NCBI GenBank assembly: GCA_013426185.1
Contig: CP058602.1
Location: 10,231 to 74,230, forward strand
Source of the DNA: Candidatus Woesebacteria bacterium
GTDB lineage: Bacteria; Patescibacteriota; Microgenomatia; UBA8517
Direction of reading: 5' to 3'
Length of the DNA stretch: 64,000 bases
Shown here piece by piece: positions 1 through 64,000 of the stretch; within the stretch, counting starts at the first letter, position 1; each line of letters opens with the position of its first letter. A program made the position numbers and the translations under genes. The notes beneath the pieces are model-generated. The model worked only from the letters and a program-made list of their open reading frames with translations. It did no database searches and was not told the DNA's origin.

Positions 1-152
1 AAAAACGAGAATAAGCTGATTGAGCTTGCCAAAGCTGATGAGAAAGTAAATAAATGGCTTGAAGGCAAAAAAATCAAGAAAACAATCTTTGTCCCCGGCA
101 AGCTTCTGAGTTTTGTTGTCTAGACAAGCTCTTTCTGTTATCATCTTTTTAA

Positions 153-809
153 ATGCAAGATGAGCTTGAGATTATTGATTTTAGCAAAGAGGAAAAAAGC
201 AAGTTCAATTTTGATGAATTCTTGCTAAAAAACAAGCTTGTTTTGACCTTTATCTTCTTGGGAATCATTTTTGCCGGCATAGGCATTTTCTTCATCAGGC
301 AAGATTCTAATTCTTCTAAAGTTGAAATTTTGGAGCCTAAAGAGGGGACTTTGCTTCAGGAGATTGTCGTTGAGGTGGCAGGCGCGGTTGAAAAACCTGG
401 AGTTTATAAATTCCAAAGCGGGGCAAGGGTTGACGATGCTTTAATTGCGGCAGGCGGGCTTTCTTTTTCGGCAGATCGGGAGTGGGTGGAGAAGATGCTA
501 AACAGGGCAGCAAAATTAACTGACGGACAGAAGATTTTTATCCCTGATAAGCAGTCTTCTGTTTTGAGTGCTAGGAAAAATGAAGGATATCAAAATGTAT
601 CAAGCAATTTTTCGGCCTCTGGCGCTAATCTGGTGAATATTAATACTGCAAGCGCCAAAGAACTTGATTCTCTACCAGGAATTGGCCAAGTTTACGGCCA
701 AAAGATAATTGAACAAAGACCTTACTCAAATTTGGAAGAGTTAGTGTCCAAGAAGGTAATTCCCCAATCTTTGTACGAAAAAATAAAAGATAAGATAACA
801 GTCTTTTGA
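153..809 (+). CDS. comEA: Competence protein ComEA (N-terminal TM anchor, SLBB-like domain, C-terminal helix-hairpin-helix)
   Basis: Translation has an N-terminal hydrophobic anchor, 'VAGAVEKPGVYKFQSGARVDDALIAAGG' (SLBB-like) and C-terminal 'LDSLPGIGQVYGQKIIEQRPY' HhH motifs typical of ComEA. Confidence 0.8.
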   Translation: MQDELEIIDFSKEEKSKFNFDEFLLKNKLVLTFIFLGIIFAGIGIFFIRQDSNSSKVEILEPKEGTLLQEIVVEVAGAVEKPGVYKFQSGARVDDALIAAGGLSFSADREWVEKMLNRAAKLTDGQKIFIPDKQSSVLSARKNEGYQNVSSNFSASGANLVNINTASAKELDSLPGIGQVYGQKIIEQRPYSNLEELVSKKVIPQSLYEKIKDKITVF

Positions 810-810
810 A

Positions 811-1516
811 AGGTAAAAGGCGAGAGGTAAAAGATAAAAGAAATCGGCTGTCAGACATCGGATATCAGACATCGGACATCGGCTATCAGCTATCAGCTAT
901 CGGCCTTCGATTGTCGTCTATTGGTCGAAAGCTAGTCAGAAGCTAGTATTTTGTATTATGTATTATGCAGGAAAATGTATTATCCCCATAATACATAATT
1001 CATAATACTAAATTCATTATTATAATTATATTTTCCAAGCCGGGTTTGGAATCCTATTGCCAACGCGGGTCTGAGTAGACCAATTCCCAAATTTTAGATC
1101 AAAAATCAATATTCAAAGGTGTAAGTTGGTTGTTGGGTGTTGATTGTTGTCTGTTGTGAAAGTGACAAGGACGGACCTTGTCAGGTACCCTTTAAAGGTC
1201 AGACCTTTAAAGGGTCAGCGGCTATTCTCTAATCTGTAGTTTCTATTCTCTAATTCTTTATTCCTAGATCTTAAATCTAGATTCTATAATCTGTTTGTGA
1301 TTTGGAGTTTGTAAATTGTTTGTATATTGGAATTTGGAACTTGGAATTTGTTTGTGATTTGCAATTTGGAATTTGTGATTTGGAGTTTGTTTAGAATTTA
1401 GATATTAGAATTTAGAATTTGGAATTTGTATATTGGAACTTGGAATTTTATCTATAATCTATAATCTAATTAGAAGTTTTGACTTTTGAGTTTTAAGTTT
1501 TAAGTTAACTTAATTT
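811..1516. repeat. Composite low-complexity intergenic repeat array. Modules: ggtaaaagg; cggaYatcRg tandems; gtattatgtattatgcagg with its inverted partner; two palindromes; ctataatc; ttggaatttg; gttttgacttttgagttttaagtt
   Basis: Direct reading: the whole comEA-comEC spacer is built from 5-12 nt tandem units. The same modules recur in the same order at >12 other intergenic sites in this window. Confidence 0.85.
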
Positions 1517-2590
1517 ATGTTTAAATTTTTCTTTTGGCTTCTGGTTATTCTTTTGATCGTCTTTCGCTTCTTTTATCTTCGGCCCAATTTCATTGACGGC
1601 TCAAGAATTAGAATTTCGTCTGAAAGAATAGGAAGTGAGCCTTTGCGGTTTGAGAAAAGCCAAAGAATAACAATTCTTGGTCTTAAAGCTTATTTGCCTT
1701 TGTATCCTGAAATTAATTATGGAGATATGGTAACTGTGGAGGGAAGGGTAAACCTCAAGAAAAAAACGCTTGATGAGGCAAAACTTATTAAACTTGAAAA
1801 GGGCAATAGTTTTTATAAATTAAGAGAGCGATTGATTCTTTTTTATCAAAAATACCTTCCTGAACCTCATTCAAGTTTAGTTGCCGGAATGGTTTTGGGT
1901 TCAAAAGCAAGTCTGCCTTATGATTTTTGGCAAAATCTAAAAAAGACAGGCACGGCTCATGTGGTAGTTGCCTCGGGAATGAATGTTTCCTTAATTGCCG
2001 GATTTTTGGCCTCCTTTTTTATCATTTTTCTCAAAAGGCGCTATGCCTTATTGCTTTCGCTTTTGGGAATTTGGTTTTATGCTTTTCTTTGTGGCTTTGA
2101 GGCGCCTATCATAAGAGCTTCTATAATGGGTAGCCTTTCTTTCATTGCTGTTATTTTTGGCCGTATGAATTTAGCTTTAAGAGCTCTTTTTGTCTCGTTT
2201 TTTCTTATGCTTATTTTTAATCCTTACTTTATTTTTGATGTTGGTTTTATTCTTTCTTTTGCTGCAACTTTGTCATTAATTCTTTTTCAAAAGAAAGTAG
2301 ACAACTTTTTGAGATTCATTCCTTCTTTTTTAAGAGAGGGCTTTTCAACTTCTCTTGCAGCCCAAATCTTGGTCGCCCCGATACTTTATTTTACATTTGG
2401 ATACTTTTCGATATACTCGCCCCTGATAAACGGTCTTGTGCTTTGGACGGTTCCTTATATCACTATTTTGGGAATGCTTTCTGGCATTTTTTCCCTTTTT
2501 ATTCCTTTTTTGGGTAGATTTTTGCTTCTTTTGTCATATCCTTTGATTTTTTGGTTTGTAAGTTTGGTTAATCTTTTGGGAAGTATATGA
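1517..2590 (+). CDS. comEC: ComEC/Rec2 N-terminal part (DUF4131 plus polytopic competence membrane domain)
   Basis: Polytopic membrane protein with 'GTAHVVVASGMNVSLIAGFLA' ComEC competence-domain signature. The stop overlaps the next ORF start (ATGA). Confidence 0.75.
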   Translation: MFKFFFWLLVILLIVFRFFYLRPNFIDGSRIRISSERIGSEPLRFEKSQRITILGLKAYLPLYPEINYGDMVTVEGRVNLKKKTLDEAKLIKLEKGNSFYKLRERLILFYQKYLPEPHSSLVAGMVLGSKASLPYDFWQNLKKTGTAHVVVASGMNVSLIAGFLASFFIIFLKRRYALLLSLLGIWFYAFLCGFEAPIIRASIMGSLSFIAVIFGRMNLALRALFVSFFLMLIFNPYFIFDVGFILSFAATLSLILFQKKVDNFLRFIPSFLREGFSTSLAAQILVAPILYFTFGYFSIYSPLINGLVLWTVPYITILGMLSGIFSLFIPFLGRFLLLLSYPLIFWFVSLVNLLGSI

Positions 2591-3513
2591 ATATCAAGTT
2601 TTGGCGGTTTTTCTTTGGCTTTTTAGTTTTGTCTTCGGCTTTGGTTTGGCTCTTTGTCTTTCTTTCGCCTGATGACAAGTTTCATCTTGTCGCCTGTAAT
2701 GTGGGGCAGGGAGATGCGATTCTTGCTTATTATAAAGACAATCAAGTTTTGATTGATGGCGGGCCGGGGAATAGGGTACTTGATTGCCTTAGTCGTCATA
2801 TGCCCTTTTGGGATAGAAAGATTGAAATGGTCGTCCTGACTCATCCTGAGGCCGATCACTTTAGTGGTTTGATAGAGGTTTTTAAAAGGTATAATGTTGG
2901 AGCTTTTTTGGCATCTCCGCTTGAATCTAGCAGTCAAGGATACCAATTGCTAAAAGAAGAGGTGGGGAGTCGTGGGGTTAGGGTTATAGAACCGGATAGG
3001 GGTAAGAATATAGGAGTTGGTTTGATGCATTTTGTTATACTTCATCCATCGCATCAATTTTTGGCTGAAAATTCAAGCTTAGATACAACATCTCGTAATA
3101 ATCAAAATGTATCAGTCTTGGGTGCAAGAACAACTAATAGGAACTTGAATGAATTTTCAATTAACCTCATTTTAAGCTTTGGTGAGTTTGATGCTTTACT
3201 GACTGGTGATATTGTTCCTTCTGCTTCAGGTGAAGTTGAAGAGGCTTTTAAATCAGCTTTGGTGTTTATTAAAGACGGTAAGGTTGAATATCTCAAAGTG
3301 CCTCATCATGGTAGCAAAAATGGATTAACGCAGGATTTGCTGGAATTAGTAAGGCCTAAAATTGCTGTTATTTCAGTAGGCAAGAACTCCTATGGCCATC
3401 CAAGTCCTGAAATTTTGAAGATGCTTGAAAATGCTGGTGCTTCAGTTTTTCAAACTAAAGAGATGGGGGATGTAGAAGTAATCTCAGACGGCTTGAGGTG
3501 GAGGATCAGATAG
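2587..3513 (+). CDS. comEC: ComEC C-terminal metallo-beta-lactamase domain, encoded as a separate ORF
   Basis: 'LVACNVGQGDAILAY...IDGGP' and 'HPEADHFSGL' MBL-fold motifs. 4-nt overlap with the upstream ComEC membrane ORF. Confidence 0.8.
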   Translation: MNIKFWRFFFGFLVLSSALVWLFVFLSPDDKFHLVACNVGQGDAILAYYKDNQVLIDGGPGNRVLDCLSRHMPFWDRKIEMVVLTHPEADHFSGLIEVFKRYNVGAFLASPLESSSQGYQLLKEEVGSRGVRVIEPDRGKNIGVGLMHFVILHPSHQFLAENSSLDTTSRNNQNVSVLGARTTNRNLNEFSINLILSFGEFDALLTGDIVPSASGEVEEAFKSALVFIKDGKVEYLKVPHHGSKNGLTQDLLELVRPKIAVISVGKNSYGHPSPEILKMLENAGASVFQTKEMGDVEVISDGLRWRIR

Positions 3514-3530
3514 TTGTTATAGCAGCTATA
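3506..3530. repeat. Left inverted repeat / palindrome (gttatagcagctataacggttataa) flanking the four-helix-bundle gene
   Basis: The 17-nt perfect palindrome gttatagc-a-gctataac is followed by ggttataa repeats. The partner at 4075-4098 is its reverse complement with 1 mismatch. Confidence 0.7.
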
Positions 3531-3550
3531 ACGGTTATAATGGTTATAAC

Positions 3551-4075
3551 ATGCCGGGCGGTTATAAAAGTCTAGCCTTTTTTATCCAGTCCTCAATAAT
3601 CTACGATTTCACTGTCCAATTTGTTAAGCGCTATATTGAAAAAGGCTCACGCACGGCCGGTCAGATGGTTCAAGCAGCTCGTTCAGGGAAGCAAAATATA
3701 GCCGAAGGCTACCTTCAAAAAAGCTTTGAGGGTAAACTCAAGTTAATCTCAGTCTCAAGAGCAAGTCTTGAGGAGCTCTTAAATGATTATTGCGATTTTT
3801 TGAGACAGAAAAATTTGAAACTTTGGGATAAAAATAGCTCTCTTTCCCAAAGAGTAAGAAGCCTTGCTTATCAAGACAACAAAAGTTACCAGACTTACGA
3901 GAAATATCTTTTAAATCCAGAATCGGCTGCAAACGCAATGATTTGCTTTATCAACCAAACTAACAAGCTTCTTGACCAAAAAATTAGGTGGCTTGAAGAA
4001 GACTTTGTCAAGCAGGGTGGCTTTAGAGAAAACTTGTTTAGGAAAAGAAGGGAATATCTTGCCAAAAGACGATAG
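3551..4075 (+). CDS. Four-helix-bundle protein (23S rRNA intervening-sequence protein family, TIGR02436-like)
   Basis: 'GKQNIAEGY' motif and predicted all-helical 170-aa protein. Gene bracketed by inverted palindromic repeats. Confidence 0.5.
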   Translation: MPGGYKSLAFFIQSSIIYDFTVQFVKRYIEKGSRTAGQMVQAARSGKQNIAEGYLQKSFEGKLKLISVSRASLEELLNDYCDFLRQKNLKLWDKNSSLSQRVRSLAYQDNKSYQTYEKYLLNPESAANAMICFINQTNKLLDQKIRWLEEDFVKQGGFRENLFRKRREYLAKRR

Positions 4076-4098
4076 TTATAATCGTTATAGCTGCTATA
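4075..4098. repeat. Right inverted repeat / palindrome (ttataatcgttatagctgctataa)
   Basis: Reverse complement of the 3506-3530 repeat. Contains the palindrome gttatagc-t-gctataa. Confidence 0.7.
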
Positions 4099-4106
4099 AT
4101 ATTTAT

Positions 4107-5873
4107 ATGAACTTAAAACTAAAGGACCTGGTTGCTTCCTCTTTGGGGCTTGAGGCGGGCGATATTTCTCTTGAAATACCGGAGAAAGAAGAGTTTGGCG
4201 ATTATACCACCAATTTGGCAATGCAGATTTTTGGTGACTCTACGAAGCTAAAAAAGCTTCCTTTTGGATCTTTTGATTTCAAAAATCCGCAAGGACTAGC
4301 ATCAAAAATATCTGAAATCTTAAGCCAAAACAAAGAATTGATGCATTTTATTTCTAAAATTGAAGTTAAAAAACCAGGTTTTATTAATTTTTGGTTAAAA
4401 GATGATACTTTATTTAATAATTTGATATCTATAAGTAAGGAAAAGTATGATTATGGATCAAGTCAGATTGGGGTAGGTAAAAGGGTGGTGATTGATTATT
4501 CGTCCCCTAATATTGCCAAGCAATTTTCGATTGGGCATTTGCGTTCAACTATCATTGGCCATGCGCTTTACAACATCTACCAGTTTCTGGGCTACAGGAC
4601 TATTGGCGATAACCACCTTGGTGATTGGGGGACTCAATTTGGCAAGCTTATTTATATGCTTCGCCGCTACCAGCTTAATTCTCTTGATGTTAAGACTCTT
4701 GAAGAGCTTTATGTTAAGTTTCATAAACTAGCCGAAGAAGATAAAACGGGAGAGATGGAGTTTCAGGCTCGTATCTGGTTTAGCAAGCTTGAGAAAGGTA
4801 ATAAAACGGCTTACCTCACTTGGCAAAAATGCCGCCAAATCTCGCTTCAAGAATTCAACAGAATTTATGACCTTTTGGGTGTTTCTTTTGACTATATGCT
4901 TGGTGAGAGCCATTACCAATCAGAAATAAAATCAATGCTAAAAGACAAAAAGCTATTATCAGTTCTTGAAGAAGGGGAAAATGGGGCCAAAATAATCCGT
5001 CTTGATGAGTTTGGTATAAAAACGCCTCTTATGTTTCTAAAAAGTGATGGCGCAACAACTTATGCGGCGCGAGATTTAGCTTGCCTTAGGTATCGTATGA
5101 AGCGCTTTCAGCCTCATATTATTATTTATGAGGTTGGGCAGGAACAGACGCTTCATTTTAAGCAGGTTTTTGCCGCTGCGCGCAAGCTTGGGATTGTTCC
5201 TCCTGAAGTTATTCTTTATCACACTCGCCACGGTCTTTATCTTTCTTCTTCTGGTCGCAAATTTTCAACCAGAAAAGGGGGAGCTGTTAATCTTGAAGAA
5301 GTTCTAAGAGAGGCAATAGCAAAAGCAAGGAAAATTATTGAAAGTTCTGCCACTTCACGCAATCTTTCGGAAGCTGAAATAGAAAGAGTTTCAACCGATG
5401 TTGGGATAGGTGCTATCAAATACTTTGACCTTAAGCATTCAGTTGAAAGCGATATTGTTTTTGATTGGAAAAAGATTTTGGCTTTGGAAGGAAACTCCGG
5501 GCCTTATATTCAATATACTTTTGCCCGCGCTTTTAGTGTCTTAAGTAAAGCCAAGGAGGAGGGAATTGATTTTGAAAAGGAGACTTACCTTTCAAGTTTT
5601 GATTTAGACGATCAGGAAAAAAATATTATCAGGCAGGTTTTTCATTTTGGCGAAATAATTCAAAAATCAGCTGTTGAATTTGCGCCCAACGTTTTATGCG
5701 ATTACCTTTTTACTCTTTCCCAGAAATATAACAGTTTTTATGACAAGTATCCGATTTTAAAGGAAAAGGACTTGCAAAAGAGGTTTTTGCGTCTAAAATT
5801 AACAGAAGCAACAAGCTGGGTTTTGAGAAATGGCTTGAGGCTTCTTGGCATTGAGGTAATAGAGAAGATGTAG
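4107..5873 (+). CDS. argS: Arginine--tRNA ligase
   Basis: Class I aaRS with 'SSPNIAKQFSIGHLRSTIIG' (HIGH region) and C-terminal anticodon-binding (DALR-type) domain. Start moved to the ATG at 4107 (MNLKLKD); the tracked ORF from 3972 overlaps the upstream gene and the IR. Confidence 0.9.
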   Translation: MNLKLKDLVASSLGLEAGDISLEIPEKEEFGDYTTNLAMQIFGDSTKLKKLPFGSFDFKNPQGLASKISEILSQNKELMHFISKIEVKKPGFINFWLKDDTLFNNLISISKEKYDYGSSQIGVGKRVVIDYSSPNIAKQFSIGHLRSTIIGHALYNIYQFLGYRTIGDNHLGDWGTQFGKLIYMLRRYQLNSLDVKTLEELYVKFHKLAEEDKTGEMEFQARIWFSKLEKGNKTAYLTWQKCRQISLQEFNRIYDLLGVSFDYMLGESHYQSEIKSMLKDKKLLSVLEEGENGAKIIRLDEFGIKTPLMFLKSDGATTYAARDLACLRYRMKRFQPHIIIYEVGQEQTLHFKQVFAAARKLGIVPPEVILYHTRHGLYLSSSGRKFSTRKGGAVNLEEVLREAIAKARKIIESSATSRNLSEAEIERVSTDVGIGAIKYFDLKHSVESDIVFDWKKILALEGNSGPYIQYTFARAFSVLSKAKEEGIDFEKETYLSSFDLDDQEKNIIRQVFHFGEIIQKSAVEFAPNVLCDYLFTLSQKYNSFYDKYPILKEKDLQKRFLRLKLTEATSWVLRNGLRLLGIEVIEKM

Positions 5874-5875
5874 TT

Positions 5876-7141
5876 ATGAAGTACGAAAAACTCACTCTTA
5901 AAAATGGACTGCGAGTGCTTTTAATTCCAATGCCTTCTTTGGAGTCGGTAGTCTTGACTCTCTGGGTGAAAACAGGTTCTCGTTTTGAAGATGAAAAGAT
6001 ATCAGGAGTTAGCCATTTTTTGGAGCATATGGTCTTTAAAGGCACAAAAAGGCGTCCTTCAGCAAAAATTGTTTCAGCGGAAATTGATTCAATCGGGGCT
6101 GAAACCAATGCCGCAACTTCTAAAGAATGGACCAATTTTTATATTAGATCAAGAGTCGATGTTCTAGAGCGATCGTTTGATATACTTTCTGATATAGTTT
6201 TAAAACCGCTTCTTAAGGCTTCTGAGATAGAAAAAGAAAAGGGAGTGATTTTAGAAGAGATTGCGATGTATGAGGACACGCCGATGATTAAAATTTATGA
6301 TCTTTTTGATAATATTGTCTTTAAAGGTTCAAATTTAGCGCGGGATATCTCGGGCACGAAAGAAACAGTTAAGTCTTTGAAGCGGGAGGATTTTATCAGT
6401 TATCGTAGTAATTATTATTATCCTGAAAATATGGTTTTGACTTTGGCTGGTGGTTTTGAGAAAAAGAAAGCTTTGAGTTTAATAGAAAAATATTTTGGCT
6501 TTCTTGAGCCAACAGGCAAAAAGCCGCTTTCTGCTTCTGAAAAAATCTCTCAAGCAAAACCTGAAGTTGTTGTTAAAAACAAAAAAACCGATCAAGCTCA
6601 TTTGATTATTGGTTTTAAGGGCAAGCCCTATGGCTGGCAAGGGCGTTTTGGTGAGGCTGTTCTTTCCACGATTTTGGGTGGCGGGATGAGCTCTAGAATG
6701 TTTATTGAGGTCAGAGAAAAAAGGGGCTTGGCTTATTCTGTTAGAACCACTGTTGATCATGCTTTAGATAACGGTAGCTTTTATACTTATGCCGGAGTTC
6801 CGCCTGAGAAAATTAAAGAAGCTTCAAAGGTGATTCTTGATGAGTACTTTGGTTTGAGAGATAAGACTAAGAAAGTTACCAAGAAAGAACTTGAGAAAGC
6901 AAAGGAGTATTTGAAGGGGCATTTGGCTTTGTCGCTTGAGTCAACCAAAGCGGCAAGTGAATTTTTTGCTTTGGAAGAGCTTTATCTTGAGAAGCCTCAG
7001 CTTCCTGAGGATGTTTTTCGTGGCATTGATAAGGTTTCTCTTGATGATGTCTATCAAGTTGCGTCAAAATTATTTTTGAATGAGGGCTTGAATATTGCTG
7101 TTATCGGCCCTTATAATAGCAAGGATTTAAGGTTAATCTGA
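5876..7141 (+). CDS. M16-family (pitrilysin/insulinase-like) zinc peptidase
   Basis: Inverted zinc motif 'HFLEHMVFKGT' (HxxEH) near the N-terminus; ~420 aa two-domain architecture. Confidence 0.8.
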   Translation: MKYEKLTLKNGLRVLLIPMPSLESVVLTLWVKTGSRFEDEKISGVSHFLEHMVFKGTKRRPSAKIVSAEIDSIGAETNAATSKEWTNFYIRSRVDVLERSFDILSDIVLKPLLKASEIEKEKGVILEEIAMYEDTPMIKIYDLFDNIVFKGSNLARDISGTKETVKSLKREDFISYRSNYYYPENMVLTLAGGFEKKKALSLIEKYFGFLEPTGKKPLSASEKISQAKPEVVVKNKKTDQAHLIIGFKGKPYGWQGRFGEAVLSTILGGGMSSRMFIEVREKRGLAYSVRTTVDHALDNGSFYTYAGVPPEKIKEASKVILDEYFGLRDKTKKVTKKELEKAKEYLKGHLALSLESTKAASEFFALEELYLEKPQLPEDVFRGIDKVSLDDVYQVASKLFLNEGLNIAVIGPYNSKDLRLI

Positions 7142-7169
7142 CCCTTTAAAGGACAGTCCTTTAAAGGGT
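7141..7169. terminator. Palindrome accctttaaaggacagtcctttaaagggt between the M16 peptidase and ndk
   Basis: Perfect 12-bp-stem inverted repeat directly after the stop codon. Same motif family as 1187-1213 and 56484-56517. Confidence 0.4.
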
Positions 7170-7181
7170 GTCTCAAATAAG

Positions 7182-7658
7182 ATGTCAAAAATGGAACAAA
7201 CAGTTGTTTTGATTAAGCCTGATGCCCTTCAGCGCGGTTTGACTGGTGAGATTATTCACCGCTTTGACCGCAAGGGCTTAAAGCTTGTTGGTATTAAGAT
7301 GCTTAAATTAACTGACGAGATTATCAACGAGTGGTATGCTCATCATAGAGATAAGTCTTTTTTCCCTACTTTGAGAAACTTTATGGAGTGGACGCCGATT
7401 GTGGCTATGGTTTGGGAAGGGTTGGACGCGGTTTCTACTGTGCGCAAGATTGTGGGAACAACAAAGGGCAGGGAAGCAGAAGCTGGGTCAATTAGGGGAG
7501 ATTTTGGTATGAGCGGCAGTCAGAACTTGATTCACGCTTCGGATTCACCTGAGGCAGCGGAGAAGGAAAGAAAGCTTATTTTTTCAGATGATGAAATTTT
7601 TGATTATGTAAGCGCTTCTGAGTGCCTCATCTATTCAAGAGATGAGGTGGAAGGATAA
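7182..7658 (+). CDS. ndk: Nucleoside diphosphate kinase
   Basis: 'NLIHASDSPEAAEKE' active-site His region and 'GDFG' motifs. Confidence 0.9.
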   Translation: MSKMEQTVVLIKPDALQRGLTGEIIHRFDRKGLKLVGIKMLKLTDEIINEWYAHHRDKSFFPTLRNFMEWTPIVAMVWEGLDAVSTVRKIVGTTKGREAEAGSIRGDFGMSGSQNLIHASDSPEAAEKERKLIFSDDEIFDYVSASECLIYSRDEVEG

Positions 7659-7926
7659 CTTCCTATTTATCAACAATGGGTCTTGACTATATCCAAATAT
7701 TCAGATGGTGAATTTTGCCTTAGTAAAAATAATATGTTTTTAGCGTTGTGCTAGGTCAAGTAGTTTCAGGTTAAATTCTTATTATTCTGAGGTGGTTATT
7801 GGATTATCGTTTCTTTAGATAAATCATTCTTATATTGTTCTATCACTATCAAAACTTTCCGTTGCACCAAACTTTGGAAGAATATATCTTTTTCTGTTTG
7901 TTTTACGGCTAATATTGTGACCCTAT

Positions 7927-9000
7927 TTATCTATCTGAAATTTTTTGCGTCCTATTGGAAAGAATAATAGGTTGTTCGTCAGAACTGCGCTTAAATTCTC
8001 TTGGATAGTTGGTATATCTTTCCATGATTTGCTCCATAGTCATATTGTTTGGTCTTCCAGATACTCCGTTTGGCGCGGGTGGAAGTATGCGTGGTAGACA
8101 GTACCTCATTGGATCGTTTGGATAAACGGCCATTTCCATAATAGGTCGACTCGTTCCACCGAAGGCAAATTCTAAACCAATACTCTTAAGTTCGTCTGGA
8201 GTGTATGCGCAAGCCTCATATGGCCATGATAGACACTTTACTTTGATACCGAGTCGTGATTCGATTTCATCCATAGATGAGCGAAGCTCACTTAAACCTT
8301 CACTTGCTTTTACCTTTGAGAAGTCTCTGTGCGTTTCAGAGTGGCATCCAAAGCTAAAAACGCCCGAAGAAAGCGCGCTTTCGAAAGTCTTCCAACAACG
8401 ATCTTCTTTACAAACAGAGGACTCACCTTTATCCATGTTTTTTGTCCAGATGAATGAGATAAAATGCATACCGTATTCTTTGAGCACAGGAACCATGCGG
8501 GGTAAGGAGTTGAGCGATGTGTTACCAGAGTCGGTGGTAAGAATAACGGAACGTCCGGGCAAATCAAGCTCTCCGTTTAGATATCCTACCAGTTCGTCCG
8601 CTGTTACCGCATGGAAATCATTTATTGCTAGCCATTCCATCTGTTTAGCAAAATATCCTGGATCCATATAATAACCGGGATACATGTTGTAATAATCACC
8701 ATGGTACTCGAATGCTGGTATAGATTTGGCAACACCATAAGCTTCTATTCTACGTTCCAGTTCAGCTTTGGGTTTTTTCGTAGGTGCCAATTCGGGGGGT
8801 TGTGTCGGCGTGACTTTTCGAGCAGAATCGGTCGTTTCAGCTTGAGCCTCTCCATTAGTGGGTGTTGGCTGTTGAGTTGGAAATAGCGTACTAGCTACTT
8901 TAAAAACAAAAGTAGGTTTAACAAATAGCTCCCAAGTCGTCGCACCGGTGAAAAGGCCGGCAAGTCTAATAAAACCTCTTCGGTCTATTCTATCGACCAT
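7927..9000 (-). CDS. Secreted polysaccharide deacetylase (CE4/NodB-like) with twin-arginine signal
   Basis: N-terminal 'DRRGFIRLAGLFTGA' Tat motif. 'LTTDSGN' and 'GCHSETH' match CE4 motifs 1 and 2. Confidence 0.65.
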   Translation of the reverse strand: MVDRIDRRGFIRLAGLFTGATTWELFVKPTFVFKVASTLFPTQQPTPTNGEAQAETTDSARKVTPTQPPELAPTKKPKAELERRIEAYGVAKSIPAFEYHGDYYNMYPGYYMDPGYFAKQMEWLAINDFHAVTADELVGYLNGELDLPGRSVILTTDSGNTSLNSLPRMVPVLKEYGMHFISFIWTKNMDKGESSVCKEDRCWKTFESALSSGVFSFGCHSETHRDFSKVKASEGLSELRSSMDEIESRLGIKVKCLSWPYEACAYTPDELKSIGLEFAFGGTSRPIMEMAVYPNDPMRYCLPRILPPAPNGVSGRPNNMTMEQIMERYTNYPREFKRSSDEQPIILSNRTQKISDR

Positions 9001-9104
9001 GGGTGATATTATAACAAATATCAGAGTTTTTTTAAACTGTTCTTATGTAATATCACTTTCGTGATAGATGCAGATCGTGTATTTAAACTGTGAAGAAGAA
9101 TTCA

Positions 9105-9340
9105 CAACGTAACTAGAGAGCAAAAATTTATAATTCAAGTTCAAGGTTAAAAATTAAAAGTTTGAATTTGCTAGTTTGTAATTTGAAAAATTGGATAATT
9201 GTAGAATTGTTTAAAATTTAGATATTAGAATTTGGAATTTTATTCTATAATCTGTATTCTGTAATCTGTTTCTGGACAAAGTCGGACTTTGTCCGATTGA
9301 CAAGGACGGACCTTGTCAATCCTATATTTTTCCTATATTT
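9105..9340. repeat. Modular low-complexity repeat array with palindromes ggacaaagtcggactttgtcc (9274-9294) and tgacaaggacggaccttgtca (9298-9318)
   Basis: Direct reading. Same module vocabulary (ttggaatttg, ctataatc, aaagtt) as the other arrays. Confidence 0.8.
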
Positions 9341-9565
9341 TTGTTTTATAATAATTTTGTTATGTCTAAGGATAGGTTAATTGGAGACAGACCCAGTGAC
9401 GATGGAGATTTAATTCCTCATAATGGGATTAAGGCTCAAAATAAAAATGAATCTGGCGTAAAGACAGGACCGGACGATGGGTTAAGAGAAGCTCAATTAG
9501 AGGAGATTGTTTTTCCCTCACAAACTTCTGATAAAAACCGAGTTCAAGAACAAAAATCTCTTTAG
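9341..9565 (+). CDS. Small acidic hypothetical ORF bracketed by two copies of the tgacaaggacggaccttgtca palindrome
   Basis: ORF only. No recognisable domain; may be non-coding. Confidence 0.2.
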   Translation: MFYNNFVMSKDRLIGDRPSDDGDLIPHNGIKAQNKNESGVKTGPDDGLREAQLEEIVFPSQTSDKNRVQEQKSL

Positions 9566-9616
9566 CTGGTATTGACAAGGACGGACCTTGTCAAGAAACT
9601 TTGATATAATCTTTTT

Positions 9617-10291
9617 ATGTCTGGCATTCTTTATATTGTTGCGACTCCTATTGGCAACCTTGAAGATATTACACTTCGAGCCTTAAGGATATTGAGAGAA
9701 GTCGACTTAATTTTAGCGGAAGATACGCGTGTTGCCAGTAAACTTCTGAATCATTATGAAATAGAAAAGCATATTTTGAGCTACCACCAACATAGCAGTG
9801 AGGAAAGAAAGCTTGAGATTTTAAGGGAGCTTCTTCTGGGTAAGAAGATTGCCTTAATCACTGATGCAGGTACACCCGGAATTTCTGATCCAGGCAATGA
9901 GCTAGTTGATTTTATTTATAAGAATTCTGATTCAGTCAAGATAGTTCCTGTTCCTGGACCTTCAGCTTTGACTGCCGCACTTTCAGTTTGTGGCTTCAGG
10001 ACAGATAAGTTTGTCTTTTTGGGCTTTTTGCCTAAAAAGGGAAATTTGGGTCTTTTTGAGTGGCTTAAAAAGGGTGGTTTTACCTTTGCTTTTTATGAAT
10101 CACCAATGAGAATTTTAAAGACTCTAGATTTGCTTTTGGAGAATTTTGGAGAGGAAAAGAGAATAGTTGTCGCCCGGGAATTAACTAAAATTTATGAGAC
10201 TCTCTATCTTGGCAAAATTAAGGAAATAAAAGAGAAGCTTGTAAGTGACAGATTGAAGGGGGAAATAGTGGTTATCGTTGAGGGTAGTTAA
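9617..10291 (+). CDS. rsmI: 16S rRNA (cytidine1402-2'-O)-methyltransferase RsmI (tetrapyrrole-methylase fold)
   Basis: 'LYIVATPIGNLEDITLRALRIL...LILAEDTR' N-terminal signature of RsmI. Confidence 0.85.
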   Translation: MSGILYIVATPIGNLEDITLRALRILREVDLILAEDTRVASKLLNHYEIEKHILSYHQHSSEERKLEILRELLLGKKIALITDAGTPGISDPGNELVDFIYKNSDSVKIVPVPGPSALTAALSVCGFRTDKFVFLGFLPKKGNLGLFEWLKKGGFTFAFYESPMRILKTLDLLLENFGEEKRIVVARELTKIYETLYLGKIKEIKEKLVSDRLKGEIVVIVEGS

Positions 10292-10314
10292 TTTTTTTGC
10301 TAGAATCAGCTTAA

Positions 10315-10387
10315 GCCGGTGTAGCTCAAAGGATAGAGCAGTCCCGTCCTAAGGGAAAGGTTGAGGGTTCAACTCCCCCCACCGGCA
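10315..10387 (+). tRNA. tRNA-Arg (anticodon CCT)
   Basis: Manual cloverleaf: acceptor GCCGGTG/CACCGGC, D-arm GCTC..GAGC, anticodon loop GTCCTAA (U33, CCT, A37), T-loop TTCAACT. One A-C mismatch in the T stem. Confidence 0.65.
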
Positions 10388-10738
10388 CACGACAGATCTC
10401 GGTCGTCGGACATCAGCTGTCGGATATCGGCTTTCAGACGTCAGACTTCAGACATCGGATATCGGCCGTCGGACATCAGCTGTCAGCCGTTGGCAATTAA
10501 TCAAAGCTGGTCGGAAGCAGTATTTAGTATTTTGTATTATGTATTATGCAGGAAATACAAGTAGAAAGTAGAAAGTAGAATGTAGAATGTAGTAAGTAGA
10601 AAGCAAAAATTCATAACTCAATAGTTAAAGGTTCAAAGTTAAAAGTTGTGTATTATCCTTTCTACTTTCTGCTTACTACTTTCTACTAATTTTAAGTTTT
10701 GACTTTTGATTTTTGAGTTTTAAGTTAATTTGTAATCT
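10388..10738. repeat. Modular low-complexity repeat array, forward orientation
   Basis: cggaYatcRg tandems, then gtattatgtattatgcagg, then gtagaaagtagaa, then aaagtt units, then gttttgacttttgatttttgagttttaagtt. Confidence 0.85.
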
Positions 10739-11959
10739 TTATTTTAAGCTCAGCGAATAGAGGTTGGCTTCTTGGGAGTCGGCGCCGAGGTTGGTTAATA
10801 TCAAGATACGGTCATTGGTAAGAGTTGGGAAGGCGTAAGGGGCAAAATAGCTTCCAGAATAAACTTCCTGAAGGTTTGTTCCATCATAGTCCATAATGAT
10901 TATTTTTCCTTCTTTAGCCCAAATTAAGTGTCTTGAGGTTGGAAACCAGAGAATCTTCTGGCTAACTTTGTTATCTTTTGGAGTATATTGACCTATTTGT
11001 AAGTTAGTGCTATTGTCGTTTATCAAAAAATTGCGATCCTCTTTGATGTCATATACATATATTTTACCCCTTTTAATATCCCTCTCTTGCTTCTGAGTTG
11101 AGGCGCCTGGGACTGGTTTGATTATCTCGTTTGGGATAGTGGTATCAACTTTAGCTTTGTAAAGAATTTTGGTCTCATCAGGAGAAAAGCTTACATCCTC
11201 CGCATAGTTAGCTATTATTTCACTGATTTTGTCAGGCAAGGCTTTTATTTTTGAGGCAAGAATTTTTTGTTCTTCTTTTTGCCACTCTTCAATTGTTGTG
11301 TCAGCTTTGACAGCGATATTAGTTCTTTTGTCCTGAGGTGTAAAGGTGGCGGTATCAAGCAAGAATTTTCCTTTAGGAGTGACAAGGAGTATCTCGCGGC
11401 CATTAGGAGACCAGATCCAGTTTGAGTCTTTTAAGTCACCATCTGTTATCCTTCTTGGGTCGCGCGAGAAGCCAAGGGGAAGGTTGATATTGTCAAGCAC
11501 CCAAAGCCCTTCTTTTTCTTCGGCGACGTTTTTAGTTGTTGCAGGAACAATAAAGGCAATTTTGGTGGAGTCAGGTGATGAGGTGGGGTTGAGACAGGAG
11601 TTGAAAGTAATAGCAGAAAGCGATGGAGCAATTTTAAAAAGATGTACATCAACTTCTGTTACTTCTTCTTTTTTAATGGTTAGTCTCTTGTTCCAGGTAA
11701 TGTAGCCTTCTTTTTTGACTGTTATGTCGTAAGTTTCAGGAGACAAGGTTAGATTGAGATTGGTGAAGCCTCTTGGTTCTTGATTAACTAACACCTGAGC
11801 TCCTTCAGGATTTGATTTGACGATTAGAAGGCCACTTGGTGTGATCTTAAGACTTTTGCTATCTAGGCGATAACCACGGGCATAAAGCGAGAAGAGGTAA
11901 CTCAAGCCAACCACAATAGCAATGGTGGTCAAAAGTATTAAGACGCGGATTTTGGTCAT
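10739..11959 (-). CDS. Membrane-anchored PEGA-domain / beta-propeller (TolB-like) protein
   Basis: N-terminal TM; 'PEGAQVLVNQEPRGFT...ITVKKEGYITW' PEGA motif; repeated beta-strand-rich C-terminus. Confidence 0.5.
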   Translation of the reverse strand: MTKIRVLILLTTIAIVVGLSYLFSLYARGYRLDSKSLKITPSGLLIVKSNPEGAQVLVNQEPRGFTNLNLTLSPETYDITVKKEGYITWNKRLTIKKEEVTEVDVHLFKIAPSLSAITFNSCLNPTSSPDSTKIAFIVPATTKNVAEEKEGLWVLDNINLPLGFSRDPRRITDGDLKDSNWIWSPNGREILLVTPKGKFLLDTATFTPQDKRTNIAVKADTTIEEWQKEEQKILASKIKALPDKISEIIANYAEDVSFSPDETKILYKAKVDTTIPNEIIKPVPGASTQKQERDIKRGKIYVYDIKEDRNFLINDNSTNLQIGQYTPKDNKVSQKILWFPTSRHLIWAKEGKIIIMDYDGTNLQEVYSGSYFAPYAFPTLTNDRILILTNLGADSQEANLYSLSLK

Positions 11960-11984
11960 ACCTTTTTATTATATCTTTTTTGGT

Positions 11985-12720
11985 GCCTGAAAGCGAGAGG
12001 GAGCTGGTCGGAAGCTAGTATCACGTATCACGAAGCAAGAATCAAGAATAGGTAAAAGGCAAGAGGTAAAAGGTGAAAAAGAAACTCAAGTAGAAAGTAG
12101 AACGTAGTAAGTAGAAAGCAACGGATTTCAGCTATCAGCCGTCAGTTGTCGGAGTTGATCAGAAACTTGTATCCAGTATCTTGTATTATGTATTATGCAA
12201 GAAAATGCATTATCCCCATAATACATAATTCATAATACACAATACTAAATTCTTTTCCCTTTGTTCTATGTTCTATGTTCTATGTTCTTTGTTCTAATCT
12301 CAAGTTTTGACTTTTGAGTTTTAAGTTTTGAGTTATACTTTTGAATTTTGAGTTTTAAGTTTTAATTTAATTTGTGATTTGGAACTTGGGATTTGTTTGT
12401 AATTTGTATATTGGAATTTGGAATTTGTATATTGCCTGCCCGCAATGCTTTCAGCATAGCTGATGCAGGCGGGGGTAAAGGGTAAGAGAAATTCAAGTAG
12501 AAAGTAGTAAGTAGAATGTAGAAAGTAAAAAATCCACGGCCTAAAGGCCGTGGCTTTCTTGGCTCCATCTAAACTATTCTACATCCACGCGCTAAAGCGC
12601 GTGGCTTTATGATTAGATGTAGTAAAATTCTTAAATCCTAAATCTTAAATCAAAATTCTATAATCAAGGTTTTAAGTTTTGAATTTTGAATTAATTTTTC
12701 TCTCTTGTAGTCGTCTCGTT
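11985..12720. repeat. Modular low-complexity repeat array including two GC-rich hairpins (ccacggcctaaaggccgtgg, ccacgcgctaaagcgcgtgg)
   Basis: Direct reading. The hairpins are flanked by A/T runs and look like bidirectional terminators. The same pair recurs inverted at 15860-15950. Confidence 0.85.
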
Positions 12721-12790
12721 TTTTTTCTACAATGTCTTGCAGTGATTTTTGTTAATTGTATCAAAATACTAGATTTTTATATCAAAATAT

Positions 12791-13804
12791 ATGATTGAAA
12801 TTAGGAAAAGAATTGCGATTGACCTTGGGACGGCAAATACTTTGGTTTGGCTCGCAGGTGAGGGAATAGTAGCTAATGAGCCGACTGTTGTTGCTGTTTC
12901 AGCTGAAGACAATCAGGTGGTAGCAGTTGGTGAGGAGGCAAAAAAGATGCTTGGCCGAACTCCTGAGAGCTTAATTGCCTCACGTCCTATGCGAGATGGG
13001 GTTATTGCCGACTATCAAATCACAGAAGCAATGCTTCGTTATTTTATTCAAAAAGTAAGCGGCAGATTTCAATTCTTCAGGCCTGATGTCATGGTTTGTG
13101 TGCCTGCTGGTTGTACTCAGGTTGAAAGAAGGGCAGCACTTGATGCTACTTTGTCAGCTGGGGCGGCTCATGCTTTTTTGATAGATGAGCCACTGGCCGC
13201 AGCAATTGGCGCCGGAATTCCTGTATCGGCTCCATCAGGGCATATGATTGTTGATATTGGGGGTGGTGCAACCGAAGCGGCTGTCATTTCTTTAGGCGGG
13301 GTCGTGGTTCACAAAAGCGTTCGTGTGGCAGGTAACAAGATTGACGAGGCAATTCAGGATTACTTGCGCAAGAAGTATAACTTGATAGTTGGTGATCAGA
13401 CCGCGGAAGACATCAAAATCAAAATAGGTTCTGCCACCAAAGATGTAAAGGAGGAAAAACTTGAAGTTTCAGGGCGCGACTTGGTTTTTGGTTTGCCAAG
13501 AAGCGTGGTTTTATCTTCAAAAGAAATCTGCGATGCAATTCGAGGCCCTGTCAACCAAATTATTGGTGCTGTTAAGGCTGTTCTTGAAGATACGCCGCCT
13601 GAGCTTGCGGCTGATATAATAGATAAGGGTATTATTATGAGCGGCGGAAGTAGTTTGCTGCGCAATCTTGATAGATACTTAACTTTGGAAACTGGGGTTC
13701 CAGCTCATGTGGCAGAAGATCCTCAGCTTTGTGTTGTCAAGGGCACTGGTCTTGTTCTTGAGAATATAGAACTTTGGAAAAGAAGTGTTACAACCAAAAG
13801 ATAA
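12791..13804 (+). CDS. mreB: Rod-shape determining protein MreB (copy 1)
   Basis: 'IAIDLGTANTLVW' phosphate-1 motif; actin-fold motifs throughout. Confidence 0.9.
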   Translation: MIEIRKRIAIDLGTANTLVWLAGEGIVANEPTVVAVSAEDNQVVAVGEEAKKMLGRTPESLIASRPMRDGVIADYQITEAMLRYFIQKVSGRFQFFRPDVMVCVPAGCTQVERRAALDATLSAGAAHAFLIDEPLAAAIGAGIPVSAPSGHMIVDIGGGATEAAVISLGGVVVHKSVRVAGNKIDEAIQDYLRKKYNLIVGDQTAEDIKIKIGSATKDVKEEKLEVSGRDLVFGLPRSVVLSSKEICDAIRGPVNQIIGAVKAVLEDTPPELAADIIDKGIIMSGGSSLLRNLDRYLTLETGVPAHVAEDPQLCVVKGTGLVLENIELWKRSVTTKR

Positions 13805-14273
13805 TTTTATCTTGATAATTATTTTTATAGGTTCTTTAAAATGGAAAAATACAAAGCGGATTTTTAATTGATGCGTTAATTTTTGCGTTAAAATTAGTTG
13901 GAATTTGTTAAGAGTTTTTAGCTGATAAATGTAATATAGTAATAGTAGTTGCTTTCAAATTTTTTTGCGGACAACTTGAGGATAAGTGGTCTAATTTGAA
14001 GCATAAAATTTGAAAAGTTTTTTTGTTCATAATTTGCATTTTTGAGACTATAGATTTTGTAATTAATTTCCTATAGTAAGCAGGGTGTCTAAGTAGTAAT
14101 TTTATGGTAGGCAATTTTTAAATAAATTTTGCAGGAAAGTGTTTTTAAAGTTAGAGGAGACTTAAAAATTGCATTTTATTTCCTATAGTATATTTCTCTT
14201 GTTCTAAATTTTTGGTTCAGACGAATTTTTATTAGCTTTGACAGTAAAAAAGTTGTTAAAATTTTGAAAAATT

Positions 14274-15191
14274 ATGGTTAAAAAAGACCGTAAACAGGTC
14301 AAAATATTAGATATTGCCTTGGATAGCACTAACAAGACTCAAGTGCTAAGGGAGGTCAGGGTCAAAATAGCTACTTTTGAGCGTAAAGAACCTAATTATC
14401 GGCCTTTTTATATAGTTACCCCCAATCCTGAGATTGTACTTGAAGCTTTGAAAGATAAAAACTTTGCCTTGATTTTAAATTCTGCCAATTTTACCATTCC
14501 TGATGGCATCGGCCTTTCGCAAGCTGCTTTTTTCCTTTCTCTTCCAGATTATAAATTTTTGCCCCTTAGAATTTTTATTTTACTTTTACAGTGGTTTTAT
14601 ACAGTGTTCTTGACTTGGTTTAAAAAGAAGCGGCTATTTGAAAAGTTAAATATCATCAAAGGCAGAAAACTCTTCACCGATCTTATTTTTTTGGCCAATA
14701 AAAAGGGGTGGAGAGTGGTTTTGGTGGGGAATCTTCAAGGAAGCGCGCAAAAGTCTGCTTCAATCATCAAAAATAGCTATAAGAAAGTCAAAGTTTTTGC
14801 TTTCTCGGGCTCGGCTTTGAATAGGGAAGGTGAGGCTTTGAATCAAGAAGAGAAAAAAGCTGAAAAAGAACTTCTTGATTCTATCAACAAGATTTCTCCA
14901 CATTTGGTTTTTGTTGGCTTTGGGGCGCCAAAGCAGGAGAAGTGGCTTTATCGCAATTTAGACAGTCTTAAAATCGGCGGAGCAATGGTAGTAGGGGGCA
15001 CTTTTGATTATGTTTCAGGCAAACTGTCCCTTCCGCCGCGTTTTTTGGAGAAACTGGGTCTTGAGTGGTTTTGGCGGCTTTTAGTTGAGCCAAAAAGATG
15101 GCTGCGTATCTTTCGTGCTGTCTTTGTATTCCCGACAAAAGTAATCTCTTTTAAATTGAAAAAGGGTCTTGACAGGGTTGCTAGCTTTTGA
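14274..15191 (+). CDS. WecB/TagA/CpsF-family glycosyltransferase (N-acetylmannosaminyl-transferase-like)
   Basis: 'FYIVTPNPEIV', 'FTIPDGIGL' and 'VFVGFGAPKQEKW' conserved blocks of the family. Confidence 0.7.
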   Translation: MVKKDRKQVKILDIALDSTNKTQVLREVRVKIATFERKEPNYRPFYIVTPNPEIVLEALKDKNFALILNSANFTIPDGIGLSQAAFFLSLPDYKFLPLRIFILLLQWFYTVFLTWFKKKRLFEKLNIIKGRKLFTDLIFLANKKGWRVVLVGNLQGSAQKSASIIKNSYKKVKVFAFSGSALNREGEALNQEEKKAEKELLDSINKISPHLVFVGFGAPKQEKWLYRNLDSLKIGGAMVVGGTFDYVSGKLSLPPRFLEKLGLEWFWRLLVEPKRWLRIFRAVFVFPTKVISFKLKKGLDRVASF

Positions 15192-15271
15192 TATTGTCTG
15201 ATTAATTAAGGTTACTAGTTAGCCTTGAGGTGATATAAAAATATAATTAAAATTATCAAAATATATCAAAA

Positions 15272-15502
15272 ATGGCTGAAGAAAAACCGGTAAGAAAGAA
15301 AAAGAAGATAAAACTTGAAGATTTACCCGATCTTTTGACTGTGCGTGAGGTTGCCGATCTTCTGCGTGTTTCACCTCTTACCATTAAGCGCTGGGGCAAG
15401 CGAGGCAAGCTTCCTGCAATTCGCATTAACTCCCGCGGCGACAGGCGCTACAAAAAAGAGGCTGTCCTCTGGCTTCTTGGAATACAGAGTAATCAAGAGT
15501 AA
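15272..15502 (+). CDS. Excisionase/MerR-type helix-turn-helix DNA-binding protein
   Basis: 'LLTVREVADLLRVSPLTIKRWGKRGKLPA' HTH. 76 aa. Confidence 0.55.
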   Translation: MAEEKPVRKKKKIKLEDLPDLLTVREVADLLRVSPLTIKRWGKRGKLPAIRINSRGDRRYKKEAVLWLLGIQSNQE

Positions 15503-15959
15503 CAATCAAAATTACAAATCACAAATTACAAACAAATTCCAAGTTCCAAATCACAAATTAACTCAAAACTTAAAACTCAAAAGTCAAAACTTGAGATTAG
15601 AACAAAGAACATAGAACATAGAACATAGAACATAGAACAAAGGGAAAAGAATTTAGTATTGTGTATTATGAATTATGTATTATGGGGATAATGCATTTTC
15701 TTGCATAATACATAATACAAGATACTGGATACAATCTTTCGGCAAGTTTCCGATTAGCTTCGGCAACCGGCTCCCGACGTCCGATGTCCAACAACTGATG
15801 TCCGATATCCGATATCTGAAGTCCGAATTCTTTTACCTTTTAACTTTTACTACATCTAATCATAAAGCCACGCGCTTTAGCGCGTGGATGTAGAATAGTT
15901 TAGATGGAGCCAAGAAAGCCACGGCCTTTAGGCCGTGGATTTTTTACTCTTTTACCTAT
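15503..15959. repeat. Modular low-complexity repeat array, inverted orientation relative to 11985-12720
   Basis: Reverse-complement copies of ttggaatttg, ctatgttctatgttc, gtattatg and cggaYatcgg modules, plus the two GC hairpins. Confidence 0.85.
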
Positions 15960-17024
15960 CTAGTACTTCCTCTCCGTTATGAAGTCAATTAGGGTAAGAA
16001 GCTCCTCTCGTGCGGGCTCTTTTTTCAAAAAAGTAAGCTCTTTTTGAAAGTAAACTTTTGTTTTATCTTTAAATTCGTTGGCCAGGTTTTGGGCATAGGA
16101 AATGGCTTCGTATTCTTTCATTTTAGAAACAACCCATAAAACTTCATTTTTTGTTTTTTCCTCTCTTTTTTTATTTAGAAAAGAAGTCAGTCTTTGTTTG
16201 TCTTTTTTATTTGCTCTTTTCAAAAGTTGCCCCAAAATTACCGTCAGCTTTCCTTCGTAAATATCTCCCGCGAATTCCTTGCGGCCGCCAAAATCACTTG
16301 TTACATCTAAAATATCATCTTGAAGCTGAAAGGCGCGGCCCAAAAGAACTCCAAACTGGGCCAATTTTTCAAGCTGATTTTGATTGGCGTCTGCAATTAT
16401 TGCGCCAAGCCTCATAGGGCAGGCTATAGTGTAGTACGAAGTCTTGCCGTCGGCGATAAAATACCAGTCCGAGTCATCAAACTGGTTTTTTACGCTGTCT
16501 CGCCATATAATTTCTGTCATCTGCCCTAAGGTCGTGCGAAAAAGCTGAGTATTAAATTCATCTAAAATTTGAAAAGTCTTCTTTTCGCCAAGTATTTTCC
16601 TATTCTCAAAAAGTGCTTTCCACATAATGTTATGGAGGGCATCTCCAGCATTAACTGCAATTGGTAGGTTGTATTTTTTGTGGAGGGCTGGTAAACCCCG
16701 CCTTTTTGGAGAATCATCTTCAAGATCGTCGTGGATCAAAAGCCATTCTTCTGAAATTTGCATCGCGGAGGCAGTAGGCAACGTGTCTTCTAGTTTTGCG
16801 CCCACTGCCTCAGCTGTCAGGCAAACAAGCGTTGGCCTTAGATATTTGCCTTTGCGAGTGGGGTAGTCTTTGACAATTTCCCAGAATTTTTGTTCCTCTT
16901 TTTTATATTTTGATGCGATTTGGAATGCTTTTGGAAGTGTTTGGCTTTTAAGATAACTCTTAACATTCGGCCAGATTAGCTTTTGATAGTTCTTGAGTAT
17001 TTCCTCCGCCGTTCTTTTTTGCAT
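15960..17024 (-). CDS. Polyprenyl diphosphate synthase (trans-isoprenyl diphosphate synthase, GGPP/FPP synthase family)
   Basis: 'LIHDDLEDDS' (first DDxxD) and 'FQLQDDILD' (second) motifs. Start placed at the ATG at 17024; the tracked ORF to 17105 would run across a likely uppS promoter and a ccctttaaagg motif. Confidence 0.75.
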   Translation of the reverse strand: MQKRTAEEILKNYQKLIWPNVKSYLKSQTLPKAFQIASKYKKEEQKFWEIVKDYPTRKGKYLRPTLVCLTAEAVGAKLEDTLPTASAMQISEEWLLIHDDLEDDSPKRRGLPALHKKYNLPIAVNAGDALHNIMWKALFENRKILGEKKTFQILDEFNTQLFRTTLGQMTEIIWRDSVKNQFDDSDWYFIADGKTSYYTIACPMRLGAIIADANQNQLEKLAQFGVLLGRAFQLQDDILDVTSDFGGRKEFAGDIYEGKLTVILGQLLKRANKKDKQRLTSFLNKKREEKTKNEVLWVVSKMKEYEAISYAQNLANEFKDKTKVYFQKELTFLKKEPAREELLTLIDFITERKY

Positions 17025-17079
17025 AATCTTGTCTATTTTATCATATCCTTTTATACCCTTTAAAGGTGTCGGTTGACAT

Positions 17080-17092
17080 TGTGATATAATCT
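17080..17092 (+). promoter_or_regulatory. Extended -10 promoter candidate (tgtgatataat) upstream of uppS
   Basis: TGnTATAAT match 45 nt upstream of the uppS ATG. Confidence 0.35.
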
Positions 17093-17136
17093 CAAGAGAT
17101 AACAAGTTAACAAATTAACGTTTAACAATTTAACTT

Positions 17137-18453
17137 ATGATAAGTTTTAGGAAACAACAAAAGAGGTCTTCTAAAAACATAAAAGGTCTTATCCCTTTAC
17201 CAAAAGGAACGCAGATTCCAAATCATATTGCTATGATTTTGGATGGCAACCGTCGCTGGGCGCGTGCTCGTGGTCTTGAGCCTTGGGAAGGACATAAAGC
17301 TGGTTATGAGGCTGTAAAAAAAATTGCCAAAGCTGCGCGTGACTACGGAGTTCATACTTTTACCATCTGGGCTTTTTCAACCGAAAATTGGTCTCGTCCC
17401 AAGGAGGAGATAGACGCAATTTTGAACTTATTGCGTCGGGGCCTAAAAGAGTTTTTGGAAGAGGCTAAAAGAGACCGTATACGTCTTGTCCATTTAGGTC
17501 GCAAAGACCGTTTCCCAAAAGATGTGGCCGATCTTCTTACAAGGATTGAGGCTGAAACTGCTCATTTTGATAAAAATATTTTGAACTTGGCTCTTGATTA
17601 TGGGGGTCGTGATGAGATTTTGCGCGCAGTGCGAAAAATTGTAGAGGACAAAGTGCCACCTGAGGCGATTGACGAAAAGCTTTTTGACTCCTACCTTGAT
17701 ACCAAAAATCAGCCTTATCCATATCCTGATTTATTCATTCGCACCTCAGGCGAGCAGAGAACCAGTGGCTATCTTCTATGGCAGATGGTTTATGCTGAGT
17801 ATTACTTTGAGCCAGATCATTTGCCTGATTTTACTCCCGATAAACTAAGGCTTGCGATTTTGGATTATTCCCGCCGCCGCAGACGCTTTGGGGGCAATGA
17901 TAAAGAGAAGCACTTTACCTTTAAACCCGAAGTTGTTGCACGCTTGGAGCTTTCCTGGTGGCGGCTTTCCAAGGTTCCTGAGGGAACGCGCTTTCGTGAT
18001 TTTGTAGTTAGCTACTTGAAAGAGCAGTATGGTATTTCTAAATCTTTGGCAAAGGAAGCAGGAAAGCATTTGATTGAGGCTTTAATAAGTGGCGACAAAC
18101 ACGAATGGGAAAGGGCTAAAAAGCCACTTAAGAAGTTTTATCTGCTTTTAAAGAAAAATCTGAAGCTTGCGTTTGAGCCTGAAATTGTTACCTCGCTTCA
18201 TCTTAAGAAATGGCAGATGGTGAATAGTAGTTATGACCCGACCTCGGCAGTTGAGGTAGAAGATGTAGTCAAAAATCTTTTGGCAGAAGAATATCGCATT
18301 TCAAATTATCAATTTGAAAAGGCGGCACATTTGAGAGTTTTGGCTGAAATGGAACGGAACAAGGCTTTGGCTGGAATGGGAGAGGAACATTGGGACAAGG
18401 CTTCGGATTATCTCCAAAAATACTATCACGCTTTGAAGGAAAGAGTAGCGTAA
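17137..18453 (+). CDS. uppS: Undecaprenyl-diphosphate synthase (cis-prenyltransferase) with ~190-aa C-terminal extension
   Basis: 'HIAMILDGNRRWA' and 'TIWAFSTENWSRP' UppS signatures in the first 250 aa. The remaining ~190 aa is helical with no recognised domain. Confidence 0.85.
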   Translation: MISFRKQQKRSSKNIKGLIPLPKGTQIPNHIAMILDGNRRWARARGLEPWEGHKAGYEAVKKIAKAARDYGVHTFTIWAFSTENWSRPKEEIDAILNLLRRGLKEFLEEAKRDRIRLVHLGRKDRFPKDVADLLTRIEAETAHFDKNILNLALDYGGRDEILRAVRKIVEDKVPPEAIDEKLFDSYLDTKNQPYPYPDLFIRTSGEQRTSGYLLWQMVYAEYYFEPDHLPDFTPDKLRLAILDYSRRRRRFGGNDKEKHFTFKPEVVARLELSWWRLSKVPEGTRFRDFVVSYLKEQYGISKSLAKEAGKHLIEALISGDKHEWERAKKPLKKFYLLLKKNLKLAFEPEIVTSLHLKKWQMVNSSYDPTSAVEVEDVVKNLLAEEYRISNYQFEKAAHLRVLAEMERNKALAGMGEEHWDKASDYLQKYYHALKERVA

Positions 18454-19030
18454 TTAAGTCAGCATAAAGTATTTTAATAGGTAAAAGGTAAGAGACTTCA
18501 GCTATCGGACATCGGACGTCGGATATCGGCCGTCGGACATCAGCTGTCGGATATCGGATGTCGGATGTCAGACTTCGGTCGTCGGCTATCAGCTATCGGA
18601 GATTAATCAAAGGTAGCCGGAAGATTGTATTTAGTATTTTGTATTATGTATTATGTATTATGCAGGGAATACAAGTAGAAAGTAGAACGTAGTAAGTAGA
18701 AAGCAAAAGATTGTATCTAGTATTTTGTATTATGTATTATGGGAACAATGCATTTTTCTGCATAATACATAATTCATAATACTAAGTTCAGAATTTTTCC
18801 CTTTGTTCTTTGTTCTAACCTAGCAGGTAAAAGGCAAGGGGTAAAAGGTAAAAGGTAAAAGGTAAAAGAAATTCAATTAGAAAGTAGAAGGTAGTAAGTA
18901 GAAAGCAAAAATTCCTAGATTTTAAATCAATATTCAAGAGTTAAGCTGTCATTTTTTAGCCAGTAAAACTGAGCTGTAAAAACCTCCTGAGTCGTTAGCG
19001 AATCTTTTGCGGCGATGAAATTGTGTGCAG
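18454..19030. repeat. Modular low-complexity repeat array
   Basis: cggaYatcgg tandems, gtattatg units, the gtattatgggaacaatgcatttttctgcataatacataattcataatac hairpin, ccctttgttctttgttc, ggtaaaagg and gtagaaagtag units. Confidence 0.85.
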
Positions 19031-19039
19031 ACTTGAGGT

Positions 19040-20005
19040 TTATTCGATATTGTGAGACCAGTAATCATTTGGGTCTAATCCTGTATCCAAACTTTCCAGC
19101 TTGTAACCTAAAGCTAGCAATCCCGCTACAATATTTTCGGCTTGATTTATATCATACCATCTTGTTGAATGGGATAAGACTATAGCTCCATTATTAATCC
19201 TATTATTGATAACTCTTTCTTGCGTTTCGGCATCGAGACCTCCGCTTTCAAGGCTCCAGATAACCGTTTGCATACCGAACTTTGCAACCTGTTCTCTTAC
19301 TCTTTGATTTCTATTACCATAGGGAGGGCGGAAAAACCTTAATGGGTATCCAGGAATAACTTTATTTAAAAGTTTAATAAATTTAGAGAGTTGTTTTTCA
19401 ATTTCTTTTGAGGTGAGAGATGTAAAGGGAACGTGTTCGTAGCCATGGCATCCGAGGGTATGCCCATTCTCTACTATTTGCCATGCGATATCGTGGTTAG
19501 GTTCTCTTTCTAACCATTCACCTGTCACAAAAAAACTTGTTTTGCAATTATATTTCTTGTAGACATTAAGGATTTTAGTAATATCATCTGTTCTGCCCCC
19601 ATCATCATAAGTTATAAGTATAACCTTACGGTTTTTATCTCCTCGTGATATTTCGTGGTTTGCTAAAAAGTTTATTTTCTCTTGAGTAATTTGCCCATTT
19701 TCAGATTGGGAAAGAAATTCAGGCGGCAAAGGGGTGAAAGTTGATGTTGGCTCGGGTGTGAAAGTTGATGTTGGTTCTGGTGTTTGAGTTTGGGTTGGAG
19801 TAGGAATTGTTGTCTCAGTAGGAGTAAGAGAAGGCCCCTTGGTAGGTTCTGGAGTTGGAGTTAGATCAGGACTACCCCCTTTGTTTTCATAAGGAGGAGT
19901 AATTCCACAAGCAGAAAGAAATCCAGCCGCAGATACAATAACTGCTCTTTTCAAGAATTCTCTTCTTGATATTCTTTCTTCTACTTTCCTTTCTGCTTTT
20001 GCCAT
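19040..20005 (-). CDS. Tat-lipoprotein with Pro/Thr linker and CE4 polysaccharide deacetylase domain
   Basis: 'SRREFLKRAVIVSAAGFLSAC' (Tat + lipobox), PT-rich linker, 'ILITYDDGG' and 'HGYEH' CE4 motifs. Confidence 0.75.
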   Translation of the reverse strand: MAKAERKVEERISRREFLKRAVIVSAAGFLSACGITPPYENKGGSPDLTPTPEPTKGPSLTPTETTIPTPTQTQTPEPTSTFTPEPTSTFTPLPPEFLSQSENGQITQEKINFLANHEISRGDKNRKVILITYDDGGRTDDITKILNVYKKYNCKTSFFVTGEWLEREPNHDIAWQIVENGHTLGCHGYEHVPFTSLTSKEIEKQLSKFIKLLNKVIPGYPLRFFRPPYGNRNQRVREQVAKFGMQTVIWSLESGGLDAETQERVINNRINNGAIVLSHSTRWYDINQAENIVAGLLALGYKLESLDTGLDPNDYWSHNIE

Positions 20006-20040
20006 AACTTAATAAGTATTATAGGACTTGTATGAAAGAT
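19783..20040. repeat. Inverted-repeat copy A (~258 bp): promoter -10, 5'UTR, signal peptide and PT-linker of the lipoprotein gene
   Basis: Nucleotide-identical reverse complement of 21076-21330, verified by reading both strands. Confidence 0.85.
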
Positions 20041-20497
20041 ATTCAAGCAAATCTTAGTCGGGCAAGAACCCCGAGTCCTTGCACCTTTTAACTTTTCCTC
20101 TCGCCTTTTACTATTATCGTACTTGATACCTGCTTCGCGACACTTGATACTATTTGTTTCAACCCCAGCCTTGAATTAGATTTTGCCTATTGCGAAAGTG
20201 ACAAGGACGGACCTTGTCCACCACCCTTTAAAGGCCAGGTAAAAGAATTCGGATTTCAGCTATCAGCCGTTGGTTGTTTGAGTTGCTTGTTATCTTAATT
20301 CCTAAATCCTAAATCAAAATTCTGTAATCTAATTTTTGATTTTTAAGTTTTAAGTTAATTTTTTTAGCTATCTAAGATTTACTGAAAAAGATCAGATACA
20401 TATTCGACATTGACACTTCATGAAAGGAGCTGTAGGTACACCTACTACAGGCCATTCTTTGTTTGTTAATATACCTCACTGGAAGGAGGTGGGAGAA

Positions 20498-21071
20498 ATG
20501 ATACAACACCTAAGAAGATTTGATTCTTCAGATATTGCCAAGGAGAGATTAAAGATTATTAGTTATTACCGGAAATAATGGATACCTTGGTTAGGTTTAC
20601 TGATGGTGTTAGATATTATCTTTATTCTGCTATTGATATTCATGGCAAATTTACCCTCTCCCTGCCTTACAAGAGGGCAAATGCCAGAAATACTCTAGAT
20701 TTTTTAAGAAGTTAGAATTAGTAATCCCTTACCAGATTACCTCTGTTCAAACAGATAATGGACCGGGGTTCTTGGGAGATTTTGAGCAATATTTAAAACA
20801 AAAGAAAATCAAACATTTTTTTATATACCCCAGGTGTCCAAGAATAAATGGTGTTATTGAAAGATATCAGAGATCTCTCAAAGAAGAATTCTTAAACCCC
20901 AATCTTCATCTCATCTGTTACCCAAAAGCTTTTAGTGACAGACTGGCTCAATATTTGATATTCTATAATACACAAAGAGTCTACCAGTCTCTAAACTATG
21001 AGACACCAGTGGATTACCTTATCAAGAAAGGAGGAATGTCGAAAATGTATCGAGCGCGTACATTTACTTGA
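20498..21071 (+). pseudogene. Decayed DDE (rve-type, IS481/IS3-like) transposase remnant: frameshifted and N-terminally truncated
   Basis: Three frames give 'MIQHLRRFDSSDIAKERLKIISYYRK*', 'FTDGVRYYLYSAIDIHGKF...' and 'TDNGPGFLGDFEQ...YPRCPRINGVIERYQRSLKEEF...FYNTQRVYQSLNYETP' (rve core). No intact ORF. Confidence 0.6.
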
Positions 21072-21075
21072 TTTT

Positions 21076-21330
21076 TTTCATACAAGTCCTATAATACTTA
21101 TTAAGTTATGGCAAAAGCAGAAAGGAAAGTAGAAGAAAGAATATCAAGAAGAGAATTCTTGAAAAGAGCAGTTATTGTATCTGCGGCTGGATTTCTTTCT
21201 GCTTGTGGAATTACTCCTCCTTATGAAAACAAAGGGGGTAGTCCTGATCTAACTCCAACTCCAGAACCTACCAAGGGGCCTTCTCTTACTCCTACTGAGA
21301 CAACAATTCCTACTCCAACCCAAACTCAAA
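21076..21330. repeat. Inverted-repeat copy B (identical to 19783-20040)
   Basis: Same sequence on the opposite strand, carrying the TTGATT-16nt-TATAAT promoter, the ATG and codons 1-75. Confidence 0.85.
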
Positions 21331-22070
21331 TACCAACCCCAACCGCCGAGCCAACACCTACTCCCACTGAAATTACTCTTGATATATACCACAACTTCTC
21401 AGGTTTTGAAGAAGGGAAGTGGAAGATGCCTGAAGAATCAGAAATTCCTGTTATCTCATATGAGGATATAACAAGCGGCAGACTTCTTGAGAAAGAACTA
21501 AAGCTTTTGTCAACAGGAGAAGTAACTCCTTTTACTGGCAATGAAGTGCCTTTGGAGATAATTTATTTTGAATATTCAAATGGTCAAGCTTTAGTTAACT
21601 TAAAAGGCGAATTTTATAAGATCTATGACGGTTTGGTAGATGAACCCGATAAGGTTCCTTTTCGAGTGACTTCTCTTTCTTTTGTAGATATTGAAGGAAC
21701 TCGACTTCTTGTTTTGGGTGTAGCAATGCATGAATCTGATGGCCGTGTTGCTGTTTTGCACTATGCTTTTGAGAATTACAAGGATCAGTTTGTAATCAAT
21801 ATGGTTCAGATTGCTGTAAATCGCAAAGCTTATGCTTTACCTTGGGGTGTTGTACACAAACCTTATTATGAGGGTTTTGGTTGGTATGATTACAACAAAG
21901 AATCATTCATGCTTGAGATGTATCAAGACGAAGAAGGTAAAAAAGAGAGGGAGAGTTTGCTTCAGGAATGGAACGATACAGGTAAAGCTCCTGAAAAGCT
22001 TCAAAAAATATTGCTTTTGGGCTTTATTGGACCATGGGATCCTTACAGACAGCGTGATATAAAGCCCTAA
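21108..22070 (+). CDS. Tat-lipoprotein paralog: N-terminal 75 aa identical to the 19040-20005 product, C-terminal domain of unknown function
   Basis: Identical 'MAKAERKVEERISRREFLKRAVIVSAAGFLSACGITPPYENKGGSPDLTPTPEP...' then an unrelated 240-aa domain. Confidence 0.6.
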   Translation: MAKAERKVEERISRREFLKRAVIVSAAGFLSACGITPPYENKGGSPDLTPTPEPTKGPSLTPTETTIPTPTQTQIPTPTAEPTPTPTEITLDIYHNFSGFEEGKWKMPEESEIPVISYEDITSGRLLEKELKLLSTGEVTPFTGNEVPLEIIYFEYSNGQALVNLKGEFYKIYDGLVDEPDKVPFRVTSLSFVDIEGTRLLVLGVAMHESDGRVAVLHYAFENYKDQFVINMVQIAVNRKAYALPWGVVHKPYYEGFGWYDYNKESFMLEMYQDEEGKKERESLLQEWNDTGKAPEKLQKILLLGFIGPWDPYRQRDIKP

Positions 22071-22293
22071 GACTTGATATTTGCAGGGTAATATCCTAAG
22101 TTAGTTAATTATAAAATCTATACAGCCCCTTTTCTTTATTGCATTTTTTATTATTAAATTTTGCGATTTGTTTTTTATTGCATCTAATCATAATAAAAAG
22201 ACAACCTGCTTTAGCGCGTGGGTATGGAATAGAATGGTTTAGAGAGCTAGCCTTGCTCTTTAGGTTATTGACTTTTGTTGAACTCCTGACTTC

Positions 22294-22767
22294 CTAGAAG
22301 GCGAGGATGAAGGAAAATATTATTAATGCTATTCCTATGCCTATAGTAATTCCTGTTGGCCAAGATGTTCCAGCTTCAGGTAGAGATGTTTCTATTGTCG
22401 GAGTAGGAGCACCGGCGATTAGCGGAGTTTGGGTGGGTATTGGAGTGCTGGTAATATTTGGTGTCTGAGTAGAAATGGGTGTTTGAGTTATAATTGGTGT
22501 TGGTGTATTAACTGACGTTGGTGTGGGTGTTAACGTATAAACTGGTGTTGGTGTGGGTGTTAACGTATAAACTGGTGTTGGTGTGGGTGTTGATATGTTA
22601 AAGGTTAAGACTTGGCACGAAGAGGTGGCTGCTTTTGGTTTACTTTCTGGCACATTTGGTGTTACAGATTTTTGCCTTAGTTGATAAAGCCTAATTGCTG
22701 TGAATATGGCTATCGCTGATAAAATCAGCAAAATTACTAGTGTTATTATTGTTTTTGTTTTTCTCAT
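22294..22767 (-). CDS. Pro/Thr-repeat surface protein with C-terminal LPEAG motif plus hydrophobic tail (sortase-substrate-like)
   Basis: N-terminal TM; '[10 protein letters not shown]' x2 encoded by a 30-bp DNA tandem repeat (~22520-22600); '[29 protein letters not shown]' at the C-terminus. Confidence 0.5.
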
Positions 22768-22771
22768 TTTT

Positions 22772-23896
22772 TTAAAACCAACCTAAAGTAACATGGTGCA
22801 CCTCTCCTTTTATTGAGAAAGTTGTCGCTCCTGCTGGGATTGTATATTCAGTATAAAACTCAGCTGTTGTACCTGGTTTTTTGCTGGTTACCTCTTGGCC
22901 TAATTGTCCATTTATGGTAAACCTAGCCTTGTCTATCTTATCAGCTGGTGATCCTATTACTGTAAACCTTACTCTATCTCCGGCTTTTAGTTGAGACAGC
23001 TGGTTTTGGGGGATAAGATTCCAGTTTGTATCATAAACCTTTATGCCAGTACACTGCGCATTTTCTTGGCTTGGTGGTTGAGTGGGTGGGGGAGTATTGC
23101 ATGGCTTGTCAGCCTGGACTGAAAGGTATTTAACATTGCCATAGGTATTATTTTGGTTTTTGCAGCCAGCGTCTATTTGGATTGATCCACAGTCTAAGTT
23201 GCCTACAGGGAAAGACTGGCCTGCACTGGCGTTCCAGCTAAGCACAACTCCGTTGTCTTGGCAGCCTTGAGTTAGGTTTATACCGTCACACTTGTATTTT
23301 GATACCCAGACTACACCATCTGGACAAGCCTGGCGACACTTTTGGATATCGTCGTTAGTAATGGTAAGCGCCGTTGTACTTGTTTCTCTTATCGGTGTTG
23401 TTCTGGAACATTGTTGCGGGGGGGAGGTGGGAGTAGGAGTTTTTGGAGGTGTTGTGGCAGTGGGAGTGGAAGTGGGAGCAATACAACCTTGCCCACATTT
23501 GTATCCATCAGCGCAGTTAACTTGGCCGAATTCTTCGGAGCAGGAGTAATTATTGGGGACACATTTTCCATTCAGACGTGATTGACAAACATTTCCAGTA
23601 GCAGCTTTTTCTCTTATGTCTTGGTTTTGATTTACCAGAACTATCCCTGAGGCAATACCTCCAACTAATAACATTATGCCTAATATTGTTGCTATGACCA
23701 ATCTTGTTTTAGACTTTTTCTTCTTCAAGGGTGTATTGCCACTATCACTGCTTTTAGGAAAACCACTAGTGTTTTCTGGGTTTGAAGAAATTGCACTTTG
23801 CGTCTTTTCATTCAAAGGGAAACTAGGGAAATCTGTCAGACTATCAAATGTGGATGGGTTTGTTTTGTTTGGGTTGTTTTGGTTTTGGTCAGGCAT
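22772..23896 (-). CDS. Membrane-anchored Cys-rich extracellular protein of unknown function
   Basis: N-terminal TM after a basic stretch; PT linker; >20 Cys in the ectodomain; no recognisable catalytic motif. Confidence 0.45.
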
Positions 23897-24015
23897 AGAT
23901 TACAAAGATTTATTATTAATTTCATATTAAGTTATGTTTTATAAAGAGTCAACTATCATTTAATACAATTAACCTCGGCTGATTTTTTCTTTTTTTTGGG
24001 CTATAATTAGAGCTT

Positions 24016-24915
24016 ATGAAGGCAAGCTGGAGAATATTAATGTTCGCTTCTGTTTTTTTGTTGGCAATGTTGTCTCTGTTTTTTAGTGTTCATGTGACGA
24101 AGGCTTTGGTGAGTCCTACACCTGTTGTTTCGCCAACTTCCACCATTGAGCCAACTGAAACACCGGTTACGAAAGTGGATATTACTCAAAAAACTGAAGA
24201 GTCAGTTGGGCCTTTGGAGAAATTATTGCGCGAACAAAAATTGGGGCCAGTTTGGCCTTACAATTTCTTAAAATATGCGATAAGAAACGCCGTTTCAGCC
24301 GGTGTCCCGGCAAATACCATTGTCCTTCTTTTGCTTTTGACTGCCGTTGCCGCCTTGATTGCCGCTTCTCGTCATCTTATTGGCCTTAAGGGTTTTGGTA
24401 TTTTTATGCCTGCTGCTTTATCTGTTGCCTTTGTTGCCATAGGTCCAATTTTGGGAATAACTATTTTTATTGTAATGATTGTTTTTTCCACTCTTTTCAG
24501 GATGGTTACCCGCCGTCTTAAACTTAAGCTTCAATATCTGCCGCGAATGGCTATGGTTTTGTGGTTTGTGGTCATTGGGGTTTTGGGTATTTTGTTTTTG
24601 GCGCCTGTTATCAAACAGCCTGATTTAAAAAATATTTCGATTTTTCCTGTCTTAATCTTGGTTTTGTTGGCTGAAGATTTTAGCCGTGTTCAAGCAGGGA
24701 AAAGTATCAAGACTGCTATTAATATGACTTTTGAGACATTGATTCTTGCTTTGTTTTCTTTCTTGCTTTTGACTTTTTCGCCTCTTCAAAAGTGGGCGCT
24801 TTTGAACCCTGAGCTATTTTTGCTTTTGGTTTTGGTCTTTAATCTTGTGGTGGGGAAATATGTGGGCTTAAGATTTATGGAGTATTGGCGTTTTAGGAAA
24901 TTAATCAGCCGCTAA
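24016..24915 (+). CDS. 7-transmembrane protein (7TM module of the kind fused to inactive transglutaminases in ATP-grasp peptide-ligase systems) with short PT-rich extracellular N-terminus
   Basis: Signal/TM, PT linker, then 7 predicted TM helices. First gene of a tightly packed + strand operon with three ATP-grasp genes. Confidence 0.55.
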   Translation: MKASWRILMFASVFLLAMLSLFFSVHVTKALVSPTPVVSPTSTIEPTETPVTKVDITQKTEESVGPLEKLLREQKLGPVWPYNFLKYAIRNAVSAGVPANTIVLLLLLTAVAALIAASRHLIGLKGFGIFMPAALSVAFVAIGPILGITIFIVMIVFSTLFRMVTRRLKLKLQYLPRMAMVLWFVVIGVLGILFLAPVIKQPDLKNISIFPVLILVLLAEDFSRVQAGKSIKTAINMTFETLILALFSFLLLTFSPLQKWALLNPELFLLLVLVFNLVVGKYVGLRFMEYWRFRKLISR

Positions 24916-24916
24916 T

Positions 24917-26254
24917 ATGAAAGCTTCAGAGATATTGGGTATTAACGCAAGAAACAAGCTCTTTTCTTATGTTTATAATAGTGCCAAAGGTAAAAACATC
25001 GCCGCTTCAAAGCTGAAGACTAAGAAGTATTTGAAAAAAGCAGGGGTTCCTATTCCTGAAGTTTATGCCAAGTTTAAGAATATTGACGAGATCTGGGATT
25101 TTGATTGGAACAGTCTTCCTTCAAGCTTTGCTTTAAAACCTAACCAAGGCTTGGGAGGCGAGGGGATTATTGTTGTTAAAAGGAAAGCCAAAGACGGCAA
25201 TGGCTGGATAACTACTCAAAAGAAAAGGGTAACAGTTGATGATTTAAAGCTTCATGCAACAGATATTATTGAAGGCGCATACTCTATGGATAATGAGCCT
25301 GATGTTGCTTATGTTGAAGAATATGTCGGCCGCCATAAGGCTTTTAGAAAATATGCCTACCGCGGAACGCCTGATATTAGGGTGATTGTTTTTAACCGTG
25401 TGCCTGTGATGGCCATGCTTCGCCTGCCTACTCGTGAATCAGGTGGAAGGGCTAATTTGCATCAAGGCGCAATTGGGGTTGGAGTTGATGTTGCAACAGG
25501 GATTACAACACGCGCGATTTGGCATGGGGATTTGATTAAATTTAAGCCAGGGACAAAACGCAAGTTGCATGGAATTAAGATTCCTCAGTGGGATAAGATT
25601 TTAGAAACCGCAGTTAAAGCACAGGAAGCTTGTTTTTTGGGTTATGTGGGGGTGGATGTAGTTTTGCATCCTGAACGGGGGCCGGTTGTTCTTGAAATTA
25701 ATTCTCAGCCCGGTCTTTCAATCCAAATGGCAAATGGCGTGGGTTTAAAGAAAAGGCTTGAAAAGGTTGAAGATTTGAAAATCAGGGACGCTTCGCATGG
25801 AATCAAGGTCGCAAAAGCCCTCTTTGCCGAGCGGTTTTCTGACCGTGTTCGGGCTGAGGAAGGCCTTAAGATAGTCAAAGTTTTTGAAGAAATTAAGATA
25901 AAATCAGTTTCAGGTAAAGTGGTTTTAATTCCTGCTAAAATTGATACCGGCGCCTGGCGAAGTTCAATTGATAAATCTTTGGCTGAAAAGCTTGGACTTC
26001 TTGATGAAAAAAATATCCTTTGGCGTAAAAAGGTTAAAAGCGCTTTGGGTGAGGATTATCGTCCCATTATTAATCTTACTTTTTGGCTTGCCGGTCGGAA
26101 GATAACAACACCGGCTTTTGTTTCAAAAAGGTCGTCTTTGAAGTTTCCTGTCATAATTGGCAGAAGGAGTTTGTCTGGTATTTTAGTTGACCCTGTGGTT
26201 GAAGTAGAAGATAAATTAAGGTTGGTTGAAAAGGGAAAGGGAGTCTTGAAATGA
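24917..26254 (+). CDS. ATP-grasp ligase (alpha-L-glutamate-ligase-related, RimK-like) fused to a C-terminal retropepsin-like aspartic protease domain (RimB/PF05618-like)
   Basis: ATP-grasp 'VVLEINSQPG' Mg-site block in the N-terminal ~310 aa. C-terminal 'VLIPAKIDTGAWRSSID' D(T/S)GA retropepsin signature and 'VIIGRRSL' flap-like segment. Confidence 0.7.
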   Translation: MKASEILGINARNKLFSYVYNSAKGKNIAASKLKTKKYLKKAGVPIPEVYAKFKNIDEIWDFDWNSLPSSFALKPNQGLGGEGIIVVKRKAKDGNGWITTQKKRVTVDDLKLHATDIIEGAYSMDNEPDVAYVEEYVGRHKAFRKYAYRGTPDIRVIVFNRVPVMAMLRLPTRESGGRANLHQGAIGVGVDVATGITTRAIWHGDLIKFKPGTKRKLHGIKIPQWDKILETAVKAQEACFLGYVGVDVVLHPERGPVVLEINSQPGLSIQMANGVGLKKRLEKVEDLKIRDASHGIKVAKALFAERFSDRVRAEEGLKIVKVFEEIKIKSVSGKVVLIPAKIDTGAWRSSIDKSLAEKLGLLDEKNILWRKKVKSALGEDYRPIINLTFWLAGRKITTPAFVSKRSSLKFPVIIGRRSLSGILVDPVVEVEDKLRLVEKGKGVLK

Positions 26255-27129
26255 AAATAACAGTTATCACTACAAATTATAATGCTTTTGCTCTTGAGAT
26301 AAAGAGATTAAAAGAAGAAGCGCAAAAAGCAGGTTATGATTTTTCGGTTTTGGACCTTGAGAATTTTTCTTTTGCAATTAAAGACGGAAAATTAGATATT
26401 GATTGGCTCAATGGTGAGATTTCTGATATTTATATCTTGCGAGGCGCGCTTCATTCTCAGAAATTAGTTTCTGAGATTTTGGAATATTTGAGAAAAAGAG
26501 GGGCTCGTGTCTTTGATAATAATTTCTTGAAGCATAAATATTCTATTAATAAAGTTGCCGATCTTGTTAAATTGACTTTGGCTGGAATTTTAGTTCCGAA
26601 CACTTTCTTTGCTCGTAGTTTTGATGATTTTTTGAAATTTGGGGAAGAAATTGGTTATCCGTTTATTTTTAAATCGGGTAGGGCGGGTAAAGGACAGGGA
26701 GTTTACAAAGTAGATTCAAGAGAGGACTTTTTGAAGATGATAGCTGGTTTTAATGATGAGGAAAAGGAGGCGCAATCTTTCTTGCTTCAGGAGTATATTC
26801 CTTATAAATACGACCTCCGCTGCCTTGTCATTGGTGATAGAACCTTTACCATGAGAAGAATCCCCAAAAAAGGCGATTTTCGCGCCAATTTTTCTTTGGG
26901 TGGCAGTGTTGAGCTTTTTGACCTTGATGATAGAGGAAAAGATCTTGCAAAAAGAGCGCTTAAGGCGGTTGGGCTTGAAATAGGCGGGGTGGATATTCTT
27001 ATAGACGAAAATGATAAGCGTTATATAATTGAGGTTAACCATACAGCAGGTTTTGTGGGTATGGAGAAGGCGACAGGAGAAAATATAGCCAAGATTTACC
27101 TTGATTTTGCTATTTCCCGCGCGTCTTAA
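26251..27129 (+). CDS. RimK/LysX-family ATP-grasp ligase (paralog 2)
   Basis: 'YPFIFKSGRAGKGQGVYKV' glycine-rich loop and 'YIIEVNHTAGFVG' ATP-grasp C-terminal motif. 4-nt overlap with the upstream gene. Confidence 0.75.
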   Translation: MKITVITTNYNAFALEIKRLKEEAQKAGYDFSVLDLENFSFAIKDGKLDIDWLNGEISDIYILRGALHSQKLVSEILEYLRKRGARVFDNNFLKHKYSINKVADLVKLTLAGILVPNTFFARSFDDFLKFGEEIGYPFIFKSGRAGKGQGVYKVDSREDFLKMIAGFNDEEKEAQSFLLQEYIPYKYDLRCLVIGDRTFTMRRIPKKGDFRANFSLGGSVELFDLDDRGKDLAKRALKAVGLEIGGVDILIDENDKRYIIEVNHTAGFVGMEKATGENIAKIYLDFAISRAS

Positions 27130-27136
27130 TTTTAAT

Positions 27137-28042
27137 ATGAAGATATTAATCGCAGGGCTTGTTAAAAATATCCAATTAGTTAGGCTTGTTGAAGAAGGAA
27201 AAAAACGAGGGCATATGGTTGAGGGTTGTTATGCTTCAGATTTAGTTATTGACTGCGACAAGGATTCTTTTAATCCTTATCTTGTTGATGGGAGGAAGCT
27301 TGAGGAATACGACCTGATTTATTCGATGATAGGGTCAAAAAGAAGGTGGGAGTGGTACACTGTTTTTAGTTTTCTTAATGAAAAATTCGGTACGACTATA
27401 ATTAACGAAAAAACGATAGCCAAGGATTATAATTACTTTTTATCACCAGCTCTTGATTATTTAAAGCAAACTCAAAACGATTTGCCTTATCCCAAGTCGG
27501 CCATTGTTTTTAATGCGAAGGGAGCTCGTGAGGCTATTAAATCTTTTACTTACCCTCTTGTTGTCAAATCTTCAGCAGGAAGACAGGGAAGGGGCGTTTT
27601 TCTTTGTAAGAATTTTGAGGATGTGCTTTCTGCAATTGAGGAAATACACAAAGTGGGAGTTGAAGCTGTGGTTATAAGAGAGTTTATACCCAATGATGGT
27701 GATTTGAGAATTTTTACTGTTGGCTATCGCGCGCTTGGAGCAATGAAACGTTCTCCAACAAAAGAAGGGGAGTTTAGGAGTAATATTAGTTTGGGCGGCA
27801 GGGGTGAGAAATTTGAGTTAGAAAATTATCCAGAAATAAAATCTATTGCCGAAAAAGCGGCAGAAGTGATGAAGACGGAAATTGCTGGAGTCGATATTAT
27901 AATTCACCAGGAGACTTCTAAGCCTTATATTTTGGAGATTAATCCCTCGCCTCAGTTTGAGGGTTTTGAAAAATATACAGGAATTAACGTAGCGGAGAAA
28001 ATTATTGAATATTTTGAGGAAAGAAGAAATCAAAATAGATAG
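27137..28042 (+). CDS. RimK/LysX-family ATP-grasp ligase (paralog 3)
   Basis: 'YPLVVKSSAGRQGRGVFL' and 'YILEINPSPQFEGFEKYTG' motifs. Start placed at the ATG at 27137 (MKILIAG). Confidence 0.75.
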   Translation: MKILIAGLVKNIQLVRLVEEGKKRGHMVEGCYASDLVIDCDKDSFNPYLVDGRKLEEYDLIYSMIGSKRRWEWYTVFSFLNEKFGTTIINEKTIAKDYNYFLSPALDYLKQTQNDLPYPKSAIVFNAKGAREAIKSFTYPLVVKSSAGRQGRGVFLCKNFEDVLSAIEEIHKVGVEAVVIREFIPNDGDLRIFTVGYRALGAMKRSPTKEGEFRSNISLGGRGEKFELENYPEIKSIAEKAAEVMKTEIAGVDIIIHQETSKPYILEINPSPQFEGFEKYTGINVAEKIIEYFEERRNQNR

Positions 28043-28044
28043 TT

Positions 28045-28254
28045 TCAGCGAATTTTGAAACCAGTTTCTCCTTCTCTTAACCACCTTGTTATTTCAAGAA
28101 TGACTCTTTCTAGTTTGGCTATGTTTTCTTTATTGATTATTCCGATTTCTATCAATTCAGGCAGTTTCTCAAAAGAAATATATCTGTTTGCGCCAATCGC
28201 TAGAAGGCGAGCTGCTGGTATATCTCCACAATTAATACTTGCAAGTTGTCGCAA
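28045..28254 (-). CDS. Small hypothetical ORF (69 aa) convergent on the ATP-grasp operon
   Basis: ORF only, with protein-like composition. A + strand ORF overlaps it, so only one can be real. Confidence 0.2.
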   Translation of the reverse strand: MRQLASINCGDIPAARLLAIGANRYISFEKLPELIEIGIINKENIAKLERVILEITRWLREGETGFKIR

Positions 28255-28287
28255 ATGGTGAATCAGGGTAATGTCGCCATAGATATT

Positions 28288-28318
28288 CTACACCTCTGGG
28301 TGTAATAGCTTGACACCC
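28288..28318. repeat. 30-bp direct repeat (acacctctgggtgtaatagcttgacacc), copy 1, flanking alkD
   Basis: Near-identical copy at 29072-29102. Internal hairpin acacc-tcYg-ggtgt. Confidence 0.7.
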
Positions 28319-28325
28319 CGGTATT

Positions 28326-28976
28326 TTATATTGTTTTGGTAATTGTAATCAAATTCCCGCGTCTTTTTAGTTTTTCTTGTACCGCTTTGCTTTTTAACTC
28401 CTTCAGTGCGTCTTGCGCAATCCATCTTGCGCTCTTAGAATTGATTTTTGAAATTTCTTTCGCCAGTTTTATCGCTTTTTTATTCAAGTTTGTGTTTCTT
28501 TTACCGATTTGTCGAAGCGCCCAATTAACGGCTTTTTTAACGAAATTTCTTTCATCAACAGATTCTCTTTTTATATTTCTAAAGAATTTGATAAATTTTT
28601 TGTCTAATGCTTTTTTATCATGCACCGAAAGACAAGCCATCAAAACAAAACCCGCCCGCTTGATAAATTCCTCTTCTTTCTTGCTCCATTCAACCGCTTT
28701 TTTGTAGGCAATGTGGGTTTTATCAAAGAAGTTGCTACAAACTTGGTCACAGACATCCCATGAATCAAAATCTTTAACCCATTTTTCAATCTGCGGCTCG
28801 GTTGCTTTTTCCGGTTCGGCAATCATTGCTGCCAAAATTCTCGCTTCATGAATTTCAGAATTCCAGAGCACTAAAGCTAGTTCGTGATTTTTACCGATTT
28901 CTTTGGCTATTTTTCTTAAGATAGGCAAAGACGGTCCGCCTAGAATATTTTTTCCCCTTATACCAAACCGTGCCAT
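28326..28976 (-). CDS. DNA alkylation repair protein (AlkC/AlkD HEAT-like repeat family)
   Basis: 'ELALVLWNSEIHEARILAAMI', 'WDVCDQVCSNFF' and 'NFVKKAVNWALRQIGKRN' blocks characteristic of PF08713. Confidence 0.8.
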   Translation of the reverse strand: MARFGIRGKNILGGPSLPILRKIAKEIGKNHELALVLWNSEIHEARILAAMIAEPEKATEPQIEKWVKDFDSWDVCDQVCSNFFDKTHIAYKKAVEWSKKEEEFIKRAGFVLMACLSVHDKKALDKKFIKFFRNIKRESVDERNFVKKAVNWALRQIGKRNTNLNKKAIKLAKEISKINSKSARWIAQDALKELKSKAVQEKLKRRGNLITITKTI

Positions 28977-29071
28977 TCCTTCAATATTTTCCTTGTTTGC
29001 GTAAGATTTTAGTTTTTTGAGGATCTGGTTGTATTGTGATTTTTATCCATTTATAATTGCACACTTGTACA

Positions 29072-29102
29072 CCTCCGGGGTGTAATAGCTTGACACCTTC
29101 GT
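29072..29102. repeat. 30-bp direct repeat, copy 2 (acacctccggggtgtaatagcttgacacc)
   Basis: Pairs with 28288-28318. Confidence 0.7.
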
Positions 29103-29110
29103 ATTCCTAG

Positions 29111-29182
29111 TCGGGGATGTGAGATTTGAACTCACGACCTCACGGTCCCGAACCGTGCGCGCTACCCCTGCGCCAATCCCCG
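29111..29182 (-). tRNA. tRNA-Pro (anticodon CGG)
   Basis: Manual cloverleaf on the minus strand: CGGGGAT acceptor, GCGC D-stem, anticodon loop TTCGGGA, T-arm GTGAG-TTCAAAT-CTCAC. Confidence 0.85.
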
Positions 29183-29547
29183 TTGCCTTTTCCTTAATAA
29201 ATGGGAGGATAGTTAAGACGATTTTATCACAAGTTTGGCTTGGAACAAATCTAGAGCGGTTTGGGTTTGGGATATGCTGGTGTCTTACTTTGTGTTTTCA
29301 GAAGGCAATGGGTGTGGAAGTATCTAATAAATATGTAACACAAATTTAGGTGATTGTTGTTGAATACTCCCGTAAATTCGGTATATTTATCTACTACAAA
29401 TACATCGATGTATCTGTAGTAATATAATTATTGTCCTGGGGTGGAATTTTTGTCAAGTGTTTTTATGCCTGAGAATCAAGTAAGTGAAAATTACGATTGG
29501 AGATAGTATTTCAGAAAATATTAGATATCCTTAAACGCTCTTTCCAA

Positions 29548-29578
29548 GGACTGTCCTAAAAAGGACAGTCCTTTTCAA
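29548..29578 (-). terminator. Hairpin aaggactgtcc-taaaaa-ggacagtcctt immediately after the rplL stop
   Basis: Perfect 11-bp stem with a T-run on the minus strand. Position fits the terminator of the rplKAJL operon. Confidence 0.55.
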
Positions 29579-29583
29579 GAGTC

Positions 29584-30003
29584 TTACTTAACTTCAACAT
29601 TTGCGCCTGCTGCTTTCAATTTTTCTGCTGCTGCTTTAACATCTTCAGCCTTTGCATCCTTCAGGATTTCTGCAGGAACATTTTCTGTCATAGCTTTTGC
29701 GTCCATCAATGTTAAGTTTTGATTGATTTCGCGCAAAGCCTTAATAACAGCAATCTTATTAGCGCCAGCGTTGGTCATGACCAAAGTCTGATTGGCGCCA
29801 CCGGCTTCTTGTCCGCCAGCTTCTCCTTGAGCTTGACCAGAATCAGCAGGAGCTGCTTGAGGAGCTACGGCAGTTGGCATTGCTGAAACTCCTAATTTTT
29901 CCTGCAATGCTTTGGTTAATTCCGAAAGTTCCAAAACTGAAAGACTTGAAATCTTTTCAACTAATTCTTCTACTGTTTTCGATAATTTTGCTTCATCTGC
30001 CAT
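29584..30003 (-). CDS. rplL: 50S ribosomal protein L7/L12
   Basis: 'MADEAKLSKTVEELVEKISSLSVLELSEL...' and C-terminal 'EKLKAAGANVEVK'. GGGGGTG Shine-Dalgarno 6 nt upstream of the ATG at 30003; the tracked ORF starts at an upstream GTG. Confidence 0.9.
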   Translation of the reverse strand: MADEAKLSKTVEELVEKISSLSVLELSELTKALQEKLGVSAMPTAVAPQAAPADSGQAQGEAGGQEAGGANQTLVMTNAGANKIAVIKALREINQNLTLMDAKAMTENVPAEILKDAKAEDVKAAAEKLKAAGANVEVK

Positions 30004-30020
30004 ATTTAACACCCCCTTTC

Positions 30021-30539
30021 TTATTTCTTAGATGCCTCGTTTAATATAAACACCAGTTTTTGCAAGTTGTTTTCAAGAGTGAAAGCAAAAGTATAGAGCG
30101 GGGAGGAAATTGTCCCCACGACCTGGCCAAAAAGGACATTTTTGGGCGGTAATTTAGAAAGGGCAATTAAATTTTCTTTATCTTGGAATTTCCCTTCAAC
30201 AATTCCAACTTTAAATTGAGGAATTTCAAATTCAGAAGCAAACTTGGCTAATACTTGAAGCGGTGCGATAGGGTCTGACTCGGTCGCAACAATGGCAGTT
30301 GGCCCTGAAAGGACAGTGTCTGATGTAATTTCTTCGGCCACTTTAGCCTCCTTTGAGGCAAGGCGAAAGAGGGTGTTTTTGACAACAAGCATTTTTGCAC
30401 CAACTGCTTTTAGCCTTTTTTTAAGCTCTTGCTGAAGTTTAACTGTAAGGCCTTGGTAATTAATAACCACAATAGCGCTTGAGCTTTTAAGCTCTTCTGT
30501 TAAGTTTTGTACGAATAATGGTTTTTCAGCTCTTTTCAT
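30021..30539 (-). CDS. rplJ: 50S ribosomal protein L10
   Basis: 'MKRAEKPLFVQNLTEELKSSSAIVVINYQGLTV'. Start moved to the internal ATG at 30539; the upstream part of the tracked ORF is probably the L10 leader. Confidence 0.85.
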   Translation of the reverse strand: MKRAEKPLFVQNLTEELKSSSAIVVINYQGLTVKLQQELKKRLKAVGAKMLVVKNTLFRLASKEAKVAEEITSDTVLSGPTAIVATESDPIAPLQVLAKFASEFEIPQFKVGIVEGKFQDKENLIALSKLPPKNVLFGQVVGTISSPLYTFAFTLENNLQKLVFILNEASKK

Positions 30540-30719
30540 AATCTTTTTTGGGCAGGGTCGGACCCTGTTTTCTCCCAATAAAAAAGCGCCAACACCAAGG
30601 CGCCTACAAACTTCACTCAGATTATCTTTTAGGCTTCCTCGGTGCGATTTACTTAGCTTGACGCTAAAACACACTTTCTTAGGAACAGGGAAATTATATG
30701 TTTTGGCTAATCTTAAGTC
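30540..30719 (-). promoter_or_regulatory. Candidate rplJ (L10) leader region with hairpins (cagggtcggaccctg; gcgcc-aacaccaag-gcgc)
   Basis: Position upstream of rplJ. Two inverted repeats read directly. Confidence 0.3.
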
Positions 30720-31127
30720 AAGAGGGAAACGGACATCGAACATTGGACATCGGCCGTCGGACGTCGGATGTCAGCTGTCGGCTATCGGAATTCAGCCGGA
30801 GCCGACCGAAAGATTGTATCTAGTATCTTGTATTATGTATTATGCAGGAAATATAAGTAGAAAGTAGAACGTAGTAAGTAGAAAGCAAAATTAAGAAATA
30901 GTTAAAAGTTCAAAATTAAAAGTTAAAAGTTGGAATTTATTTGTTTGGAATTTGAGAAACTGGATAATTATAGAATTGTTTAGAATTTAGAATTTAGGAT
31001 TTGGACCTTGTAATTTGGAGCTTGGAATTTGTTTGTAATTTGTAATTTGGAATTTGTGATTTAATTCTATAATCCAAAATCTACAATCTAGTTATCAAGT
31101 TTTGACTTTTAAGTTTTAAGTTATTAT
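30720..31127. repeat. Modular low-complexity repeat array, forward orientation
   Basis: cggaYatcgg, then gtattatgtattatgcagg, then gtagaaagtag, then aaagtt, then ggaatttg, then ctataatc, then gttttgacttttaagttttaagtt. Confidence 0.85.
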
Positions 31128-31940
31128 CTAGAAATCTATTCTTGCCGAGGGGCTCATGGTGGATTTGATGAAGAGTTTTACAATCTGCTTTCGGCCGATA
31201 GCTTCAATTATGGCTTCTAAATTCTCGCTTAATTTTTTATCGTCCATACTTACTTTGCCAAAAATTGTGTGAATTAAAGGCGCTTCTTTTTCTGTCTTAA
31301 GAGTCATTTTATCAGTGCTGAAATTTTTAGCCTCTTCTTTGCTTTTAATCAAAGTTCCGTTTTTGGGGTTTGGCAGTAAGCCCTTTGGTCCAAGAAGTCT
31401 TGCAAAGGGCAAAAGCTTTGGCATCATGTCAGGAGTTGCCAAAAGGACATCAAAATCAATAACCCCTTTTTCTAATTTAGCAATTGTTTTTTCATCTGCA
31501 ACTTCTATCTTTTTAGTTTTTCCGGTTGAGTGGGGAAGACTAACGCTCACATTAAGGCCTTGTTTTTTAACCTGAATATGAGCTTCCATTGTGCCGTCAA
31601 AGGAAGAGTAAGAAGCTTCTTTTATAAGTTTTATTGCCTCATCAATTTTATAGCTTTTGGTTTTATCTATTTTTTGCTTTGCGGCAAGGTATTTTTTGCC
31701 TCTTTTTCTTTCTTTTGCCTTGGCTTTCTTTTCTTCCTTTTTCTCTTCCTCTTTAATTTCAGGAATTTCGCCACCGACAACTTTTATTCTTTCACCGCCC
31801 TTTAGGCCCACACCCTCAATTTTGGCTTTTTCTTTAGCCTCGCGCTCGGCTTTTTTCTTCAGTCTTTCTTTGTATTTTTCTTCTCCTGAAAGATTTTCTT
31901 CAGGAAGTCCTGTGACAAATGCTGTTTTTGTTTTACCCAT
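31128..31940 (-). CDS. rplA: 50S ribosomal protein L1 with ~80-aa K/E-rich N-terminal extension
   Basis: L1 core 'SFDGTMEAHIQVKKQGLNVSVSLPHSTGKTKK...FDVLLATPDMMPKLL..LGPKGLLPNPK'. The N-terminal 80 aa is low-complexity Lys/Glu-rich. Confidence 0.9.
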   Translation of the reverse strand: MGKTKTAFVTGLPEENLSGEEKYKERLKKKAEREAKEKAKIEGVGLKGGERIKVVGGEIPEIKEEEKKEEKKAKAKERKRGKKYLAAKQKIDKTKSYKIDEAIKLIKEASYSSFDGTMEAHIQVKKQGLNVSVSLPHSTGKTKKIEVADEKTIAKLEKGVIDFDVLLATPDMMPKLLPFARLLGPKGLLPNPKNGTLIKSKEEAKNFSTDKMTLKTEKEAPLIHTIFGKVSMDDKKLSENLEAIIEAIGRKQIVKLFIKSTMSPSARIDF

Positions 31941-31997
31941 AATTTATAAAGTAAAAGGCAAGAGGTAAAAGGTAAAAGTTTTTGACCTTTTATCCTC

Positions 31998-32423
31998 TTA
32001 TTCTTCGACTTTTACACCCATGCTTCTTGCTGTACCTGCCACAATTTTCTTGGCAGCCTCAAGATCATCGGTGTTTAAGTCATCCATTTTTTCTTTGGCA
32101 ATCTTTTCAAGCTGATCTTTAGTCAAAGTTCCGATTGTTTCTCTTAAAGCTTGCCCTGAACCTTTATCAAGCCCCAATTCTTTTTTAATCATTTCAGAAA
32201 CTGGTGCTTTTCTTAATTCAAAGTCAAAAGAGCGGTCTTCATAAATCGTTATGACAGCAGGCACGACCTGGCCTTTCATGTCTTTGGTTCTGTCGTTATA
32301 AGCTTTGACAAAATCCATAATGGCAACTCCATGCTGACCCAAAGCCGGGCCAAGCGGGGGAGCGGGGGTAGCCTCGCCAGCTTTAAGATTAACTTTGATT
32401 ACCACTTTGACTTTCTTTGCCAT
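31998..32423 (-). CDS. rplK: 50S ribosomal protein L11
   Basis: 'MAKKVKVVIKVNLKAGEATPAPPLGPALGQHGV'. Confidence 0.9.
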   Translation of the reverse strand: MAKKVKVVIKVNLKAGEATPAPPLGPALGQHGVAIMDFVKAYNDRTKDMKGQVVPAVITIYEDRSFDFELRKAPVSEMIKKELGLDKGSGQALRETIGTLTKDQLEKIAKEKMDDLNTDDLEAAKKIVAGTARSMGVKVEE

Positions 32424-32570
32424 TTTTAAAGCTTTAATTGCAGAAGCAAGTAGAGGAAAAAAGCTTGCGACCGCAACTAAAGGTCTCCCTCATTTAGTGA
32501 GGTAATTTATTATAGAGGTTATTTTGGAGATTGTAAATAGATAAATGCTTGAAGTCTTTGCTGCTCTAAT

Positions 32571-32623
32571 CCCGATATGACTAGCTAATCCACTTCCGAA
32601 GTGCTCTGGGTTGTCATATCGGG
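32571..32623 (-). promoter_or_regulatory. Long hairpin (cccgatatgac ... gtcatatcggg, with nested cactt-ccg-aagtg) in the nusG-rplK intergenic leader
   Basis: 11-bp perfect stem plus inner hairpin read directly. Sits where r-protein L1/L11 autoregulatory leaders occur. Confidence 0.35.
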
Positions 32624-32625
32624 AA

Positions 32626-33243
32626 TTAGACTTTCTGGATTTGCAAGAAATTGAGTTCAACTGGAGTCTCGCGGCCAAAGATTGAAACCAAAACTTTAAC
32701 CTTACCTCGTTCTTCATCCATTTCACTGATTGAGCCCAAAAATCCTGAGAAAGGCCCGTCAACGATTTTAACCGCCTCGCCAGTTGAAAACCTGGTCTTA
32801 AATCTTTTGGCAGGAGTTGAAATAAATTTGAGAATATTTTCAACCTCTTTTTCGCTTAATGGAGTAGGGCTTTTGCCCGCGCCGACAAAACCTGTAATTC
32901 CTGGAGTGGTGCGAACAGCAAGCCAGGTGGCATCATCCATAATCATTTTCACTAAAAGATAACCAGGAAGAATTTTTTCTTTGACCGTTGCCTTTTTGCC
33001 GCTTCTTATTACCACTCTGTCTTGAGTTGGCACCATCAGCTCAAAGACATTTCTTTCAAATCCCATTGATTCAACTCTTTGGCGAAGGGTTTCAGCAACA
33101 CGCATCTCGTGGCCTGAAGCGGTATGAACAACATACCAGTGGGCAAGAGGGTTTTCCTCTTTATTAATAACAAAATGACCAACAACTTTGGTCGGTGTTT
33201 CAACTTGTAATTCTTCTTTTTTCTCTTCTTTTATTTTTTTCAT
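32626..33243 (-). CDS. nusG: Transcription termination/antitermination factor NusG
   Basis: 'NWYVVHTASGHE' NGN domain and C-terminal KOW ('GEAVKIVDGPFSGFLGSI'). Confidence 0.9.
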   Translation of the reverse strand: MKKIKEEKKEELQVETPTKVVGHFVINKEENPLAHWYVVHTASGHEMRVAETLRQRVESMGFERNVFELMVPTQDRVVIRSGKKATVKEKILPGYLLVKMIMDDATWLAVRTTPGITGFVGAGKSPTPLSEKEVENILKFISTPAKRFKTRFSTGEAVKIVDGPFSGFLGSISEMDEERGKVKVLVSIFGRETPVELNFLQIQKV

Positions 33244-33473
33244 CTTACAAAGATTTTAGTCAAGATTGTGGTAAAAAGAAAGTCCAAAATCCCGACATAA
33301 CCTGCTACTATAGCCGAAAAGACGATAACTGTCAAAGTCATTCTTACAGTTTCTTCTTTTTTTGGCCAGGTAACTTTGCTTAATTCAAGGCGAACTCCTT
33401 GTAGATAGTTGATAATTTTCCTCACAAAAAAGAATTTTATCAGAAAGAACTTGCCAAAACAATATATAATCAA
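33240..33473 (-). CDS. secE: Preprotein translocase subunit SecE
   Basis: 'LELSKVTWPKKEETVRMTLTVIVFSAIVAGYVGILDF' single TM. Canonical position upstream of nusG. Exact start uncertain. Confidence 0.7.
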   Translation of the reverse strand: MIIYCFGKFFLIKFFFVRKIINYLQGVRLELSKVTWPKKEETVRMTLTVIVFSAIVAGYVGILDFLFTTILTKIFVR

Positions 33474-33483
33474 GAAAGATAAT

Positions 33484-33906
33484 ATGACTCGAGGAAAAGA
33501 ATTGGAGATTCTAAAAGTAGCTGGTGGTGGTGAGATAGTTGTAACCAGAACGCCTACAGGTCAGTTTTCTCCTGTAGAAATAAAAAAGGATAAGAATCCC
33601 ATTGTTCCTGCTAGGTTGCAAGGTGATTTAAGAAATGTAGCTGCTCGAGTTGCTTTTGAACTTCAGGAATCAAATTCCAATTTATTTTCAGAGATTGATA
33701 CATCAGATCCTGAGGAGATAGCAGAAGGGGTTTGGGAAGAGTCTTTATCAAGGCTTAAGAAGTCAGGTCTTAAGGATGATGACTTAGTCTGGGTAATAGC
33801 AAGAAGGTTTGGCGCGAGAGGCTTAACTCCAAATCAGTTCAAGCAACTTCAAGAAGATATTAAAGCTGTTATTGATTCTTTTAAATCTTCTAAATCAAGA
33901 AAGTGA
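33484..33906 (+). CDS. Hypothetical protein
   Basis: ORF with protein-like composition; no recognised motif. Start chosen at MTRGKE. Confidence 0.4.
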   Translation: MTRGKELEILKVAGGGEIVVTRTPTGQFSPVEIKKDKNPIVPARLQGDLRNVAARVAFELQESNSNLFSEIDTSDPEEIAEGVWEESLSRLKKSGLKDDDLVWVIARRFGARGLTPNQFKQLQEDIKAVIDSFKSSKSRK

Positions 33907-34619
33907 AAAGTCTCCCCAACTTCTATTACGAAAAAAAGATTCTAAAAAAAGGTTATAAAGTAATAGCTGGTCTTGATGAGGCTGGTAGGGGAGCTTTGGC
34001 AGGGCCTTTGGTTTGTGCGGCTGTTGTCTTTAAAGGAAATTTTTCTGAGATTATAAAACAAGCCTCAAAAGATCAAGTAAAAATAAATGATTCTAAGAAA
34101 TTAACAGAGAATAAGCGAAAGGAAGCTTATTCTTGGATAAGAAAAAATGCTTTTTCTTTTGGGGTAGGGGTCTCTTCTGTTTCGGAAATCAACCGCTACG
34201 GTATTGCAAAAGCAACTTTTTCGGGTTTTCGTCGGGCGATAAGAGAAGTGGAAAAGAGAGCGGGAAGGCGAGTAAATTTTATACTCATTGATGCGTTTTA
34301 TGTCCCTTATATAGAGGGTATTAGAATGCCTAAGAAAACAATAAGAAAAGCTAATAGAAGGACAAAAAAAGTGAAAATAGAAGGCAGACAGCTAGCAATT
34401 ATTCATGGCGACGAAAAATCTTTTTCAATTGCTGCAGCATCAATTATTGCCAAAGTTTACCGCGACAAGATAATGAAAAAAATTTCTCGTCTTGCCGCTT
34501 ACAAAAAATATAATTGGGAAAAGAATAAAGGCTACGGAACTTCAGACCATCTTTTGGCTTTAAAGAAGTTTGGTTTAACAAAAGAGCACCGCTCAAGTTT
34601 TATTCACCTTAAGTCTTAA
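33903..34619 (+). CDS. rnhB: Ribonuclease HII
   Basis: 'VIAGLDEAGRGALAGPLVCAAVVF' catalytic DEAGRG motif. Confidence 0.9.
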   Translation: MKSLPNFYYEKKILKKGYKVIAGLDEAGRGALAGPLVCAAVVFKGNFSEIIKQASKDQVKINDSKKLTENKRKEAYSWIRKNAFSFGVGVSSVSEINRYGIAKATFSGFRRAIREVEKRAGRRVNFILIDAFYVPYIEGIRMPKKTIRKANRRTKKVKIEGRQLAIIHGDEKSFSIAAASIIAKVYRDKIMKKISRLAAYKKYNWEKNKGYGTSDHLLALKKFGLTKEHRSSFIHLKS

Positions 34620-34816
34620 TTATTCTTGGCTCTTTTTCTTGCCAATTCATCCAAGAATTTGAGGCGGTATTTTTTCTCTTTTCTGATTTGAGATTTGGGT
34701 TTATATTCTTTCCTTTCTCTTGCTTCAATGACAATGCCCTCATCCAAAACCTTTTTCTTAAATCGGCTGATGAGTTTGTCTTCTGACTCGCCTTTTTGCT
34801 TTTTAACAACGACCAT
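34616..34816 (-). CDS. rpsU: 30S ribosomal protein S21
   Basis: 'MVVVKKQKGESEDKLISRFKKKVLDEGIVIEARERKEYKPKSQIRKEKK' S21 pattern. Start at the internal ATG at 34816. Confidence 0.75.
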   Translation of the reverse strand: MVVVKKQKGESEDKLISRFKKKVLDEGIVIEARERKEYKPKSQIRKEKKYRLKFLDELARKRAKNN

Positions 34817-34887
34817 TAAAAATCGCCTCCTTTCTGATATAATCTTCTTAATTTTAACAAAGAAAGACAATAACTGCCAGTAGCATT

Positions 34888-35739
34888 GTGATAGAAAGAA
34901 AAAAATCACCGCAACTATCTTTTGGTATTGAAGCTGAAAAGGCCTTTATTCCTGAAAGTCTTTTAGATAAGTCTTGGGGAAAGGAAATTGTGAGTTTTTT
35001 GGAAGGTAGAAATAATTGGAAAGATAGGCCATTCGGTCCTTTTGTTTGCTTTGTATTTACCAGTCAAGAGTTTGAGAGATTTATTTTTAATCCCTCAAAT
35101 TGGCAAGTGCAAAGCGAAGAAAAGGACAAAAAATATGCTGGGTGTTTAGTCTTGGTAGATGACTTTTTTGATTTTAGTGAGTCTATTTTGGAGAATATTC
35201 CTCTTAGAAAGAAATCCCCATTTTATGTTTTTGAGAGAGCAAATGGTCTTCATCTAGATGCTAGAGAGAAAGAAAAGAGAATTGATGTTTTGAAAGGATT
35301 GGGATTGGTTGAGGTAAATATCCTTACAAAACAAGTGCCTGGTTTTTGGGTATGGGAGGCAAGGGTAGAGAAGAATAGAGTGGCACGAAAAATTAATCTT
35401 TTAGATAAAGAAAAGCGCCCTCGGGCTTACAATTGGGCAAGGAAGCTTTGGAAGGATATGGCAGATGAGTATGCAAGAAGTGGTTTTAAAGTTGTTTCCG
35501 GAGCCGATTCTGAAATAGTGGCGAGGTTAAAAGCGAGCAAGAATCCTCCTAATGATTTGGGCAGGCTCAAAATGGGTTGGGGGGTTGAGATTAAAAATCC
35601 TTCTTGTGGTTGCCATCTCAAGATATCTTTAAATGGAGATCTTGACTGGATTTATTTTTGCGGCGATGAGACCCATCATACTATCAGACAGGGTCGGACC
35701 CTGTCCAAGGGTCAACGGGGCGGAGTTAGTCGAAGTTAG
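34888..35739 (+). CDS. Hypothetical protein. Its 3' end runs through the ggacagggtcggaccctgtcc palindrome
   Basis: ORF only; no motif recognised. Confidence 0.35.
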   Translation: MIERKKSPQLSFGIEAEKAFIPESLLDKSWGKEIVSFLEGRNNWKDRPFGPFVCFVFTSQEFERFIFNPSNWQVQSEEKDKKYAGCLVLVDDFFDFSESILENIPLRKKSPFYVFERANGLHLDAREKEKRIDVLKGLGLVEVNILTKQVPGFWVWEARVEKNRVARKINLLDKEKRPRAYNWARKLWKDMADEYARSGFKVVSGADSEIVARLKASKNPPNDLGRLKMGWGVEIKNPSCGCHLKISLNGDLDWIYFCGDETHHTIRQGRTLSKGQRGGVSRS

Positions 35740-35926
35740 TCGGAAGACAGTATTTAGTATTTTGTATCTTGTATTATGTATTATGGGAATAATGCATTTT
35801 CCTGCATAATACATAATTCATAATACTAAATTCAGAATTTTTCCCTTTGTTCTATGTTTTTTGTTCTAGCTTCAAGTTTTGACTTTTGACTTTTAAGTTT
35901 TGAGTTAATTTGTAATTTTACTCTGT
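35700..35926. repeat. Modular low-complexity repeat array
   Basis: gtattatg units, the cattttcctgcataatacataattcataatac inverted module, ccctttgttctatgtt and gttttgacttttgacttttaagtt. Confidence 0.85.
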
Positions 35927-36460
35927 CTATTCTGTAATTGAAAATGTGGAGATAATTTGGTCCACTTCCGGATTTTGATTCGCATTAACCAAAGTTATAT
36001 ATTTGTCGCCGATTTTCTTGACGGTTAGGTTGGGCTCATTTTTGTATTTTGCCTGATATTCAGCTACACTATTCCAAACTTCAATGGGTAAGTCATAAGA
36101 TTGTCCGCCGCTATAAATCAAAACCACAGCTTTGGGCCAGCCGTAAAGATTGTTTTTATCAGTTAGTGCTTTGTAGGTTGGAGGATAGGAAATTTGAAAA
36201 CCATACTTTTCATTTTTATAAGTCAGCCAGCCGGTAGGTATATTAGCTTGACTTTTAGGTGTGGCGCTTGGGGTTGAAGTTGTTTCTGGTTGGGAGGGTA
36301 ATATTTCTGGCATCTCAGCCTCGGTTTTATTGGACTGTCTTGTGTTATTTTGGATTAATTTTTGCAATTGCAGATTTTGATAAACTAAAAGTCCGATTAC
36401 GCCAAGAAGGAGGAAAATAACTATGATTAAAACTGCGCTTGCTTGACCTTTTCCTTTCAT
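35927..36460 (-). CDS. Membrane-anchored hypothetical protein
   Basis: N-terminal TM 'AVLIIVIFLLLGVIGLLVY'; rest unassigned. Confidence 0.4.
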   Translation of the reverse strand: MKGKGQASAVLIIVIFLLLGVIGLLVYQNLQLQKLIQNNTRQSNKTEAEMPEILPSQPETTSTPSATPKSQANIPTGWLTYKNEKYGFQISYPPTYKALTDKNNLYGWPKAVVLIYSGGQSYDLPIEVWNSVAEYQAKYKNEPNLTVKKIGDKYITLVNANQNPEVDQIISTFSITE

Positions 36461-36575
36461 CTTAATCTTTTTATACTCTTTTGTATTTTGAAAATCAAGC
36501 CCGAATAGCCCATTGTTATAAGCTAATCAATACCCGGTGTTGACAATGCTGTGCTTTTGATTGTAGTTGTACTTG

Positions 36576-36646
36576 CAGGGCTGGAGGGAATCGAACCCCC
36601 AATAGCGGTTTTGGAGACCGCTGTTATGCCATTTAACTACAGCCCT
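36576..36646 (-). tRNA. tRNA-Trp (anticodon CCA)
   Basis: Manual cloverleaf on the minus strand: AGGGCTG acceptor, GTTA/TAAC D-stem, anticodon loop CTCCAAA, T-arm GGGGG-TTCGATT-CCCTC (one G-U). Confidence 0.8.
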
Positions 36647-36649
36647 ATA

Positions 36650-37027
36650 AAGTAAATTATAGCAAAAACTGATTTGAAAAGCTCGAGAGTTTGATGTTTT
36701 GGTCTCGGTCTGATTTGGAGGAATAGCCAGAGTTGGCCAGGAATAGTATCAAGAATTAAGAATCACGTATCAGGTATCAAGTATGATAATAGGTAAAAGA
36801 AACTCAAGTAGAAAGTAGAATGTAGTAAGTGGAAAGCAAAAGTTCCTAAATTCCTAAATCTATACTCAAGAGTTAAAAGTTTGCTGGGACAGGGTTGGAC
36901 CCTGTTCTAACAATTTACTACAAATACATCGATGTATTTGTAGTTGTATAAAGTTCAAAATTTTATCACCCTTTCTACTTTCTGCTTACTGCTTTTTACT
37001 CTCTTTGTTCTACTTTCTGATTTGTTT
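36650..37027. repeat. Modular low-complexity repeat array plus double palindrome (ggacagggttggaccctgttc + tactacaaatacatcgatgtatttgtagt)
   Basis: Direct reading. The palindrome pair recurs at 56361-56416. Confidence 0.85.
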
Positions 37028-37639
37028 TTATCTCTTTTGGAAGATATACAAAGTGTTTCTAAAAGCGCCTAGATCGGCTGAGTTGGGTATGAAGAAGCTG
37101 GGTCTAGCGCTGAGGGGTAGTAGCGATAAATTGTTTTCTTTGGCCCATTTTGCTATCTTTAATTTTGCCTGATTGCCGTAACGTTTTGCTTCTTGAGTTC
37201 TGTCATCTAAAACTATGATTATTTTTTGTCTTGCAATTTGTAAAAACTTTTCTAGACTATAGAGTAGCCCTTCTTCTGCTATATCCCTAGGATTTGGAGC
37301 CACGAGGGAAATGTAATCAGGTGGGAATGGTGGTATAGAATCAACCTCTAGCGTAAAAAATATCATCTGGCTGGGGTTGGCAGTATGAGGACCTAAAGTG
37401 TGAATTTGGACTTTTCCTTCGTTGTTTGCTTTTGCATTTGGATCGCATCCCACCCAAAGCACCCCTCTCGGTGTTTTCCACGAACATCTTGGGTATATTC
37501 CTCGGCTAGGATTAGTTTCTCCACAACCTACATCTAAAATAGTTGTTTGCGCTTGTTGCACCAAGCTAGAGAATCTGTTTTTATCGGGATTAGCCTCAAC
37601 TCTTACATAAGGTCCTGATGTTTGTCTTTCAGGGTCCAT
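37028..37639 (-). CDS. Hypothetical protein, possibly a class I SAM-dependent methyltransferase
   Basis: 'ILDVGCGET' resembles SAM-binding motif I. Weak evidence. Confidence 0.35.
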   Translation of the reverse strand: MDPERQTSGPYVRVEANPDKNRFSSLVQQAQTTILDVGCGETNPSRGIYPRCSWKTPRGVLWVGCDPNAKANNEGKVQIHTLGPHTANPSQMIFFTLEVDSIPPFPPDYISLVAPNPRDIAEEGLLYSLEKFLQIARQKIIIVLDDRTQEAKRYGNQAKLKIAKWAKENNLSLLPLSARPSFFIPNSADLGAFRNTLYIFQKR

Positions 37640-37640
37640 T

Positions 37641-37814
37641 TTACTTTAATTTTGTGCTTTCTTTGTGAAGGGTGACTTTTTTGCAAATCTTGCAATATTT
37701 TTTGATTTCTAGCTTTTTCTCCATATTAATCTTGTTGCGGGTTGTTGTGTAATTTTGACTGCCGCAATCTTTGCAAATCATTCCAACTATTTCTCGAGCT
37801 CCTTTTTTAGCCAT
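37641..37814 (-). CDS. rpmG: 50S ribosomal protein L33 (zinc-ribbon type). Not in the supplied ORF track because it is under 60 aa
   Basis: My own translation of the minus strand: 'MAKKGAREIVGMICKDCGSQNYTTTRNKINMEKKLEIKKYCKICKKVTLHKESTKLK', with CxxC...CxxC and the L33 consensus. Confidence 0.8.
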   Translation of the reverse strand: MAKKGAREIVGMICKDCGSQNYTTTRNKINMEKKLEIKKYCKICKKVTLHKESTKLK

Positions 37815-37896
37815 AGCTCTATTCTATCAAATAATTATTGCTTTTAAAAGTGCTTATTTACAAAATCCTGTTTTTTTTCATAAGATTAGATTATTA

Positions 37897-39150
37897 ATGA
37901 AGGTTGCTTTTATTGCTACGAGAATTTCAGGTCTCGATGGTGTTAGTCTTGAGATTGACAATTGGGGCAAAGTATTCTCGAGGATGGATCATAAAACTCT
38001 TTTTGTGGCAGGCCAACTTGATAGGGAGGGTGTTCTTCTTCCTGAACTTCACTTTCAAAACCCCGAAGTAGCAAAGCTTTACAGATGGATAGTTGAGTCA
38101 AAGAGAAGTTTTGAGAAAGTTGAGGTTAAGGTTTTTGAGATGGCAGGAAGGATAGAAGGCCTTTTGCGTCGCTCGCTTGGAAATGGCGTTTTACCTGATC
38201 TTTTGGTGGTTTCTAATGTTTTTTCCTTGCCGATGCATTTTCCGTTTGCGGTTGGTTTGGCTAGATTCATTGAGGAATATAAAATTCCAACTATTGCCCG
38301 TCATCATGATTTTTGGTGGGAGAGAGAGCGTTTTTTGAACTCGAAATGCTTTAATTTTTTCAAGCGGTGGTTTCCACCAGACTTACCATATGTTAAACAT
38401 GTAACTATTAACTCCATTGCCCAACGCGAACTTTTTGAAAGAACAGGTATAAAATCTGAACTTGTCTGGGACTCATTTGACTTCTCTTCTGATATTAAAC
38501 TTGATAAATATGCTTCGCATTTTAGAGACGATTTTGGTATAAATCCTGGTGATATCGTCTTCCTACAGGCAACAAGAATTGTCCCCAGAAAGAGGTTGGA
38601 GATTGCTATTGAGCTTGTCAGAAGGTTAAACAATCCTCGAATTGTTCTTGTCTTTGCAGGGCATGCTGGGGATGAAGGCTATCTTTACTTAAAAAAGGTT
38701 AAACAATTGGCTTACAAAGCTCCTATAAGGTGCAAGTTTATAGGCAGGTTTGTGAATTCAAGGAGGAGGGTTGTTGACCTTAAAACCAACAATCATTCCA
38801 AAAGGAGGAGAGTATACACTCTTTGGGATTGTTATCTGAATTCTGATTTTGTTGTTTATCCAACAGAGAAGGAAGGTTTTGGTAATCAGTTTGTTGAATC
38901 TGTTTTCTTTAAGAAACCTCTGATACTTACACCCTATCCTGTATACAAGAAAGACATAAAACCTTTGGGTTTTAAGGCTATAGAAATAGATGACAAACTA
39001 AAAGCAGATTCGGTAAAGAAGGTTGAAGATCTTCTCAACAACAAATACGAGGTTGAGAGGATTGTGTCTGAGAATTTTAAATTGGGTAAAAAGTATCTTT
39101 CTTACGATTGGGTAGAGTCGAAAATCCGCAAAATCCTAAAGGATATCTAA
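37897..39150 (+). CDS. GT-B fold glycosyltransferase (family 4-like)
   Basis: 'FVVYPTEKEGFGNQFVES' E-x7-E motif region. Start moved to the ATG at 37897 (MKVAFIATRISG). Confidence 0.6.
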   Translation: MKVAFIATRISGLDGVSLEIDNWGKVFSRMDHKTLFVAGQLDREGVLLPELHFQNPEVAKLYRWIVESKRSFEKVEVKVFEMAGRIEGLLRRSLGNGVLPDLLVVSNVFSLPMHFPFAVGLARFIEEYKIPTIARHHDFWWERERFLNSKCFNFFKRWFPPDLPYVKHVTINSIAQRELFERTGIKSELVWDSFDFSSDIKLDKYASHFRDDFGINPGDIVFLQATRIVPRKRLEIAIELVRRLNNPRIVLVFAGHAGDEGYLYLKKVKQLAYKAPIRCKFIGRFVNSRRRVVDLKTNNHSKRRRVYTLWDCYLNSDFVVYPTEKEGFGNQFVESVFFKKPLILTPYPVYKKDIKPLGFKAIEIDDKLKADSVKKVEDLLNNKYEVERIVSENFKLGKKYLSYDWVESKIRKILKDI

Positions 39151-39321
39151 AATATTTTTTTCCTAATTGCCAGCGTGTTTTTGGAAGATGAAAATGTTAT
39201 AGACGAGTTAGCCCGAAGGCTGTTTTTGTTTAAATCTCCTGTTGACAAACAATATTTTATATGATTTTATTATCACCATAAGCTTAATTTTTTATTTTAG
39301 TAAAGGCGATAAAAAACCAAA

Positions 39322-40308
39322 ATGTTTAATAGCTTGAGGAAATTGTCATTCAGCTTGCTAGGTCTGGGGAAAGCTTTCTTTTTATTCTCCTTTGTCGTTC
39401 TGGTTGTTTTTTTGATTCGTAATCTTGCCGAGGTTCATAAAAGTAGTCTTATGACAAATCTTCCGTCGAAACCCGCGGCGGGTCAGGTTCTTCAGGCACG
39501 TATATCTCCCATAATTGTTGATCATACTTCTGTTGATTTGTTCGAACAGATACCTGATGAATATATAACTGCAGCTAGAGAATTGAAACAAATGTTTATC
39601 GATCAATCGGTGGGAGCAAATATTAGCGAGGGGCTTACCTGTCTGAGTTATCCTTCTGTAAGTCAAGCTCCTTCTGCCTGCAAGCGCCCTAATGCTACAA
39701 CTTCAGGTCTAGTTGCAGATTCTAAGTATTCCAGAGACAACTGGGATTATTTTCATTGGGATTCGCTTAATCTATCTAATGACTATGCGGACTGGCCCGG
39801 GGTGGGCTACGCTTTTATAGAAGCTGTAACGCCGAGACTATCTCAATATCAGGTTTTTTCTTATCAGTATAGTTACCTTCATATGGGTGATCAGGATGGT
39901 ATTCATCTTATTCCGGGAGGCTTTTTTTCTGATAACCCACCCGATAGTCGTCATCCCAAGGCTGATATCTATGATATGGAGCAGTTCTTTTCTCAGCATC
40001 CAGACAAGATCTTTATCTTGTGGACATCCAGTCTGGCGAGAATAATAGGATCGCGTGCTTCTTATGAGTTCAACAATCAGATGCGGGAGTATGCTCGTTC
40101 TAATAACAAGATTCTTTTTGATGTTGCCGATATCGAGTCTCACGCTCCTGATGGCCGTGAATGTACATACAATGGTTATCCTGCAATTTGCCCTGAGTAT
40201 ACTTCTGAGCAATCTGGGGGGGCATTTGGGCAGTATGTCTACAGGGAAGATAAGGATTGCCAAGGCCATGTGGGTATTGATGGCGCAAATCGCCGGCTGG
40301 GTCCCTGA
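39322..40308 (+). CDS. Secreted/anchored protein, N-terminal domain. Reading frame ends 90 nt after a G7 homopolymer
   Basis: N-terminal TM/signal. Frame-1 ORF stops at 40308 while a frame-2 ORF (40055-40750) stays open across the junction. Confidence 0.5.
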   Translation: MFNSLRKLSFSLLGLGKAFFLFSFVVLVVFLIRNLAEVHKSSLMTNLPSKPAAGQVLQARISPIIVDHTSVDLFEQIPDEYITAARELKQMFIDQSVGANISEGLTCLSYPSVSQAPSACKRPNATTSGLVADSKYSRDNWDYFHWDSLNLSNDYADWPGVGYAFIEAVTPRLSQYQVFSYQYSYLHMGDQDGIHLIPGGFFSDNPPDSRHPKADIYDMEQFFSQHPDKIFILWTSSLARIIGSRASYEFNNQMREYARSNNKILFDVADIESHAPDGRECTYNGYPAICPEYTSEQSGGAFGQYVYREDKDCQGHVGIDGANRRLGP

Positions 40309-40750
40309 TGGTAGCGGTAGTGGAAATTCGAACCCGACACCTCAGCCGTCCGAACCTACTCCGGCTGCTACTGTTGCACCAACTCTCGCCCCTAGTCCGA
40401 CTCCTGGTAACGTGGTTGGTTACATACATGTGGGAGATATCGATCCTTCGGTGAAGTATGTAACTGGTGGATGGCAGGGCAGATTTGTTGTCTACGTGCA
40501 CAATGATTCCCATCTGCCAGTTAGTGGGGTGACAGTATCTGGTAGTTTCTACGGTGCTTGGAATGGATCTAGAACATGTGTTACCAATAAGTCAGGTTGG
40601 TGTGCTCTAACCTCTGACAGGATAAGCGATAGTACCACTGTGGGAATGTCTATAACTAACTTGAGTCTCGATGGATATCAATATGACTTTTCTTCAAATC
40701 ATGATCCTGATGGTGATTCCAACGGGTTTAACGCCTCAGTTTCTAATTGA
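40280..40750 (+). CDS. C-terminal continuation (PT/GS linker plus beta-rich domain), probably the same gene out of frame
   Basis: Begins 'GSGSGNSNPTPQPSEPTPAAT', which is linker-like, not a protein N-terminus. Confidence 0.35.
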   Translation: MAQIAGWVPDGSGSGNSNPTPQPSEPTPAATVAPTLAPSPTPGNVVGYIHVGDIDPSVKYVTGGWQGRFVVYVHNDSHLPVSGVTVSGSFYGAWNGSRTCVTNKSGWCALTSDRISDSTTVGMSITNLSLDGYQYDFSSNHDPDGDSNGFNASVSN

Positions 40751-40885
40751 ATTTACTCGTCTCGGTTGATTTTTTCTGGTTGGGGGTATAGAAAAGTGTT
40801 AGTCCGAGAATAGCCAAGGGGTTATATGGCTGTAGGTTAAAATCCTGTTATTTTGTGAATGCGAGCAGGTGACAAAACATCTGTG

Positions 40886-41060
40886 GGAGCCTGGATCGGG
40901 AATCGCCCCAGAACCAAAGCAAAGCTTGGTTCAGGGCGCCCTGAAGTGAAATGTGTTCTACTTTACGGGCGAACCCGAGACCTCATTCTTTAGACGCCAG
41001 TCGCCGTAAGGCAAGAATGCGCCCTCTTGCGAATGCAAGCAGAAGAAGAGTGTGTAATCT
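40886..41060 (-). pseudogene. Degenerate tRNA-Thr-like fragments: a partial copy with a 22-nt insertion in the anticodon loop and a duplicated 3'-terminal 19-mer (gagcctggatcgggaatcg)
   Basis: Aligned by eye to the intact tRNA-Thr(GGT) at 41062-41134. The 19-mer at 40886-40904 repeats 41061-41079. The palindrome ttcagggcgccctgaa sits at 40930-40946. Confidence 0.4.
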
Positions 41061-41061
41061 G

Positions 41062-41134
41062 AGCCTGGATCGGGAATCGAACCCGAGACCTCATTCTTAC
41101 CAAGAATGCGCTCTGCCGACTGAGCTATCCAGGC
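41062..41134 (-). tRNA. tRNA-Thr (anticodon GGT)
   Basis: Manual cloverleaf: GCCTGGA acceptor, GCTC/GAGC D-stem, anticodon loop TTGGTAA, T-arm TCGGG-TTCGATT-CCCGA. Confidence 0.85.
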
Positions 41135-41162
41135 ACTTTTCAAAAATTATAACAGACAGCCT

Positions 41163-42209
41163 TTAGATTATAAAGCAGGCGTCTCCAAAAGAATAAAAGC
41201 GATAACCTCTTTTTATTGCTTCTTGGTAAGCTTTGCCAATTAAGCTAGAACTAAAATCTTTAAATTTTTCTTTGGTTTGTGGGTAGCTGACAAATGCTGA
41301 AACCAAGGCAAGAAGAGTTGAGTGGGGAAGGTGAAAATTTGTTATCAAAGCATCTGTCATCTTAAATTTGAAGGGTGGATAAATAAAAAGGTTTGTCTTG
41401 CCTGAAATTTCGGGACAGGCTTCGTCCAGGCTTTCAATGGCGCGCGTCATGGTGGTGCCGACTGCGATTATTCTTTTGCCGTCCTTTTTTGCCTCAAAAA
41501 GCCTTTCTGCTACTTCTTTTTTAATCTCAAAATATTCAGAATGGATTTTATGGTCTTCTAGGTTTTCGCTTTTAATAGGAGCAAAAGTTCCCAGCCCAAC
41601 ATGAAGAGTCACGAATTCTATCTTTACTCCGTTATTTTTAAGCTTTCTAATTAATCTTTTGGTAAAGTGAAATCCTGCCGTTGGGGCTGCGACCGAACCT
41701 GTTTTTTGAGCATAGACCGTCTGATATTGTTTCCTTAAAAGAGATTCTTTTTGGTTCGTTTTAATATAAGGGGGTAGGGGAGTTTTGCCAAATTTTTGAA
41801 GAAGGTAAAAGAGCTCATCTTTTTTGAGTTTGGTTTTGATTAGAGTTTGATTACTATCTTGATTGAGGCAAGTGAATTCTTGGTCTTTAAAAAATATTTT
41901 ATGACCTTTTTTAAGTCCAGGTTTTGTTAAAACTTGCCATATTTTCGGTCTTATTTCTTCAAGAAACAAGACCTCGATTTTTCCGCCTGTTTCCTTTCTA
42001 GCAATAATTCTTGCGGGGAAGACTTTTGTCTTATTGAAAACTAGAATATCGTTTTCTCCCATAAAATTGGCGATATCGCTAAATTTATGATGGCTTATGG
42101 TTTTAGTTTTCCTATTGATTACAAGAAGTCTTGAGGCATCACGAGGTGAGGCTGGTTTTTGGGCAATTAGCGCTTTTGGGAGATTATAGTCGAAAAGAGA
42201 AGATTTCAT
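41163..42209 (-). CDS. queA: S-adenosylmethionine:tRNA ribosyltransferase-isomerase
   Basis: 'MKSSLFDYNLPKALIAQKPASPRDASRLLV' QueA N-terminus; length and conserved blocks consistent. Confidence 0.9.
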   Translation of the reverse strand: MKSSLFDYNLPKALIAQKPASPRDASRLLVINRKTKTISHHKFSDIANFMGENDILVFNKTKVFPARIIARKETGGKIEVLFLEEIRPKIWQVLTKPGLKKGHKIFFKDQEFTCLNQDSNQTLIKTKLKKDELFYLLQKFGKTPLPPYIKTNQKESLLRKQYQTVYAQKTGSVAAPTAGFHFTKRLIRKLKNNGVKIEFVTLHVGLGTFAPIKSENLEDHKIHSEYFEIKKEVAERLFEAKKDGKRIIAVGTTMTRAIESLDEACPEISGKTNLFIYPPFKFKMTDALITNFHLPHSTLLALVSAFVSYPQTKEKFKDFSSSLIGKAYQEAIKRGYRFYSFGDACFII

Positions 42210-42230
42210 AGTACAAATTACAATATACAA

Positions 42231-42610
42231 ATTCCAAGCTCCAAATTACAATATACAAACAATATACAAATTCTAAATTCTAATTTCTAATTTCTAAATC
42301 CTAAACAAATCGCAAATCACAAATTAACTTAAAACTTAAAAGTCAAAAGTCAAAACTTGACAATTAGATTATAGAATCTAGATTAGAGATTATAGAATTA
42401 AATCACAAATTACAATATACAAATTACAAATTCTAATTTCTAAATCCTAAATTCTAAACAATTTTACAATCATCGAATTTTCCAATCACAAACAGATTAG
42501 GAATACTGAATTTAGTATTATGAATTATGTATTATGCAGGAAAATGCATTGTTCCCATAATACATAATACAAGATACTAGATACAATCTTTTGCTTTCTA
42601 CTTACTACGT
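42231..42610. repeat. Modular low-complexity repeat array, inverted orientation
   Basis: Reverse-complement modules in reverse order (caaattccaa, gattatag, cataatac, ctactttctac). Confidence 0.85.
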
Positions 42611-42632
42611 TCTACTTTCTACTGTTGTTAGT

Positions 42633-42725
42633 GCTGGGGCCAGGATTCGAACCTGGGTAGCCCGTTCGGGCGACAGTTTTATCCCGGTAGTAATTTCGCT
42701 TCGCTTAATACTACGGGACAGGCAG
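42633..42725 (-). ncRNA. Unresolved tRNA-like element with a canonical T-arm (CCAGG-TTCGAAT-CCTGG) and a long imperfect hairpin, but no complete cloverleaf
   Basis: T-arm and 3' acceptor-like CCCCAGC found, but no matching 5' acceptor strand within 100 nt. May be a tRNA pseudogene or other structured RNA. Confidence 0.25.
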
Positions 42726-42730
42726 ACTGG

Positions 42731-42815
42731 TGTCAGGTGAGGGATTCGAACCCCCGAAGCCCATCCGGGCGGCAGTTTTACAGACTGCTCCGATTGTCCA
42801 CTCCGGCAACCTGAC
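42731..42815 (-). tRNA. tRNA-Tyr (anticodon GTA), long variable arm
   Basis: GTCAGGT/ACCTGAC acceptor, anticodon loop CTGTAAA, 85 nt. Confidence 0.75.
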
Positions 42816-42898
42816 AAAATTGAGTGCGTTTGCCTGCCCCGAAGTCAACTTTGTTGTACTTTGGGGACCACTTGGCACCCCAGCATTTTATTTTTGTG

Positions 42899-42971
42899 AG
42901 CCGAGGGTGGGATTCGAACCCACGACTTGCTGTTTACAAAACAGCTACTCTGGCCACTGAGTTACCCCGGC
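42899..42971 (-). tRNA. tRNA-Thr (anticodon TGT)
   Basis: GCCGGGG acceptor, ACTC/GAGT D-stem, anticodon loop TTTGTAA, T-arm GTGGG-TTCGAAT-CCCAC. Confidence 0.85.
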
Positions 42972-43232
42972 TAATGGTAACAGAGAATATTATATCAGAA
43001 AGTGGTTTTTGATGGGAGAGTTTTCCAAAAGGTTGACCCCGCTTTCGGGTTTCCGGTTGAATTTTTCCCCGGATATAATCCAGGTGGGTGGGCTCATCTT
43101 AAACCCGCAGGTTTAAGAAATTTGCCCTCCCTTAAAGAAAGCTGGTGAGGAAAAAGCTTCCCCGGAACTTCCCTCTAAAGCAGGGTCATTTTTATTATAA
43201 CAGTAAAATCAAGTGTTTGGGAAGGGGCAATT

Positions 43233-43877
43233 TTAGATCAAATTGCCTTGTGGTAGAAGCAAATTAACAAGAAAATTAATGATTGGGCTCAAGAAAGCAT
43301 TCAAAGGTGAAACGCCGCGATAAGAAAGAAAAATAAGCATAAAGATGATAATTAGGCCGTACTGGTTTAAAAATTTGTCTGTTTCTTCCGCTTCTTTTGC
43401 GGGCAAAATTCCTACTAAGATTTTTCCTCCGTCAAGAGGGTGTATTGGAATAAGATTGAAAACTGCTAGTACTAAATTTATGACTATGATTAAGTAAAAA
43501 AGAGGCAGTAAAATAGCTAGTATTGAGAAAGGACCGCTAGCAAGTCTAACAACAAGGGCAAAGATAACGGCTGTTATAAAGTTGGCAACTGGTCCTGATA
43601 GAGATATTAAACCGGCATCTTTTCGCGGATTTTTAAGATTAAAGGGATCAAAGCCTACAGGTTTTGCCCAACCGAAAACAAAAGGCGAGCCAAATAAAAT
43701 GAGAAATAAGGGAACTATGATTGTTCCATAAAGATCTAAGTGTTTGAGTGGATTTAAGGTCATTCTGCCTTGAAGTCTTGCGGTTGGATCGCCAAGCCTG
43801 TTTGCCATCCAGGCATGAGCAGCCTCGTGGACACTGATCGCAATTAAGAAAGCAATGATCTTGTAAATAATTAGCAT
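43233..43877 (-). CDS. Site-2 protease family (M50-like) membrane zinc metalloprotease
   Basis: 'HEAAHAWMANRLGD' HExxH inside a TM segment; multiple TM helices. Confidence 0.7.
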   Translation of the reverse strand: MLIIYKIIAFLIAISVHEAAHAWMANRLGDPTARLQGRMTLNPLKHLDLYGTIIVPLFLILFGSPFVFGWAKPVGFDPFNLKNPRKDAGLISLSGPVANFITAVIFALVVRLASGPFSILAILLPLFYLIIVINLVLAVFNLIPIHPLDGGKILVGILPAKEAEETDKFLNQYGLIIIFMLIFLSYRGVSPLNAFLSPIINFLVNLLLPQGNLI

Positions 43878-43940
43878 TTTATTTTTTCAGTCTTTCTAGT
43901 ATAATACAATTTGTCTTGTTTTTCAGGTAGAATAAAAGAT

Positions 43941-44192
43941 ATGTCATACGTTTGCCAAATTTGCGGTAAAGGAAATGTGATGGGCCGTTCCCACACTCAC
44001 AAGCGAGGTGTGGCGGGAAAGAGGTGGAAAAAAAGGACCACCAAGACGCCAAGACTTTTTAAGGTCAACTTACAAAGGGTAACAGTTTTGGTTAACGGAG
44101 AAGAGAAGAAAATGCGTCTTTGCACAAAGTGCATTAAAAGGATTAAGAAGTATAAGTCGATTGGCGATTTTAGCGATATTTCTTTAGTTTAA
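43941..44192 (+). CDS. rpmB: 50S ribosomal protein L28
   Basis: 'MSYVCQICGKGNVMGRSHTHKRG...RLFKVNLQRV' L28 pattern. Start at the internal ATG at 43941. Confidence 0.75.
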   Translation: MSYVCQICGKGNVMGRSHTHKRGVAGKRWKKRTTKTPRLFKVNLQRVTVLVNGEEKKMRLCTKCIKRIKKYKSIGDFSDISLV

Positions 44193-45166
44193 CTCACAAG
44201 CGAGTTTTGAGGATATCCCACCTTAAATTGCTCCCAAGTTACTGGGTTTTTGCCTTCAAGCTGAACTTCATCTAGAACCAGATTTTTGTCTGACAAGTGG
44301 GAACTTATGATTTTCAATCTTTTAGTTTCGCCATTTTCTTGCAATTTAACCTCGGTCCAAGCGCATGGCCAAGGGTTCATAGCGCGAATGAAATTATTAA
44401 TATTTCTTGGACTAGCTTTGATCTCTTTATTTTTCATAAATTGAATTCTAAAATTACTCCCTTTAAAGGCCTGGCCTTTAAAGGTAGCCTGAAGGATGGC
44501 TGGGTCGATGAAAGCATAGTCTTTTTTTATCTCATAGCAAAATGTTGCTTTTTTATGATCTTGTTCTTTAAGATTAATTTTCCCTTCAAGGTAGGCAGGC
44601 AAAAGTTCAACCAATACTTGAGATGATCTTTCAAAGAGTCTTCTTCTTAAAGTTTCTGTGGTATCGTTTTCATCAATCTCCTCTTTAAACTGACAGACTA
44701 TCGGCCCATGGTCAAGAAGGCTGTCAAGTTTAATTATTGAGACTCCGGTTTCTTTTTTGCCAAGAGCAATTGCTGCCTGAACTGGTGATGCTCCTCTAAA
44801 TTTAGGCAAAAGCGAGGGATGGATGTTTAAGATTCCTTTTTTGAAGGAATCAATAACCCTTTGGGGAATTATCAAGCTAAATGAAGCTAAAATTGCCAAG
44901 TCGCTTTCAATGCCTGATTCAAGAAACTTATTCATATCATAAAAAACAGGAATTCTTTTCTGATAAGCCCATTTATCAACGGCTGAATAGGCAAGTTCTC
45001 CTTTTCTTCCTGCTGGTTTTGGAGCTTGGGTGATAACAGCGGCTATTATCTGGCTTCCGTCTTTAAATCTGAAATTTTTGTGTAAAGCCTCAAGGATAGG
45101 GACAACATAATCAGGTGTTCCAAAAAAGACTATCTTGGTGTTAATTATATTTCTACCTTTTCCCAT
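44189..45166 (-). CDS. fmt: Methionyl-tRNA formyltransferase
   Basis: 'IVFFGTPDYVVPILEAL' N-terminal formyltransferase fold plus C-terminal domain. Adjacent to def. Confidence 0.9.
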   Translation of the reverse strand: MGKGRNIINTKIVFFGTPDYVVPILEALHKNFRFKDGSQIIAAVITQAPKPAGRKGELAYSAVDKWAYQKRIPVFYDMNKFLESGIESDLAILASFSLIIPQRVIDSFKKGILNIHPSLLPKFRGASPVQAAIALGKKETGVSIIKLDSLLDHGPIVCQFKEEIDENDTTETLRRRLFERSSQVLVELLPAYLEGKINLKEQDHKKATFCYEIKKDYAFIDPAILQATFKGQAFKGSNFRIQFMKNKEIKASPRNINNFIRAMNPWPCAWTEVKLQENGETKRLKIISSHLSDKNLVLDEVQLEGKNPVTWEQFKVGYPQNSLVS

Positions 45167-45663
45167 TCTGATCCTTTCAATTCGTATAACGGTTGCTTTT
45201 GTTCTATCAAGTGGTCAATAAAAAGAACGCCATTCAAATGATCAATTTCGTGCTGGATAATATGAGCTTGAAAGCCTTTGAAAGTTTCTGTTTTTTCCTG
45301 GCCTTCAAGATCTTGATATTTGATAGTAATTTCACTTGGTCTTTTAACATGCCCGTAGTAATCTGGGATTGAAAGACACCCCTCAAGGATTGATTTTTTT
45401 GTTTTTTTCTTATTGTATTTGGTTTCAACCACCTTGGGGTTTGCAATTACTCTTATTTTTTTATCCTTATCAAGGAAGGCGAAAATAGCGAGGGATTTGC
45501 CAATTTGGCAGGCGGCAAGTCCGACTCCTTCAGGGTCTTTTTGGACGCGAAGAGTGTCGATCAAGTCTTCTGCCAATTGTTTGATTTTCTTATCAAACTT
45601 TTTGATTGGCTTTGCTTTTTTTCTTATCACAGGATCTTTTGAGAGGACTATTTTTCTTATCAT
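45145..45663 (-). CDS. def: Peptide deformylase
   Basis: 'GVGLAACQIG', 'EGCLSIPD', 'HEIDHLNG' motifs 1-3. Confidence 0.9.
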   Translation of the reverse strand: MIRKIVLSKDPVIRKKAKPIKKFDKKIKQLAEDLIDTLRVQKDPEGVGLAACQIGKSLAIFAFLDKDKKIRVIANPKVVETKYNKKKTKKSILEGCLSIPDYYGHVKRPSEITIKYQDLEGQEKTETFKGFQAHIIQHEIDHLNGVLFIDHLIEQKQPLYELKGSEWEKVEI

Positions 45664-45687
45664 ATTAATATTATATCAGAAAATCGG

Positions 45688-47706
45688 CTATTTTATCTCT
45701 TCTAGCTGGTTTTTGGCAAACTCGTCGTTGGGGTTTATTTTTTCAAGAATGTATTTTAGCTCTTCTTTGGCTTTTTCTTTTTCTCCTAGTTTATTGTAGG
45801 CGGTCGATAGAGCAAGCCTTCCGTCACGGTAGTTACTTTTAAGCTCAACGCTTTTTTCAAGCACTTCTTTTGCTTTTTGGGGATTATTTGATCTTAGATA
45901 AATCAGGCCAAGATTATAATAAACTTTAGGGTCAGTTGGAGCAAATTGAGAAAGATCAAGTAGCGAATTTTCGGCGTCGGTGGTAAGTTTGGGGTCAATA
46001 ATTGAAAGCTGTATTAATATGGAAGAGTATGTTTTTCTAAAAAAGATGTTGTTTGGCGAAAGGTTAACGGCTTCTTTAATTTGGTCAAGAGCTTTGTTTG
46101 CTAACTCTTCTGTTTGATTTTGGTTATTTTTATTAAAGGCAGAAATTGCAAGGCCAAGAGTGGTTTTGGCAAGTTCGTCGAGATAAACCGGCTCTTGTGG
46201 TTTTAGTTTTATGGCTTTATTTAAAGAGTCTTGAGCAAAAGCGTAATTTTTGCTTCTGTTGTAATCTTTGGCGCGGCTATAGTAAAAATCAGCCAGCCAG
46301 TAGTTGATGAGTTTATAAATTATAAAAATAGAAATGAAACCTAAAATTAAAAGGCTTATTTTTGCTTTAGTGTCAAAATAATATTTTTCTTCTTTTTCTT
46401 CGGCTTGATTTTTGAAAGAGAAGGCAATAGCCGGATAAATAAAGAATAGAAAACTAGTGACAGCAACCGAGAAGCCAAAGATATTGGTTGTAAGAAAGCC
46501 AATATATCCTGAAAGAAGGCCGAGGGTTATAAACTTTTCTTTTTCATCTTTTGTTTTTTTAATTTCTCTTGCCATCATTAAAATTGATGAAAGAATAAGG
46601 ATAAGATAGCTAAAAAGACCCAAAATGCCTGTATTGGCAAGATAATTTAGGTATTCGTTGTGAGCTTTGTTGTAAACAAAATCCCATTCAGATGTAAGAT
46701 TGTGTTCGGCTGGCTTGTATTTGAAATAGGAAAGGGCAAATGTTTCAGGTCCTGTGCCAAAGACAGGATAATCTTTAAAGACTTTAATGGCTCCTTTCCA
46801 GACGATTTTTCTAATCTCTCCTGATTCAGTTCCTCCTGTTTCAAGAACAGTGCCTGCTTGAGGAGGGGTAGAATTTTTATTTTTTGAAATCAGCTCTTTT
46901 AGACTGGGAGTCCATGGAGTTCCAATTATTAAAGTAATAAAGATAATTGAAAGATTGAAGAGAAGGGCTTGCTTTTTGATTTTAGCTTTGTTGATAAGAA
47001 AAGAAATCAGCCAAAATAAAATATTTGCTGCAACAAATCCCAAAAGTCCCGAGCGCGATTTAGTAAAAAGAAGAACCAGAAAGTAAATTAAGGCAAGTAT
47101 AAAAAACCTTCTTTGCGATCTCTTTTTATCAAGATAAAAAGTGTAAGCAAGGCTTGTTGGAAAGATAAAAACAATAAAGGCGGAAAGCCAATTGGGTTGG
47201 CCGAGAGTTGAAAAAACGCGATTTTGGACATCTTGCACCCAGATGTTTTTATCAATGCCTGCTTTTTGAAGGATGGCATAAAGACAAACAATAACGCTTG
47301 AGGCAAAGGTGATTTTTATAAAATCAATTACTTTTTCCTTTTTAATGTTATTGACAAAGGCAAAGTAAAGGAGCGTGTAGGAAATAATTGGAAGAAGTCC
47401 GCCGTTAAAGCGGGAGTAATAGCCAAAAATAGACATATGCCTGTCAATTGAAAAGTAGGTTGAGATGAGGTTTGCAAGAAGAAAAGTGATAAGAGGCAAA
47501 TCAAGCGGAGTTTTTTTGAAAGTTAGTTTTTGGCTGATGATAATTTTAGCAAGCCAAAAAGAGGTGATTATTGTGGTTAAAATGTAGAGAAAAACGATTT
47601 TATTGAATTCAAAAAGTTCGGATGTGACAGGAATGACAATAAGGGGCAAGAGAAAAAAAAGGAGAGAGAAGGAAAAATATATCGCTTTTTCTATTTTTTG
47701 TATCAC
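45688..47706 (-). CDS. Polytopic membrane protein with C-terminal TPR repeats (O-antigen ligase/Wzy-like family)
   Basis: ~10 TM helices then TPR-like repeats ('YYNLGLIYLRSNNPQKAKEVLEKSVELKSN'). Confidence 0.55.
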   Translation of the reverse strand: MIQKIEKAIYFSFSLLFFLLPLIVIPVTSELFEFNKIVFLYILTTIITSFWLAKIIISQKLTFKKTPLDLPLITFLLANLISTYFSIDRHMSIFGYYSRFNGGLLPIISYTLLYFAFVNNIKKEKVIDFIKITFASSVIVCLYAILQKAGIDKNIWVQDVQNRVFSTLGQPNWLSAFIVFIFPTSLAYTFYLDKKRSQRRFFILALIYFLVLLFTKSRSGLLGFVAANILFWLISFLINKAKIKKQALLFNLSIIFITLIIGTPWTPSLKELISKNKNSTPPQAGTVLETGGTESGEIRKIVWKGAIKVFKDYPVFGTGPETFALSYFKYKPAEHNLTSEWDFVYNKAHNEYLNYLANTGILGLFSYLILILSSILMMAREIKKTKDEKEKFITLGLLSGYIGFLTTNIFGFSVAVTSFLFFIYPAIAFSFKNQAEEKEEKYYFDTKAKISLLILGFISIFIIYKLINYWLADFYYSRAKDYNRSKNYAFAQDSLNKAIKLKPQEPVYLDELAKTTLGLAISAFNKNNQNQTEELANKALDQIKEAVNLSPNNIFFRKTYSSILIQLSIIDPKLTTDAENSLLDLSQFAPTDPKVYYNLGLIYLRSNNPQKAKEVLEKSVELKSNYRDGRLALSTAYNKLGEKEKAKEELKYILEKINPNDEFAKNQLEEIK

Positions 47707-48037
47707 AGATTAATTTTAGGTTTATTGAGGCTTTAAGGCAAGGGGAAAGCAGTCGGAGTTGGTCCTCGCTTAGAGCAAGGTTGGCCAAAGTTAGTCTCCA
47801 CCTGCGGCGGAGTTAGTCGAAGCTGGCAGGAAGCTAGTATTTAGTATTTTGTATTATGTATTATGCAGGAAATACAAGTAGGAAGTAGAAAGTAGTAAGT
47901 AGAAAGCAAAATTCATAAATCTTAAATCTTAAATCCTAAATCTAGATTCTATAATCTGTTTGTAATTTGGATCTTGGAATTTGTAATTTTAACTTTTGTA
48001 ATCCGTGACAAGGACGGACCTTGTCAACAAAACTAAA
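47707..48037. repeat. Modular low-complexity repeat array ending in the palindrome tgacaaggacggaccttgtca (48006-48026)
   Basis: Direct reading. Confidence 0.85.
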
Positions 48038-49249
48038 TTAGAGGGGAATGTTTGTGTATGCCACAACATGTGGTAGGCTAGAAAATGGAGCGGTAAGTAT
48101 TTTATCGTTTAAGAGATAGAACGGATTTCTTTTTTGATTTGCTTTGATGAAGCAAAGATTGAAGGTTTTGGCATATAGTTTTTCTATATCATTTTGATTG
48201 GGGTTTTTGTAAAGTTCCGTTTCAAAAATAGTTGTCCAAAAGGCAATTAGTGCTTTAGCTAAACTTGCTCTAAAAAGGTCTTCTGATAGATCTTTTAGAA
48301 GGGAGAATTCTATGTTTATTGCATCTTTCTCCTGAAAATATCTTCCTTTTTCAAGAGGATCTAGTCCATTTTGAAAATTTTTTAAAAAGCTGATTACGTG
48401 GCTCATCTCGTGTATAAGACCCATTATCTGATGGCGGAAGTTAGCATAGTTATCAATGGTTATTAAGAAGTTGTCTTTTGTCTTGTCGTATTTTATTGAT
48501 GTGGATTCGCCTGTTTTAATTTTTACTTTGGATTTAAAAGCAGAAAAGGATGGATATTTTTGGAACACGAAGTCAAGTGCTTCTTTTTGTTTTTCAAAGG
48601 GGAATTTTGCGAGCCTGCAAACAAAACAGGGTAGATTGTATTCTGAATAAAACCAAAAAGGCAAGTTGCCAGTATTAGGAAAAAGTTCATTATATTTTTT
48701 GATTGTTTTATATTTTTCGCTTTTAAATCTTTGAAAATCTTTTTTTGGTATTTTAAATTGCTTGAGAGAAAATTCTAATGGTGACATTTTTTCCTTCTTA
48801 AGAAAATATTCTATGCGAGTTGAAATTAGCCTGATGAATTTACTCTTAGCTTCTTCAATGGGGAAATTGAGGTCTTTCCATAATTTTTCCCTTTTGGCGG
48901 GAGAAGTATTGTTTATCTCTTGGTTGATTCTATAGAGGAGAGGAATAGGAAGTAGTGAGAAATATTCGGATATGGCTTGAAAATATGGTTCTGATGGAAA
49001 TTTTCTGCGATCAATTTTTATTATAGTTTTCCGAGCCAGATCTTTTTCTAGATTTTCCCTAACCCAATAGGTAATATAAGTTTCTTTACATGATGTTTTT
49101 GGCGATTCTAGTCTTGTGTAGTTTTTTTCTGCCTCCTTGATACCTGCCTTTGCTGTTTGTTTAATATTATCTAATGAAACATCTAAGCCTGCTTTTCGAT
49201 ATTTCATCTGATATTCTATTAATATTTTTTCTATTTTTTGTGAGAGCAT
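48038..49249 (-). CDS. Hypothetical protein with HExxH motif (possible zinc metallopeptidase)
   Basis: 'GLIHEMSHVISF'; otherwise unassigned. Confidence 0.4.
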   Translation of the reverse strand: MLSQKIEKILIEYQMKYRKAGLDVSLDNIKQTAKAGIKEAEKNYTRLESPKTSCKETYITYWVRENLEKDLARKTIIKIDRRKFPSEPYFQAISEYFSLLPIPLLYRINQEINNTSPAKREKLWKDLNFPIEEAKSKFIRLISTRIEYFLKKEKMSPLEFSLKQFKIPKKDFQRFKSEKYKTIKKYNELFPNTGNLPFWFYSEYNLPCFVCRLAKFPFEKQKEALDFVFQKYPSFSAFKSKVKIKTGESTSIKYDKTKDNFLITIDNYANFRHQIMGLIHEMSHVISFLKNFQNGLDPLEKGRYFQEKDAINIEFSLLKDLSEDLFRASLAKALIAFWTTIFETELYKNPNQNDIEKLYAKTFNLCFIKANQKRNPFYLLNDKILTAPFSSLPHVVAYTNIPL

Positions 49250-49346
49250 CTTTTTAATTTTATCAGTTTCGGCAGAGGCAAGACAAAAATTAATTGAATT
49301 GTTGAATAGACTGAATATTTTGCAGTAAATTAAAGGGAAGAAAAGC

Positions 49347-49769
49347 TCATTCTTTGAGATATTCTTCGAAGAGCTGATGAATTAATTGGTCAATTTCCCG
49401 AGATGACTTTTGTTTAGAAGTACCTGCGGTAATATCGTCGAGTGGGCAAACTGTATCTAATATTTGTTCTAATTCTGGACCTTCTATATCTGAAAGACAT
49501 AGCTCATAGATTCTTGCCCCTAAACTAATTGTAAACTTTTGATCTACCTCACCCTTAAAATAACTTTCAAAATTGTCGCGGAGGAGTTTTTTAACTTCTG
49601 TTGCTGGAATAACCTCTCCTTTTTCTAGTCTGTGTTTGATATTAAGAGTCTTCCCGAGGTAGTTATCTATTTTTTCCCAATACTTATCCCGTTTTTCAGA
49701 AGGTAGCTCATTATTTTTTTGTTGTTTTTTCACTTTCTCCATTTTAATTTTATTTGATTGATTTGGCAT
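49347..49769 (-). CDS. Hypothetical protein
   Basis: ORF only. Confidence 0.35.
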   Translation of the reverse strand: MPNQSNKIKMEKVKKQQKNNELPSEKRDKYWEKIDNYLGKTLNIKHRLEKGEVIPATEVKKLLRDNFESYFKGEVDQKFTISLGARIYELCLSDIEGPELEQILDTVCPLDDITAGTSKQKSSREIDQLIHQLFEEYLKE

Positions 49770-49952
49770 TTCAAGACTGGTTTTTGAAAATAAAAGGAGG
49801 AATGGAGGCTAAAGCCTTCATCTGGTAGGTACAGACTTTACTCCTTTACGGAGCCGTTCCTCGTAAAACCTAATTATTTAGTTTTGCCCAATTTCTATCA
49901 GCTAAGAGTTACACTATTTTTCCAGAGGGAAACCAGTGCGATAAACACTTTC

Positions 49953-50876
49953 TTACCCTTCTAAGGTTCTAAGGCATTTATTAAGTGAGTTTCTCAATGC
50001 TTCTTGTTCGCCTTGAGTAGATAAATCTTTGAGCGGTTCTGTGGCTTTTATTATTTTTCTATCTTGAACAAAAACTGCCCAGTTGCGAACATCAAGTAGA
50101 GCTTTTGTTGCGATTGAGGCTGAAATTTTGTTGTCAAAATACTCTTTAATAATTCTTTTCAATATTCTATCCGATTTTTCGGGGAATACAGCGATATCGG
50201 CTAAGGTTTGGATTAGGGAACTATAGTTTTCTTCTGTTTCTAGAAACCAGTTGGTGGTTAGATCGGAGACTCTTTCTAATATGTGAATGAAATATTTCTC
50301 TTCTTTATTTTTGGTTGTTGGTTGTTGAAGCTTGTTAATACTGGAAACCGCCATTCTGGAAAAAGCAGCGATTTCTCCGAGGCTGGGTTTCTTTTTAGCC
50401 CTTGTAAGCGATACTAGCAAATCCTTTATTTCTGATATGCTCTTACTTTTTGAGACCTGATATTGGAGTTTATTAATGACTGTCTTTCTAATATGGTATT
50501 CTTTTGGCAGAGAGGATTTGTAGTAGTTAATCAGTTTTTCTTCTAAGTCTAGAATGTCTTTATCTTTCAGACTAAAAAGTTTTTCTTCCTCTAGTTCGTC
50601 TAAATCTAGTATTATCGATGCTAAAGCACCTTCTCTGTCAAGGAGATCAGAAAAGTTGTTCAATTGGAATCCTAGCTCGCTGATAATGTAAACAAAAGTT
50701 GGAAAATCTATCTTGCCTGTTAGGAAATCGTAAGTTGCCAGAAGAAAAATTCTTTTAGTAATGAGAGGACTTATTTTGTAGGATAAAAACTTTTTAAGAT
50801 AAGAATATAGTTGAGAATAGCTAAGGAGTTGGGTTTTGTTTTTAAATATTTTAATGTTATTTTTGAAATCCCTCAT
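49953..50876 (-). CDS. Hypothetical protein, member of a local paralog family sharing a 'DFLTGK(I/L)D...SxISxEL' block
   Basis: 'LLATYDFLTGKIDFPTFVYIISELGF' resembles 'LMALRDFFKGKIDLHSLSSISCELYY' (51591-52007) and 'LKTIDDFLTGDLSLDEFSAISNYLW' (52214-52435). Confidence 0.4.
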   Translation of the reverse strand: MRDFKNNIKIFKNKTQLLSYSQLYSYLKKFLSYKISPLITKRIFLLATYDFLTGKIDFPTFVYIISELGFQLNNFSDLLDREGALASIILDLDELEEEKLFSLKDKDILDLEEKLINYYKSSLPKEYHIRKTVINKLQYQVSKSKSISEIKDLLVSLTRAKKKPSLGEIAAFSRMAVSSINKLQQPTTKNKEEKYFIHILERVSDLTTNWFLETEENYSSLIQTLADIAVFPEKSDRILKRIIKEYFDNKISASIATKALLDVRNWAVFVQDRKIIKATEPLKDLSTQGEQEALRNSLNKCLRTLEG

Positions 50877-51009
50877 AACCTTTTAAGATTTTAGATCAAA
50901 AAGGAAAAATAGGAAAGAGGGCTGGGCTTTGGCCTACCATGGTGGCAACATGGGTATCTCCTAAGTGACAACCCTCTTTCCTTGCCACTTGTTTAGTTGG
51001 TGACATGCC

Positions 51010-51246
51010 TTATTTTAATGGATGACGGCCCGGATCCCCTTTGGGAACATTCTGGTCTGTTAAGTGAATATTGGGTTCTCCCCTTAAGTTAAAGCTTACT
51101 CGTATGCCTTTATCATCAGGACCAGTTTGCCCCAACAGTGTAAGATGACCGGTGTTAGGATCAAGTATATTTATCTGTCTCCACCAGTCATCTCCCATTA
51201 TTAGAGAATCTCGTTGAGAGTTAAACAAGTCGAATAACTTAGTCAT
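51010..51246 (-). CDS. Small protein (78 aa), paralog of 53413-53652, behind a conserved ~200-nt leader
   Basis: GGAGGTG Shine-Dalgarno, then ATG (MTKLF...). The tracked ORF begins 4 codons upstream (MRCEM) in both paralogs. Confidence 0.45.
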   Translation of the reverse strand: MTKLFDLFNSQRDSLIMGDDWWRQINILDPNTGHLTLLGQTGPDDKGIRVSFNLRGEPNIHLTDQNVPKGDPGRHPLK

Positions 51247-51258
51247 CTCACACCTCAC

Positions 51259-51480
51259 TTGTTAGAAATTCTTGACCGATGATGTGATTCGAGCTCTCCA
51301 GGCTCTCAACTTAGAATTACACCTCCAAAACTGAATTTAAATGTGCTTAGGATTTTTTCCCCGCTGTTGAGGTAAATCCTTATTTTTCTTTTAGCAAAAA
51401 AGGATAAAAGTCAAGTTATGGGGTGATTGATGGTGGTGGACAAGGTCCGACACTGTCCTGACAAGGACGGACCTTGTCAA
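51259..51480 (-). promoter_or_regulatory. Conserved 5' leader / candidate cis-regulatory RNA, copy 1. Contains TTGACT -35-like box and an aggatt..aatcct hairpin; begins with the tgacaaggacggaccttgtca palindrome
   Basis: About 80% identical by eye to 53665-53880 over ~190 nt. Hairpin stem conserved while loop sequence differs. Confidence 0.4.
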
Positions 51481-51590
51481 TTACCCTTTAAGGGGTCTGG
51501 TTTATAAAAGGATATATGGCTAGAAAGTAATAAGGAATAGGGAAATTCTTAAGTCTAATTTATTAATTTCTTATCCTAGACGGTTAGAAA

Positions 51591-52007
51591 TTATAAAATA
51601 TTGTTTTTGTGTTTCTCGTAGTATTCTTTAAGATTCTGTAAATGCTTTTTGTAAATATCTTTATTGTGAGCGTCTTTTTCTTTATTTAGCTGGTAATAGA
51701 AAATCTCAGTTGCGCTAAATAAAGCTCTTGCTAACTCTTTTTCAAAATTAGCATCTATTTCAGATGGTTTGCCAATCTCGTAGTATAATTCACAACTGAT
51801 TGATGATAGCGAATGTAAGTCAATTTTCCCTTTAAAAAAGTCTCTTAAGGCCATTAGAAATATGCTTTTGATGTGCTCTTCTTTTATGAGATTGCCTTTT
51901 TTTACAACCTCCTTTAAGTATTTGTAGAAAGTTTCGTAAAAGCCTTCACTATAACATATTAAGTCTTTTTCGTCTTGTGCTTGAGATTTGAGATTAATTT
52001 TTGTCAT
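51591..52007 (-). CDS. Hypothetical protein (DFLTGK-block paralog family)
   Basis: See 49953-50876. Confidence 0.4.
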   Translation of the reverse strand: MTKINLKSQAQDEKDLICYSEGFYETFYKYLKEVVKKGNLIKEEHIKSIFLMALRDFFKGKIDLHSLSSISCELYYEIGKPSEIDANFEKELARALFSATEIFYYQLNKEKDAHNKDIYKKHLQNLKEYYEKHKNNIL

Positions 52008-52213
52008 TTTTCTGTTTTATTGGAGAATAACCATTTTATTTTACACCTTTTACTTAAAGTTACTTAAAAAGAGGAAGTGGAATTTAATTCTTGCTTGGCG
52101 GCATTCAAGCTTACCCTTTCAAGGATCTGATTTATAAATTTTTAATTCCTCAATTTGTAGATCTTGAATTTCGGCCCTAAATCAAATAGCCTGTAATTGA
52201 TACGGTATAATAA

Positions 52214-52435
52214 GTGGCATATTCCATGACCAAGTCTGAAGAAACCAAGTTTTCAATCAAAGTGCCTTTGCCTAAAAAGAAGGTGGAGAAGTATCTACAC
52301 ACTTTAAGGCTCTCCTCAGTAAGGGAAGCTGGAGAGAGCAAGTTAAAGGCTTTGTTCCTTAAAACAATTGACGATTTTTTAACAGGTGATCTTTCTCTTG
52401 ATGAATTTTCTGCTATCTCTAATTATTTGTGGTAG
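52214..52435 (+). CDS. Short ORF carrying the same DFLTG block. Possibly a gene fragment
   Basis: 'LKTIDDFLTGDLSLDEFSAISNYLW'. Confidence 0.25.
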   Translation: MAYSMTKSEETKFSIKVPLPKKKVEKYLHTLRLSSVREAGESKLKALFLKTIDDFLTGDLSLDEFSAISNYLW

Positions 52436-52703
52436 GAAAGTGGAGTTGTGTTAGGAAAAGAAAAGAGTAGCAAAGAATTTTATAGCCTTTTACAAATGAG
52501 TGGGGAATTAAGCTTTTATATACGTGGTAGGACTAAAGAAGTACGAAAATCTGCTTTGAGGGTTTTAGATCTCATCTTTGATTATTACGGCAAATGTTCT
52601 TAATTGAGGAAAACTGTTGTGATTTACTCTAGATGAAAGAATAAAAGTCAAATTAAGATGTGTTCGAAAATTATGATTCTTTTTCTTGATAAGAAATATA
52701 TTA

Positions 52704-53282
52704 CTAACGCCTTAAGATCTTTTCTGAAGAACTTCTGAGATATTTTATTATGTTTTTGAATTCTTCAAGGTGGTACCTACTTTTTCTACCTTTTTCGTTG
52801 TAGTAGTTTAGATCTGCTCCTTCAAGAACAGCAGAATTTAACGGTTCGGGCATATTTTCTATAAACCCTTTGCTCCAGAAAAGAGTTTCAAAATAGTCTG
52901 ATATTTCTGCATGATCAACCTCCTTGTTATCAAGCTTCTCTAGTAATTTGAGGATGAGCCTTGCCGTCTCCTCTTCAGCTTTTTTGGTGTTTTTACTTCT
53001 AAGTGCCTCTAGGATAGGTTTGATTTCTTTTTTTATTTTTGCCATTCCCCTTTTTATGTTTTTTGGTTTTTTTGCTTGAATAGTAATTTCTGGTTGGGGA
53101 ACTAAGGAGAAATTAACTTGTGTTATCTCTTTTCCGAGAAGAACTTTACGGAGTTGGGGAAGATGCAGGATTGTCTTTATGATTTCTTTTTTTCCTAGAT
53201 CTTCATCTTTAAATTTTGACACGTCGACAGTAACTACATCATATTTCTTTCTGTTGATCTTTAAGGTAAATTTTTTCTTCAT
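52704..53282 (-). CDS. Hypothetical protein
   Basis: ORF only. Confidence 0.35.
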   Translation of the reverse strand: MKKKFTLKINRKKYDVVTVDVSKFKDEDLGKKEIIKTILHLPQLRKVLLGKEITQVNFSLVPQPEITIQAKKPKNIKRGMAKIKKEIKPILEALRSKNTKKAEEETARLILKLLEKLDNKEVDHAEISDYFETLFWSKGFIENMPEPLNSAVLEGADLNYYNEKGRKSRYHLEEFKNIIKYLRSSSEKILRR

Positions 53283-53412
53283 AATTCTATTTTAGTAGAT
53301 TTTGAGAAAAAAGGGGAAGAATTGAGAGTATTGCTCTCTACACGGTAGCTTTGTGGTTATAGCTTAACTGCACAATTCTTCCCCTTACTCAGCTACTTGC
53401 ATTGGTTTTGAC

Positions 53413-53652
53413 CTATCGATCGAATGGCCCTTTGATGGTGCCTCTTAGAAGATCAATGGAGATTCCCAGGTCTTGGTAAACGCCATGATAGTCAATTACC
53501 CGACCATTCTTGTCAAAGGTAATCGAAGTTCTTGCGTTGAATTCTTTGTTGAATTCTGTTATCTTTGTGGTCCCATCTTGAGAACCCCATATGTTAGCAC
53601 CACCTTTTGATCCCCGGATCTCAATATCTGGTTTTCCCTTAGGGTCAGACAT
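53413..53652 (-). CDS. Small protein (79 aa), paralog of 51010-51246
   Basis: Same GGAGGTG-ATG context. Sequence blocks appear circularly permuted relative to the paralog. Confidence 0.45.
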   Translation of the reverse strand: MSDPKGKPDIEIRGSKGGANIWGSQDGTTKITEFNKEFNARTSITFDKNGRVIDYHGVYQDLGISIDLLRGTIKGPFDR

Positions 53653-53664
53653 TTCACACCTCAC

Positions 53665-53880
53665 TTTTTGAATTCTGATTTGACGACCGATTTAGAGCTT
53701 TCCAGGCTCTCAACTAGAATTACACCTCCAAAACTGAATTTTTGAACGTGCTAGGATTTTCCTTCGCTTTTGAAGTGAATCCTTATTTTTCTTTTAGCAA
53801 AAAAGAGGATAAAAGTCAAGTTATTGGGGTGATTGATGGTGGTGGAATGGTCTGACCCTGTCCTGACAAGAAGGGTTTTT
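53665..53880 (-). promoter_or_regulatory. Conserved 5' leader / candidate cis-regulatory RNA, copy 2
   Basis: Aligned by eye to 51259-51480. Confidence 0.4.
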
Positions 53881-53887
53881 TGGGGGG

Positions 53888-55189
53888 TCAGAGTAAAATT
53901 TGAGCTAATTCATTTGCTTTTTCTTGGCTTATGTCTCCAAGGAAATTTACATTCATTTTTTCAGATTTAAATATTTCTTGCGCCATCTTTTTTATTTCCT
54001 CCATCTTTACTTTACTTCTTTCTTTTGAATAATCCTCAGGACTCCAGATTTCTCCATAGTCCATCAGCTCTCCAATCAGATAGCCTGATATAGATTCGGG
54101 CGTCTCAAAGCTCATATACAACAATAGGTTAAGATATTTCTTTATTCTTGAAAATTCTTCCTTTTTTACACCATTTTCTTTTATATCTTCAATTACTGAT
54201 TTTATTTTTCTAAAAGTTTTCTCTAGATTATTTATATCTGTTGATCCATAAATACTAAGGTAGCCTAGGTAGGGGAAAAGTGAAGTGTAACTACCACAAT
54301 CATATGTTAGACCCTCGGTTTCTCTTAGTGCGAGCCACAATCTTGAGAGATGACCTTTGCCTAATATGTTGTTTAAGATATTGAGAACAATCTCGTGGTG
54401 TCTTTCTACTTCACACCAGCCGAAGGCTGGAAAGTTGATATTGAAATTGATTTGTTTACTTTCATTTTTTTGTACATAGACTGTAAACTTTGAATATCCA
54501 TCCTCTTGATATTTAGGGAAAACAGTTTTCTTACCTTTTCTTTCCTTACCGAAAGTCCTTTTGATTTTGCTTGTCACTTTTTTCTCATCAAATTTTCCAA
54601 TTACCGAGATTACCATGTTGCTTGGATTTAAAAATCTCTTCTTCCAGAGAATAATGTCTTTGTCTTGAATAGATAGAATGTGCTTGATATCACCGGTTAC
54701 AGGCAACTGGTATTGCGGTATATCTTTAAAACGATTTTGCCTTATTTTTTGATTAAAGACCCAAATAGGGTCTGTGTAATTATCATTGCATTCATTGATT
54801 ATGATACTTTTTTCTTTTTCAAAATCTTTTTTAGTGAAACTTGACCTAAACACGACTTGATATAGCAAATCCACGGCTTTGTCTGCGTTAATATAAGGCG
54901 TTTTTATCCAGAATAAGGTTCCTGCTAGAGTTGTTTTCGCGTTTGTACCTCCTCCTATCTCATATATTCTTTTAAATATTTCCTGATTTGTTTTGAATTT
55001 TTCTGTTGAAGAGAAAGCAAGGTGTTCCAAGAAATGAGCGATGCCTATATGCTTTTCGTCCTTGGCATAATAATTTCCGGATTTGATTGCAGAGGCTATA
55101 TAAATAGATTGTATTTCTTTGATAGGATAAAGTATTAAGGTTAATCCGTTTTCTAAAGTTATGATCCTGTACGCATTTTTTATTTTCAT
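53888..55189 (-). CDS. M16-family zinc peptidase (second copy in window)
   Basis: 'HFLEHLAFSSTEKF' inverted zinc motif; ~430 aa. Confidence 0.75.
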   Translation of the reverse strand: MKIKNAYRIITLENGLTLILYPIKEIQSIYIASAIKSGNYYAKDEKHIGIAHFLEHLAFSSTEKFKTNQEIFKRIYEIGGGTNAKTTLAGTLFWIKTPYINADKAVDLLYQVVFRSSFTKKDFEKEKSIIINECNDNYTDPIWVFNQKIRQNRFKDIPQYQLPVTGDIKHILSIQDKDIILWKKRFLNPSNMVISVIGKFDEKKVTSKIKRTFGKERKGKKTVFPKYQEDGYSKFTVYVQKNESKQINFNINFPAFGWCEVERHHEIVLNILNNILGKGHLSRLWLALRETEGLTYDCGSYTSLFPYLGYLSIYGSTDINNLEKTFRKIKSVIEDIKENGVKKEEFSRIKKYLNLLLYMSFETPESISGYLIGELMDYGEIWSPEDYSKERSKVKMEEIKKMAQEIFKSEKMNVNFLGDISQEKANELAQILL

Positions 55190-55330
55190 ATTTGTATTTT
55201 ATCATTTGATAGTGATTATGAGAGCGAATGGACAATGTCCAACCCTGTCCTGACAAGGACGGACCTTGTCAGTTGGACGGCTAAGTTATAAAGTAGGAAA
55301 AGGATGTTGTTTAGTTTTTATTTTTAATCA

Positions 55331-56347
55331 ATGTCTAATTTTAAGATTCAACCAATGATATCTTATTGGGCTAATTGTTTTTTCTTCATTTCCAACCTCT
55401 CGGAGTGGCATTGGAGCACTAGGAAGTTTTATAACAGTTATTGGTTGTCGAGAACAGGTAAATTAACTTCAACTGAAAGCAAAGCCCTTGCTAAAGCTAA
55501 GGCTATTTTTGCTAAATATGGCTTTGGTGATAGATATTGGGGTTTGGTCTTTTTGAGGGAGCCTGAAGAGGAAGTTTGGGATAAAGCTAAAAGATTTTTT
55601 GAACCACAAGAACTTAAGAGTTTAGAGGAAATATATAAAGTTTTTAAACCTCGTTTTGAGGCAATCTGGAAAACTGACCGCGAAAATTTATTGGCTTGGC
55701 GTGATCGCTTTAATGATATAAGGGATAAATTGTGTCCCGATGCCTTGCTTTCTGATCTTGATGCTCTCTTTTTTGGTACTGAAAGAAAAAGAAAGCATAA
55801 ATCTGTAAAAGTAGTGTTTTTAATAAGCTTTCCTAATAAATTTGCTGGCGGCGGTGGCAACTTGGGACCAGGAGTAGTTACCCTAGAGCTTTCTCAGACA
55901 CCTTTAGAATATGTCCGTCCTGTTGTTCTGACTATGTGGCATGAGATAGCTCATTCTCTTTGGATGATAAATGGATATGAGAATATGGTGGAGAAGTTTG
56001 TTAAAGAGAAGGATGAAATGCTTAATTTTGATGATAGCCCTTCATTGAGGGTTTTTGTTAACGAAGCGGTCGCCGAGTCGCTTTTGCCTCATGGGTATTT
56101 GGCTCAAAAGCATTTTAATTTTCCATCTGATGAATATTTTTCAAAGCAGGAAAAGATTGTTCTAAGAAAAGAAAACAACGTGCTGGAGAAATGGAGGTTG
56201 TATTCTGCTTCTCGACTTGTGCCTTTGGCTAGAAAGTATGTTGAGGAGGGGAAGGTATTAGATAGCGCTTTTCTTGATAAAGTATACGAGCTTTTTGTTG
56301 AAGCAAGAGATCTAATTGGTATAGGTCAACTTAAAGGCCAAAATTAG
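55331..56347 (+). CDS. Hypothetical protein with HExxH motif
   Basis: 'LTMWHEIAHSLW'. Confidence 0.4.
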   Translation: MSNFKIQPMISYWANCFFFISNLSEWHWSTRKFYNSYWLSRTGKLTSTESKALAKAKAIFAKYGFGDRYWGLVFLREPEEEVWDKAKRFFEPQELKSLEEIYKVFKPRFEAIWKTDRENLLAWRDRFNDIRDKLCPDALLSDLDALFFGTERKRKHKSVKVVFLISFPNKFAGGGGNLGPGVVTLELSQTPLEYVRPVVLTMWHEIAHSLWMINGYENMVEKFVKEKDEMLNFDDSPSLRVFVNEAVAESLLPHGYLAQKHFNFPSDEYFSKQEKIVLRKENNVLEKWRLYSASRLVPLARKYVEEGKVLDSAFLDKVYELFVEARDLIGIGQLKGQN

Positions 56348-56389
56348 GATGATTGAATAGGGACAGGTTCGGACCCTGTCCTGAAGTTT

Positions 56390-56830
56390 ACTACAAATAC
56401 ATCGATGTATTTATAGTTGAAGAAGTTGAAAGTTAATTTGCTAGATTTTAATTGCGTAAGATGACAAGGACGGACCTTGTCAAGCACCCTTTAAAGGCCT
56501 GGCCTTTAAAGGGTGGTCGAGGATGGCCGGAGCTGGTAGGAAGCTAGTATTTAGTATCTTGTATTATGTATTATGCAGGAAATACAAGTAGGAAGGAGAA
56601 AGTAGTAAGTAGAAAGCAAAAATAAAAAGTTCAAAATTAAAAGTTCAAAGTTGGAATTTACTAGTTTGTAATTTGGAAAATTGGATAATTGTAGAATTGT
56701 TTAGAATTTAGGATTTAGAAATTAGAATTTGGAATTTGTATATTGGAATTTGTATATTGTATATTGTTTGTAATTTGTGATTTGTTTATTGGAATTTGTA
56801 ATTTTATTCTTTGTCCTATGTTCTTTGTTC
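56390..56830. repeat. Palindrome cluster (double palindrome; tgacaaggacggaccttgtca; caccctttaaaggcctggcctttaaagggtg) followed by a modular low-complexity array
   Basis: Direct reading. Confidence 0.85.
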
Positions 56831-56882
56831 TCTTTTTGTTTCCCCTTTGAAATTATTTTGTGAGAAGATATACTTTAGGCCG

Positions 56883-58010
56883 ATGAGGGAATATTTTGAA
56901 AAGCTTAAATTGGGCAAAATAAAGCTGAAGTTTGACAGTCTAAATCCCAAACCTTTGTTTTTAAAAGTTGTTTTTGGCAAGATTCTTGGTCCTCTTTCTT
57001 TTGATGTTGGTATTGATCTTGGAACAGCCAATACTTTAGTTTGGGTCAAGGGGAAGGGAATTGTGATCAGGGAGCCATCGGTTGTTGCAAGGCGCAAAAA
57101 AACAAAGGAAATTTTGGCGATTGGGACTGCCGCAAAAAGAATGCTTGGCAAAGCGCCTGCTACCATTGAAGTTGTGAGACCCCTTAAAGATGGTGTGATC
57201 TCCGATTTTGACGCAACAGAAAGTATGCTTTCTTTTTATATCAAGAAAGTTCATGAGTCAGGAACGGCAGTCCCCAAAATTCCAAGGCCAAGAGTTGTCA
57301 TTGGTATTCCTTCGGGAGTAACAGAAGTTGAAAGAAGGGCGGTGTCAGATGCTGCTCTTTCTGCAGGCGCAAGAGAAGTTCATTTGGTTGAGGAGCCTTT
57401 GGCTGCTGCAATTGGTGCAAAGCTTGAAGTAACCAGGCCCGATGGAATCTTGGTAGTTGATATTGGTGGTGGCACAACTGAAATAGCGGTTATTTCCTTG
57501 GGGGGTATTGTTTTAGGTAAATCAATCAGAATTGCAGGAGATGAGATGAATGAGGCAATTATTAATTATGTTAAGCTAAAATATTCTCTTCTTTTGGGAG
57601 AGGGGACAGCAGAAGATGTAAAGATAAAAATTGGTACTTGTCGGCCTGAAAAAGAAAAGTTCTATGTTGTTCGTGGCCGGGATTTGGAGCGAGGTTTACC
57701 TAAATCAATCAAGCTTTCAAATATGGAAGTCCAAGAGGCTCTTTCTCCTATTATTAATGAGATTGTTGGCAATATAGCAGATTTACTTGAAGAGACACCC
57801 CCTGAATTGATGGCAGATATTATGGAGCAAGGGGTTTATTTAGCAGGTGGCGGTGCTTTACTTGAGGGGATTGATAAAGTAATTTCTGAGGCTATTAAAA
57901 TTCCTGTTAATATAGTTGAAGACCCACTTGCTTGTGTGGTTCGTGGTTGTGGCGCTCTTCTTGAAAACCCTGATCTTCTCTATCGTGTAAGATTAACAAG
58001 GGGACTATAA
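56883..58010 (+). CDS. mreB: Rod-shape determining protein MreB (copy 2), directly upstream of PBP2
   Basis: 'GIDLGTANTLVW' and actin-fold motifs. Start moved to the ATG at 56883, downstream of the repeat array. Confidence 0.85.
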   Translation: MREYFEKLKLGKIKLKFDSLNPKPLFLKVVFGKILGPLSFDVGIDLGTANTLVWVKGKGIVIREPSVVARRKKTKEILAIGTAAKRMLGKAPATIEVVRPLKDGVISDFDATESMLSFYIKKVHESGTAVPKIPRPRVVIGIPSGVTEVERRAVSDAALSAGAREVHLVEEPLAAAIGAKLEVTRPDGILVVDIGGGTTEIAVISLGGIVLGKSIRIAGDEMNEAIINYVKLKYSLLLGEGTAEDVKIKIGTCRPEKEKFYVVRGRDLERGLPKSIKLSNMEVQEALSPIINEIVGNIADLLEETPPELMADIMEQGVYLAGGGALLEGIDKVISEAIKIPVNIVEDPLACVVRGCGALLENPDLLYRVRLTRGL

Positions 58011-58012
58011 AT

Positions 58013-59644
58013 ATGTATTTTCAAGATGAAGAAAACTCTTGGCTTATCCTTTTTGCAAGAGGAGTTTTAATACTTGTTTTTTCAATCCTTTTTGCTCGCG
58101 CTTTTGAGCTCCAGATTGTTAAGGGGTCTTATTTTCGCTTGCTTTCTGAAAATAATCGCACAAGGAAAATAGAAATTAGCGCCCCTCGTGGCAAGATTCT
58201 TGCTCGAGGAGGTGAGGTTTTAGTTAGTAACACTGAAATAAAGAAAAGAATAATTTTTGATCCCAAGGAGGGGTATCTTAAAACTGAAAATTTGGAAGGA
58301 GCATCAGAGGAGGATAAGATTTCCGAGTGGAAGCGTGATTATAGTCTTGGCGCAAAAGCCGGGCATATCACTGGCTATTTGGGGGAAGTTGGCGCTGATG
58401 AAGTGGGTAAAGTTGATCCGCTTTGCAAGGAAAAAGGTCCTTTTAAAGCGGGCGATTTGGTTGGAAGAGGTGGACTTGAGGAAAGTTACAATTGTCTTTT
58501 GAGAGGAATTCCAGGTGAGAAGTTAATTGAGGTTGATACAACTGGCAAGAAGATAAGACTTTTGGGAGAGAAAAAAGCTGTTTCAGGCCTTGATTTGAAA
58601 ACGACTATTGATTACAAGCTTCAGGAAAAAGTGGCTGAATTGATGGAAGGCAAAAAAGGGGCTGTTGTTGTAAGCGATCCAAAAGGCGAAATTCTTGCTT
58701 TATATTCTTCACCTTCTTTTGATCCTAATTGGTTTATTAATAAAGATACAAAGAAAGTAGCAGATGTCTTGAATGATGAAGCAAAACCTTTATTTAATCG
58801 CGCTATTTCGAGAATTTACCATCCGGGTTCAACTTTTAAACTTTTTGTCTCTCTTGCTGCTTTAAAAGAGGGGAAAATAGATAAGGATTTTACCTATGAG
58901 GATAAAGGAGAGGTAGTTTTGGATACTCCTTATGGCACTTTTAAATATGGCAATTGGTACTTTTCTCAGTATGGTAGGGTTGAAGGGAAGGTTGATATGG
59001 TTCGGGCATTGGCGCGGTCAACGGATACATTTTTTTATAAAGTGGGTGAGATTTTGGGTATAGATAATTTAGTCAAGTGGTCAAAGATTTTCGGTTTTGG
59101 TAGCAAGACAGGAATTGATCTACCTGGGGAGGTCTCAGGATTAGTTCCTGATCCCGAATGGAAACTAAGAGTGAAAGGGGAAAGTTGGTTTTTGGGTAAT
59201 ACTTATCATATGTCAATCGGCCAGGGAGATTTGGCAGTTAGTCCTATTGAATTAACACAGGCGATAGCAGTTATTGCAAATGGCGGCTATTTATGCAAAC
59301 CTCATCTTGTGGGGGGAGAAAATTGCCGCAAGCTTGATTTGAATGATGGAGATATTAGTCTTGTTAAGGAAGGTATGATTCAGGTTTGCCAAACTGGCGG
59401 CACTGCTTTTCCTTTCTTTGATTTTAAGGAGAAAGTTGCCTGTAAAACTGGAACAGCTGAGACAGGCAAGAAGGATACCACGCATGCTTGGTTTACCTTT
59501 TTTGCGCCAGCTTTTGACCCTGAGATAGTGGTTACCGTTTTTGTTGAAGAAGGTGGGGAAGGCTCAAAAGAAGCTGCCCCACTAGGTCGTGCGATTGCTG
59601 ATTTTTGGTTTAGTCGTAAAAATGGGCTGCCCAAAAATGACTGA
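58013..59644 (+). CDS. mrdA: Penicillin-binding protein 2 (elongasome transpeptidase)
   Basis: N-terminal TM and dimerisation domain. Transpeptidase 'HPGSTFK' (SxxK) plus downstream conserved blocks. Confidence 0.85.
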   Translation: MYFQDEENSWLILFARGVLILVFSILFARAFELQIVKGSYFRLLSENNRTRKIEISAPRGKILARGGEVLVSNTEIKKRIIFDPKEGYLKTENLEGASEEDKISEWKRDYSLGAKAGHITGYLGEVGADEVGKVDPLCKEKGPFKAGDLVGRGGLEESYNCLLRGIPGEKLIEVDTTGKKIRLLGEKKAVSGLDLKTTIDYKLQEKVAELMEGKKGAVVVSDPKGEILALYSSPSFDPNWFINKDTKKVADVLNDEAKPLFNRAISRIYHPGSTFKLFVSLAALKEGKIDKDFTYEDKGEVVLDTPYGTFKYGNWYFSQYGRVEGKVDMVRALARSTDTFFYKVGEILGIDNLVKWSKIFGFGSKTGIDLPGEVSGLVPDPEWKLRVKGESWFLGNTYHMSIGQGDLAVSPIELTQAIAVIANGGYLCKPHLVGGENCRKLDLNDGDISLVKEGMIQVCQTGGTAFPFFDFKEKVACKTGTAETGKKDTTHAWFTFFAPAFDPEIVVTVFVEEGGEGSKEAAPLGRAIADFWFSRKNGLPKND

Positions 59645-60716
59645 AAAAAATTATCTAATTGCTCTTTCTGCTTTTGTTCCTTTTGGACCAGTTCGTCTTT
59701 CTTTGCTTTTATCCTATTTTAAGACTGCCAAAAAAGTTTGGAGTCTTTCTCTTTCTGATTTGGCGGAAGTTGGAATTAAAGAAAAATTGGCTTTGGAATT
59801 TATTTCTTTTCGCGACAATTTTAATATTGAAGCTTACCTTGAGAGACTTAAAAAATTTGGCATTGACTGTGTTATCAAAGGAGAAGAAAATTATCCCAAA
59901 AATTTGGCTGAGATAGATTCAGCGCCTTTAGTCTTGTATGTTAAAGGCAGTTTAAAGTCGTTAGACACCGAATCAGTAGCAATAGTGGGTTCAAGGAAAA
60001 TGACTTCATATGGCAGAGAGGTTGCGGAAAAATTTGCTTATGAGATTTCCCAAGCTGGAGTAACAATTATCTCAGGCCTGGCAAGAGGGATTGATACCGT
60101 GGCTCATAAAAGCGCTCTTGAGGGAGGAGGAAGAACAATTGCAGTTGTTGGCTCTGGCTTAAACAGAATTTATCCTCCTGAAAATACCAATCTTGCTTTA
60201 TCAATTGCCAAAGACGGTGCTTTAATTTCTGAATATCCGCTTGATTATCCTGCTTTAAGACTTAATTTCGCTGCAAGGAATAGGATAATTTCAGGCCTCT
60301 CAAAGATAGTTCTCGTGATTGAAGGAGCTGAAAAAAGCGGCACTTTGCTTACTGCTTCTCATGCGGCAGAGCAGGGAAGAACTGTTTTTGCGGTGCCGGG
60401 TCAAATTACCTCTCCTCTTTCTTTTGCTCCTCATTTTTTGATTCAAAACGGAGCAAAGATTGCCTTTTCACCTCGCGATATAATTTCAGAGCTAGATCTT
60501 CAATTTAAAGTTGATACAGCTGAAGTAGAAAAAGTTATGCCCAAAGACAAGGAAGAAGAAAAGATACTTTTGGCTTTGGAAAGTGAGCCTTTGCATCTTG
60601 ATGAAATTGCTAGAATTTGTAGCTTTTCAGTTTCTCTGGTATCATCTAAACTTATTGTTATGGAAATGAAAGGGATGGTCAAAAGCTTAGGCAGCGGCAT
60701 CTATAAGAAACTATAG
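59637..60716 (+). CDS. dprA: DNA processing protein DprA (Smf)
   Basis: 'VAIVGSRKMTSYGREVAEKFAYEISQAGVTIISGLARGIDTVAH' Rossmann-like DprA core. Conserved dprA-topA linkage. Confidence 0.85.
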   Translation: MTEKNYLIALSAFVPFGPVRLSLLLSYFKTAKKVWSLSLSDLAEVGIKEKLALEFISFRDNFNIEAYLERLKKFGIDCVIKGEENYPKNLAEIDSAPLVLYVKGSLKSLDTESVAIVGSRKMTSYGREVAEKFAYEISQAGVTIISGLARGIDTVAHKSALEGGGRTIAVVGSGLNRIYPPENTNLALSIAKDGALISEYPLDYPALRLNFAARNRIISGLSKIVLVIEGAEKSGTLLTASHAAEQGRTVFAVPGQITSPLSFAPHFLIQNGAKIAFSPRDIISELDLQFKVDTAEVEKVMPKDKEEEKILLALESEPLHLDEIARICSFSVSLVSSKLIVMEMKGMVKSLGSGIYKKL

Positions 60717-60747
60717 GATTGACAAGGACGGACCTTGTCACAAAAAT

Positions 60748-62730
60748 ATGAACTTAATAATTGTAGAAAGTCCAACAAAAGCAAGAACTTTATCTAAAAT
60801 TTTGGGTAAGGATTATGTTATTGAGGCTACGATGGGCCATATCAAAGACTTGCCCAAAAGTGAGCTGGGGGTTGATATCGAAAATAATTTTAAACCTGAT
60901 TACCTTCTTGTTGCCAAAAAGAAAGAAGTAGTTGATAAGATACTTAACGCGGTAAAAAAAATTGGTGAAGATGGATTAATTTTACTTGCGACAGATCCTG
61001 ATCGTGAGGGAGAAGCGATAGCCTCTCATGTTGCTGAGATAATTTTGGATAAGGGCAAGGTTAAAAAAGATATCTTAAAAAGAATTACCTTTCACGAAAT
61101 TACCAAAGAAGCTTTGTATCAAGCTTTAGCTTCGCCTTCTGCTATTGATTCCAACTTAGTTGATGCTCAGACTGCAAGGCGAGTTTTGGATAGACTTGTG
61201 GGTTATAAGCTTTCACCTCTTTTGTGGAAGAAAGTAAGAAGAGGCCTTTCTGCTGGTCGTGTTCAGACAGTTGCAGTAAGACTAATTGTTGAGAAAGAGC
61301 GCGAAATTGAGGCTTTTTCCCCTCAGGAATATTGGGAGATAACAGCTGAGCTTGAAAAAGATAAAGAGAAATTTGTAGCCAAACTTTTGGAGATAGAAGG
61401 AAAAAAAGCCGAGGTCAAAAATCAAAACGAGGCAGAAGCGGTTGTCTCAGATCTTGAAAAATCTAATTATTTTGTTTTAGATGTTATTAAAAAAGAAGTT
61501 CGTAAAGCTCCTCATCCACCTTTCACCACTTCTACTTTGACTCAGGCAGCTGCCAACCTCTTTTTTTGGTCTTCAAAAAGAACAATGAGTATTGCTCAAA
61601 GGCTTTATGAGAAAGGTTTGATAACCTATCACCGTACAGATTCGGTTAATATCGCAGAAGTCGCGCTTTTGAAGGCAAGAGATTATATTAAGGCAAATTT
61701 TGATAAAGCCTATTTGCCAGGTAAGCCTCGAGTTTTTAAGAAGAAAGCCAAACTTGCGCAGGAAGCGCATGAGGCAATTCGCCCTGCCGATCCGTTTTTG
61801 AAACCTTATTCTCCTGAAATTGATGTTGAGCCTGAAGGGCATAGGCTTTATGAGCTTATCTGGAAGCGCTTTATGGCAAGTCAGATGGCTGAATCTGTTT
61901 ATGATGAGACAAAGGTCAAAGTTAGAGCTCAGGGTTCAAAAGATTATTTATTTGGCGCAAACGGACTTATTATGAAATTTGATGGCTGGAAAGTCTTGTA
62001 TTCCAAAAAGTCAGAGGATGTTGTTTTGCCAAAGCTTGAAAAAGGAAACAAGTTGTCTTTGGTAAAACTAACGCCAGAGCAAAAGTTTACCCAACCACCA
62101 GCTCGTTATACAGAGGCTTCTTTGATCAAAACTCTTGAGAAGCTTGGCATCGGCAGGCCATCAACTTATGCGCCGATTATTTCAACTATCCAGCTTCGCA
62201 ATTATGTTGAAAAGAAGGAAGGGAAGTTTTATCCCACCAAAATTGGAATTGCAGTTAATGATTTCCTGATACCTAACTTTAATGATATTTTTGATTATTC
62301 GTTTACTGCAAGAATGGAGGATAATCTTGATTTGATAGCAAAAGGAAATTTGGTTTGGCAGAATGTGATTCGGGATTTTTGGAGCCCTTTTGTTTTGATT
62401 TTGGAAAGTGTTGAAGCAAATTCGCAAAGGGTCAAAATAGAGGCCGATTTTTTGGGCAAGAAATGTCCTGAGTGCAAAGAAGGAGACTTGGTGATTAGAA
62501 TAGGCAGGTTTGGTAAGTTTGTTTCCTGTTCTCGTTTTCCTGAGTGTAAATATAGGGAAAAGTATGTTGAGAAAATTGGAATTAGTTGTCCTGAATGCAA
62601 AAAAGGGGAAGTGGTTGTTAAAAGAACTGCAAAGGGCAAGAAATTTTACGGCTGCTCGCATTATCCTGATTGCAAGTGGGCAAGCTGGAGAAAACCTCAA
62701 GCAAATAATCCAACACCGGGTGTTGACTAG
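60748..62730 (+). CDS. topA: DNA topoisomerase I with C-terminal zinc ribbons
   Basis: 'MNLIIVESPTKARTLSKILGKDYVIEATMGHIKDLP' TOPRIM and 'LITYHRTDS' active-site Tyr region. Three C-terminal CxxC...CxxC ribbons. Confidence 0.95.
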   Translation: MNLIIVESPTKARTLSKILGKDYVIEATMGHIKDLPKSELGVDIENNFKPDYLLVAKKKEVVDKILNAVKKIGEDGLILLATDPDREGEAIASHVAEIILDKGKVKKDILKRITFHEITKEALYQALASPSAIDSNLVDAQTARRVLDRLVGYKLSPLLWKKVRRGLSAGRVQTVAVRLIVEKEREIEAFSPQEYWEITAELEKDKEKFVAKLLEIEGKKAEVKNQNEAEAVVSDLEKSNYFVLDVIKKEVRKAPHPPFTTSTLTQAAANLFFWSSKRTMSIAQRLYEKGLITYHRTDSVNIAEVALLKARDYIKANFDKAYLPGKPRVFKKKAKLAQEAHEAIRPADPFLKPYSPEIDVEPEGHRLYELIWKRFMASQMAESVYDETKVKVRAQGSKDYLFGANGLIMKFDGWKVLYSKKSEDVVLPKLEKGNKLSLVKLTPEQKFTQPPARYTEASLIKTLEKLGIGRPSTYAPIISTIQLRNYVEKKEGKFYPTKIGIAVNDFLIPNFNDIFDYSFTARMEDNLDLIAKGNLVWQNVIRDFWSPFVLILESVEANSQRVKIEADFLGKKCPECKEGDLVIRIGRFGKFVSCSRFPECKYREKYVEKIGISCPECKKGEVVVKRTAKGKKFYGCSHYPDCKWASWRKPQANNPTPGVD

Positions 62731-63440
62731 CTTCAAACAGTGGGTAAAGACGGACTTCGGACTTCAGTTATCGGCTGTCGGACATCGGACATCGGATATC
62801 GGATATCAGTTATCGGCTGTCGGATATCGGCTGTCGGAATTCAGTCGAAGTTAGTCGGAAGAAAATATCTGCATTATGAAAGATCCAAGTAGAAAGTAGT
62901 AAGTAGAAAGTAGAAAGCAAAATTAATAAATAGTTAAAAGTTCAAAGTTGAAAGTTAAAAGAATTCGGATTTCAGCTATCAGTTGTCAGCTGTCGGAGTT
63001 GTTTGCTATCTTAATTCATAAATCTTAAATCCTAAATCAAAATTCTATAATCTATAATCCATAATCAAAAATCTATAATCTAATCATAAAGTTTTGACTT
63101 TTGATTTTTAATTTTTAATTTAATTTGTGATTTGGAATTTGCCTGCCCTGAATCGAATTTATTCTGGTTCAGGGTTTAGAATTTAGATATTAGAATTTAG
63201 AATTTGGAATTTGTATATTGTTTGTATATTGGAATTTGGAGCTTGGATTTGTAATTTCTAATTTGTGATTTTCCCTTTGTTCTTTGTTCTAACCTAGTAG
63301 GTAAAAAGCAAGGGGTAAAAGGTAAAAGAAATTCAAGTAGAAAGTAGAACGTAGTAAGTAGAAAGCAAAATTCTATAATCTATAATCCAAAATCTATAAT
63401 CTAATTAGAAAGTTTTGACTTTTAACTTCTGCCTCTTGAG
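62731..63440. repeat. Modular low-complexity repeat array, the longest tandem instance (module order repeated roughly twice)
   Basis: Direct reading. Confidence 0.85.
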
Positions 63441-63472
63441 AATTGTTTCTTTTCTTTCTATACTTTCAAAAG

Positions 63473-63811
63473 ATGGAAGATTGCATTTTTTGCAAAATAA
63501 TAAGAGGTGAGGCTCCTTCTGAAAAAGTTTGGGAAGATGAAGAGATCTTGGCTTTTAAAGATATTAAGCCTTCAGCTCCTGTTCATATTTTAATTGTTCC
63601 CAAAAAGCACATACAAAATCTTTCTGATACAAGTTCTGAAGATCAAGCGCTTTTGGGAAAAATTCAGCTTACGGCGGTTGAGATTGCAGAAAAATTGGGG
63701 ATTAAAGATGCATTTCGAGTTTCTACTTTAAATGGAAAAAATGCGGGTCAGGTAGTTTTTCATCTTCATTATCACTTGATGGGAGGTTGGAGCGAAAAAC
63801 CTAATTTATGA
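63473..63811 (+). CDS. HIT-family (histidine triad) nucleotide hydrolase
   Basis: 'CIFCKII' and 'HLHYHLMGG' histidine triad. Confidence 0.8.
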   Translation: MEDCIFCKIIRGEAPSEKVWEDEEILAFKDIKPSAPVHILIVPKKHIQNLSDTSSEDQALLGKIQLTAVEIAEKLGIKDAFRVSTLNGKNAGQVVFHLHYHLMGGWSEKPNL

Positions 63812-64000
63812 TTAGATCAGAAATTAGCAAAAAAATAGGTGAGGCTATGAAAGCAGGCGACAAAGTTCGTCTTGAGACTCTTAAGCTTCTTTCCTCAGCC
63901 TTGAATTACGAATTTATTAGTAAACAGCATGAACTTTCGGAAGACGAAGAGCTTGCTGTAGTCCGAAGAGAAATCAAGAAGAGAAAAGATGCAATTGAAG
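63808..64000 (+). CDS. GatB/YqeY-domain protein, partial at the window edge
   Basis: 'MIRSEISKKIGEAMKAGDKVRLETLKLLSSALNYE' matches the YqeY family N-terminus. Confidence 0.55.
   Translation, partial: MIRSEISKKIGEAMKAGDKVRLETLKLLSSALNYEFISKQHELSEDEELAVVRREIKKRKDAIE

Follow-up and report, generated by a model that had tools for sequence, protein, structure and literature searches.

A membrane protein, a ligase–retropepsin fusion and accessory ATP-grasp ligases form a Patescibacteria cassette related to Rlo and Rim systems

What is made by a bacterial operon that combines a seven-transmembrane (7TM) protein, an ATP-grasp ligase fused to a protease and two additional ligases? We asked this for a cassette in a 64-kb stretch of Woesebacteria DNA, here called the window. 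The initial annotation had proposed tailing and trimming of a substrate at the membrane, and had called its function unknown. This last statement has in part been overtaken, since rloABC genetics, the biochemistry of the protease and active RimB-RimK hybrids were published in 2025 (PMC11957051, PMC11957791). Lormand et al. (2025, PMC11957051) described the rloABC operon in P. aeruginosa; Vibrio, Legionella and Shewanella have orthologues. RloA cuts runs of at least eight glutamates using K46, R114 and R137, and a triple rloA mutant is suppressed by deletion of rloB or rloC (PMC11957051). Mutants of the operon are altered in cell shape, die under hypo-osmotic conditions and are sensitive to cell-wall antibiotics, and 96% of RloB matches fall within the Proteobacteria (PMC11957051). 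In Shewanella, disruption of an RloB homologue alters membrane-vesicle production (PMC12096838). RimB, in turn, binds RimK, whose production of poly-alpha-glutamate it stimulates and whose product it trims (Little et al. 2025, PMC11957791), and a RimB-RimK hybrid that occurs naturally has proteolytic activity (PMC11957791).

Results

The four genes of the cassette all lie on the plus strand and overlap or abut, as initially described; their coordinates match the ORF list exactly, and we re-read the junctions in the sequence. The first gene, g1 (24016–24915, 299 aa), encodes a predicted membrane protein of the 7TM_transglut family, the family of the RloB C-terminus. Its TAA stop codon (24913–24915) is separated by a single nucleotide from the ATG of g2 at 24917. 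The 445-aa product of g2 (24917–26254) comprises a putative RloC-type ATP-grasp ligase, a helical or disordered linker and a retropepsin domain. Its gene shares a 4-nt ATGA overlap (26251–26254) with g3 (26251–27129, 292 aa), preceded by a GGGAG-type ribosome-binding site, and a 7-nt spacer lies between the g3 stop codon (27127–27129) and the ATG of g4 at 27137. Both g3 and g4 (27137–28042, 301 aa) encode putative RimK-family ATP-grasp ligases, referred to as accessory ligases 1 and 2. In the public gene calls of three contigs that encode an identical g2 protein, the products measure 299, 445, 292 and 301 aa, except that one contig has 291 aa for the first, and g4 starts at the same ATG. Upstream of g1, an AT-rich divergent intergenic region (23897–24015, plus strand) contains a TATAAT hexamer at 24002–24007, 8 nt 5' of the g1 ATG. 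This hexamer is a possible g1 promoter, in which case the leader would be very short or absent; a consensus scan of 23897–24015 gave no full -35/-10 match. PADLOC, which covers known anti-phage defence systems, returned no match for any of the four cassette proteins.

The description of g1 as a 7TM protein with a Pro/Thr-rich ectodomain gained support from profile and hydropathy analysis. PF14402 (7TM_transglut) matched residues 100–296 with 91.4 bits (cut-off 25). We estimated an N-terminal signal or anchor (residues 7–25), a Pro/Thr-rich segment on the outside (26–98) and seven hydrophobic segments within residues 99–281, a topology that comes from hydropathy and positive-inside analysis rather than from a dedicated predictor and in which TM2 is only moderately hydrophobic. 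The same analysis places Lys/Arg-rich loops on the inferred cytoplasmic side. Compared with the NCBIfam RloB model, g1 covered positions 298–506 of 508 only (61 bits versus a cut-off of 900), and it shares 28% identity with residues 329–503 of Legionella RloB. While Legionella RloB is annotated with PF14400 and PF14402, the profile search found PF14402 alone in g1 and no inactive-transglutaminase domain (PF14400). All 79 g1 homologues from CPR bacteria measure 152–344 aa. These sequence comparisons make g1 a homologue of the 7TM half of RloB.

Within g2, the ATP-grasp body spans residues 12–285 (24950–25771, plus strand) and is of the ATPgrasp_ST/TIGR02291 type. It scored 237.8 bits with PF14397 (ATPgrasp_ST, cut-off 31.4) and 273.4 bits with TIGR02291. 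Since the latter score is below the cut-off of 314.2, we consider g2 a divergent RloC relative rather than a strict equivalog. Its identity to the Legionella rloC product is 39% (E 8e-69), and Foldseek returned ArgX, RimK and LysX as best matches of the ligase body. The predicted Mg/ATP-site residues K74, R155, D247, E260 and N262, which include the E-I-N motif noted at the outset (E260-I-N262), are invariant across all 82 fused proteins. At the level of sequence, the N-terminal part of g2 can be assigned to RloC-type ATP-grasp amino-acid ligases with an intact Mg/ATP site. A protein search with g2 yielded more than 6000 clusters of homologues; the best 120 of these are 414–463 aa long, and most carry both PF05618 and PF14397.

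The second part of g2, residues 318–426 (25868–26194, plus strand), had been read as a retropepsin-like domain because of its D-T-G-A motif (D343-T-G-A346, 25943–25954, plus strand), and several lines of evidence agree with this. PF05618 (Zn_protease/RimB-like) matched residues 364–426 with 28.5 bits (cut-off 27), and a profile of the domain recovered the PDB entries 9g59 (E 1.8e-5) and 9g58 (E 4.6e-4). AF2 modelled the domain, as a monomer, with a confident fold (pLDDT 89.2). Foldseek top matches of this model were RloA (9g58), Lpg0085 (2pma), RloA2 (9g59), APRc, foamy-virus and HIV-1 proteases, and Ddi1. A C-terminal I413-I-G415-R motif is also present. T344, G345 and G415 are invariant in 82 of 82 fused proteins, and D343 is found in 74 of them. 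Among these 74, Lys or Arg occupies four conserved basic sites almost without exception (K341 74/74, R382 72/74, R405 74/74, R416 73/74), and the pI of the C-domain is 10.3. In the remaining 8 of the 82, an 'N-T-G-R' clade, other residues stand in place of the catalytic Asp and of the basic residues, which suggests that proteolysis is dispensable in some lineages. K341, R382 and R405 align with basic residues of the solved RloA and RloA2 structures, and the 23-residue distance from R382 to R405 equals both the spacing of R94 and R117 in the aligned RloA structure 9g58 and that of the published R114 and R137 of RloA. From this spacing we infer that K341, R382 and R405 are counterparts of the polyglutamate-binding residues K46, R114 and R137. 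Taken together, the C-terminal part of g2 is predicted to be a RimB/RloA-type retropepsin with a catalytic D-T-G-A and four conserved basic residues. It is cytoplasmic, part of the ligase polypeptide and devoid of a signal peptide; the ORF list shows no separate retropepsin gene in the cassette.

For g3 and g4, the proposed RimK-type ATP-grasp identity with Gly-rich loops and E-V/I-N motifs was borne out. Both exceeded the cut-off of TIGR00768 (rimK_fam, 143.4 bits), with 161.9 bits for g3 and 161.3 bits for g4, and matched PF08443 with 98 and 126 bits, respectively. Gly-rich loops are present in both, the Mg-site motif reads E-V-N in g3 and E-I-N in g4, and the pre-ATP-grasp N-domain gave weak Rimk_N matches. 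The closest solved structures are RimK of Pseudomonas and E. coli for g3 and RimK for g4, and the two proteins share only 27% identity with each other. Narrower models did not apply: the S6-L-glutamate ligase equivalog NF007764 gave 84.1 bits for g3 and 99.1 bits for g4 (cut-off 331), the LysX equivalog partial matches of 114.8 and 118 bits (cut-off 275.6), and the graspetide maturase models at most 43 bits (TIGR04187, cut-off 350) and 24.5 bits (TIGR04192, cut-off 230). Thus, g3 and g4 are assigned by their profiles to the RimK family of ligases.

The cassette is no isolated case. In a scan of GTDB species-representative genomes, tblastn confirmed at least 596 stretches, counted among 600 listed pattern matches. 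A 7TM gene lies directly 5' of the ligase::retropepsin gene in 79 of 79 loci with upstream sequence, from Woesebacteria, other Microgenomates, Saccharibacteria, Moranbacteria and Parcubacteria. These two genes form an invariant core across Patescibacteria that is widespread in CPR bacteria. The two extra tandem ligases of the initial annotation are indeed present, but they are lineage-specific and lie outside this core: orthologues of g3 and g4 are confined to close Woesebacteria, with g3 orthologues above 270 bits at 8 Woesebacteria loci only among the related loci surveyed. Across the loci, zero to three RimK-like genes or a different ATP-grasp of ~500–780 aa accompany the core, and a tree splits the accessory ligases into many deep clades. 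That is, the extra ligases are a variable accessory that differs between lineages.

The surroundings of the cassette vary as well. In Microgenomates loci it always adjoins a convergent L7/L12-L10-L1-L11 (rplL-rplJ) ribosomal-protein cluster, which is missing from Saccharibacteria and Moranbacteria loci. A class A PBP gene (Transgly and Transpeptidase) lies 3' of the ligases at 24 Saccharibacteria/Moranbacteria-type loci, mostly on the same strand, in the order yebC-ruvC-7TM-fusion-ligases-PBP1A, with another gene intervening in several cases; no such adjacency occurs in the window or in any Microgenomates locus surveyed.

Neighbouring ORFs had been put forward as candidate substrates or carriers, and the survey lent this proposal no support. 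A relative carries an intact ~406-aa gene of which the convergent 69-aa ORF downstream is a C-terminal remnant; the ORF is uncalled in the public annotations of the three contigs encoding identical g2. The secreted Pro/Thr-rich and Cys-rich proteins upstream are not conserved neighbours and have no homologue among 86 related loci. Beyond the 7TM protein, the fusion and the ligases, no ORF family of at least 90 aa, a screen below which LysW falls at ~54 aa, is common to the surveyed lineages. The abutting cassette genes leave no room for a peptide gene between them, and the window contains no ribosomal protein S6 gene. As read from the letters alone, a polysaccharide-deacetylase-like lipoprotein gene lies 4 kb upstream.

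Discussion

Among the closest parallels to the cassette is rloABC. Both are tight operons of the same three families (7TM protein PF14402, ATP-grasp PF14397/TIGR02291 and retropepsin PF05618), and the retropepsins share the D-T-G-A motif and basic residues that apparently match the polyglutamate-binding Lys/Arg of RloA. The order differs: 7TM-ligase::protease in the cassette versus protease-7TM-ligase in rlo, the canonical rloA-rloB-rloC order being seen at one locus. While RloA is secreted and encoded by a separate gene 5' of rloB, the cassette protease is fused to a cytoplasmic ligase without a signal peptide; the inactive-transglutaminase ectodomain is absent from the 7TM protein (299 versus 508 aa), one to three further ATP-grasp ligases follow the core, and the hosts are uncultured Patescibacteria. 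Because the cassette protease is cytoplasmic and fused, the genetic logic of rlo, with a periplasmic product trimmed outside, is not simply transferable.

RimB-RimK and its fused form RimBK provide the biochemical precedent, namely the formation of poly-alpha-L-glutamate, a reaction that the protease stimulates and whose product it trims. They share with the cassette a cytoplasmic retropepsin physically coupled to an ATP-grasp glutamate ligase, and g3 and g4 are themselves RimK-family members. In RimBK, however, the protease is N-terminal on a RimK-type ligase, whereas in g2 it is C-terminal on an RloC-type (ATPgrasp_ST) ligase; the Rim systems have no membrane partner, and g3 and g4 fail the S6-ligase equivalog model. 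A haloarchaeal RimK::retropepsin fusion, the 438-aa 'ATP-grasp domain-containing protein' of Haladaptatus salinisoli, has the same order of an ATP-grasp followed by a C-terminal PF05618/aspartyl-protease domain (30% identity to g2 over query residues 228–432), but its ATP-grasp is RimK-type (PF08443), not ATPgrasp_ST, and neither a 7TM gene nor extra ligases are annotated adjacent to it. LysX/ArgX-LysW, CofF and MptN share the ATP-grasp subfamily fold of g3, g4 and the g2 ligase body; their equivalog scores are far below cut-offs, and no carrier or cofactor-pathway genes are linked to the cassette. The early comparison with RimK/RimB-type ligase–protease pairs and with 7TM_transglut modules is supported.

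We give an even chance to the reading that the cassette is the Patescibacteria version, here of Woesebacteria type, of the Rlo/Rim polyglutamate ligase–protease systems. It departs from described rlo and rim systems in three respects: a transglutaminase ectodomain is absent, the protease is cytoplasmic and fused at the C-terminus, and further ligases are present. Such a system would synthesise and trim an acidic chain of poly-α-glutamate type at the membrane, and the tailing and trimming initially envisaged fits published rlo and rim biology (PMC11957051, PMC11957791). The fused g2 enzyme may be located on the cytoplasmic side of the membrane, where it would dock on the basic loops or tail that g1 exposes to the cytoplasm. 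There, its ATP-grasp domain would consume ATP to extend a growing chain or acceptor one residue at a time with alpha-linked glutamate or a different acidic residue. Two retropepsin domains of neighbouring protomers could dimerise and, by analogy with RimB and RimK, stimulate the ligase; the dimer would cut over-long acidic chains and so set product length. g3 and g4 might prime, extend or diversify the chain. The 7TM protein might then export or anchor the product towards the cell envelope; alternatively, it could itself be an anchor or sensor. Patescibacteria have little amino-acid biosynthesis, so a glutamate polymer would be costly, which counts against the polyglutamate reading.

The PBP gene 3' of the ligases at 24 Saccharibacteria/Moranbacteria-type loci, the envelope phenotypes of rlo mutants, the Pfam label 'sugar-transfer associated' for PF14397, and the deacetylase-like lipoprotein gene would all suit a cell-wall role. 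At the membrane, the ligases might either extend a peptidoglycan precursor with amino acids or assemble a peptide linked to the envelope, with the 7TM protein presenting or flipping the lipid-linked substrate and the retropepsin editing it; ATP-grasp D-Asp ligases act comparably on lipid-linked stem peptides. We regard this as unlikely. The window and all Microgenomates loci lack the PBP neighbour, whose presence at other loci may reflect nothing more than inherited synteny. Genes for a Mur ligase, glycosyltransferase or flippase show no consistent linkage at the loci surveyed, and the basic residues conserved as in RloA suggest a polyanionic peptide rather than a stem peptide.

Less probable still is that g3 and/or g4 polyglutamylate ribosomal protein S6 as true RimK enzymes, with the fused retropepsin as a RimB-type eraser and the 7TM protein as a mere regulator. 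Their RimK-family scores and closest structures, the known RimB-RimK pairs and hybrids, and the constant Microgenomates neighbourhood of the L7/L12-L10-L1-L11 cluster are compatible with such a role, but that cluster is convergent and missing from Saccharibacteria and Moranbacteria, the S6-ligase scores fall far short (84 and 99 versus 331 bits) and the 64-kb window has no S6 gene. Moreover, many deep accessory-ligase clades, at zero to three per locus, are unexpected for one conserved ribosomal target, and the invariant ligase is RloC-type and always accompanied by a membrane protein. ATP-grasp, protease and membrane protein together are also a common RiPP layout, and the cassette has all three. 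Ligases acting on a small encoded peptide, whether an amino-group carrier like LysW or a precursor like those of graspetides, with leader removal by the protease and export by the 7TM protein, would fit the partial LysX matches (115–118 bits). We nevertheless judge this highly improbable: these matches are far below 275.6 bits, graspetide maturase models reach at most 43 of 350 bits, the sole small neighbouring ORF (69 aa) is an uncalled gene remnant, no further ORF family of at least 90 aa recurs across the surveyed lineages, and the abutting genes offer no space for a peptide gene.

A bolder reading, speculative and rather unlikely in our view, is that the cassette represents a modular, ribosome-independent, Patescibacteria-specific 'ATP-grasp assembly line'. 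The 7TM protein and the self-editing ligase::retropepsin core would build an acidic peptide chain at the membrane, and interchangeable accessory ligases would turn it into a chemically different exported or wall-linked peptide polymer in each lineage. If so, these episymbiotic ultra-small bacteria could carry the polymer in their envelope or on the surface with which they attach, and it could reveal the long-sought product class of RloB and RloC in pathogens.

Results

The initial annotation had described four co-directional genes with overlapping or abutting junctions, and the ORF list and sequence read bear this out. On the forward strand, g1 (24016-24915), encoding a 7TM protein, is followed after a 1-base spacer between its stop codon and the next ATG by g2 (24917-26254), encoding a ligase::retropepsin fusion. 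g2 overlaps g3 (26251-27129) in an ATGA stop/start at 26251-26254, with a GGGAG-type ribosome-binding site ahead, and 7 bases lie between g3 and g4 (27137-28042), the genes of two accessory ligases. Three public contigs encode an identical g2 protein, and on each of them these four genes are called. The GC content around this cassette is low (37-41%), and its closest relatives are found in Candidatus Woesebacteria and other Patescibacteria. Promoter and terminator scans gave background levels only. A perfect TATAAT hexamer is located at 24002-24007, 8 nt 5' of the g1 ATG, and no Shine-Dalgarno sequence precedes g1 in the sequence read, unlike g3 with its clear GGGAG site. The position of the hexamer and the absent Shine-Dalgarno sequence suggest that the g1 mRNA may be leaderless or nearly so.

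Using Pfam, the N-terminal 300 residues of g2 were identified as an ATPgrasp_ST/TIGR02291-type ligase (238 bits); against TIGR02291 itself g2 reached 273 bits, under the cut-off of 314. The ligase is 39% identical to a Legionella rloC product (E 8e-69). A full-length AF2 model (pLDDT 83.9) gave ArgX, RimK and LysX as best PDB matches. Since this model retrieved ATP-grasp structures only in Foldseek searches, we modelled and searched the C-terminal domain on its own. A linker of helical and disordered parts, modelled with low confidence at residues 306-316, leads to this domain, which is beta-rich (residues 318-426) and carries D343-T-G-A and I-I-G-R motifs. Its PF05618 score is 28.5 bits (cut-off 27), and a profile search of the PDB found RloA2 (9g59, E 1.8e-5) and RloA (9g58). 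The isolated domain model (pLDDT 89.2, AF2) matched RloA, Lpg0085/DUF785, RloA2, Rickettsia APRc, foamy-virus and HIV-1 proteases and Ddi1 in Foldseek. That is, HMM, PDB profile, AF2 and Foldseek results agree on an ATP-grasp with a C-terminal retropepsin, as initially annotated, and the DTGA region lies in a confidently modelled fold rather than in a disordered segment.

The g1 protein scores 91 bits against Pfam 7TM_transglut. Its match to the NCBIfam RloB model is confined to the C-terminal 7TM half, and its identity to residues 329-503 of a 508-aa Legionella RloB is 28%; the inactive-transglutaminase domain carried by RloB is absent from g1. A hand-made hydropathy and positive-inside estimate, used in place of a dedicated predictor, gave a signal/anchor at residues 7-25, a Pro/Thr-rich outside segment at 26-98 and seven TM segments, with Lys/Arg-rich loops and tail on the predicted cytoplasmic side.

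We then looked at conservation across genomes. A search with g2 found more than 6000 protein clusters, and the top 120 homologues are 414-463 aa long, most with PF14397 and PF05618. Among the 600 pattern-matching stretches listed from GTDB species-representative genomes, 596 were confirmed by tblastn, and the 7TM and fusion pair occurs across many lineages, which contradicts the uniqueness implied initially. The best 80 loci stem from Woesebacteria, Blackburn-, Shapiro-, Collier- and Levybacteria, Saccharibacteria, Moranbacteria, Kaiserbacteria and Parcubacteria. ORFs were called in all loci and then classed by phmmer and all-against-all clustering. A short 7TM homologue (152-344 aa) is located directly upstream of the fused gene in 79 of the 79 loci with upstream sequence (median spacing 9 bp), and in every surveyed case ligase and retropepsin form one polypeptide. 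Downstream ligases were counted in the 70 loci whose downstream sequence extends for 3 kb or more: two RimK-like genes were found in 23, one in 20 and three in 4 loci, a different ATP-grasp of 500-780 aa (PF02655) in 11, both types together in 1, and no directly adjacent ligase in 11. Since the 7TM gene is always upstream and the fusion constant while the ligases vary, the conserved unit is the 7TM and ligase::retropepsin gene pair.

The RimK-family model recognises both g3 and g4 (162 and 161 bits, cut-off 143), and RimK is the closest solved structure for each, which confirms them as RimK-type ATP-grasps. Neither reached the cut-off of any equivalog model: they scored 115 and 118 bits against LysX (cut-off 276) and 84 and 99 bits against the S6 ligase (cut-off 331), and also fell short of the MptN and CofF models. 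The two proteins share only 27% identity. In a neighbour-joining tree, the accessory ligases of the surveyed loci form many deep clades, and those of g3 and g4 are both confined to one set of eight Woesebacteria loci. Conservation as neighbours therefore holds for the 7TM and fusion pair and not for g3 and g4, which are lineage-specific accessories.

All 82 fused proteins share K74, R155, D247, E260 and N262 of the ligase's Mg/ATP site, and 74 of the 82 keep D343. K341, R382, R405 and R416 are K/R in 72-74 of these 74 D343-bearing proteins. K341 lies two residues before the catalytic Asp, as does RloA K46. Alignment to the solved RloA and RloA2 structures pairs R382 and R405 with the Arg residues of the 'RPVI' and 'DRS' motifs, and their spacing of 23 residues equals that of R94-R117 (9g58) and of the published R114-R137. 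From these positions we infer that K341, R382 and R405 probably correspond to the published K46, R114 and R137 of RloA. Together with the strongly basic C-terminal domain (pI 10.3), the conserved basic residues argue for a polyanionic, glutamate-rich substrate. In one clade of 8 of the 82 fused proteins (L047, L068, L074, L075, L077, L079, L081 and L086 of the surveyed loci), N/H-T-G-R replaces D-T-G-A and the K341 and R382 equivalents are also gone, so the retropepsin domain is presumably inactive there. An extra stand-alone retropepsin gene (A-K-V-D-T-G-A) is located immediately downstream in L047 (7283-7714). Given this clade, with its one locus carrying an extra D-T-G-A gene, the retropepsin domain appears to serve a non-catalytic function in addition, which would fit RimB's stimulation of RimK.

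In Microgenomates loci the cassette is convergent with rplL-rplJ-rplA-rplK; a functional tie to the adjacent L7/L12-L10 genes is unlikely, since these are convergent and limited to Microgenomates loci. The Saccharibacteria and Moranbacteria loci (L041-L085) share the order ruvB...yebC-ruvC-7TM-fusion-ligases-PBP1A, in which the class A PBP (Transgly, Transpeptidase and Big_7) is on the same strand in most loci and sometimes separated from the ligases by one gene. This block may reflect a functional cell-wall link or merely inherited synteny. Many of the MAG records among L007-L086 bear the title 'uncultured Gammaproteobacteria', 'Pseudomonadales' or 'Bdellovibrionales', and three have archaeal labels. 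These labels look unreliable because of the CPR-type synteny common to the contigs, one complete 0.81-Mb chromosome (OZ246419.1) and one isolate name with 'PATE'. In a complete Woesebacteria chromosome (L001, CP065002.1), a 23S-rRNA-intervening-sequence-protein gene (PF05635, 7553-7930) lies between the 7TM and fused genes, and a Y1 transposase gene follows the ligases. In one Patescibacteria lineage (L003, 10199-10681; L004, 8077-8559), a GNAT acetyltransferase gene comes after the single RimK-like ligase gene and overlaps it, and is accompanied by the gene of a 604-aa protein without Pfam match; the two may form another accessory module.

The substrates and carriers suggested initially did not withstand comparison. 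The 69-aa ORF convergent with g4 (28045-28254, reverse strand) aligns to residues 333-401 of a 406-aa protein of the related contig L005 (38% identity, E 8e-13), whose intact gene (4215-5435, reverse strand; no Pfam match) is convergent with the last ligase. Since only the C-terminal part aligns and the rest of the gene is absent from the window, the ORF is a C-terminal remnant of a gene of about 406 aa and was ruled out as a substrate or carrier; it is uncalled in all three public contigs with an identical g2 protein. A DNA-alkylation-repair gene (28326-28976, reverse strand) lies directly beyond the remnant, where the missing part would be expected. Between this gene and rplL is a tRNA-Pro(CGG) gene (29110-29182, reverse strand), and five other tRNA genes are present in the window. 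The upstream PT-rich or Cys-rich secreted proteins (22294-22767, 22772-23896 and 21108-22070) had no phmmer match in any of the 86 related loci and were thus discarded as substrates or partners.

Further upstream, we observed an inverted repeat of 273 nt (98% complementary, 19770-20042 and 21071-21343), with arms 1028 nt apart. Each arm encodes the same leader of about 75 aa, comprising an RREFLK twin-arginine-like signal, a lipobox-like Cys and a Pro/Thr-rich linker, on two otherwise unlike proteins: a polysaccharide-deacetylase-like ORF (19040-20005, reverse strand) and a second ORF (21108-22070, forward strand), both from the sequence read. Integrase/transposase-like ORF fragments (20420-20578 and 20772-21071) lie between the arms. 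The arrangement resembles a leader module that was duplicated on either side of a degenerate mobile element.

Discussion

Operons of ATP-grasp, 7TM-transglutaminase and aspartyl-protease genes were reportedly first described by comparative genomics by Iyer et al. in 2009. In P. aeruginosa, the same three families make up an operon, rloABC, that was described in 2025 (PMC11957051). Its RloA proteases are retropepsins; they are secreted and use K46, R114 and R137 to cut stretches of at least 8 glutamates. Hypo-osmotic medium kills a triple rloA mutant, which is also impaired in cell shape, biofilm formation and cell-wall-antibiotic tolerance; deletion of rloB or rloC suppresses these defects, and 96% of RloB matches were in Proteobacteria (PMC11957051). 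For comparison, we recovered the canonical protease-7TM/TGase-ligase operon on a Legionella plasmid. While the protease is secreted in rloABC and RloB has a transglutaminase domain, the protease is fused and the transglutaminase domain absent in the Patescibacteria core. A fusion of ligase and retropepsin per se is not new: a haloarchaeal RimK likewise has a C-terminal retropepsin, and a natural, proteolytically active RimB-RimK hybrid carries its protease at the N-terminus (PMC11957791), in contrast to the C-terminal retropepsin of g2. New is the combination of an RloC-type ligase with C-terminal retropepsin, an RloB-type 7TM protein without transglutaminase, variable extra ligases and a Patescibacteria host, and our literature search found no paper describing it. 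The 'RloC' and 'RloB' of the Menshen/anticodon-nuclease literature are a naming coincidence, and a paper on a Klebsiella TupA-like ATP-grasp has no bearing on the cassette.

Apart from its candidate substrates and implied uniqueness, the initial annotation, stepwise tailing and trimming at the membrane, was broadly right. We infer that the fused enzyme would act at the cytoplasmic face of the membrane, docked on its 7TM partner, where the ligase would polymerise or append alpha-glutamate or another acidic residue. Dimerised retropepsin domains would control ligase activity and shorten the chain, which g3 and g4 may prime, extend or diversify, and the 7TM protein would export or anchor the product towards the envelope.

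The strongest rival explanation is a peptidoglycan- or envelope-precursor ligase system, for which the PBP1A adjacency in 24 loci and the rlo phenotypes speak; the PBP1A linkage is lineage-restricted, and we regard this rival as unlikely. Canonical S6 polyglutamylation by g3 and g4 appears quite improbable in view of their equivalog scores, of how diverse and variable in number the accessory ligases are, and of the invariant membrane partner; tblastn with an E. coli S6 query detected no S6 gene in the window. There is very little to be said for a LysW-type carrier or RiPP route, since no conserved peptide gene emerged among the compared ORF families of at least 90 aa and the ligases fall short of the corresponding family models. 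An anti-phage defence function was rejected, with no PADLOC match for any of the four proteins.

The favoured reading, tailing and trimming at the membrane, is of a known kind. In Pseudomonas, rloABC influences how cells tolerate antibiotics, form biofilms, hold their shape and survive osmotic change (PMC11957051). Patescibacteria, despite their very small genomes, retain a stripped-down homologous core in many lineages, extending the RloB and RloC families well past Proteobacteria. That this fused, transglutaminase-free core is kept in small genomes argues that ligase, protease and 7TM protein are one functional unit, that neither the transglutaminase domain nor secretion of the protease is essential to it, both being add-ons, and that the two genes of the minimal system lend themselves to reconstitution. 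The accessory ligases form a combinatorial set, which hints at product diversity, and the cassette, widespread in ultra-small bacteria, offers a useful minimal model for the Rlo/Rim polyglutamate machinery.

Follow-up and report, generated by a model that had tools for sequence, protein, structure and literature searches.

Organisation of the tRNA-Thr(GGT) locus

The window, by which we mean the whole stretch of 64,000 nucleotides analysed here, carries an intact tRNA-Thr(GGT) gene with queA just upstream of it. A tRNA-derived unit of 174 bp follows the tRNA gene on the same strand, and a block of envelope genes that varies between strains lies between this unit and rpmG. The locus comprises the following features.

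41163-42230: queA, just upstream of tRNA-Thr (Pfam Queuosine_synth)
41146-41174, minus strand: promoter-like site made of TTTATA, a 17-nt spacer and TATAAT with a TG extension (10/12 consensus match)
41061/41062-41134, minus strand: intact tRNA-Thr(GGT) (ARAGORN; Rfam RF00005, 67.5 bits)
41061-41079, minus strand: proximal 19-mer, the last 19 nt of tRNA-Thr(GGT) (repeat search)
40887-41060, minus strand: tRNA-derived unit of 174 bp (trailer, partial tRNA copy and distal 19-mer), delimited by a clean gap against the related genome L010
40843-40886, minus strand: native tRNA trailer, in the tRNA sense CCCACAGATG...CTGCTCGCATTCACAAAA..., which stands directly 3' of the tRNA in strains without the unit
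37830-40886, plus strand: strain-variable envelope-gene block, between the unit and rpmG and outside the unit
39322-40750: gene for a secreted or surface protein, with a frameshift near 40217-40230 (located by tblastn)
37771-39150: GT4 glycosyltransferase, in the variable block

The initial annotation had placed an intact tRNA-Thr(GGT) at 41062-41134 on the minus strand, and both ARAGORN and Rfam bear this out. The gene is identical at 74/74 positions in L013, L036, L037 and L050. The promoter-like sequence at 41146-41174 is unchanged in related strains, and no terminator-like site was found anywhere in 40600-41400, hence none between the tRNA and the unit. Judged by its sequence, the promoter-like site would drive tRNA-Thr and, via read-through, the 174-bp unit. 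None of the window's other five tRNAs has partial copies.

Relatives and sampling

By its QueA homologues, the window belongs to Patescibacteria (Microgenomates/Woesebacteria-like), with best matches of 97%, 88%, 74% and 70% identity, and the L33 homologues of the window carry the name Woesebacteria. A species-representative genome collection, searched through QueA, yielded distant relatives only (≤46% identity). Relatives were gathered by exact-protein look-ups and by one metagenome scan for the loop motif, and the unit-bearing assemblies were drawn from JGI, ENA and Logan. Among the genomes discussed below are L038 (99.9% identical to the window) and L010 and L039 (both ~98-99% identical), the assembly of L039 being independent of that of L010 and from another project. 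At 4-fold degenerate sites in queA, the window differs by 5-8% from related strains with 0, 1 or 2 units, and by 58% from L013, which belongs to a sister lineage. One further genome, L049, was found through its L33 homologue; its synteny differs, and it holds nothing informative for the unit.

The tRNA-Tyr allele differs at 22/88 positions between the window and L036 on one side and L037 on the other. In these genomes, tRNA loci are swapped between lineages, the tRNA-Tyr allele having been replaced inside the clade.

Anatomy of the 174-bp unit

In the tRNA sense, the unit runs through a trailer, hairpin H1, a 13-nt copy, 22 nt, a 21-mer, a 64-nt segment and a 19-mer. The partial tRNA copy begins 35 nt past the tRNA-Thr end on the same strand. 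The parts are listed in this order, with sequences given in the tRNA sense for the first four.

41040-41060, minus strand: unit trailer, 21 nt, AGATTACACACTCTTCTTCTG (clade alignment)
41026-41039, minus strand: hairpin H1, CTTGC-ATTC-GCAAG, in the place of the D arm
41013-41025, minus strand: copy of the D-stem 3' strand and anticodon-stem 5' strand, AGGGCGCATTCTT (repeat search)
40991-41012, minus strand: 22-nt anticodon replacement, GCCTTACGGCGACTGGCGTCTA, with conserved core CCTTACGGCGACT, between the anticodon-stem halves
40970-40990, minus strand: perfect 21-nt copy of tRNA positions 37-57 (repeat search)
40906-40969, minus strand: 64-nt segment that interrupts the T loop of the copy, bordered by a duplicated CG and with two predicted hairpins
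40930-40945: palindrome TTCAGGGCGCCCTGAA, 16 nt, inside the 64-nt segment
40887-40905, minus strand: distal 19-mer, tRNA positions 56-74 (repeat search)

Three stretches of the unit repeat the adjacent tRNA gene. The 19-mer GAGCCTGGATCGGGAATCG occurs at 40887-40905 and 41061-41079 with 100% identity (blastn-short E = 1e-5), and the 21-mer CGAACCCGAGACCTCATTCTT, which spans the anticodon-stem 3' strand, the variable loop, the T-stem 5' strand and half of the T loop, is likewise 100% identical between 40970-40990 and 41078-41098 (E = 8e-7). A 14-mer at 41012-41025 matches 41101-41114 at 13/14 positions. Chance would not produce these repeats: within 100 shuffles, the 19-mer gave 0 matches with up to 3 mismatches. 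The 64 kb hold no third copy of it at the same tolerance. A second copy of the 19-mer had been reported at 40886-40904; the copy is there, one base away, at 40887-40905. In the distal units of L037 and L042, which carry two units each, the distal 19-mer has decayed at 3-4 positions.

The most distinctive part of the unit is the 22-mer TAGACGCCAGTCGCCGTAAGGC at 40991-41012, which stands in place of the ACC/GGT triplet and is unique in the window. The initial annotation described a partial tRNA copy with a 22-nt insertion in the anticodon loop; the tRNA fragment is real, and the 22 nt are a substitute for the anticodon triplet. Aligned locally with either strand of the tRNA gene, this loop scores no higher than shuffled sequences. 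Single-unit alleles show 0/22 differences in the loop, and one change occurs in the decaying distal unit of L042.

On the 5' side of the copy, H1 bridges trailer-derived and tRNA-derived sequence. Its stems are identical at 10/10 positions in every unit, including those of L013 and L050, and its loop varies (ATTC, TTTC, TTCTA, TTTTA). The unit trailer at 41040-41060 has 3/21 variable sites in the clade and is unalignable with the sister-lineage trailer. An 18-nt stretch of the native trailer (40851-40868) matches the unit trailer and H1 at 15/18 positions and at a similar offset. Compared with other alleles, the copy at 41013-41025 has one A-to-G change in the window, and pairing is kept there as G.U in the extended stem.

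The 64-nt segment is missing from the short units (L037A, L042A, L013 and L050), which are 66 bp shorter. The palindrome noted earlier between the tRNA copies is present inside this segment, with a length of 16 nt and not 14 nt. The segment shares the 10-mer AAAGTAGAAC with a family of dispersed 80-125-bp repeats in the genome; membership in that family was rejected, as this 10-mer is all that they have in common and the local score lies within the null.

Copy number among close relatives

Relatives had been suggested as the place to look for an indel polymorphism, and one is present, bounded exactly by the 19-nt repeats. The genome L010 aligns end to end with the window apart from a single gap, exactly 174 bp long and bounded by the 19-mers: its single tRNA-Thr is followed directly by CCACAGATG..., which is the sequence after the distal 19-mer of the window. 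The same exact 174-bp absence is found in L039. One unit is present in L033-L036, L038, L040 and L044-L048, besides the window; this arrangement occurs in at least 12 independent assemblies, and one unit allele is unchanged across at least 5 independent samples. Two units are present in L037 and L042. Their proximal unit is short (108 bp); in it, as in the tRNA, the 21-mer continues directly into the 19-mer. Their distal unit is long (174 bp). Tandem Repeats Finder (TRF) describes the two-unit array as 2.2 copies of a 108-bp period with 98% matches, and the array holds three copies of the 21-mer at 108-bp spacing. The breakpoints of loss lie in the 19-mer and those of gain in the 21-mer, and the copy number is 0, 1 or 2 inside essentially one species-level cluster.

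The unit in a sister lineage

A shorter unit stands in the same place in AP024680.1 (L013/L014), a complete genome whose QueA is 70% identical to that of the window, and in L050, a second strain of this sister lineage. The sister-lineage unit is without the 64-nt segment, and its loop is GACCTTACGGCGACTTGAAGTCTA; ~20/22 loop positions are common to the window and to L013 and L050. In L050, a direct repeat of 71 nt with 96% identity covers tRNA positions 37-74 and 33 nt of trailer. Because this repeat runs 33 nt beyond the tRNA end, the duplicated block takes in the trailer, and the two trailer copies of L050, now identical, have been homogenised.

The unit is missing from L011 (QueA 74% identical) and from relatives at ≤66%. 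Both tRNA-Thr(GGT) and tRNA-Trp are identical between the window and L013, and both differ in L011. Because these two tRNAs match, unlike those of L011, the two unit-bearing lineages may simply be sisters.

The neighbouring envelope-gene block

The initial annotation suspected plasticity at this locus, and the block at 37830-40886 does differ from strain to strain. L033, L036, L037, L042, L044 and L013 are without it, and rpmG directly follows there; L034 and L035 have only its glycosyltransferase gene; and L011 has both block genes, in reverse order relative to the window. The product of 39322-40750 is 72% identical to an intact 481-aa homologue in L011. Its frameshift near 40217-40230 is single and is absent in L038, where the gene encodes 475 aa. 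No tRNA-end repeat was detected at the far end of the block (≤3 mismatches; blastn-short). Within the reading frame of the surface protein, 40328-40344 matches the T-arm region at 16/17 positions; at E = 0.05, this was treated as chance. The variation of the block would be explained by homologous recombination replacing genes between conserved flanks, with no integrase needed. The only rve transposase seen is in L039, 4 kb away.

Probable origin of the unit by tandem partial duplication

The region is probably, with a likelihood that we put a little below 60%, a tandem partial duplicate of tRNA-Thr(GGT) and its 3' trailer, that is, a pseudo-tRNA repeat unit and not the scar of a cargo-bearing element. 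The copies adjoin the functional tRNA in the same orientation, the period includes flanking spacer, and the acceptor stem is missing. Copy numbers of 0, 1 and 2, together with breakpoints in the 19-mer and the 21-mer, point to unequal recombination or slippage between perfect repeats.

Under this duplication model, a segment beginning near tRNA position 18 and ending some 30 nt beyond the tRNA would have been duplicated head to tail in the ancestor of both lineages. The copy would no longer have been able to serve as a tRNA, being without the 5' acceptor strand and the D-stem 5' strand and having its anticodon replaced by ~22 nt. In the clade of the window, the T loop of the copy would also have received the 64-nt hairpin-forming segment. 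The copy number changes through homologous recombination or slippage between the tRNA-identical 19- and 21-nt stretches: recombination between 19-mers gives the clean loss of the unit seen in L010 and L039, and recombination between 21-mers adds the 108-bp unit of L037 and L042. The repeats are homogenised in the same way, as in the trailers of L050. Transcription from the tRNA promoter probably continues into the unit, making it a structured 3' trailer. The order of gains and losses follows tentatively from parsimony over few lineages.

Decay is visible in the distal units of L037 and L042, yet the loop and H1 are kept across lineages and compensatory changes preserve the pairing of one helix. 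Duplication alone does not account for the presence of the same ~22-nt anticodon replacement in lineages that are 58% apart at 4-fold sites. This shared replacement calls for selection or for transfer between lineages.

Integration, intron and artefact as alternatives

Integrase-mediated integration at the tRNA 3' end, with the block at 39322-40750 as remnant cargo, was the reading of the initial annotation, and we consider it improbable. An element with a tyrosine integrase would have entered tRNA-Thr(GGT) at its T-loop/3' end, restoring the gene and pushing its original 3' end aside; later deletion would have removed almost the whole element, leaving 155 bp between attL and attR as an integrase-less, cis-mobilisable remnant, and the empty sites would come from excision or from repeat recombination. 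If this were so, attP would be expected to join ...GGTTCTGGGG-CGATTCCCGATCCAGGCTC-AGATTACAC... The 19-nt direct repeat speaks for such an event: its sequence is that of the tRNA 3' end from the T loop onwards, the gene is completed by one copy, and the native flank comes after the other. Williams is said to have described in 2002 that the identity blocks of T-loop-class integrases begin in the T loop and end at the tRNA end, and in the clade of the window identity likewise extends from the T loop to the exact tRNA end (...GGCTC). The locus also adjoins a strain-variable gene block, tRNA-gene fragments of this kind are commonly made by integration (PMC9897764, PMC4383910), and exact empty sites exist in L010 and L039, for which repeat recombination accounts equally well. 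However, no integrase, recombinase or other mobile-element gene is present in or beside the repeats or among the 27 ORFs tested by Pfam across the window. The unit has no blastn match in phage and plasmid records, and viral contigs match neither the 19-mer core nor the loop pattern. The segment bounded by the repeats is 155 bp of non-coding DNA made of a copy of tRNA positions ~20-57 and trailer-like sequence, and is not foreign. If an integrase had set the identity block, it ought to end close to the tRNA 3' end; the L050 repeat extends 33 nt past this point and counts against such a block. Moreover, exchange at the other repeat, the 21-mer, yields two copies with a 108-bp period. As for the supposed cargo, it lies outside the repeats, has no repeat at its far end, is retained unchanged in strains that have lost the unit and has an intact homologue in L011.

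Two further explanations are hardly credible. An intron-containing, split or permuted tRNA, in which the 22 nt would be an anticodon-loop intron, has in its favour that these 22 nt lie exactly within an intact 7-bp anticodon-like stem. Against it, neither a 5' acceptor strand nor a D-stem 5' strand is present anywhere upstream of the copy, and the insert replaces positions 34-36, is not at 37/38 and falls well short of the length of a group I intron. In the clade of the window the copy has an interrupted T loop, and in L013 its T loop is mutated at C56. ARAGORN with intron search and thresholds lowered to 80% reports nothing in the unit, and the Rfam tRNA model has no match there at E≤10; the two programs refute an intron-containing or split tRNA and agree with the initial annotation that the copies are fragments. 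An assembly artefact, or a copy of a small dispersed mobile repeat (MITE-like), is just as implausible. The dispersed repeat family and its shared 10-mer, described above, would favour the latter. However, the same arrangement occurs in at least 12 independent assemblies, the unit is at one locus only in the window, and 4/4 metagenome loop matches are at this same locus. The 64-nt segment reaches a local score of 29 against the rest of the window, compared with a null maximum of 32-34.

A possible functional RNA

The unit might also be a functional non-coding RNA derived from tRNA-Thr, co-transcribed as a 3' trailer and kept by selection, which we regard as possible though doubtful. Its fold would consist of H1, a long anticodon-arm-like hairpin showing the single-stranded 13-nt CCUUACGGCGACU, and two clade-specific hairpins that the T stem would close. 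The partner of the conserved loop would be a protein or, by base pairing, another RNA, and an origin by duplication is compatible with such a role. In this case the unit could tentatively be described as a lineage-restricted, hitherto undescribed structured RNA of Woesebacteria-like Patescibacteria, with a T-loop insert that evolves fast under structure-preserving selection.

Conservation between the two lineages is one argument for selection. The H1 stems (10/10) and ~20/22 loop positions are kept across 58% divergence at 4-fold sites, and the adjoining trailer is unalignable. Conversion from the tRNA cannot maintain H1 and the loop, because both are unit-specific sequences. The loop is unchanged in all single-unit alleles, its sole change falling in a redundant, decaying distal unit, and the unit of one allele is unchanged in at least 5 independent samples. 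Structure points the same way: the MFE z-scores are -2.4 for the window and -2.2 for L013, and of the three substitutions that the T-arm copy carries in L013 and L050, two allow it to pair with the acceptor 3' strand.

The 64-nt segment changes faster than its surroundings. It differs at 10-13/64 positions between the window and other alleles, compared with ~6% at 4-fold sites (Fisher p = 0.01) and ~2% in the rest of the unit (p = 1e-4). In the 14-pair helix at 40905-40937, 2 pairs have compensatory changes and 4 pairs are altered on one side via G.U, with 100% of cells paired. The G.U pairs hold on the tRNA-sense strand only, which points to RNA rather than DNA. In terms of the predicted fold, the structure-preserving changes in this segment suggest that the unit may be more than decaying junk.

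Several observations weigh against a functional RNA. The unit is dispensable, being missing from the near-identical L010 and L039 and also from L011 and distant relatives. The module of H1 and the anticodon-like hairpin has zero covariation because every pair is invariant, which by itself speaks neither for nor against a structure there. The compensatory changes are all on one branch, that of the window allele, so that the shuffle control gave at best 20/500. No family in Rfam (Rfam 15) matches the unit at E≤10; across 40700-41200, the same threshold returns the true tRNA only, besides an antisense chance match on the tRNA itself. The loop core has no exact complementary target site in the 64 kb except the loop itself. 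Since tRNA loci are exchanged between lineages, transfer and homogenisation could also mimic conservation. On balance, selection on part of the unit as RNA has a limited chance of being correct, clearly smaller than an even one.

Significance and comparison with known systems

When a duplicated tRNA 3' end stands beside a variable gene block, an integrated island is usually considered proven. The present locus corrects such an island reading, with repeats that come from local gene duplication and a variable block that lies outside them. Patescibacteria genomes are otherwise regarded as streamlined and stable; the change between 0, 1 and 2 copies, seen here in a natural population of these bacteria, clearly illustrates recombination between repeats of 19-21 nt. 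To our knowledge, almost no regulatory RNAs have been described in this phylum. If the loop and the covarying hairpin reflect selection, the unit would be a candidate for a new tRNA-derived RNA in Patescibacteria, and a functional RNA here would mean that a tRNA gene duplicate was recruited to a new RNA function in an ultra-small genome. We consider the locus to be of moderate interest, which derives from the conserved anticodon replacement, the structure-preserving insert and the setting in a streamlined CPR genome.

In E. coli, the 3' external transcribed spacer of the tRNA operon glyW-cysT-leuZ (3'ETS) acts as an sRNA sponge. Like this spacer, the unit is a structured, conserved and probably co-transcribed sequence right after a tRNA and could act via a short single-stranded motif. 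Unlike it, the unit descends from the very tRNA that it follows, and some strains do without it.

The tRNA fragments that integrases leave as attL and attR (Islander-type islands, PMC4383910; PMC9897764) share with the unit a repeat of the tRNA 3' end, an exact empty site and a variable neighbouring block. The unit differs from them in that no integrase is present, the 155 bp between the repeats are derived from tRNA and trailer, the L050 repeat overruns the tRNA, copies can increase and the block lies outside. The resemblance is superficial only.

The closest described analogue is the plastid trnF(GAA) pseudogene arrays of Brassicaceae and Solanaceae, in which tandem partial tRNA copies stand beside the functional gene (PMC3786074). 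The copies in these arrays are, like the unit, arranged head to tail and without acceptor-stem strands, their anticodon domain is the best conserved part, their copy number varies among relatives, and illegitimate or unequal recombination is the proposed mechanism (PMC3786074). In contrast to the trnF arrays, the unit is bacterial, lies downstream of the gene (theirs are upstream) and occurs in only 0-2 copies; it further has a conserved 22-nt anticodon replacement, a structured 64-nt T-loop insert in one unit and a distribution over two deeply diverged lineages.

A hypervariable envelope-gene locus beside tRNA-Thr(GGT)

Judged from sequence comparison among the strains, the region between tRNA-Thr(GGT) and rpmG is a small hypervariable envelope-gene locus. 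With respect to tRNA-Thr and rpmG, its GT4 glycosyltransferase gene and surface-protein gene stand in one order in the window (37830-40886) and in the reverse order in the relative L011 (9293-11936), with no inversion involved; other strains carry the glycosyltransferase only, or neither of the two genes. An rve-family (IS-type) transposase is encoded about 1 kb downstream of rpmG in the related strain L039 (4431-5366, minus strand), and it is absent from that position in the other strains.

The surface-protein gene itself differs in integrity among the strains.

39322-40750, plus strand: secreted or surface protein gene with a single frameshift near 40217-40230

The frameshift splits the gene into reading frames of 328 and 231 aa, and the same split is found in L040, which belongs to the window's clade. 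Two other members of the clade, L038 and L039, have an unbroken gene of 475 aa, and the L011 homologue, which is 72% identical, is likewise intact. Either the gene became a pseudogene very recently, or the frameshift is strain-specific or a sequencing error.

Also inside this coding region, within the variable block, lies a 16/17 match (40328-40344, minus strand; E = 0.05) to tRNA-Thr positions 42-58 (GAGGTGTCGGGTTCGAA), which is probably due to chance. A further likeness occurs in L011, which has no tRNA-Thr-derived partial copy: its tRNA trailer (9162-9200) starts AGATAT..., like the AGATTA... of the window's partial copy, and includes the heptamer GCCTTAC, with which the 22-nt loop begins. 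This likeness may be all that remains of a copy since lost, or chance.

Dispersed intergenic repeats

Intergenic repeats that are rich in AT and in part palindromic, some 35–125 bp long, are scattered through the window in both orientations, with up to 97% identity among copies.

Dispersed repeat copies, part 1: 943-1021, 10520-10690, 12089-12295, 15599-15739, 18621-18910, 30809-30890, 35742-35839
Dispersed repeat copies, part 2: 36807-36842, 42502-42627, 47831-47911, 56541-56698, 62887-62922, 63336-63370

tRNA genes are often near these copies. From their sequence features, the repeats, which lie in a very small genome, appear to form a family of MITE- or REP-like elements.

Allele exchange at tRNA loci and DNA uptake

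42728-42815: tRNA-Tyr (GTA), compared with L037, the deeply diverged sister lineage L013 (AP024680.1), L011, L016 and L021

The window shares its tRNA-Tyr allele, which encodes the CCA end, with its clade member L036. This allele is identical at only 66 of 88 positions to that of L037, which belongs to the clade as well, and the L037 allele matches that of distant relatives. It looks as though the tRNA-Tyr gene has been replaced within the clade through horizontal exchange, and a similar mosaic pattern is seen in tRNA-Thr(TGT). Competence (ComEC) and metallo-beta-lactamase domains are encoded in adjacent reading frames at 1517-3513 (plus strand); their presence fits with frequent allele exchange at tRNA loci, as the two frames together resemble a DNA-uptake channel.

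Follow-up and report, generated by a model that had tools for sequence, protein, structure and literature searches.

In RiPP operons such as nisA-nisB, a precursor gene is followed by a leaky terminator and then by a maturase gene, and abundant small-ORF mRNA with only partial read-through is the stoichiometry typical of such precursor-peptide/maturase operons; M16 is a peptidase family used in RiPP pathways, and M3-type oligopeptidases normally take short peptides only. In Borrelia, the erp/ospE/ospF/elp genes share an upstream homology box, i.e., a similar promoter and 5′ region before unrelated coding sequences, and recombination there creates mosaics. The 5′ UTR of Bacillus thuringiensis cry3A carries STAB-SD, a non-initiating SD-like sequence that is complementary to the 3′ end of 16S rRNA and lies far upstream of the real SD (PMC4113751).

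The locus compared here with these systems lies in a 64-kb window (the whole stretch of DNA analysed) of the closed, 0.83-Mb genome of a Candidatus Woesebacteria bacterium (CPR/Microgenomates), and is a strain-variable cassette island with small conserved proteins and adjacent peptidase genes. The preliminary description of the sequence had reported paired leaders before two ORFs of about 78 aa, proteins sharing a DFLTGK block, an M16 peptidase and two HExxH proteins, all of which were found. The small ORFs A (51010–51246, 78 aa) and B (53413–53652, 79 aa), both on the minus strand, are each bracketed by two distinct RNA elements, a leader on the 5′ and a trailer on the 3′ side, neither of which matched an Rfam family at the gathering or E ≤ 1 thresholds. 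From 5′ to 3′, a cassette comprises one or more dispersed palindromes, which may close the preceding expression unit, a predicted sigma-70-like promoter and 5′ UTR of ~130 nt, the small ORF, the trailer of ~105 nt, and accessory genes. The latter encode helical DFLTGK-family proteins and a metallopeptidase of predicted truncated M3/PepF-like fold, or the neighbouring M16 peptidase.

Leader A (51247–51414, minus strand) was delineated by alignment, covariation of its 5′ hairpin P1 and a covariance model match at 51286–51388, and leader B (53653–53819, minus strand) by alignment and a match at 53690–53791; the covariance model search returned exactly these two copies in the 64 kb. The proposed pairing of ~200-nt leaders was borne out by 83–85% identity across about 215–230 nt (51247–51465 vs. 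53653–53870), and both leaders contain the promoter-like TTGACT box (51409–51414 in A, 53814–53819 in B) as well as the two expected GAGGTG(T) elements, namely a non-initiating, SD-like GGAGGTG (51320–51326; 53723–53729) and the true SD (51251–51256; 53657–53662). Further parts are TGCTAAAAG (51388–51396; 53791–53799), P1 (51349–51380; 53753–53783) and, in leader A, the core GCACATTTAAATTCAGTTTTGG and a small hairpin GAGC..GCTC (51291–51305). All leaders share GGAGG(UG), which lacks a conserved start codon at a spacing suited to initiation. The AGGATT..AATCCT hairpin is present in both leaders, but the conserved stem and variable loop ascribed to it are reversed across species: an identical AANNGC hexaloop sits on eight different stems (folding z −3.2 to −5.6), and the stem covaries, with 96% pairing vs. 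85% in shuffles and compensatory changes in five of eight pairs. The L039 leader retains the loop sequence on a degenerate P1 stem. Taken as a whole, the short leader is no more stably folded than its shuffles (z −0.6 to −1.95), and within the window the 5′ hairpin is the only well-supported leader structure. Relatives have leader forms of 215–490 nt with strong covariation and extra covarying domains, most of which are missing from the short leader of this window; in these long forms, 120 pairs are predicted (46 compensatory vs. 24 in shuffles), and a predicted helix joins CCUU of the GCACCUUU core to the SD.

Across sister strains and species, this leader stands before at least six families of small proteins, with mutually unrelated ORFs, and it is also found in at least six other lineages. 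What stands of the RNA-regulated leader suggested earlier is a conserved, partly structured element before unrelated small ORFs, and what does not is its membership in a known riboswitch or RNA family (Rfam); with the 5′ hairpin as the sole well-supported structure, ligand sensing is no more than possible. Like STAB-SD and Gram-positive 5′ stabilisers, the leader combines a non-initiating upstream SD-like sequence with a hairpin near its predicted 5′ end; unlike STAB-SD, for which it would be the counterpart if stabilisation is rightly inferred here, it has an AANNGC hexaloop and a 22-nt conserved core, occurs in relatives in forms of 215–490 nt, and is repeated before many unrelated genes. 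As a shared, mosaic 5′ region before unrelated ORFs, it resembles the Borrelia upstream homology box, from which it differs in organisms and sequences, in being mostly transcribed as RNA (predicted) with a covarying hairpin, and in being paired with a second element 3′ of the ORF.

This second RNA element, overlooked in the preliminary description, is a pseudoknotted four-way junction of ~105 nt with a U-tract behind it, and the covariance model search found three copies of it and no others in the window. Copy 1, after small ORF A (50902–51003, minus strand; 75.7 bits), has the H1 pseudoknot GTGGCAA/TTGCCAC and the closing stem GGAAAGAGGG/CCCTCTTTCC, followed by TATTTTTCCTTTTT, and copy 2, after small ORF B (53303–53411, minus strand; 73.8 bits), has H1 GTAGCT/AGCTAC and the closing stem GGGGAAGAATTG/CAATTCTTCCCC, followed by TTTTTT; covariation and predicted fold support both. 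Copy 3, after the gene for a 307-aa protein (49784–49888, minus strand; 59 bits, E 3e-10), contains the box CAAAACTAAATAA, the pseudoknot TTAGGT/TACCTA, the closing stem GAGGAA/TTCCTC and a U-tract. In a plain MAFFT alignment, pseudoknot and hairpin were 97.5% paired vs. 74% in shuffles, compensatory changes were seen in 9 of 11 of their pairs, and slid controls gave 27–47%. For the closing stem together with two hairpins, 17 of 18 pairs were compensatory. At minimum energy, the element folds into a cloverleaf with U-rich sequence after it; a CAAAACUGAAUAAGU box is conserved, and the trailer is better supported than the leader. As in RiPP operons, a small ORF that is probably highly expressed is placed before a stem and U-tract and then processing-enzyme genes, with M16 adjacent; unlike in RiPP operons, what would be the 'terminator' is a conserved four-way junction with a pseudoknot.

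Purifying selection acts on both small ORFs, which are genuine genes: A is 75% identical to its L039 orthologue (pN/pS 0.17), and B is 82, 78 and 69% identical to its orthologues (pN/pS 0.15 vs. L040). The shared blocks in swapped order that had been reported for A and B were not significant (no BLASTP match; Smith-Waterman z = −0.2), and a circular permutation or repeat relationship was not supported (permuted alignment z = 0.5, p = 0.25). The small proteins (70–87 aa) have no signal peptide and no recognisable leader/core organisation and are unlike typical RiPP precursors; a further difference from RiPP operons is that the peptidases are the sole processing enzymes in the window, which holds no other maturases.

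The last gene of cassette A encodes a 403-aa HExxH protein (HEMSH; 48038–49249, minus strand), for which the AF2 model (pLDDT 88.9) predicts a truncated M3/PepF-like (neurolysin) fold, a likeness that the preliminary description had not noticed. Its top Foldseek matches were oligoendopeptidase F (2h1n/3sks) and Pz-peptidase A (3ahm), with probability 1.0 and TM 0.5, and no sequence match was obtained in Pfam, NCBIfam or PDB. The protein shares HExxH and an invariant downstream Glu with M3B (oligoendopeptidase F, Pz-peptidase A) and the neurolysin/ACE/M32 fold, but has ~400 aa vs. about 565–600 in M3B. The family (207 representatives) is confined to CPR-like metagenome proteins, and its distant members score just below the Pfam Peptidase_M3 threshold; paralogues sit after small ORFs C, E and D′, in the strains and species compared always beside a leader-driven small ORF. 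The M16 (insulinase/pitrilysin-type) peptidase (433 aa, HFLEH; 53888–55189, minus strand) carries both Pfam domains (PF00675, 1.5e-19; PF05193, 3.3e-33). The second HExxH protein (338 aa, HEIAH; 55331–56347, plus strand) is of unknown family and, at the same place in sister strains, is encoded last in an operon with an rSAM/SPASM gene and a gene for a precursor-like peptide of 68 aa; in those strains, a true rSAM/SPASM and precursor cassette, as in RiPP operons, occupies this locus. The repeated (H/W)-x-D motifs of the 68-aa peptide fit the aromatic-X-X motif described for triceptide precursors (PMC11499958).

Cassette content differs between strains. Sister strains have a third cassette (leader C, an 87-aa ORF and a 407/431-aa peptidase), the absence of which is located here at a copy of the palindrome pal1 (TGACAAGGACGGACCTTGTCA; 48006–48026), and tandem palindromes between the M16 and 338-aa genes (55230–55271) lie near the breakpoint of the module that is swapped for the rSAM cassette. 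Formerly taken for the start of the leader, TGACAAGGACGGACCTTGTCA proved to be a dispersed repeat with nine sites in the window vs. 0 expected, all intergenic; tandem palindromes (pal2-like and pal1) lie upstream of leader A (51438–51479), and leader B has a mere remnant of a related second palindrome. Presence/absence breakpoints fall at pal1 or the leader, one of them exactly at pal1. The coding sequences of A, B and C are nucleotide-identical in 14, 11 and 10 loci, respectively, and the leaders, which occur in 4–5 mosaic forms, are recombinant mosaics before invariant coding sequences. In the flanking ~10 kb to each side, no strain examined had a gene called as integrase, recombinase or transposase.

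The explanation tentatively preferred, with a likelihood somewhat short of even, is that the RNA brackets stabilise and partition the expression of small proteins that resemble precursors and have peptidases dedicated to them. The leader would be a shared expression module, its 5′-terminal hairpin and non-initiating GGAGGUG protecting and loading the mRNA and the true SD driving translation of the small ORF, and the trailer, a pseudoknot-locked four-way junction, would stabilise the 3′ end and terminate transcription in a leaky or conditional manner, as the closing helix followed by a U-tract suggests. Both elements together would give abundant small-ORF mRNA and only partial read-through to the downstream enzyme genes, and the peptidases encoded nearby would act on the small proteins as their substrates or precursors. 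As DNA, the leaders, being almost identical, may be homology patches for gain, loss and swap of cassettes, with gene conversion homogenising them. Besides the leader, trailer, protein and recombination results given above, the rSAM/SPASM and 68-aa peptide cassette at the same site in sister strains and the STAB-SD precedent (PMC4113751) argue for this explanation. Against it, a plain terminator or stabiliser would need no conserved four-way junction, pseudoknot or CAAAACUGAAUAAGU box, and a plain 5′ stabiliser no conserved hexaloop or core sequence; such features speak for a specific binding partner, which the explanation leaves unnamed. Weighing against it as well are the shuffled-like folding of the short leader, the degenerate P1 stem of L039, the trailer that follows the 307-aa gene and no small ORF, the dissimilarity of the small proteins to RiPP precursors, the short-peptide preference of M3-type enzymes, and the peptidases being the only maturases in the window.

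Conserved loop and core sequences together with covarying stems would also be expected of effector-responsive RNA switches, in which leader and/or trailer would be an aptamer, i.e., a riboswitch or a binding site of a regulatory protein. Translation would be gated by pairing of GCACAUU in the leader with the upstream GGAGGUGU or the true SD, and read-through into the enzyme genes by an effector-stabilised pseudoknotted junction that forms the terminator stem. The compensatory pairs of the long leader forms and their CCUU–SD helix are consistent with this, as is the U-tract directly after the closing stem of the trailer, the way expression platforms are usually laid out. For leaders A, B and B′, minimum-energy folds place GCAC on the first SD-like element, and for leader C on the true SD. 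These alternative pairings are, however, computed, the short leader of the window is without most structured domains of its relatives, and the downstream genes, which encode peptidases and orphan proteins and neither a transporter nor a metabolic pathway, offer no ligand candidate. Conserved blocks with covarying helices, cis UTR position and a narrow phylogenetic range recall orphan riboswitch candidates and large structured ncRNAs, from which the locus is set apart by two different elements bracketing one ORF, a gene context without a ligand clue and the missing Rfam match for either element; switches of this kind are considered unlikely.

Strain differences in cassettes, the breakpoint exactly at pal1 and the mosaic leaders could instead reflect cassette machinery at the DNA level, with leader, palindromes and trailers as integron-like or site-specific recombination sites and the covariation arising from folded single-stranded DNA. 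An array of short, strain-variable cassettes with a structured repeat at the ORF 3′ end, where attC lies, is indeed integron-like, but no integrase or other recombinase gene was called within ~10 kb, each cassette has its own promoter, and breakpoints fall at palindromes or leaders and not at trailers, which are four-way junctions with a pseudoknot and not the bulged single hairpin of attC. As the palindromes are spread window-wide in ordinary intergenic regions, promoter and SD signals of the leader are correctly placed, and general homologous recombination suffices for the mosaics, this alternative is judged quite improbable. The least probable of the alternatives is the defence/effector cassette guessed at in the preliminary description, which would give the small proteins a role as toxins or effectors (toxin-antitoxin or effector-immunity) and the DFLTGK proteins or peptidases one as their immunity or activating partners. 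It would suit a strain-variable island rich in orphan paralogues, and the best fold match of the DFLTGK model was the colicin D immunity protein, at a non-significant level (E 3.1, probability 0.51). PADLOC and PHROGs, however, gave no significant defence or phage signal (the sole rows being the 140-aa protein vs. PDC-S32, E 0.0026, and B vs. phrog_9068, E 0.0036), a search for toxin domains found none, and the small proteins are under cross-species purifying rather than diversifying selection.

Among the remaining genes, the 192-aa protein of unknown function (52704–53282, minus strand) is the downstream partner of small ORF B. The paralogy behind the DFLTGK block is real (307-aa vs. 138-aa protein, E = 1e-6; 138 vs. 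73 aa, E = 1e-5) and extends to a 140-aa helical protein, a divergent member with LLRDNFESYFKGEVD (49347–49769, minus strand). The 307-aa protein (49953–50876, minus strand) has an N-terminal DFLTGK domain and, in another species, a 51%-identical orthologue encoded after that of A, and the 138-aa protein (DFFKGKIDL; 51591–52007, minus strand) is predicted to be a five-helix bundle. The third ORF reported to carry the block (52214–52435) is not a gene of its own; it is the front of a 125-aa DFLTGK-family gene (52226–52603, plus strand) that in this genome carries a premature stop, W70*, compared with a 99.96%-identical relative.

The proteins encoded in the region have identical counterparts in CH104c_0061 to _0072, entries of a Candidatus Woesebacteria MAG; Ch104c is listed as a complete, closed 0.83-Mb genome of the 'CPR group', obtained from an aquifer 2.8 km deep in Western Siberia (PMC7509429). 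CPR bacteria have many orphan genes in their tiny genomes, and hardly any regulatory RNAs have been recognised in them. The island under study is flanked by a Wzy_C/TPR gene (45688-47706) on one side and by mreB/PBP2 (56811 onward) on the other, and its GC content (~33-37%) is the same as in the rest of the window. Its two small ORFs (A, 51010-51246, 78 aa; B, 53413-53652, 79 aa; both minus strand) are conserved genes, as the preliminary description had assumed: A has a 76-aa orthologue in another species (locus L039; 75% identity, pN/pS 0.17 with synonymous sites near saturation), with an orthologue of the 307-aa protein encoded next to A (51% identity) downstream of it, and orthologues of B share 82, 78, and 69% identity (pN/pS 0.15 versus L040). 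The circular permutation or common blocks previously proposed for A and B were rejected, as BLASTP gave no match and Smith-Waterman alignment with shuffles yielded z = -0.2 for the plain and 0.5 for the doubled sequence. Sequence searches of PDB and Pfam/NCBIfam with the small proteins returned nothing usable.

A and B are each preceded by a common 5' region of ~215 nt (henceforth called leader). The two copies are genuinely related, with 85% mean column identity and 83% by blastn over 227 nt, and the TTGACT box, the AGGATT...AATCCT hairpin, and both GAGGTG(T) elements lie where the preliminary description had placed them. A covariance model of the 5' module (R1) recovered exactly two copies (51286-51388 and 53690-53791, minus strand) and none elsewhere in the window. 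Homologues were found in at least six other lineages (loci L029, L030/31/32, L033, L034, L038, L039, and L040), always with a small ORF downstream. In the 5' hairpin of the leader (P1), the hexaloop AANNGC is kept (AGAAGC in L040) and the stem sequence is wholly different between lineages; eight variants have the same fold (z -3.2 to -5.6), and the stem is degenerate in L039. In a model-fitted alignment, which by its nature leans towards the structure of its own covariance model, P1 was 96% paired versus 85% in shuffles, with compensatory changes in five of eight pairs; leader and trailer comparisons comprised roughly 7-10 lineages, and here and below covariation counts come from related sequences, so that shuffle counts are not probabilities. 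The proposed structured leader is well supported for P1, but the short leader as a whole is not unusually stable (z -0.6 to -1.95). Conserved at the sequence level are the core GCACnUUnAAAnUUCAGUUUUGG, GGAGG, and AGCYUGGRARGCU.

The leaders of relatives reach ~430-490 nt in L029 (5494-5955 and 6925-7384), L030 (163-595 and 3170-3645), L034 (220-648), L038 (108-539), and L040 (5540-6001), and an intermediate form of ~215 nt without rod occurs in L039 (14810-15014, minus strand). The long forms carry an extra rod, i.e., a helix of ~55 bp, and a 3' domain; RNAalifold assigned 120 pairs to them, 46 of which have compensatory changes (24±3 in shuffles, 7-15 in slid controls). The long leader is a large structured RNA absent from Rfam, and since relatives carry these longer versions with rod and 3' domain, the leaders in the window are the minimal form of a modular family composed of the 5' AANNGC hairpin with the core, an optional rod of ~230 nt, and an optional 3' domain.

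The promoter was assigned by eye as TTGACT, 15 or 17 nt, and TGCTAAAAG; it was not listed in a consensus scan. The T-tract in the spacer between these boxes (51397-51402 and 53800-53807) varies from 6 to 12 T among the copies of L001-L028, giving spacers of ~15-21 nt, which could modulate promoter strength or be homopolymer assembly noise. Scanning genome contigs with the 19-mer AAATTCAGTTTTGGAGGTG gave four chance matches only. Several candidate features were discarded. An upstream ORF after the first GGAGGTG was rejected, as a TTG-started frame of 15-19 codons is present in one allelic form only. A second helix (AATTCT/AGAATT versus AGATCT/AGATCT), seemingly compensatory in one leader type, was dropped because the recombinant leaders L003, L009, L010, L026, and L027 break the pairing. 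The very basic 86-aa ORF annotated at the source in L030 (234-494) was treated as spurious and is probably no gene, because its frame is interrupted by stops in L029 and not conserved there; it sits within the purine-rich strand of the long-leader rod. In L035 (7420-7450) and L036 (2300-2330), a more distant and GC-richer lineage in which the leader model otherwise detects no leader, a P1-like hairpin with the same type of hexaloop (CACCTC-AATAGC-GAGGTG) lies upstream of an ORF resembling E, one of the small ORFs described below.

Another RNA element (henceforth called trailer), which is absent from the preliminary description, emerged from inspection of the DNA downstream of the small ORFs in all lineages. 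From 5' to 3', it consists of the box CAAAACUGAAUAAGU, a 6-8-nt strand (H1), the 5' strand of the closing stem H2, hairpins H3, H4, and H5, the 3' strand of H2, and a U-rich stretch, with the H4 loop pairing with H1 as a predicted pseudoknot. A covariance model (R2) detected it three times in the window, in each case on the minus strand: after A (50902-51003), after B (53303-53411), and after the gene of the 307-aa protein (49784-49888), and nowhere else in the window. H1 and H4 were 97.5% paired in a plain MAFFT alignment of 11 sequences (74% in shuffles, 27-47% in slid controls), with compensatory changes in 9 of 11 pairs; for H2, H3, and H4, the values were 92% versus 65% and 17 of 18 pairs in a model-fitted alignment of 21 distinct sequences. 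The minimum-energy fold is a cloverleaf followed by a U-tract. With its strong covariation, the trailer is read as a four-way junction with a pseudoknot. In all three copies, a G+C-rich stem directly precedes the U-tract, the closing stems being GGAAAGAGGG/CCCTCTTTCC followed by TATTTTTCCTTTTT, GGGGAAGAATTG/CAATTCTTCCCC followed by TTTTTT, and GAGGAA/TTCCTC followed by CTTTTATTTTC. None is a simple short-loop terminator hairpin, as the stem encloses three hairpins and the pseudoknot reaches the 5' flank, and the sites were not listed in a consensus terminator scan.

At the gathering threshold, Rfam 15 detected six tRNAs only in the whole window, and both leaders, the three trailers, and the long leaders of L029 yielded chance-level rows only at E ≤ 1; the suggested riboswitch or other known RNA family therefore found no match among leaders and trailers. 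With respect to an aptamer fold, covariation supports P1 alone in the short leader and strongly supports the long leaders of relatives and the trailer. Small-protein genes are flanked at their two ends by two well-supported structured RNA motifs that Rfam lacks; if regulatory, these would open a way to study gene control in an uncultivated phylum.

The M16 peptidase named in the preliminary description was borne out by matches to PF00675 (70.8 bits) and PF05193 (115.5 bits) above the Pfam cut-offs and by its HFLEH motif. The 403-aa HExxH protein (HEMSH) was modelled confidently (pLDDT 88.9), and its best Foldseek matches in the PDB were the M3B enzymes oligoendopeptidase F and Pz-peptidase A, then M32, ACE, and neurolysin. 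Against 2h1n, 3sks, and 3ahm (probability 1.0, TM(query) 0.47-0.52, E about 2e-3), the model presents a predicted neurolysin-like two-domain fold in a protein ~160-200 residues shorter than these M3B enzymes. H280, E281, H284, and E307, the latter at the downstream third zinc-ligand position, are invariant in 13-15 members of the family. The protein itself had no Pfam match and did not reach the gathering score of PF01432; distant members lie just below this Peptidase_M3 threshold, the best being P0171 (25.7 bits, cut-off 27). Family size was 12 clusters by word-indexed search and 207 representatives by full HMMER, making this a previously uncatalogued family of truncated M3-like peptidases with ~200 representative clusters and no Pfam model. 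Assigning the second HExxH protein (338 aa) as a short PepF-like member was rejected, as only the HExxH helix aligns.

The similarity among DFLTGK proteins was significant in single comparisons (E 1e-6 and 1e-5), in line with the preliminary description, and extends to a 140-aa protein and a 139-aa relative. The ORF at 52214-52435 shares this similarity, but it is not a gene of its own: it is the front of a 125-aa gene (52226-52603, plus strand) with a premature stop here (W70*); the 99.96%-identical assembly GCA_020725745.1 and other strains have the gene intact. The DFLTGK family is predicted with moderate confidence to be a five-helix bundle; the model contains a helix-loop-helix and had no significant Foldseek match. 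Profile matches to EF-hand Ca-binding proteins over the DF.TGK.D..F loop were weak (E 0.06-0.17), and F/L/T stand where the EF-hand DxDxDGxIxxxE has its acidic ligands. Neither PDB nor Pfam/NCBIfam sequence searches with the 403-aa and DFLTGK proteins gave anything usable; the 14 clusters of the DFLTGK family, which has no Pfam model, represent a previously uncatalogued family of helical proteins.

Loci of the same species were collected by exact-protein look-up (18) and DNA scan (6). Sister strains possess a third leader copy before an 87-aa ORF (C) and a 407/431-aa gene, a cassette missing from the window, and this difference begins exactly at the end of the dispersed palindrome pal1 (48006-48026). 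Further small ORFs behind the same leader in other strains are B' (77 aa), D/D' (78/70 aa), and E (76 aa); pairwise tests joined only {C, E} and {D, D'}, while {A, G_L029} and {B', F_L033} gave weak signals. C and E have peptidase paralogues of 407/431 and 412/420 aa downstream, A and D' the 403-aa type. Among partners of the PepF-like gene, the E/C family (..GVSPKAIDLAKKLGLDP...GGNRGxTGGCGQDP) is conserved in the widest range of species, and its only invariant Cys lies close to the C terminus; E-family ORFs lie upstream of L029:7617-7787, L034:876-1024, and L035:7749-8007.

In L001 and L004, the module of M16 peptidase, leader B, B, and a 192-aa gene is replaced by a radical-SAM/SPASM gene with a 68-aa peptide (L001:7178-8553 and L004:1846-3212, minus strand, syntenic with window ~52600-55300). 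The maturase has Pfam hits to rSAM and SPASM, and the peptide includes MSLLLEALRHEVEES, ends with HSDSGGWSDNWNDGPNHSDSWSDSGWPLKR, and contains the motifs HSD, WSD, WND, HSD, and WSD. Triceptide precursors bear an aromatic-X-X motif (PMC11499958), and judging from its repeated (H/W)-x-D motifs the peptide looks like a triceptide/cyclophane-type RiPP precursor. A cluster of this type, i.e., rSAM/SPASM beside an aromatic-X-X precursor, is absent from the window and present at the same locus in L001/L004. The gene of the 338-aa HExxH protein (55331-56347) is the last of the rSAM/68-aa peptide operon in sister strains.

A, B, and C each have one and the same coding sequence, nucleotide for nucleotide, in 14, 11, and 10 loci, respectively; because exact protein matches served to collect the loci of A and B, their protein identity is by construction, but this applies neither to nucleotide identity nor to the result for C. 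The leaders before them fall into 4-5 mosaic forms, with each segment present in one of two allelic versions, and the form is unlinked to the downstream ORF. Because coding sequences are invariant but leaders are mosaic, this pattern indicates recombination or gene conversion among leader copies, and we consider the evidence clear that the common leader is a hotspot of cassette exchange between strains.

The most economical reading is that leader and trailer form an expression bracket around the small ORFs, with transcript ends that we infer. The 5' part of the bracket, a terminal hairpin combined with a non-initiating SD, would act akin to known 5' stabilisers. As in the STAB-SD precedent (PMC4113751), a GGAGGTG complementary to the 16S rRNA 3' end (51320-51326 and 53723-53729) precedes the real SD within the 5' UTR, every leader copy of every lineage retains its GGAGG, and the first GGAGGUG appears to lack a conserved start codon at working distance. 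In the alignments, TTG was read 10 nt downstream of this GGAGG in one allelic form and none in the other; in long leaders, an ATG abuts GGAGG without spacer, in a frame that is not conserved. The 3' part, a very stable structured end ahead of a U-tract, would terminate or attenuate transcription, and small-protein mRNA would thereby be abundant relative to that of the downstream enzyme genes. Abundant small-ORF mRNA with scarcer enzyme mRNA is the layout of precursor/maturase operons. Since the context is rich in peptidases and sister strains have the rSAM/precursor cassette at this locus, a peptide-processing role is our leading guess, with a putative link between peptidase and substrate and a putative promoter; should the small proteins be peptidase substrates, this would point to a peptide-signal/effector system in episymbiotic bacteria.

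The expression bracket does not explain the conserved hexaloop, the conserved boxes, or the pseudoknotted junction, which suggest a specific partner and therefore make an effector-responsive switch, although improbable in our estimate, the main rival. Here, the leader would gate translation of the small-protein genes, and the trailer, as a pseudoknotted four-way-junction aptamer with its closing helix serving as terminator stem, would gate read-through into dedicated M3-like peptidase genes. That the two elements are new effector-responsive RNA classes specific to Woesebacteria/Microgenomates, jointly constituting one undescribed peptide-production system, we hold to be unlikely; if true, it would amount to a previously undescribed RNA-controlled production of processed peptides in ultra-small bacteria. 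Less likely than such a switch, and quite doubtful, is a DNA-level cassette machinery such as an integron: in no strain did the gene calls within ~10 kb include a recombinase, and exchange breakpoints lie at pal1 or the leader and none at the trailers, where attC-like exchange would be expected. The defence or toxin role raised by the preliminary description also ranks below the switch and is very improbable, since neither PADLOC nor PHROGs had a significant match among the island proteins; the sole PADLOC row was weak (140-aa protein versus PDC-S32, E 0.0026, 15.5 bits).

The palindrome TGACAAGGACGGACCTTGTCA, previously taken as the start of the leader, proved to be a dispersed intergenic repeat with nine 21-nt copies in 64 kb (1163, 9298, 9573, 20199, 48006, 51459, 55251, 56462, and 60720), and the related palindrome GGACAGGGTCGGACCCTGTCC has ~7 further copies in the window. 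Its asymmetric centre ACGGA is on the plus strand in all copies regardless of the orientation of neighbouring genes; GC skew is positive over the entire window. A 110-nt direct repeat flanking the island (47818-47927 and 56528-56637) was rejected as an att-like boundary because it belongs to a dispersed low-complexity family. These AT-rich intergenic repeats (e.g., tagtatttagtattttgtattatgtattatgcaggaaatacaagtaggaagtagaaagtag) occur at at least ten places in the window, among them 47760-48005, 56483-56815, ~10497, 18597, 30786, 42212-42623, and 62870-63403, and the amount of repeated intergenic DNA is striking for a 0.83-Mb genome.
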